From contig NW_003314268.1 in NCBI RefSeq assembly GCF_000143415.4, forward strand, positions 1,596,672 to 1,660,671: 64,000 bases of DNA, written 5' to 3'. A program made the translations under genes and the position numbers. Shown piece by piece: positions 1 to 64,000 of the stretch (positions are counted from its first letter, which is position 1; each line of letters opens with the position of its first letter). The notes under the pieces are model-generated. The model was not told the DNA's origin and made no database searches. It saw only the letters and a list, made by a program, of their open reading frames with translations. This DNA comes from Selaginella moellendorffii. Taxonomy: Eukaryota; Plantae; Lycopodiophyta.

Positions 1-22530: not shown

Positions 22531-23850
22531 CTACTTGTCTTTTACCTGTAACGCGCTTCGTATCCACTTCTCTACCATTTGCTGAGAGTTCACGCCTTGA
22601 TCGGCTGGGACTAGGTGCCCGGCGCCCGCAACTACAACGTGAGTGAGCGTTCCATAGCTCCTCCAATACCCCGCGAAGGATTTCCCAACTTTCCAGATCT
22701 TCTTCTCGGCCGCGAAGAACTTCTCCCGGTGCTCCCACTCGAGCTCTCGCATCCAGTCCTCGGAAGCAACCACGCCGTCTTTGATGTCGTACTGCCCCTG
22801 GTAGATCAAGATCGGGATCTCGAGCAGCAGCTCCTCGACCATCCACTTGACACTCTTCATCGTGTCGTTGGCCATGATCCTCCTCACCCGAGGATTGCAA
22901 GAGATCCACTGCGCCGAATCGTCGGCCTTGAGCGCCGCTTTCACTTCCTGGCGATTGAGGAACAAGCCCAGGAACTCGGTTCCATCCTCCGAGCAATGGT
23001 ATGGAACGCTCCTTCTCACGTCCAGGACTGTTGCCAACCCGGTGACGTTCTCGATCCATTCCATGTACTGTGTTCTTAATTCGTAGCCGCCCTGCCAGTC
23101 TTCTCTCTCGATCGATGCCACCACCACCTTTGCTCGATCTTCCGCTTGGGATCTCTGGGCAGCATCGAGCAGACCAAAGCTATAAGCAGTGGCGGCGTGG
23201 CTCTGGACCTGGGTGATCGGATGCGTGAGACCATTGCCGATCATCAAGCCATCCAGCCGGAAAGGAGAAGAGTTCTTGGAAGAGTTCTTGGATAGCTTCA
23301 CCAAGTAGTGACCAAGAGCTGGGACGTATTTTCCAGCGTAGCTCTCCCCGGCGATGAAGAAAGGCCGGTTCTTGAACGAAGGATCAATCTTGAAGAATTG
23401 GAGTAGAGCTTGATGGAGGTCTCGAGCAACCTCGTCTTGATTCACTGGAATATCATCGTCTTTCTCAGCGATGCTGTACCCTGTTCCTAGCGGATTATCG
23501 ATGAAGAGAACACCAAACCTGTGATTCCAGGGCGCTTCGTTCCGGTGGAGCTGGAGATCCGGCGCCGTCCTCCAGGGACCAAATTCGTAGAAATTTCCAG
23601 TCATGCTTGAGCAGCCAGGGCCGCCTTGCAGCCACAGGATGATCGGCGTCGACGCCAGCGCCTCGGCAGGCTCGATTGCCTCGTAATAGGCGAAGAACAT
23701 CTTGGAAGAGCGACCGAGAGGGAAATAGCCGGAGATTGTCGGCAGCGCCTCGGCCGGGAAGGGAGAAGAGACTTGATCATGGAGGAATTTGAAGGGATAG
23801 AACGCTCCTCCAGCTACCGCTGCCAGAATCACAGCCAAAGCGGAGATCAT
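22531..23850 (-). CDS. Serine carboxypeptidase-like protein (S10, SCPL50-like), intronless
   Basis: WLQGGPGCSS, GESYAG (catalytic Ser) and GAGHLVPADQ (His). Signal peptide from the ATG at 23850. Confidence 0.95.
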   Translation of the reverse strand: MISALAVILAAVAGGAFYPFKFLHDQVSSPFPAEALPTISGYFPLGRSSKMFFAYYEAIEPAEALASTPIILWLQGGPGCSSMTGNFYEFGPWRTAPDLQLHRNEAPWNHRFGVLFIDNPLGTGYSIAEKDDDIPVNQDEVARDLHQALLQFFKIDPSFKNRPFFIAGESYAGKYVPALGHYLVKLSKNSSKNSSPFRLDGLMIGNGLTHPITQVQSHAATAYSFGLLDAAQRSQAEDRAKVVVASIEREDWQGGYELRTQYMEWIENVTGLATVLDVRRSVPYHCSEDGTEFLGLFLNRQEVKAALKADDSAQWISCNPRVRRIMANDTMKSVKWMVEELLLEIPILIYQGQYDIKDGVVASEDWMRELEWEHREKFFAAEKKIWKVGKSFAGYWRSYGTLTHVVVAGAGHLVPADQGVNSQQMVEKWIRSALQVKDK

Positions 23851-24072
23851 CGTTCGGGGAAGAAACCCTAGCGACAAACAGTAAATTAAGGCGGATTGGA
23901 AGAATTAAAAAGCGGCGGGAAATCTCAACAGAAATTTAGGTTTAGGGTTCTTCGCGTGGAAACTACCCGAGAGATGGGCACCAATGGGCGGAGGTATGCA
24001 AGAAATCTCGATTTCTAGGCTTCGATTCTGATACTATTTCCTTGCAGCCACAGATCTCCCCGGCGCCTGTCG

Positions 24073-25095
24073 ATGATCCACGAGGAAGCGACGAAGCTCG
24101 AGAAAGACACAATCAAGCTCGAGAAGGAGGCCAAAGACAAGGAGACGAAGCTTGCGAGCATCCGCGCCGCATTGGCGATGGAGCACCGAGTGCGAGAGGA
24201 TATCAGGTAGTGTCCGGGACTTCCTTGGGCTTACCTTTGATTTGGGGTTCCCCAAATCTTTCGCAGCAAAGAAGCTAAAAGCAAGGGCTCTTGGTGGCAT
24301 TCCCCACAGGTATTTTTTCATCACTATAGAACACTTCGTGATCGATTGAGCGGTCTTTTTTCTTTTTTCTTTTTTTCCAGAGAAGCAAATGCAGTGATTT
24401 GCTATCAAGATCAAGGTCGAGCACGAAACCATTACACGAGCTCAAGACGATTCGCAGTGGTTCTTCCTGCTCGTTAAGTGCGTCAGAGACCTTACTTCCA
24501 CTTTGCATTTACATCTCAAATCTTTGTAGCTTTCCAGAGACGACTACCACCGAGAACGAGCTCATGAGCCGGATCTGCCAGGACATGACCATCGACCAAG
24601 ACTATGATCTCGACAGCACCCGATATAACTCGTCGCTCAAGAGAGCATCCAACATGCTACTGAGCTCTTTTGGCAGCGATACAAGTTTCGAAGGAACCAA
24701 GCTAAGCCAGTCATCATCCTCGGCTAGAGGAACTCCAGGCTAGTGCCTTTTTCTGTAGATCGTTTCCACTCGATCATTCGGTCTGGTCTCACACCTTGTT
24801 TTTTCAGTCGACCTGAGCCCGAGAAGGGATCGGTTCCCGGTGGAGGAGCAGCTAAGCCAGTCGAGCTCGATGCTTACGGACGATCCCCGCTGCATGGGGA
24901 TTCAGACAGACCATTTCTGTCCACCGTCAGTCATGGAAAACACTGCGGCTCCTCTTCCCCCGAAGCGTGAAAAGACTTACTTCGAGCACGTAAGTTTCCT
25001 CTCCTCTTTTGGTTTTAAGTTTGTGTTTGTTTTGGCAGCTCGTTGCGCAAGCTCACATGATTCCCAAGAGATCCCTGTACGAAACAAACATCTGA
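24073..25095 (+). CDS. Hypothetical multi-exon protein with an N-terminal coiled coil
   Basis: Exon/intron alternation gives MIHEEATKLEKDTIKLEKEAKDKETKLASIR...LPPKREKTYFEH|LVAQAHMIPKRSLYETNI*. Start uncertain (possible upstream exon at 23974) and some splice sites uncertain. No family recognised. Confidence 0.45.
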
Positions 25096-25566
25096 TAATC
25101 AGAAAACGTCAACAACAGTTTTGTACCTACCTGGAAGATTTCGATCCTGGCCAATCAAAGCCGCCTTTTAAGTGTAGCTTGTACCGCTCGATGTAGCTGA
25201 CAGCCAAGCTCGGTGTCAAGTTCTTGAGAAGTATGTTCACCATCTACTTAGTTTTTAGGAAAGATATTGTCGTTCGAGCTCGATAACTGGTTAAATGCTT
25301 GCAAGATCTTGTAACGAAGCAAATGTTTCCTCTAAGAGAAGAACTCTGCGATTGTAGTACAGCTGCCAGCTTATCGAAAAACTTGGAACTCGAAATTACT
25401 TGCCTGTTTGATCGTCGCGCCTGCCAATGCCGATGGAATGACCTGTCAGCGGCTTTAAATGCTGTAAACGCGGCGATTTGCTCCTCACCGCGTGCAAATT
25501 AAACTCGCCACCGTTTTAACTTGGATGCACAGCTTGTCTGAAGAATCATCCTTTCAGGGCCCAGTT

Positions 25567-25940
25567 ATGTCGTCCCCAACTGTAGCAGCACAGAGAAACC
25601 TCCTCGTTGCGACACTTGTGCTTCTTCTCGTAGCGATTTCTAGCGGGAACACCAGCAGCAAATCACCTGTGGTATGTATGAAACTTTTCCAGCTTACCTG
25701 AGATGTTTGAAGGTTTTCCAGAGCAAAGGCGGGATGTTTCGCCAAGACTATCGCGATGTGAATCCAATCCCTCGGCCATGGCTACCACTGAGACCAGGAC
25801 CAATCGTCTTCATAAGGCCCGTTCCTCGCTCTCCTCCACCTCCAAAAAGTTCACTCTCGCTTCCGCCGGCACCGAGTCCTCTCCCGGGACCACAGGGACG
25901 TCGGAGGACCAAAAAGACGTTGCCAGGCTCACGAACTTGA
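25567..25940 (+). CDS. TWS1/CIF-like tyrosine-sulfated peptide precursor (intron 25672-25721)
   Basis: Signal peptide exon, in-frame 50-nt GT-AG intron, then DYRDVNPIPRPWLPLRPGPI followed by a Pro-rich tail. Confidence 0.65.
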
Positions 25941-25945
25941 CGTCT

Positions 25946-27853
25946 TCACCAGTCAAGTGTATCAGAGTTTCCAGTTGTAAAGCCAACGAGTGATTGCAGA
26001 GCCACCCTCGCTCCTGACTTGTAAATGCCGTCCAATGGATTCTTTGGAAATTCAAAGTCGAAGTTTTCTTCTTCGGGCTTGAAAGATACCGAGTCATGCT
26101 GGGACACCTGAAAGAGCTTGCCTGGACAGTCGTCTTCCAGCTTGAAACATAAGGAGTCCACCTCAAAGAGCTTGCCTGGACTGTCGTATCCTTGGTTGTA
26201 TCCGTCTTCTTCTTCGTCTTGGATCTCCGAGATATCAAACCGTCCAGCCGATCTGAGTTCTTCTTGGATCTCCGAGATATCAAACTGTCCAGCCGATCTG
26301 AGTTCTTCGCAGTCTGAATGCCCCTTGTCTTCAAGCTGTGAATCGCTTCCATCTATCGAATGCAGTCCCAATGTATCCTTCGTAACTTCAAAGCTCAATT
26401 TTTCTTCTTCCGGCTCGGAATATAGCGACGAGAGTAAGTCCTGTTGCGGCACCTCGAACAGCTGGCCTGGACTGTCGAGCTTGTCTGTCTCGATACTCTG
26501 GCTTGAGAGATTTACATTTGGGAACCGTCCAGCACTCCATGCCGATCTTGTCATCTCCTTGACATTCCAGGTTTTCAGTGCTTCGTAGTCTGAATCTCCG
26601 TCGTCGTCTTTGAGCTGTGAATGACTCTCAACATGCCCATCCCAATCCGCACTATTGTCATCCGAAAGCCCGGAACTCCACGCTAATTCCGTCATCTCCT
26701 TGATATTCCAGTTCTTCAAGGCTTCGAAGTGAGAATCCTCTTCGTCTTCAAGCAGTAAGGGACTTCCAGGTTGAAGTAGTTTATGGCCTTTTTCCTCGCA
26801 CGAGATGGCCGGATTAACAACGTCCAGCCTCCTGAGCAGTGTTTCGACTCTGGGAGGCCTGGAAAATAAATTAGCTACCAACGTGAGCAAAATCAACCCA
26901 ATGTAACCTTACCCCTTAGATTTGGAACTCCGAGATGATAGTTCTTGGAGATGATGTTGGATTCGCGTGAATATGTTCTTATAGTTGCCCGTGTAGATTG
27001 CCCCTGTGCATAGTAGTATTTAGAACAAGAGAAAAGCTAAAATCTCCAAGAACTTTACCATCATCGCTTTTACTTCCCCTTAACATTCCATCTGTCGAGG
27101 AAGGAAAAGGTCAAAACATTAAGTACAATGCTGAAACTTATTACCATTGTGTCTTAGCGTATGAGTTGGAGAACTTAAATCTCGATTTTCTTTGGAACTT
27201 TTAAAGTAGATTTCACCTTAAAACAGACTCAGGGTCAATGAGATTTCTAGATCACACCTTAAAAATCTTACCATCATCCTTGTGACTTCCAGTATTTTCT
27301 GGACACCATGAAAAAATTACAATCCTGAATAATCAGCAATCTTACCTTCGTAGCTTCCCTTGTAGCTCAAATCTGGGAAAACGAAGTGAGAGCTAGAATT
27401 ATAAAACAATGCTATAAGAAACTACCATCATTTTTGTCGCTTCCCGAGTCGATTGTTCCTGGACAAAAAAGGATACCGAGAATGACGCAGGAACAATAGT
27501 AAAAGCTTACGATTGTCTCGCTCTGGGGTGTGTACTTCTGGCAGACACTGCTGGAACCGTTTGAAGAAACTAAACTCGGACGTCCTCGGCCTGTCGAAGA
27601 AGCTCGAATTCTGGAAACCAGTCCTTCTCAATTGCCGCGTCTTGTTCCTGAATGCTAACCACGTAAGAACGAGCCAAGCCAGACCATAATCTCACTTCAA
27701 GCGCTTCTTCTCGCGCGCGCGACGCGATCGGAACCCCTGAATACCAAAATCAAGGAAGGATCTGAGACCTGCAATGCCAGATGCGCCTACATTTTGCGAC
27801 GCGGAGGAGGAAGACGATGCCGATGACGCCGTGCCAAGGCTCCGGATTCCCAT
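25946..27853 (-). CDS. Hypothetical multi-exon acidic, repeat-rich protein
   Basis: ATG at 27853 (MGIRSLGTASSASS...), several short exons and a final ORF of about 300 aa with internal repeats (ALKxWNxKEMT; DSPGxLFEV; EELRSAGxFDISEIQ x2). Confidence 0.55.
26215..26310. repeat. 45-nt coding tandem duplication (EELRSAG[Q/R]FDISEIQ x2)
   Basis: ggatctccgagatatcaaacYgtccagccgatctgagttcttc occurs twice. Confidence 0.85.
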
Positions 27854-27951
27854 TGCTGAAGAGCCCTAATACTCTGCTCCACAAGGCCCTAAAGCCCTGA
27901 TTTTTCCCGCCTTGTTTTCGAATTTCCCGCCCTAGGTCTTCTTTGCGCGCG

Positions 27952-29002
27952 ATGGCTGGCAGCAAGAGTCAAGCGCCTAAGCCTCGCAAGCGCGTCGACG
28001 CTGCTGTGGAGCTCAAGCGCGCCGCCGATGGAAGTGGATTTGTTCGCTGGTATGTGTTTTCGCGACGATTCTATGGAAGCCCTAGTCTCCAATCGTTCTT
28101 TCTCTATTCAGCGAAGAATGCAAGAAGGATGTGCCAGTTGCGGTGGCAGACATGCATACATGCAGTAGCTTGAAGGTGCCCTTGAGAGGTGAGCGAAGAT
28201 TTTGCTTTCCCCCCTTTTCTTGGTTTTCATCACGCTGGTTTTGTTAGTTTCAAGTGCGCCAGAGAGGAAGCCGATGGAAAAGCAAAGTAAGAAACGCAGT
28301 GGTGGTAAAACAGAAGAGAAGAAGCCGAAGAAGCAAGCCAAGAAGAGAAAAAAGGACAGTAATCTTCCAAAGAAGCCAATGACGGCGTTCTTCCTCTTCA
28401 TGTAAGACTTCTTTCGTTGCTTGAGTTGTTTCGAGTTATTTCACTGTTGTGATGGTTTTGCTCTCAGGGAGGACTTCAGGCAAAAGAAAAAGGCAGAGAA
28501 TGTGAAGGGCTCTGAGGTTGGATGCTGCGACATTTTTTTTTCATCATGCGAACTTGGATGTGTGTTTTTTGTTACAGGTAGCGAAGCTTGGGGGAGAAGC
28601 ATGGAAGGCGATGACACAAGAGGTCGTGAAAATATTGTCTTTGTTTTTCTTGACTGATTGTTTTCCTTTTTCCAGGAAAAAGCTCCTTACAATGAGAAGG
28701 CAGCTCAACTGAAACGAGAATACGATGCTGAAGTTAAAAAACTAAATGCTGATGACGCTTCCGAGGTGAACTTTGTATAGCTTCATTACGTTATCTTGGT
28801 CTGATGACCCAACTGACAGCCGAAGGAGGACGATGGCGGTGAATCCGGCAGGGAGGATTGCAGAGTCATGAACGAAGAGAACGGCGATGAGTCGGAGAAG
28901 GAGAATGGAAGCGGATCGGCCACTGAAGCAGAAGAGGTTTGAATAAAAAACTCCAACTTCACATCTACTTTTAACTTTTTTGTTTCTCTGTTTTTGCAGT
29001 AG
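27952..29002 (+). CDS. HMG-box protein of the HMGB6/7 type (N-terminal Cys/His motif, HMG box, acidic tail)
   Basis: PKPRKRV...LKRAADGSGFVRCEECKKDVPVAVADMHTC, then PKKPMTAFFLFMEDFR...GGEAWKAMTQEEKAPY. The stop may be on a final exon (TAG at 29000-29002). Confidence 0.9.
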
Positions 29003-29398
29003 CTAGTTGTTTATGCATAGCGTTGTTAAATATTTGATAAACCAGGATTTTTCGCTGAGCTTGATTCGTTACAAAGTGATAAAAGAATATGAAAAAAATG
29101 AGAAAATCGAAAAATCACTTTCTGTACCGTAGGACCATAAAGAACAGGTCCTGCCCGCCTCTAGAGACCATACTACGAACAGCATTGGAAGGTTCGTCCG
29201 GCTGTTTATCAGTATAACTCATTGATTCTTTTTTATTTCTCTCCAGCAGTACAGAAGATTTGTGGCTGCTTAGGAAGAGCAGTCAAGGTCTTTACTGTGA
29301 CTTGCCGTGTCATCGCTGGAGTCTGAGGTCTTATTGTCGCCCTCTAAGGTTTGCACTGGAATTCATCGCTGATACATGCCAGGTGTGAGCAGGCAGGC

Positions 29399-31363
29399 AT
29401 GAGAAATCCCGGTATTGTTAGAAAGCTGGTTCTTCTGGCGTGGTTTCAATGGGGGGTAGCAACAGCAGCAGCAATTTGCGAGAGAACGAGCTGCGGTAAT
29501 GTCACTGTTCAATACCCCTTTGGTCTCGGATATGGCTGTGGAAGTCCCGGCTTTGGGCTAAGCTGCACGGACTCTGTCTTGTACTTCAACAGTTCGATTG
29601 TGGGAAGCATCGACTACAATGGCCGAAGTTTGGTTTTGAGCTCCGGTGAAGGCTGCCCCTTGAGGAATCTTCCAACGGAGATTCAGATCTGTAGCAGAAA
29701 CCAAAGAAATGACGGGAATGGACAGCAAGTATGTTTGCTTGGTTACAGTAGCTGCTGCTTGGAAAGAAACTCGTCATTCGACGGAGAAGGATGTATGGCT
29801 TACAGGGCGGCTGGAGGCTCGTCTTCAACAGTTAGTGCTTCTCTGGGTGATTTTTCGCTCAGGTGGCCTCCGGAACTACAGACTAGGTGCGACCCTTGCT
29901 ATCGCGTTGGGAATGGACAGTGCGGCTACAATTCAACAAGTGATTTCGTCTGCTTTTGTGAGACGTCAAACACGACTGCAACTTGCAGTGTAACTCGTAA
30001 GTAATTATCATTTTCTTCCTTCTTCGCAGCTCACATTTGGACGTATCTCTGCAGAAGGCCAAACCAATGCTCCAATAATCATATCAGGTATATCAGGTAG
30101 TTTGATTTCTAAGATGGTTATTTCATGAGAGTGGCGACTTACATTCGATTGGCATGAACAGGCTCTGTCGCCATCGCGGTGATTGTCGTGGTTCTCGTGT
30201 TCGGAGTGAGCCTCTCAATATACTGGAAGTGGAAAAAGAATGGCCGCGAGAGCACGCCAGAGCCGATTTTCTCACTCGACGATCCCAGCCGAGATGTCGA
30301 AAACCTCCGCCAGATACTCTCCACGCGCAGGGGCGACCCCGCAAAGCTCTACACCTTATCCGAGATCGACAAGGCCACAAACGGTTTCGACAAGGAACAC
30401 AAGATTGGCAGCGGTGGCTTTGGCACTGTTTACAAAGGACTCTTCGACGACGGCTCGGTTCTAGCAATCAAGAGAGCAAACCACACATCAAAGCAAAGCT
30501 CGCGGCACTTTTACAACGAGGTGGCCATCCTTTCACAGGTAAACCACCGCAACTTACTCAGGCTCATGGGTTGCTGCGTCGACTCGGACGTTCCCATACT
30601 CGTGTACGAGTACATTCCAAACGGGAATCTCTTCGAACATCTCCACAAGAGGCCGGGGGTTTTAAGCTGGAGCAACAGACTGACGATCGCAATAGAGACG
30701 GCCGAGGCACTTGCTTACTTGCACTCGGCTGCGTATCCACCGATCTATCACAGGGACGTAAAGTCGGCCAACATTCTCCTCGACAACGCCTTCACGACGA
30801 AGGTGGCGGACTTTGGCCTCTCCCGGCTGGTTCCCGTGGACGTGACTCACGTCTCGACCATGGTACAAGGAACTCCCGGCTACGTCGACCCGGAGTATCA
30901 CCAGACGTATCAGCTCACGGACAAGAGCGACGTCTACAGCTTTGGGGTGGTGCTGCTGGAGATGGTCACGGGACGCAAGCCAGTGGACTTCGCCAGAGCT
31001 TCCAAGGACGTGAACCTCAGCGCCTACTCGGTGCCTTTGATCCGGAAGGGGCTGATCGAGGAGATCGTGGACCCGAAGCTGGAAGTGAGAGTTTCTGGCA
31101 ACGCGGCCGACTTGGAGCTCCTGGAATCCATCCGAGCAGTGGCCAACGTCGCGATGGCGTGCCTGGCGTTTACGAGAGACGAGCGGCCGACGATGAAGAG
31201 AGTGTTGGAGGAGCTTGTGGCGATCCGGGGGTCGGATGGATTGATTAGGACGGAGTGGCTGGAAGGCGAGGTGATTCTCACCGAGAGTTTCCATCCCAGC
31301 GAGGGTGTCTCGTATAACAGCGGTCGGTCGCGAGATCATTCAGCGGAGATAACGGCCAGGTAA
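29399..31363 (+). CDS. Wall-associated kinase-like receptor kinase (GUB_WAK-type ectodomain, TM, RD kinase). Exons approx. 29399-29996, 30055-30090, 30162-31363
   Basis: CERTSCGNVTVQYPFGLGYGCG, C-x2-C...GQCG...FVCFC, a TM helix, GSGGFGTVYKG, IYHRDVKSANILLD and QGTPGYVDPEY. Confidence 0.92.
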
Positions 31364-33439
31364 GTATATATAAATCAGTTTTGAAACTTCCACTCTGGCA
31401 ACAGACTTCGTTCCGTGCAAGAAGGCGATTTTAGATATACCTATCGTCATACGTCTGAATTCGGGTCAAATCTTTGCCTAGCAGGAGCAAAGAACTGTAA
31501 TGCCACTTTTCTAATCAATTTCAAATATCAATCTCCAAAGGATTGTAACAGATTGTAGATTATATGTCCCGTTACCTGTAGAGAAGAAGTAAAGAACCTT
31601 CCAGAATCGTGTGCTTGTCATCTGAAAGTTCTGACGCATTAACTGGCCATAAAGGTCTTTCATGGCGCATCCATTGCCTGAGCATAACAACGCAAGCTAC
31701 CTCTACTGCTACATGACCAACACGATCTCACAAAATTCTCCAATATAACCCATTGCGCTGATGATTGTCACAATTGTCCAGGAGAAAAAATTCTGTCCAA
31801 GAATTTGCTGGGCTTCCTCCAGAGCAACACACATTGGTAAGGAATTTTCCAGCCTCCCCACCAAACGGATTCTTCCACGGCTGCCGCTCCCTAAGCCGAG
31901 GTAGCGCGTATACTTGCATGTCATTCGCCAGGCTATTCGTTTTGAACTGACCTTTATTCAATAAATATTCATAATGTATCCAAATTTTAAATAAAAACAT
32001 AAGTTAGCTCGAATGGTGTTTGATAAGATCTTTGCTCAAGAAAATACATATAGTGGAACAATCAAAAGAGAAATACTTGTTTTACTTGCCTAGATGGGCA
32101 TATATGGCTGTGGTTGCACGTGAGTGTGTGGATATGATTTTTTGTTTTTCATTATGGTAAGCAATTTGTGATTGTAAGTTTTGGGAGGAGGTACAACTGA
32201 AATATACCTAAAGTGGCCAGCTTGGCAAGTAATTTGTGATTGCAACTTTAGGGGGGAGGCACACCTCTTAACAAAAGAGGTTTACATAGCTTAGCCAAAA
32301 AATGTATTGACCTGTAAGATATATGAATTCAAAACACATGTGTATTTTAATTGTCTAAACATATGTATGATTCATAAAATAATTTTTGGATGTAATTTCT
32401 TTTCAAGTCATAAGCATGTATGCCCTGTATGAATTTTGCCCTCATGTAAAATCCATATCAATGCATTATATGTACATCAACTTTATTACAATAGTAGCGT
32501 TTTCTATATGAATTTGGTTAGTAATGGTGAATAAAGCACCCTTATGTTTTGCTAATTCTTCTTAAGCAGTGAGTGTAAATCATAAATTTTTCTCATTTAA
32601 TTTGCTAATTTACCTTGTTTATCTGATTACTTTTGCTTTCGCTTCAATGACTTGGATTCAATTGTTTATTGCATAAGCAACAAGGTATTAGCCATTTATC
32701 AATAGATTCCTAAACTCTATCCAAATCCCCCTCCTTGGATTAAAGGTTTAGTTACGCTCCTTGCAAGCATCAACTTTCTAGATTTTTAATATCCCTTAAT
32801 ATAAAAAGATTTGTTCATGGGAATTTTAAATCCCAAAGCTTAGATACATATCTTAATTTGAACCTTAAAGAGAAATATCATAGCCTAATGATTTGGTATA
32901 AGTACCTTAACTCCCCACTTCCAACTTAAAGGGAAGGCTTAGGATAAGGCAAGGTACTTAATGGGGCACCATTCCACTTAAGCTGAGAGCATTGTAATCA
33001 ATTTCCTTTCTAAAAGTGAAAGTTGTTCTTAAATATGTCTTAAAGGAGCTTTTAAGCCCTCCTATTAACCCTCAGTCCTAATTTTAAGTTGGTTTGGAAA
33101 CACCATTAAAGAGTTTCTTTTACACTAAATCCTTAACCTCAATATCACTACTAACTTTGCAATCTTTTTTTTAGTCATTATATTGAACTTGCAATGATGT
33201 GTGTTCAAAAAATGAGCTCTTGTATTCCTCATACCTCATAGTGAAGGATATTAAAATCTTCCCCAAGGGTCATAAATCAAAGGTACTTTAAAACCATTCT
33301 CTAGCTGTTTTGTCACCCCACACAACGGTTATCAATCTATGAAGATTCACGTCATATATATACCATTATCATAACACTTTGTTTGAAAATGAATGGGGAC
33401 GGAAGAGTGTGGCACTTTTCCTAAGCTGGGGGTCCTAGT

Positions 33440-34100
33440 TTCAAAGACTCTCTGGAACCTGTAGCTTCATTCAGTCTCTTAAAAAAGATTGAAACAGCCA
33501 AGATTTCTTTGGCATCTGTCTGCGCATAATGATAATAATAACAGCTATTTCAAGTCATGAGGACCCATCCTATCTACTGCTGGTGTGGGGTTGGGGATGT
33601 GTAGTTTCAAAGATTGCAAGCAGCTCCTTAGAAGAAGAATGCCATTAGTGTCTACTGCAGAAGGTTGTGGTTAAGCAAAGCTGTATACATGTGAAAATTT
33701 GCCGAAGAAGCAGATAACGAGACTCCACAATTAACTACAGGAATAGGGAGTTAGCATGCTAACTTATCGGATATACAATGTACCTCCCCATTCGTCTGGA
33801 TTGAGACTAAAAGCTTCTAGTCACAAAGACTCGACCTTATCATGAACCTCGAATGGGAAAGCCCTTAGCACAAGAATTCTTAGACGTAATTTGAAACGAC
33901 CTACTCATTTGCACCGTAGATAGCCTCGCTATGCTTGCATGACTGAAGTTGAAGTGAAATTCTGCTAGGGAATTAGCTCCAGCTCCTTCTATGCATAGCA
34001 AAAGCAAGAAAACCAGCCTTCCATTGACGATTAGTTTCCAGCTCATTAGCGATTTCCGGATCAACGTCGGAAAGTGGATTGAGATGCTGCGAGGCATTTA
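33440..34100 (-). pseudogene. Partial degenerate duplicate of the 5' half of SHMT, introns retained
   Basis: Colinear blocks match 36950-37620 (e.g. aagattgaaacagcc; ctccccattcgt(c/t)tggattgagac; gcttgcatgactgaagttgaagt; cagcgatttccggatcaacgtc), with deletions. Confidence 0.85.
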
Positions 34101-34532
34101 AAAAGGGTTGTCTGGGTCCCAAGATCAACCGAAGTGTCACAGCAACAGAGCCTGTTCATGCCAATAGAAAGTAAGTCGCTACTCGTCATAAAATACCCAT
34201 CTTAGAAAGCTACCTGGATTCCATGATTAAAGTGCGTCCATTCCAAATGCGAGGAACAAAAGACAAAAAAGGAAGAAAAGAGAAAGGATTGAGTTGCAGC
34301 CGCATTATCCATATTGCAAGCACCATAGATTGTAAGCAAGGTAACTTAAAAAAAGAACTCCGGAGTGAAAAATCAGCGAATTGCCTTTGTTTCTCCGCAA
34401 AAGAACATCTACAATTGATTTCACACTACTCAGCTGATTGCCAAAAACTTGCACGCCTTCTCAGGCTTCTCCCGACTCAGTTCTAAAGCAAAAAGGACAC
34501 AAAAGCATTAGAAATCAAACCGGAAAACTGAA

Positions 34533-46836: not shown

Positions 46837-47813
46837 TCAAGTTTGCTCTTCGTTTTGCACAAAGACCTGCAAAGAGTAACTCAGTTCCCACGAAGCAAAC
46901 TGCATAAAGGAATTCTTACCCCTGCTAAAACCTTGAGATCTAGTCGAGTTGCCTGGTCCTCTTCACTCTTGCCGACTGATTTTGTTTGAGAAAACCTTCG
47001 CAGCGTTTTCCGGCTCGTCTCATCTTGCGGACCAGCCTCGTCGCCGGCCTTACGTTTCTTCTTTTCTTGAATAGCTTTGATGGTTTTGGATTGATCAACC
47101 CGAGCAAGGTAGAAATCTCGCTCGCGCTTGGCCGCAGAGATCTCGGCCGCAAGCTTTTGATCGTGAACGGCTTTCCTGTAAGCTATTTAGCAAGATATTA
47201 CTGTCTAGAATACAAAAGAAAACAAAAAATTGCTGAGATCGCTTACCAATTTCTTCTGTTAGATGGTTCCACTTGAACTTTCTCAAGTATTTGATGTTCC
47301 AGAGATCGTAGTAATAAGCTGATCGTCTCTTCCCACCTGAAAAGAAAACGAAAAAACCATCACGAATTCCTTGCGAACTTCAGAGAACTGACCCATCGGT
47401 TCTCCATTTAATAGTTTTGCTACATGCTTTGCATCGCTCTTCTTCGAGAATTCCACCCACCTGGAAGCTAGACAAGTTCTTCCCCAATCTCTTTAACACA
47501 CGACTTAACTTACCCTTCAGTGAAATTCTTGCCGGTGTTCCCTCCAGCTCGCTTCCTGCGCTTCCTCGCGGCCGGATCTAACATCGGAATATGGCTCACG
47601 ATTGGCGAATTGTGGATCGAGATTTTCCACCCTACCTTCCGGGACGAGATACACTCGCAAAACATCGCCATACTGCGAGAGAAGATGGCGCAGCTTGAGC
47701 GGCTTCAAATGCGGTGGAATCCGGCTGAGATAGCACACGCCTTTCTTCTCCTCCTTCTCCTCCACCGCTACATTCTTCTTTCTTTTCGTCGCCTTGGCTG
47801 CTTCTTCTTCCAT
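46837..47813 (-). CDS. ESF2: Pre-rRNA-processing protein ESF2/ABT1 (RRM)
   Basis: [52 protein letters not shown] and [13 protein letters not shown]. Confidence 0.92.
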
Positions 47814-47932
47814 CGAAGAACCCTAAACCTCTTTTAGGTTTAAACAGAGCAGATCAGAGGTTCGATTCCTCGCCGCGACAGGATTGTCCCTTACAACGGT
47901 CACATTTTGGGGCGGAGTTTTAGGGTTTTGTG

Positions 47933-50199
47933 ATGGGGAGAAGTGCTCTAAGCCATGGCGATTTTCACAAGCTTCCGCGGCGCAAGCTCCAGCAGCTGTG
48001 CAAGAAGCACGGAATCCCGGCGAACAAGACGAACAGCTTCATGGCGGATGCGCTGTCGAAGATTTCCAGGGTATGAATCCATCCAGGGCATTTGAAAAGT
48101 CGCTCACGGCTTTGTGCATTCCAGGAGGAGATTGATAAAGAAATTGAGGTAGAACAAGAGGTGCGCGGTGGCTCGGAGACACAATCGGAGGCTACGGAGG
48201 TGGACAAGCAAGTCGAAGGCAGTGAGGAGCGTGTGACAAACTCGCTTCTAAGTGATTCTGGGGAGATTGCTGTGAGTAATGGAGTTAAGATCCCTATAGA
48301 AATGGGAAATCAAGCAGCTTTGGAGATGGATCCACAGAATATGGTACATTTTCTATAGCAATGCTTCTTTCTTACTCGTAGCTTTGTTTAACAGCGGCCA
48401 AGTCCACAAGCGCTCGACCATAGGTAAACTGTGGGAATTTTTTTTTTTTTTTTTTATTGTTCCAATTCTGCAGGAACAGCGAGAATGTGGTGAGTTTTGT
48501 GCTCTCGGTGTTCTTCTAACTTATTTGTGCGTCTAGGAGGATCTTTCACGCGCTTCTGGGGACGGGTATATAGTTTTATCTAGTTTTATTGTTCTGCCAA
48601 TGCTTATTTCTTGATTGTTTTCAGGATAATCGAGGATAAGGTAACCTTTGTAAGCACCTCACTCCCGTTGTGTATGGAAGATCTACATCTGTGCAGGAAG
48701 AGTTTTCTCAACGTCCAACTCCACAAGGTCACAACGACGGGTATGCGTTTACTTTTCCTTCATATCGTTGTTCACGCTCTCGAAATGCTTGCAGGTTATA
48801 CATGGTAAGAGTTGTATGAACGAAACCTGGATGGTCTTCTGATTTCCGCGTGTCTCTAGGACGATGTTCCAGAAGTCCTTCAAGACGGGTATGGTAGTCA
48901 GTAATTTCTGTCAGTGTCAGACACTCACATTCTTGTATTATTGTGTAGGCAAAGCGAGAATATGGTGAGGTTCACGGTAGAGTAACGAAGCTCTAACATC
49001 TATACTTGTACAGGATTGCTGTGAGCTCTCAAATCCAGAAGTTATTGTGGACAGGTATATTAGTCCTTGTTCAGTGCCTCGCATTTTAACATGTTCTTTT
49101 AGCAGCTCGCAGGATGATCCAGAAGTAGCAGACTCGACTGCTCGAGTAGAAACCGAAAATGCGGCGTCCAACAACACATCCATAAAAGCAAGGCACTGGA
49201 AGGAGATGGTTGAACGAGCAACGAGGAAAGCTAGGCACAAAGATCACTATAAAGAAGTACCTTTTATGAAGAGGATGCTAGCAAACAGGAGTCTACTGAG
49301 AGCGAGGCTCAAGAGAACCGAGGTTCTGACGCAGCGGAGGATAAAAAGCGTCGACATGGTGCAGAACGACGAAGTATTACGGCCAAGATCAACCAGTGAG
49401 GTGAACACAAGAGGAGAGCTACGTAAGGAGCAGCCAGTTTTTGGAAGGAAGAGGTTTATGGAGAAGGCGATGGCAGAGTCCGCGAAGAAAATGACCGAGA
49501 AGAGAGGTGCGGCAGCTTCGCCGTTGAGGAACATATCGAATCAGCTCAGTGTCCGCGATCAAGCCAGTGCTCCAGTGGATAGTCCAGCAAATCGAGACGC
49601 TCCACGAAGAACACCCGTGAGCCTTTGTGGAGGAAAGGTCGCCAGTGTTCACAGAAGACACCAGGCACAATTCAAGACTCCTCTCTCGGGAAAGTCTCAT
49701 CAGAAGACGTTGTCGGCTGTTTCCAAGATGGCAGCGCTGCAGCGAAACGAGATCTTGAGCTCCAGACGACGCATGTTTGACAAGGAGGTGGTAAGCGATC
49801 TATCTCATCGTTTTGATTACCTTCGTTTTCTTTGTTTGCAGGAAAGCTAGTCTCCTCAAAAAAATCAGTGACTGCAACTACTCTAAAGTTATTTCTATTG
49901 CTAGGCCCAAGGTTTGAGAAATTGTCGTCGTTTCACTGCCTACTGTGTCGTTGTGCAACAGAAACTCATCCAGGCAAAAGAAACTCCACAACTTGGGAGG
50001 TGATGTCGTCCACCTCTTGAGGTGTGTGCGAGCTGAAGGGCTCCCGAAAATCCCTGGTCATGACACTGTTTTCCAGCAGGAGAGAAGCCAGATAACTCAT
50101 GCTCTCGCTAGCCTCCTGGAGACTGGGATCCTGGATGAAAACCACGCCCAAATTCCAAAAGTATCTCTCGTAGAGTGTGGCTTCCCACGAAGAGCATGA
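47933..50199 (+). CDS. Protein with an N-terminal SAP/HeH (NuSAP-like) motif, a micro-exon array and a basic C-terminal region
   Basis: LPRRKLQQLCKKHGIPANKTNSFMADAL, then phase-compatible small exons at 48395-49054 and a large basic exon at about 49103-49790. Confidence 0.65.
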
Positions 50200-51006
50200 A
50201 TCAGCTCCATGCATGAATATGGTGTGAACCTGTTCATCTCTGATCGTGCGGCTTGCTTGGCCGCCTCTAAATCTTCTGCTGTGCTGCTCGTAACGATGGA
50301 AGAAAACATGGATTCCTCACTACTGCTCTTCTGAGTGGGGGACATATCCGCGAGATGAATGCAACCTCGCCATTCTTCCTGTGGATATACAAGAACGCAA
50401 TCTTGTCTTTTGGAAAGGCCATGGAGGCCTGTGGAGAGGCAAGAAACGTTAGATGCAGAAGCTGCTAAATCGTGTAGTAGAAACCTTGAGCTGGGGAGTT
50501 GAAGAATTTCTACACTCAATACTGTGTTCAAATTAGATTCTTCTTTGGGAGACGAAGTCACGTACAGTGACGTACTTCTCATTGTCCTGTGAAGCTTAGC
50601 GTGTTTTTAGAAGAAAATTTTAAACAAAGATCATGACAGATGCCTAGAATCTTTTTTAGCGAGTTTTTATTCAATTCTAAATAAATTGTTACATTGATAG
50701 TAATGTTATTCTAATTCAATTGATCAAATAAAGTTCATAAATATAAATTTATTTGTAATTTATAAACACAAGATTAATCTTATTGCATATTAGCCATTAG
50801 ATGATAGAATAAAAAAGAATATACTAGAAGGGGTTTAAGAAAGTTTATAAATTATAAATATATTTATAAATTATAAATACAAAATTAATCTAAATGAATA
50901 GATGATAGAATATTTTAGAATATTTAAGCATATTTTAGGTATATTCACTACCATCTCCTTCAAGTGTAAACTAAAAATCTCGACCTGATTAAATACAGGA
51001 GAATGG

Positions 51007-52878
51007 TCAACGGTCTAACATGCTAACATTTGACTGGTTGAAGAGATTCTTGACCCAAGTCGATGCTCTAATTTGAATATAGATTACCTCGTAGAAATTG
51101 TTACAGTAAGCAAATGGGATGCAGCTGCTACTCACACGATCAAACTGAATGGCATCGCTGCCCGCCTCGATTGTCCTGGAGTAGCACCCATCACTGCTCT
51201 GGAAACTATACGTCTGATTGAGCGCTCCACCTCCACTCACGACCTTGTTCCCTGCGATCACGATCTTCCCAGCCGCGTCCTGCTTGTTGTCAAGCCGGCT
51301 CCAGTAAAACTCCCCGCCTCCACTGCCGCGATGCACCTCAATCTCCTCCGCCACTCTATGGGAGATCCTCGTCTCCGAGACGATCGAGCCATCGGCGGGT
51401 GTAGTCTCGGAGTCGAACACGTGGAGCGGATACGAGCTGGAAGTTTGCTGGAGCTCGATTTGCTCGTCGCCACTGGCTACCACGACCTTGGCATTGGTGT
51501 CGATACTCTGATCTACAGTCGTTATCTCGCCATTGTTCCCAGAGAAGTCCATCCGGTTGGAGAACGCGTAGCTGTACGAGGAGGTGGTGAAGAGCTTGCC
51601 ACGCGAGGAAGACTCGACGTAGCCCGAGTACTGGAGAGACCGAGAGGCGGCCACCCGGAGAGAGCCGACCGGGCCTTTGTAGCGTGCGTTGTAGCTGATA
51701 TCGGCTGCTGGAGCACTATAGGAGACGAGCTGCCCGGACGTCTCAGAGCTACCGTGGTCGAGCCAGAGGTGTAAGTTGGTGTCCAGTAGCCAGAACCTGA
51801 GAGCGTTGGTGACGCTGAAGCCGCTCTCATGGCTGCCACCGTCCACCAGCAGACCAACAAATGGAGTTATGTCGAGAGTGTAGCTCGGCAGGTCGAAAGC
51901 TCCGATTGCGGCTGCTGGAGCCCAAAGCAGTGGATTGATTCCACCCGTGAAGATCACTGGCAAGGGACAGATCTCTCCGGCGAGGAACCCGTCGACAGTG
52001 ACCAGAACTTCTCTGTAGGGACCGTTCCTGGAAGCCGTGTTGATATTGTTGGCGTCCAAGTAGTCGTTCGTGGGATTCATGTACCAGAACTCGTCGTTGC
52101 CGTGGAAGGAGACGTAGACCTCGAGCTTGGCCTTGTAGATGTTCGTCGGGAGATTGCTCAACTCCACGCGGCCAGGGTCGGAGCTGTTTTGGATCTGGAA
52201 CCAGTAGCCACCGTTTTCCGAGGTTGCCAGCGCGACTGGAAGAACAATATCGGCAGGAGCCTCGGCATCCACCAGAGAAGAAGACGAGTTGGAGGACTTG
52301 TAGAAGTTGGCAGTGAGCGTCACGTTGAAAAACCCGGTGTAAGTCTCGTCGATCACATTGGCTAGCGCGACTTCCAAACTCTGTGGCTTGTCTAGCAAGG
52401 CACGATACTTGGTGACGTCTTTCTCTACCGTCCAGAAGATCCCTTTCCTGGTCGGCTCGGCGGTGGACGTCCGGAAGATCTCCACTTCACTCAGCCACAC
52501 GGCCGAGATCCGATCGAACTGCCGGCCTTTGCACGTGACATTCCAGACGAGGATCACCTTGTCCCAATCTTCGCTACACTCGGGAGCTTGAGGAGGATTG
52601 TAAGGCACCACGACCGGCGGCGAGCTGATCGTGTTGCCAAAAGAATACTTCAGCAGCAGCTGCGACGCGCAGTGGCCTGACTTTGGAACTGAAAGTGGCT
52701 TGCTCACCTCGAAAAACCTTGAAAGGGAATGCTGCTGCTGCTGTTGCTGCTCATCAACTGAGAACGCTGGTCGTCGAGGCTGCTCGAAATCCAGGTCCCC
52801 CAGCTGAAACCTGCTGCTTCTCCCAGGAATCGCCTGAGCCACTGCCGCCAAAAGTAGCAGGAGCACCACCAGCGCCAT
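51007..52878 (-). CDS. Peptide-N4-(N-acetyl-beta-glucosaminyl)asparagine amidase A (PNGase A), copy 2
   Basis: Signal peptide from the ATG at 52878. GRQFDR, RTSTAEP, DEFWY.NP, GPYREV and GGINPLLW. Intronless; the C-terminal end is uncertain. Confidence 0.92.
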   Translation of the reverse strand: MALVVLLLLLAAVAQAIPGRSSRFQLGDLDFEQPRRPAFSVDEQQQQQQHSLSRFFEVSKPLSVPKSGHCASQLLLKYSFGNTISSPPVVVPYNPPQAPECSEDWDKVILVWNVTCKGRQFDRISAVWLSEVEIFRTSTAEPTRKGIFWTVEKDVTKYRALLDKPQSLEVALANVIDETYTGFFNVTLTANFYKSSNSSSSLVDAEAPADIVLPVALATSENGGYWFQIQNSSDPGRVELSNLPTNIYKAKLEVYVSFHGNDEFWYMNPTNDYLDANNINTASRNGPYREVLVTVDGFLAGEICPLPVIFTGGINPLLWAPAAAIGAFDLPSYTLDITPFVGLLVDGGSHESGFSVTNALRFWLLDTNLHLWLDHGSSETSGQLVSYSAPAADISYNARYKGPVGSLRVAASRSLQYSGYVESSSRGKLFTTSSYSYAFSNRMDFSGNNGEITTVDQSIDTNAKVVVASGDEQIELQQTSSSYPLHVFDSETTPADGSIVSETRISHRVAEEIEVHRGSGGGEFYWSRLDNKQDAAGKIVIAGNKVVSGGGALNQTYSFQSSDGCYSRTIEAGSDAIQFDRVSSSCIPFAYCNNFYEVIYIQIRASTWVKNLFNQSNVSMLDR

Positions 52879-52939
52879 GCCGCAACTTTTAGGCCTTTTA
52901 CGAGAAACTCCCGCCACTTTTGGTTTATAAACTGCCTTT

Positions 52940-54682
52940 TTAAGCGCTGGCGATGCATCGAAAACCACTTTCATCGTACTGTGTTGTAGTGTTGCTCGTT
53001 CGGATGCTCCGGTGGTAACATCCCTCGCTGCTCTCGGACACGTAAGTCTGGTTTAGCTTTCCCGTCCCACTGGTGACTATATTCGCTTGGATGACGATTT
53101 TCCCGGCAGTGTCTTGCTTGTTGTTGAGCCGGCTCCAAAAGGAGTCGTCGTCGCATTCTTCTTGAAGTCCATGCGAGATCCTGGCGTCTAAAACAACAGA
53201 CTTGTTGGTTCCATCCTTCTGGGAGTTGTAGAGAAAGAAAGGGTACGAGCTCGACTTCTGCTGCAATCTAACCTGCTTGGAGCTGCTTTCCACCAGGAAC
53301 TTCGTCTGTGCATCGATGAGCTGCTTTACTGTGGAAACGCTGCCATTGTCGGAGAAGATCATCTGGTTGGAGAACTTGTAGCTGTACGATGAAGTCGTTA
53401 TGAGCTTCCCGTGAGAGGAAGACTCGACGTAGCCCGAGTATTGAAGTGACCGAGAGGCAAACAGCTGGAGAGTACCGTCAAGACCTTTGTAGTGTGAGTC
53501 GTAACTGATATCGGCTGGAGGAGAGCTGTAAGAGACGAGCTTTCCGGACGTCTGCGAGCTACCATGGTCTAGCCAGAGGTGTAAATTGGCGTCCAATAAC
53601 CAGTTCCTGACAGCGTTGGTGACGCTCAAGCTGATCTCATGGCTGTTCCCATCCACCAGCTGGCCAACAAACGGAGTTACGTCGAGAATGTAGGTTGGCA
53701 GATTGAAAGCCCCGATTGCTGCTGCTGGTCTCCAAAACAGTGGATTGACGCCACCCGTGTAGATCACTGGAAAGGGACATATCTCTCCAACAAGCTTCCC
53801 GTCCAGAGTAACCACCACTTCCCTGTAGGGACCGTTCCTGGAGCCCGAACTGCTTTCACCGTTGGCGTCCAAGTAATCGTTCGTTGGATTGGTGTACCAG
53901 AACTCGTCGTCACCATGGAAGGAAACGCAGACCTCGAGCTCCGCCTTGTAGATGTTTCGAGGAAGACTGGTGAGGTTCACAGTTCCAACGTGGGAACTGT
54001 TTTGGAGCTGGAACCAGTAGCCACCATTCTCCGAAGTTGGCAAAGCGATTGGAAGAACGAGGTCAGCGGGCATCCCCTTTGAAGAGCGCTTGGAGTTTCT
54101 CTGAGCCGGTTTGTAGAACTCGGCAGTGAGGGTGACGTTGAAGAAGCCCGTGTAAGTTTTGTCAATCACGTTCGCAAGAGAGACCGCCAAGACCTGTGGC
54201 TTCTCCAGCAACGAAGTATACTTGGTGATGTCCTTCTCGACGCTCCACACAATCCCTTGCTTGGTAGGCTCCGCCGTGCAAGTCCGGAAGATTTCCACTC
54301 CAGACAGCCATGCTGCGGAGATTCGGTCAAACTGCCTGCCCCTGGATGCTACGCTCCACCTGAGGATCACTCTCTCCCAACCCCCACCGCAGTGGCTCGA
54401 TCGGGGAGGATTATAAGGAGCAGTGACCGGGGGCGAGCTGATCGTGTTGCCGAAAGAATGCTTTAGCAGCAGCAGCGTCGCGCAGTGGCCGGATCTAGGG
54501 ATGGACAGCGGCTTGCTCACCTCGAAGAACGTCAGTGGAGCTGGATCTGGGGCTGGCGCTGGAGCTGGCGCTAGCGAGGAATGCCGGTGTTCGGAGTGCT
54601 CGAAATCCAGGCCGCCGAGACGAAATCTACCTTTCCCTTGCGCCGTCGCCGCCAGGAAGAGCAGGAAGAGCACAAGCGCCAT
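52940..54682 (-). CDS. PNGase A, copy 1
   Basis: Signal peptide, GRQFDR, RTCTAEP, HGDDEFWYTNP and GGVNPLFWRP. Intronless, 580 aa. Confidence 0.94.
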   Translation of the reverse strand: MALVLFLLFLAATAQGKGRFRLGGLDFEHSEHRHSSLAPAPAPAPDPAPLTFFEVSKPLSIPRSGHCATLLLLKHSFGNTISSPPVTAPYNPPRSSHCGGGWERVILRWSVASRGRQFDRISAAWLSGVEIFRTCTAEPTKQGIVWSVEKDITKYTSLLEKPQVLAVSLANVIDKTYTGFFNVTLTAEFYKPAQRNSKRSSKGMPADLVLPIALPTSENGGYWFQLQNSSHVGTVNLTSLPRNIYKAELEVCVSFHGDDEFWYTNPTNDYLDANGESSSGSRNGPYREVVVTLDGKLVGEICPFPVIYTGGVNPLFWRPAAAIGAFNLPTYILDVTPFVGQLVDGNSHEISLSVTNAVRNWLLDANLHLWLDHGSSQTSGKLVSYSSPPADISYDSHYKGLDGTLQLFASRSLQYSGYVESSSHGKLITTSSYSYKFSNQMIFSDNGSVSTVKQLIDAQTKFLVESSSKQVRLQQKSSSYPFFLYNSQKDGTNKSVVLDARISHGLQEECDDDSFWSRLNNKQDTAGKIVIQANIVTSGTGKLNQTYVSESSEGCYHRSIRTSNTTTQYDESGFRCIASA

Positions 54683-54811
54683 GGATTCCCTGCACCTAGG
54701 GTTTATCGACGGGAAATTTTAATAAACCCTTTGAGCATATACCAGAATATTCTTCACCGTATGTGCATTCCCGCCATTAGGGCCTAGGGTTTATCACTCT
54801 TGGCGGTGGCG

Positions 54812-57800
54812 ATGGAGGCGATGGAGGACGCAGTGGATGATCCCAAGCTGCCGGAGCTCAAGCTAGGTGCGCCTCGGGCGCGTCATTCTAATGTATTCCT
54901 TGTCTCATTTCTTTCCTCGCAGATGCGAAGCAAGCTCAGGGTTTCATCAAGTTCTTTCGCAAGCTGCCAGAGGTAATCATCCAGTTCTTATGTTTTCTTC
55001 CTTGATCTCCTTGCGCTGGTCACACAGGATCCATCAGTGATTCGGTTCTTCGATCGACGGGTAAGTGCTTGAGCTTTTGGTTTTCCCTATCATCAAGAGT
55101 TCTACATTTTTCTTTTCAGGACTATTTCACTGCCCACGGGGACAATGCTAGTCTTATCGCCAGGCTCTACTATCGAACCACGACCGCTCTTCGTCAGCTT
55201 GGATCTGGGTCTGATACTCTCTCCAGCGTAAGCATCAGCAAGAGCATGTTTGAGGTGATCACTCGGGACGTCCTGCTGGAGAAGACCGAGTACAACGTGG
55301 AGCTCTACGAAGGCAGTGGAGCAAACTGGAAGCTCGCAAAGTCCGCAACTCCGGGAAAGCTTGGGAGCTTCGAAGACGTCTTGTTCTCGAGCATCGACAT
55401 GCACGACACGCCGGTGGTGATGGCAGTCTGGACAGTCGCCCGTGATCAAGAGCAGCTCGTCGGCATAGCCTTCACGGACATGACGAGAAGGACGCTGGGT
55501 ACACTAGAGTTTCTAGACGACGATCAGTACACGAACTTGGAGTCGGCTCTCCTCGCTCTGGGATGCCGGGAGTGCGTTCTTCCTGCGGAAAATGCCAAGA
55601 GCGTCGACGGTCGGAGGCTCCGAGACGTGCTCGCTCGATGCAACGTGCGACTGACTGAGAAGAAGAAGGCGGAGTTTAAGTCGCGAGACATCGAGCAAGA
55701 TCTAAGCCGGCTTATCAAGAGTACATCGGTTGAGGAGCTCCGAGAACTCGTTGTCAAGTATGAAGTTGCGTCAGCGGCATTAGCAGCTCTACTTGCGTAC
55801 ACGGATATCTTCGCAGATGACAGCAATCACGGGAAGTATAGACTTCAGCAGTACAGCCTCGACAGATACATGCGGCTGGACGTGGCCGCATTGCGAGCGC
55901 TGCACGTACTCGAGTCCAAGAATGATCCGAACAAGAACTCGACCCTCTTTGGACTGATGAATCACACGTCCACTGCTGGGATGGGCAAGAGGCTACTGAA
56001 CAGGTGGCTGAAGCAGCCTCTACTTGACGTTGATGAGATCAAGCACAGGCATGACGTCGTCCAGATGTTTGTAGAAGACGCCGAGCTGCGGGAAAGTTTA
56101 AAGAACTGCCTCAAACGTGTGCCGGATGTTGAGCGCCTGACGCGGAAGCTCGAGAGGTCGAGAGCTACGTTGCAAGACCTCGTGAAGCTTTATCAGGTTC
56201 GTAGTTACTGAATACCTTGCTTACTGTAAATGCTCTGATCATTGGTATACAGGTAAGTGTTCGTCTCTCCGTCATCAAAGATGCTCTTGAACGTTATGAA
56301 GGCGAGTTTGCGTCCGCCGTCGAGGAAAGGTACGTCGTTCCGTTGAGAGAGTGGACGCTTGCTGAACATCTCGGAAGATACGACGCACTGATCGAAAGCG
56401 CCATCGACCTGGATCAAATCAAGAATGGCGAGTACATCATTTCGGCATCATATGACAGCAGCTTAAAAACCATCAAAGCTGACCGTGATACCGTGGAGGA
56501 AGAGATCCGTGAAGCTCATGAACAAGCCGCGAACGATTTGGATCTTCCTGCTGATAAGTCGCTGAAGCTGGACAAAACGACGCAGTGGGGGCACGTATTC
56601 AGGATCACGAAGAAGGAGGAGCCTAAAGTTCGCAAGAAACTTGCGGTGCAATACATCACCTTGGAAACTCGAAAGGATGGGATAAAGTTCACGACTTCCA
56701 AGCTTCGAAGGCTTAGCGAAAGATATGGGAGCCTGACAGAAAATTACACCAACACTCAAAGGGATCTTGTTAAGAGGCTGGTTCAGGTTTCACAGAGCTA
56801 CGTTGAGGTATGCTCGTCGATCCTTCTGCGTTGGTGATTTTATACGATTTGACTTACTGCAGATTTTTAATGGTGCGGCAAACCTGCTGGCGGAACTGGA
56901 TGTCTTGTTAAGCTTTGCGGATCTGGCTGTAAGCAGTCCTACGCCTTACGTAAGGCCTATTATCACTGGACAGGTACGTGCTGCAAGCTTGCTAAAAAAG
57001 TATACTAAGAAGTTTCATTCATTTTACTAGAATGAGGGCGATATTATCTTGGAGGGAAGCAGGCATCCTTGCGTAGAAGCTCAAGATGACGTGAACTTCA
57101 TCCCAAATGATTGTCGCCTGGTAGTTGTGCTTAGACCCCTTCGATGTCTATGTGTTCTAATTGTTTCTTTACAATGCAGATTCGAGGCAAGAGCTGGTTT
57201 CAAATCATCACTGGGCCAAATATGGGAGGCAAATCAACATATATCCGTCAGGTGAAGCTTAGAGTTTCTTACGTCTTACTCTGATACAAGCTCTTTTTAT
57301 TTAGATTGGTGTGAATATCTTGATGGCTCAAGTCGGCTGCTTTGTGCCCTGCGATCGTGCTGAAATCAGCATACGAAGTTGTATCTTCGCCCGGGTTGGA
57401 GCAGGAGACTGCCAGGTAACTCGGCTACGTCTTCAAGTTCTAGGAATAAAAACTTTTCCTGCAGTTGCGTGGTGTTTCAACGTTTATGGCAGAGATGCTC
57501 GAAACCTCGGCGATATTAAAATCTGCAACTGAGACTTCTCTAATAATTGTTGACGAACTCGGCCGGGGTACCTCGACTTACGATGGATTTGGTTCGAGTT
57601 TGCTAACTGCAAGATTTTCTGGTGCTCTCTAACGCTCTGTAAACAATGGCAGGTCTGGCTTGGGCAATCTGTGAGTACATAGTGGATGTGACTAGAGCGC
57701 CAACTCTATTTGCAACGCACTTCCACGAGCTCACGTCCATTTCTCATCGTCAAGGTCCATCAGCTCACGGTCCCAGCAAAGGTCCTCCTGTAGGAATCTC

Positions 57801-58252
57801 CAACTTTCACGTGAGCGCACACATAGATCCCAGCTCTCGAAAGCTCACAATGCTTTACAAGGTACTCGCGTTTCTTCCTTTCTAATGGCTTTCGAGATCT
57901 GCTCCTTTCCCAGGTTGAAGATGGCCCTTGCGACCAGAGCTTCGGCATACACGTCGCGGAATTCGCTCGATTTCCAGAATGTGTCGTCGTGCTCGCCAAG
58001 CAAAAGGCTGCCGAGCTCGAAGACTTCTCGCCACAGGCGATTCTGGAGGACGAAGGCGACGCTGGAAGCAAGCGAAAGAGAAGCAGCAGTAGCAGCAGCA
58101 GCAGCGGGGACAAAGGCTGGAAATTCCTCAAAGGCTTTGCTGCGTTGCCGCTGGATCAGATGAGCCACGAGCACGCCTTGAAGAAGGTCCAGGAGCTCAA
58201 AGCCGAGTTCCTGGACGACCTTCCCGTCAACACTCTAGAAGCAGTAGCGTAA
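54812..58252 (+). CDS. MSH2: DNA mismatch repair protein MSH2 (multi-exon)
   Basis: [82 protein letters not shown] and [12 protein letters not shown]. Confidence 0.97.
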
Positions 58253-58541
58253 AGATCTATAATAGTCGCAATTTGCTGCGTTATTAGTGCAGCATTTATG
58301 AGAAAATTTATAAGTTTTATTTTATGTTTGTGTCCACAACGATCATCACAACGATTCTACAAATTTTATTGCTCGTAAAAAACGTAACTTTCCACGCATA
58401 CGTGGACATCCGAGTTGGACACGTGGCTGATGATCATTGGATCCGACTTTTGGATGCCAATAACATGGTGATGAATGACTATCCATGAGGGCATACTTCC
58501 ATGCATGTCGTGTGGATGGCTTGCCTTGACTAACGCCTCCC

Positions 58542-58881
58542 GTTAAACACCATCCTGTTTCAGTCTCTCTCCACCTAGCTGGCAATGAAAGAAAAGAACT
58601 TGAACAGTGAGACAATGGCATGTTTATCTCCGCATCCTGTTAAACACCATCCTGTTTCAGTCTCTCTCCACCTAGCTGGCAATGATGTGGCACGATTACA
58701 TGGCATTTCTCTCTTTCCACTCCCGTCTGCATCTATCCGCCCGACGACTGTGGTCTTTCTCCGCTTTTGACCGGAGGCGCTTCTTTAACGTCTGGAGTTT
58801 GGAAACATTTTTTTTCCATTGTGCATCCTTCATGGAGAAAGAAAAGAACTTGAACAGTGAGACAATGGCATGTCTATCTCC
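58542..58881. repeat. Two interleaved direct repeats of about 45 bp in the P450 promoter
   Basis: gttaaacaccatcctgtttcagtctctctccacctagctggcaatga at about 58542 and 58639; aaagaaaagaacttgaacagtgagacaatggcatgtYtatctcc at about 58588 and 58838. Confidence 0.85.
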
Positions 58882-59055
58882 ACCACATTCGATTCCTCTC
58901 CATTAGTCTACCTAAATCGAACAGTTAGTCAAGCCTGTAGACTAATAGTCTCAAGGCACGTGATTTTACAGTGTTCAAGAATGGAAGTTAACGAAAAAAC
59001 TTTGCCAGCGCCATACAAAAGGAGGAGGCCATTGAGGGGCAGAAAGTAGGTAGCA

Positions 59056-60599
59056 ATGTTTTGGGCAGTCGCGCTCTTCCTCTTCTCAGCTTTCATTCTC
59101 AAGCAATGGCTCTCCAGCAAATCTCTCAATCTTCCACCAGGTCCCAGAGGATTACCTCTCATCGGCCACTTCCATCTCCTGGGCAGGCTCCCACATATCT
59201 CACTCCAGCAGCTCTCCAAGAGATATGGACCCCTCTTTCACTTGCGCCTGGGATCTGTCCCTGTGTTCGTGGTCTCCAGTCCAGAAATGGCCAAGGAGTT
59301 TCTCAAGAACCACGACACGGGATTCGCCTACAGGCCTCGGAACAACGCGGTCTCCATAGTCATGGATTGCCGGAGCATGTCTTTCTCGCCATATGGAGAC
59401 TACTGGAAGAAGCTGAGGAAGCTCTGCGCCACGGAGTTATTCACGGCCAAGAGGGTGAGTATGAACACGCAGATCATCCGGGACGAGCTGTGGGGGCTCA
59501 GTGGTGAGCTCTTGAGAGCTTCTAAGGCTGGCCAAGTTGTGGGAGTGAGACCACACTTGAGAGCGCTCAGCTTCAACGTCATGACTCGCATTCTGATGAA
59601 GAAGACGTACTTTGGATCCAAGGCCTCGGGCGATCCCGCTATTGCGAAGGAGGCCTCGAATTTCATAGCGATGATTGATGAGATCCTCGAGGTGGGAGCG
59701 GCTTTCTCGATCACTGACTATTTCCCCTACTTGAGCTGGCTCGACTTGGTTGCTGGCCGTGCAAAGGTGGCCGGGGATAAGATGAATGGCTTCTTGCAAA
59801 AGGTTTTGGACGAGCAGCGCCCCGGTGAGGTTCCCGATTTCGTGGAGATCACAAGGTCTCACATTGGAAACGATGCGGTCAATCTCAGAGCTCTACTCAT
59901 GGTAAGTTACGACCCCATGATTTTCTCTGTGGAACTTACTTGATTGTTCTGTGATCTTGATAGGATCTACTGCTTGGTGGATCTGAAACATCATCCACCG
60001 TGACAGAGTGGGCTCTGGCAGAACTTCTTCACCACCCAGATTGGATGGTCAAAGCTCAGCAAGAGATTGAGAGTGTTGTTGGACGCACACGCATGGTCGA
60101 AGAGGGAGACATATCCAAGCTCGAGGTTTTGAATGCCATCATCAAGGAAACCTTTCGTCTCCACCCTCCCATTGCTTTGCTCGTACCACACGCATCAATG
60201 GAGGCCCAGAAAGTTGCCGGCTATGATATCCCCAAGAACGCAATGCTACTTGTGAATGTCTATGCGATAGGAAGAGATCCCCGAGTATGGTGTGATCCTC
60301 TGGAGTTCCAGCCCCAGAGATTCATGGGCAGCAACATCGGTGTCAGTGGCCAAGACTTTGAGCTGCTTCCATTTGGATCTGGAAAGAGATCTTGCCCCGG
60401 GCTTCCTCTTGGTCTTAGAAACGTCCAGCTTGTTCTTTCCAATCTTCTTCATGGATTCGAATGGGAGTTCCCTGGAAGCCCAAAAGATCAACAAATGGGT
60501 GAAGTTACAGGAATCGTAAACTTTATGGCACACACTCTCAAAGCCAGGATCACTTCTAGGCTCAATGAAAGTGCCTACACCACTCTCAAGTTAATTTAG
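59056..60599 (+). CDS. Cytochrome P450, CYP71 clan (one intron, about 59902-59963)
   Basis: LPPGPRGLP, GGSETSS (I-helix), KETFRLHP, PQRF and heme motif FGSGKRSCPG. Confidence 0.95.
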
Positions 60600-61061
60600 G
60601 CACTTTTAAAGTGTTCAAATATAATAAATCACATTATATTACTGGGTTTGTACTCCGAAGATCTAAAATTGTACATACATACATACATTAGTTTGTTACC
60701 TTCAAATCAAAACTTAATCAACTAGCCTTATAATTTGAACTAGATAGCCTGTAGTCTTTGTGTCAGAGCCAAGTGGCAAATGCATTTGAACTAGCAAATC
60801 CTCTTGTTTGTGAAAAAATATCAAAATTCTAGAAACTTTGAATATCTGTTTATGGCCTGTTTGAAACTATAAGCACTGTTTGAAACGGGAACAAAATGCA
60901 ACCTATTTCTTCACCTGATGTCTCAAGTTGAGCTATGCTAGAGGCTTAATCATGCTGAATCTCCTGTTCTTATCAACACTCTATAAACTTCATTATAGTA
61001 TATTGACTCTAAACTATGTACAAAGTGGAGGATAGCTCACTATATAGTGTATCCACCAAAC

Positions 61062-61545
61062 AATCAGCTCACAGTCCCAGCAAAGGTCCTCCTATAGGAA
61101 TTCCAACTTCTATGTGAGTGCACACCTTCCCAATAGCTCACTTGACTTAATAATGGCTTGGAGTGCCGGGCTCACGAGGCTCTGCACATGTCCACCCCGT
61201 CTTCTTTTCAAGGTTCCATGCGGCCAGAGCTTCGGCATACACGTTGCAGAATTTGCCCGATTTCCAGAATGTTTCGAGCAAAAGGCTCAAAAGCTTATTG
61301 TCACGGGTAATTCTGGAGGACAGGGATAAAGGTTGGAAATTCTTTAAGGGCTTTGCTGCATTGCTGCTGGATCAGATGAGCCATGAACATGCCTTGAAGA
61401 AGGTCCAGGATCTCAATGCCGAGTTCCTGGATGACCTTCCCGTCATTGACATGATTTTAAATTTCTTTCCTATTCCCATATAATTGCTGTACAATGTTGG
61501 AATGAAAGTTAATGAAGAAACTTTCTAGCGCTATAAAGCTTGACC
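61062..61545 (+). pseudogene. Duplicated MSH2 3' end plus a remnant of the P450 proximal promoter
   Basis: [17 protein letters not shown] and [30 protein letters not shown]. 61495-61540 resembles 58975-59020. Confidence 0.88.
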
Positions 61546-61740
61546 TATTAAACGTAATCATGTTCTTAAAACTTCCATGTGTATTATTCACATCGCCATA
61601 TTACCACGTTGTCAAAAATTTAAATTGCTTATCGGCTATTGTGCATTGACAATTGTGCTGATGAAAAAACACTCTGGTTTTTCTGTGGCAGTGGTGTTGT
61701 GCAGCAATGTGGGGTGGCGGCTTTGCAGCACAACGGTGTT

Positions 61741-63275
61741 AGGGCAATCTGTAAGTACATAGTGGATGTGACTAGAGGTATGGCGTGCAATTCGTAAAAG
61801 GTGGATTTTACAATAGTGGATTTCACTCACACCACGTGTATGCCTGTTATTGGTCCATGTGTATTATGAGTGTGAAAAAAACACAAGCATAGAATACTTT
61901 ACGAATATCCAATCCTTATGCCCCGGATGGGGCATCATGCCCATAGCAATGACCCATGCTATGTATGGAATGGAGCCATTCATGGCCCATAGACCCATTC
62001 ATCCCATGCATTCGAGCAAGTTGTTAATGTTGCAAACCAAATGGACAATCGACTAAATTGCATACCATACTACCTTATCTAGAGCATTATGTTCTCACAT
62101 CTTGCTCTTGGCGCTCATGGCAAAAGAATTAAATTATCCTTTTTTGGCACACCTTTTTTAACATAGTGTCATAGCAAGCGTAAGTGAACTCCATCTAACT
62201 CCATCTAGAATTTGGGAGTGTGGCAGCCTTGATCGTCATCGACAGCCATCACTGTGTCCTCCCCACATTGCCGACTGCCACTGTGCTGCTCGCAATCATT
62301 GATGCTCCCATTGTTACCTGCCACAGCATCTAGGCAATCATTGAATCCTCTTGCTTCCTCCGTCTTGCACTGTGATTCTTGAGGATGGAGGTCGCCAAGC
62401 TGGAGCTGCTGGGGACGAGCTGGATGGCAAGGCAGGGGAGAAGGCGATGACGAGTGATGGAATCTGTCCAGAACACTGGAATCTGGAGCCGTGATCGCAG
62501 CCATTGCTATCAATCCCTAGCAGCACCGCAGCTCTCCATACCACCCAAAATATCCCCTACACCATAGCCAATAACAGATTTACAGAGCATAGAATAACAG
62601 AGCACTAAAGTGCAAGGAAGTGTCTCCTAAACCCGATGAATCCAAACTTGATGATTTGTGGCATCTATATATAGCCCATTGTTTATATTATGGGGACATC
62701 ATTGACGCATTAAGCAAGCATCCATGGGGTATCCATGAGGCATCCAGATGACATTTAATGCTAAACCAATAGAAAACTGCCACATGGACATTGTATTGTG
62801 AGTAAAATCTGCAGCTGTAACACTCACCCTTTTACGAATTGCACGCCATATAGAGCACCAACTCTATTTGCAACGCACTTCCACGAGCTCACCATTTCTA
62901 TCATCAAGGTCCATCAGCTCACGGTCCCAGCAGACGTCCTCTTGTAGGAATCTCCAACTTTCACGTGAGTGCGCACATAGATCCCAGTTCCCGAAAGCTC
63001 ACAATACAAGGTACTCGCATATTTTCTTTCTAATGATCTGGTCCGTGAGTTTGTTTCCATGGCCCTTGTGAGCAGAGCTTCTGCATACACGTCGCGGAAT
63101 TTGCTTGATTTCCAGAATGCCTCGCCAAGTAAAAGGCTGCGGAGCTCGAAGACTTCTCGCCACAGGCGATTCTGGAAGATGATTTTCAAGGCTTTGGATT
63201 TCTTTGATATTTGAAAAATTGTCGCAGCTTGCCAAGCTTGGAAGTCAAAGGTCGGACATCTTCCAGTCAACATTG
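61741..63275 (+). pseudogene. Third MSH2 3' fragment, split by a TIR element
   Basis: gcaatctgtaagtacatagtggatgtgactagag (61744-61777) joins tagagcaccaactctatttgcaacgcacttccacgag (62851 onward), colinear with MSH2 57660-58230. Confidence 0.88.
61778..62850. mobile_element. Non-autonomous TIR DNA transposon, about 1.07 kb
   Basis: TIR TATGGCGTGCAATTCGTAAAAGG / CCTTTTACGAATTGCACGCCATA, extending imperfectly to about 55-80 bp. Flanked by (T)AGAG duplications; the empty site is visible in intact MSH2. Confidence 0.9.
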
Positions 63276-63329
63276 GAATGGAAGTACTCTCCAGCGCTCG
63301 GCTCTACAATTTAGGGGCAGAAAGTAGGA

Positions 63330-64000
63330 ATGTTTTGGGCGGTGCATATAGTGGTCTTCCTCCTCACTGCTTTCATCTTCAAGCAATGGCTCTCCAGCAT
63401 ATCTCTCAATCTTCCGCCAGGCCCCAGAGGATTACCTCTCATCGGCCACTTCCATCTCCTGGCCATGGGCAAGCTCCCACACATCGCACTCCAGCAGCTC
63501 TCCAAGAGATTTGGACCCCTCTTTCACTTGCGCCTGGGATCTATCCCTGTGTTCGTGGTCTCCAGTCCAGAAATGGCCAAGGAGTTTCTCAAGAACCACG
63601 ACACGGAATTCGCCTATAGGCCTCGGAACAACGTGGTCTCCATAGTCATGGATAGCAGGAGCATGTCTTTCTCGCCATATGGAGACTACTGGAAGAAGCT
63701 GAGGAAGCTCTGCGCCACGGAGCTCTTCACGGCCAAGGGTGAGTTTGAACGCGCAGATCATCCGGGACGAGCTGTGGGATCTCAGTCGCGAGCTCTCGAG
63801 GGCTTCCACTGGCCAAGTTCTGTTCAATGTCATGACTCGTATCCTTATGAAGAAGACTTACTTTGGATCCAAGGCCTCTGGTAACGCAATTGCGGAGGAC
63901 GCCTCGAATTTCATTGGGATGATTGATGAGTTTCTTGAGGTGGGAGCTGAGTGACTATTTCCCTTACTTAAGCTCGCTCGACTGGGTTGCCCGCTGGGCA
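63330..64000 (+). pseudogene. CYP71-clan P450 paralog with a frameshift and deletions (runs off the window)
   Basis: Near-identical to the 59056 copy up to gccaagggtgag (2-nt deletion relative to gccaagagggtgag), with further deletions and a stop. Confidence 0.85.

Follow-up and report, generated by a model that had tools for sequence, protein, structure and literature searches.

A 64,000-nucleotide stretch of the Selaginella moellendorffii genome (the window) contains a real, transcribed two-exon nuclear gene for a putative secreted proline-rich protein with one Asp-Tyr (DY) motif. Judged by sequence comparison, the product resembles TWS1 (TWISTED SEED1, At5g01075), a sulfated ligand of GSO1/GSO2 in the embryo cuticle surveillance of Arabidopsis, in its layout and in part of its sequence, as a candidate member of the same family. 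The reading that we favor, at a rough probability of 0.45, is that a secreted pre-pro-peptide would give rise to a DY-led, TWS1-like extracellular ligand. A GSO ortholog would be the most likely receptor, since TWS1 is the closest known ligand by design and by sequence, and the status of the product as a GSO ligand is plausible. The organism is a lycophyte, in agreement with the seedless vascular plant that a first, sequence-only reading had proposed as the source. The distinctive points of the gene are a fast-evolving core, the missing terminal His/Asn, and an antisense overlap with its neighbor (Table 1).

Table 1. Features of the peptide gene and of the transcripts that overlap it (positions in the window).
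Feature	Position	Strand	Remarks
Upstream in-frame ATG and 14-codon extension	25525..25566	+	Used in the NCBI 121-residue model; P0001 starts MHSLSEESSFQGPV
Exon 1	25567..25671	+	Start codon and 35 codons, MSSPTVAAQRNLLVATLVLLLVAISSGNTSSKSPV; signal-peptide-like N terminus
Intron	25672..25721	+	50 nt, GT (25672-73)..AG (25720-21), phase 0
Exon 2	25722..25940	+	72 codons and stop, phase 0; reads SKGGMFRQDYRDVNPIPRPWLPLRPGPIVFIRPVPRSPPPPK...SRT and stop
Putative peptide core DYRDVNPIPRPWLPLRPGPIVF	25746..25811	+	Best alignment to TWS1
Asp-Tyr putative sulfation motif	25746-25751	+	Residues 44-45; single DY, invariant in both paralogs
SPPPP (extensin-type Ser-Pro4)	25830..25844	+	Columns P73-P76 invariant in the two-paralog alignment A1
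Antisense intron 1	25640..25697	-	Joint 25639/25698, CT..AC (GT..AG on the minus strand); X1 (depth 81), X5, X6
Antisense intron 2	25346..25403	-	Joint 25345/25404, CT..GC (GC..AG on the minus strand); X1, X6
Convergent neighbor gene	25946..27688	-	About 407 residues, acidic, repeat-rich; upper coordinate approximate, mapped from L002

Direct reading of the sequence and its translation gave a predicted product of 107 residues, from the ATG at 25567 to the stop at 25940, with the two exons joined in frame. The full translation of exon 2 is SKGGMFRQDYRDVNPIPRPWLPLRPGPIVFIRPVPRSPPPPKSSLSLPPAPSPLPGPQGRRRTKKTLPGSRT, then the stop, and its layout comprises a short pro-segment (SKGGMFRQ), the DY-led core, the SPPPP motif, and a basic Pro/Ser-rich tail. 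Since the mechanical list of open reading frames (ORFs) holds two halves only (25492-25701 and 25674-25940), the gene is absent as a whole from the ORF track. The sequence-only reading had called it hidden, which is true relative to this track, but NCBI already predicts the spliced product, though it is misnamed. A word-indexed protein search with exon 2 found, among 3 candidates, two S. moellendorffii proteins alone, both from NCBI. The first (P0001) has 121 residues, is 97% identical to exon 2, and is labeled "formin-like protein 2"; the second (P0002), the paralog, has 107 residues, is 72% identical to exon 2, and is labeled "splicing factor 3B subunit 4-like." The two names arose as artefacts of the proline-rich sequence, and the gene model, with the very splice proposed in the sequence-only reading, is already public under these wrong names.

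The longer of the two public models starts at an upstream in-frame ATG, which has a pyrimidine at position -3, and the model of the paralog begins at the second ATG. When compared with the paralog, the 14-codon extension carries, by a manual count on the alignment, 4 nonsynonymous changes and 1 synonymous change and looks neutral, unlike exon 1. Because of this pattern of changes in the extension, the ATG at 25567 is favored as the start. The extension would probably be 5′ untranslated sequence, and the start of the 121-residue model is probably wrong.

Two further contigs carry related sequence. GL377618.1 (L002) matches the window at 97% identity across 12.4 kb and represents this locus in the other haplotype or assembly. 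GL377571.1 (L001) shares about 1.4 kb with the window (25384-26821 versus 5829-7133 of L001) and is a small segmental duplicate made of the peptide gene and part of the repeat-rich last exon of its neighbor. Background identity in this duplicate is about 91 to 94%, with gaps of 50 to 68 nt inside repeats.

Twenty public runs contain the stretch, and four of them, from four studies (X1, X5, X6, and X7), were compared over positions 24300 to 27300. Their RNA nature is a guess of the tool; since their contigs are spliced at many canonical sites, we took them as transcript assemblies. The 50-nt GT..AG skip at 25671/25722 was present in contigs of X5, X6, and X7, i.e., in three independent studies, so that the in-frame splice claimed from the sequence alone is borne out by transcripts. 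One 330-nt contig of X7 joins 46 nt of exon 1 to 25721-26004 with zero mismatches. Transcripts of the paralog are spliced at the same site (X5 record 8; X7 records 19-20), and the presence of contigs of the L001 type in X5 and X7 indicates that both paralogs are expressed. The intron is 92% identical in the paralog, where both splice sites are preserved. Contigs of X5 and X6 also cover position 25689, which is intronic on both strands, and these runs therefore contain unspliced RNA or DNA carry-over.

The surroundings of the gene were also surveyed. On the plus strand, the gene upstream encodes 322 residues in L002, is blank in a Pfam scan, and has a GC..AG intron at 24739-24807 in all four runs; a noncanonical CA..TT joint at 24735/24805, with three ambiguous letters, was resolved as this same intron. 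A wall-associated-kinase-like receptor kinase (GUB_WAK_bind and Pkinase) is encoded about 3.5 kb downstream (about 29400-31360 in the window, 9871-11836 in L002). Other neighbors are an HMG-box gene, a serine carboxypeptidase (Peptidase_S10), TMA7, and an Fcf1/UTP23 gene. No link was seen between the peptide gene and the WAK-like kinase or these other neighbors.

The N terminus encoded by exon 1 has an n-region with one Arg and a 13-residue hydrophobic core (LLVATLVLLLVAI), next to which stand the small residues SSG; hydropathy peaks at 3.3 over residues 12 to 22. By the -3/-1 rule, a putative cleavage site likely lies near SSG27. We compared the window with its single paralog exon by exon (Nei-Gojobori; two sequences, without outgroup). 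Exon 1 showed 5 synonymous and 2 nonsynonymous changes (dN/dS = 0.13; binomial P of about 0.02), a pattern that indicates purifying selection on the signal-peptide exon. This selection and the hydrophobic core agree with the signal-peptide-like exon of the earlier proposal. Despite 33 exonic substitutions, the paralog retains the frame, start, stop, and two splice sites. The coding region and intron show 0 indels and no premature stop, and the flanks are gapped. The frame was read as protein because exon 1 is constrained and the coding region is free of indels while its flanks are not. The ESM Atlas model of the product has a pTM of 0.20, which suggests disorder.

If the product is a TWS1-like ligand, its maturation could proceed as follows. 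The signal peptide would direct the precursor into the secretory pathway and be cleaved near SSG27. Tyr45 would be sulfated by the TPST of the plant, and the prolines of the core and of SPPPP would be hydroxylated, the latter motif being a likely hydroxylation/arabinosylation site. Proteases of the subtilase type would free a DY-led peptide of about 20 to 24 residues, which would act as the extracellular ligand of a leucine-rich repeat (LRR) receptor kinase and be perceived by the GSO ortholog. Both a GSO-clade receptor and a TPST are reported for S. moellendorffii (PMC8462819). TWS1 and CLEL6 are known to be cleaved N-terminally in an Asp-dependent manner (PMC13082318).

Twelve DY peptides, as printed in PMC11534595 and PMC8462819, were aligned locally to both paralogs (BLOSUM62), and the scores were set against those of shuffles that kept the DY and the composition. 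TWS1, compared as the 23-residue peptide printed in PMC11534595 and not at full length, was the best of the twelve in the comparison of either paralog. Its alignment was above chance (P of about 0.01 for the window and 0.003 for the paralog), values that are borderline after correction for twelve peptides; within this margin, the DY-led, proline-rich, TWS1-like core that had been read from the sequence is upheld. TWS1 and both paralogs conform to one frame, DY-x3/4-V[DN]PxP-x6-[KR]PG; the spacer from DY to V[DN]P is shorter by one residue in the gene than in TWS1. The paralog aligns to TWS1 over VDPxP...[KR]PG even without the DY. Six residues beyond [KR]PG, both paralogs carry an Arg. The pattern DY-x4-PxP-[RK] is also present in both (DYRDVNPIP and DYPDVDPSP). 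Given the composition of exon 2, this pattern exceeds chance: it arose in 1.8% of exon 2 shuffles in which the DY was fixed and, with a downstream PGP[IV], in 0.1%, both motifs having been picked after the sequence had been seen.

The likeness to TWS1 extends to the architecture of the precursor. Both precursors are small (81 residues in TWS1 and 107 here) and carry a signal peptide. Each has its DY-led peptide in a central position, with an extension on the C-terminal side; PGPI is also shared, in the window copy. Unlike TWS1, the gene has no His at the end of its core and no counterpart of the ALE1/SBT1.8 site PGPIEH/G (the slash marks the cut). The setting must differ as well, since Selaginella has neither seed nor endosperm.

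The likeness to the CIF peptides claimed along with that to TWS1 was not recovered: CIF1-4 aligned at chance level to both paralogs (P from 0.29 to 0.85). The gene shares with CIF1-4 the DY-x4-PxP spacing and with CIF1-3 the [RK] that comes next, but the C-terminal Asn/His of the CIFs is missing. Moreover, the CIF1/2 peptides, unlike that of the gene, are placed at the very C terminus of their precursors. C-terminal extensions that need cleavage are known for CIF3, CIF4, and TWS1 (PMC13082318). Okuda et al. (2020) define the CIFs by an N-terminal DY, two central prolines, and, as a third feature, a C-terminal His/Asn (PMC7007523). Both paralogs have the two central prolines (PxP) after the DY, and neither has a His/Asn at about 21 to 23 residues after it. 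Exon 2 has no His, and its only Asn lies four residues after the DY; the paralog adds one as its final residue (N107). The precursors of the CIF/TWS1 group in Arabidopsis have about 76 to 102 residues and an N-terminal secretion signal, and the product, with 107 residues and a hydrophobic N terminus, is of the same kind in these respects. The conserved peptide domain of this group has no equivalent here, as the core is the part that diverges most between the two paralogs. Given the absence of the third CIF feature, we do not count the gene among the proven members of the CIF/TWS1 family.

Relatives of the gene were sought in several databases. An exhaustive profile search with both paralogs (alignment A1) against 1.84 billion protein representatives returned the family itself, in S. 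moellendorffii only, and hence no relative outside this species in which conservation of DY...PGPI, the test set by the earlier reading, could be followed. A further match, P0003, was a spurious repeat protein matched on SWVPVG repeats. Pfam scans of exon 1 and of exon 2 and a sequence search of the PDB were blank, and no usable match was found in the ESM Atlas. TWS1-type proteins have no word of five residues in common with the core. Short peptide families largely escape such database searches, and a kinship with TWS1 may therefore exist despite these results.

In the 27 codons after the DY, we counted 16 nonsynonymous and 2 synonymous changes between the two paralogs (dN = 0.34 and dS = 0.10). 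The C-terminal half of the core (PIVFIRPVPRS in the window and KVSYKRLVPSP in the paralog) has 10 nonsynonymous changes and 0 synonymous ones (dN = 0.60 and dS = 0). The tail of exon 2 has 5 nonsynonymous and 2 synonymous changes (dN/dS of about 1), and exon 2 overall has a dN/dS of about 2. Divergence of the core is 18/81 nt (22%) versus 8.6% in the upstream region, intron, and 3′ flank (Fisher test; P = 0.0012). The core is thus the most diverged part between the paralogs; after the DY, its rate is about 3.5-fold that of neutral DNA, and its dN of 0.34 stands against about 0.09. This fits diversifying selection, as a signal short of proof from two sequences without an outgroup. Alternatively, mutations may have clustered in the core, or gene conversion may have spared it. 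PGPI is found in the window copy alone, its equivalent in the paralog being PGKV (RPGKVSYK). The divergent processing site that had been built on PGPI is thereby weakened. The C-terminal half of the core is where the paralogs have diverged fastest, and they may therefore be processed differently or use different receptors.

In peptide-hormone precursors, the ligand domain is usually not the fastest-evolving part, which is the opposite of what the core shows. It is quite possible that the gene encodes a lineage-specific, fast-evolving, secreted hydroxyproline-rich protein, either extensin-like through its SPPPP or a peptide of defense or reproduction, which would not be a GSO ligand and whose likeness to TWS1 would be convergence. 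A conserved signal peptide beside a diversifying mature region is typical of proteins under diversifying selection, and conservation, highest in the signal peptide, is next highest in SPPPP and the Pro/Ser tail. The failure to find relatives outside the species, the absent C-terminal His/Asn, and the chance-level alignments of CIF1-4 point in the same direction. Against this explanation, the DY and V[DN]PxP-x6-[KR]PG were kept while neighboring positions changed, the match to TWS1 is above chance, and in size and layout the product matches peptide-hormone precursors. The TWS1-like ligand remains our preferred reading. Its strongest form, in which the products of both genes would be genuine ligands of the TWS1 type for the lycophyte GSO, lacking the C-terminal His/Asn and diversifying fast in their C-terminal half, is rather unlikely.

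The peptide gene faces a convergent gene on the minus strand, which was recognized from an ORF at 25946-26896, a gene call at 6422-8164 of L002, and CT..AC introns at 26857-27270; a Pfam scan of this gene gave no family match. The stop codon of the neighbor lies 5 nt from that of the peptide gene, and the transcripts of the neighbor continue, spliced, across the peptide gene, which consequently lies antisense within the spliced 3′ region of the neighbor. The two form a natural sense/antisense pair. In run X1, the antisense form was the only one seen at the peptide locus. The spliced minus-strand transcript crosses the whole peptide locus and is the dominant form in X1, and this, with the dN/dS of the exon 2 tail and of exon 2 overall, would suit a plus-strand RNA that is a noncoding or antisense by-product of the neighbor, with a fortuitous open frame. 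Such an origin is very unlikely in view of the excess of synonymous changes in exon 1, the retention of frame, start, stop, and splice sites through all the substitutions with no indel, and the plus-strand GT..AG splice seen in three studies.

Other families of DY peptides also entered the comparison. PSY1, PSY2, RGF10, and GLV8 aligned at chance level to both paralogs; PSY7 and MpCIF did so for the window, with P values of 0.03 and 0.08, respectively, for the paralog, and PSY5 was marginal (P = 0.05 for the window and 0.015 for the paralog). The PSY peptides are, like the peptide proposed here, proline-rich and start with DYxD, and they are sulfated ligands made from small precursors, but their conserved N..H.P signature is missing from the gene. 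The least probable explanation is a product that is sulfated and acts through PSYR or RGI receptors as a PSY-like or RGF-like member of another DY family: the DYxD opening, the marginal score of PSY5, and the RGF and TPST reported for S. moellendorffii (TPST in PMC8462819) speak for it, whereas the PSY signature DY.[DE]P..N..H.P (PMC11534595), including its invariant His, is absent with only DYxD shared, and the window sequence aligns to PSY1, PSY2, PSY7, RGF10, and GLV8 at a level expected by chance. PSY identity was rejected on this signature and on the lack of His in exon 2, and RGF/GLV/CLEL identity (DY peptides of 13 to 16 residues with a C terminus of the PPIHN type) on the absence of such a C terminus and the chance scores of RGF10 and GLV8.

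Published surveys disagree on whether GSO ligands of the CIF/TWS1 type existed before seed plants (PMC11855783 versus PMC8462819). A BLASTP survey of 2025 found no CIF homologs outside seed plants, and the gymnosperm homologs that it describes group with TWS1 (PMC11855783), a grouping that fits TWS1-type peptides being the older form. Furumizu et al. (2021) list putative CIF/TWS1-related peptides of bryophytes, lycophytes, and ferns that were found by pattern (PMC8462819). In their preprint, S. moellendorffii is one of the species on which the CIF query DYxxxxPxPPLxxPxPF is based. Like the gene described here, the 2021 candidates are small secreted precursors with a DY and prolines, from species that have GSO and TPST, and MpCIF as printed there ends in Phe, without His/Asn, similar in this to our gene (PMC8462819). 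Beyond the papers cited here, we found no literature on SmCIF/MpCIF or on SCHENGEN in Selaginella.

The weight of the present finding is limited, as the gene model is public, the idea has been published in a general form, and family membership would rest on a short, borderline similarity. The gene nevertheless adds to this debate an RNA-supported lycophyte candidate with an expressed paralog and a TWS1-like frame, i.e., a concrete pair of peptides, and it sets right the misleading labels that the two proteins carry in public databases. If the strongest form of the favored reading is true, recognition or processing of the ligand C terminus would differ in lycophytes, and the ligand gene would be embedded antisense in the spliced 3′ region of its neighbor. 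The GSO-TWS1 module of barrier surveillance would then predate the origin of seeds.
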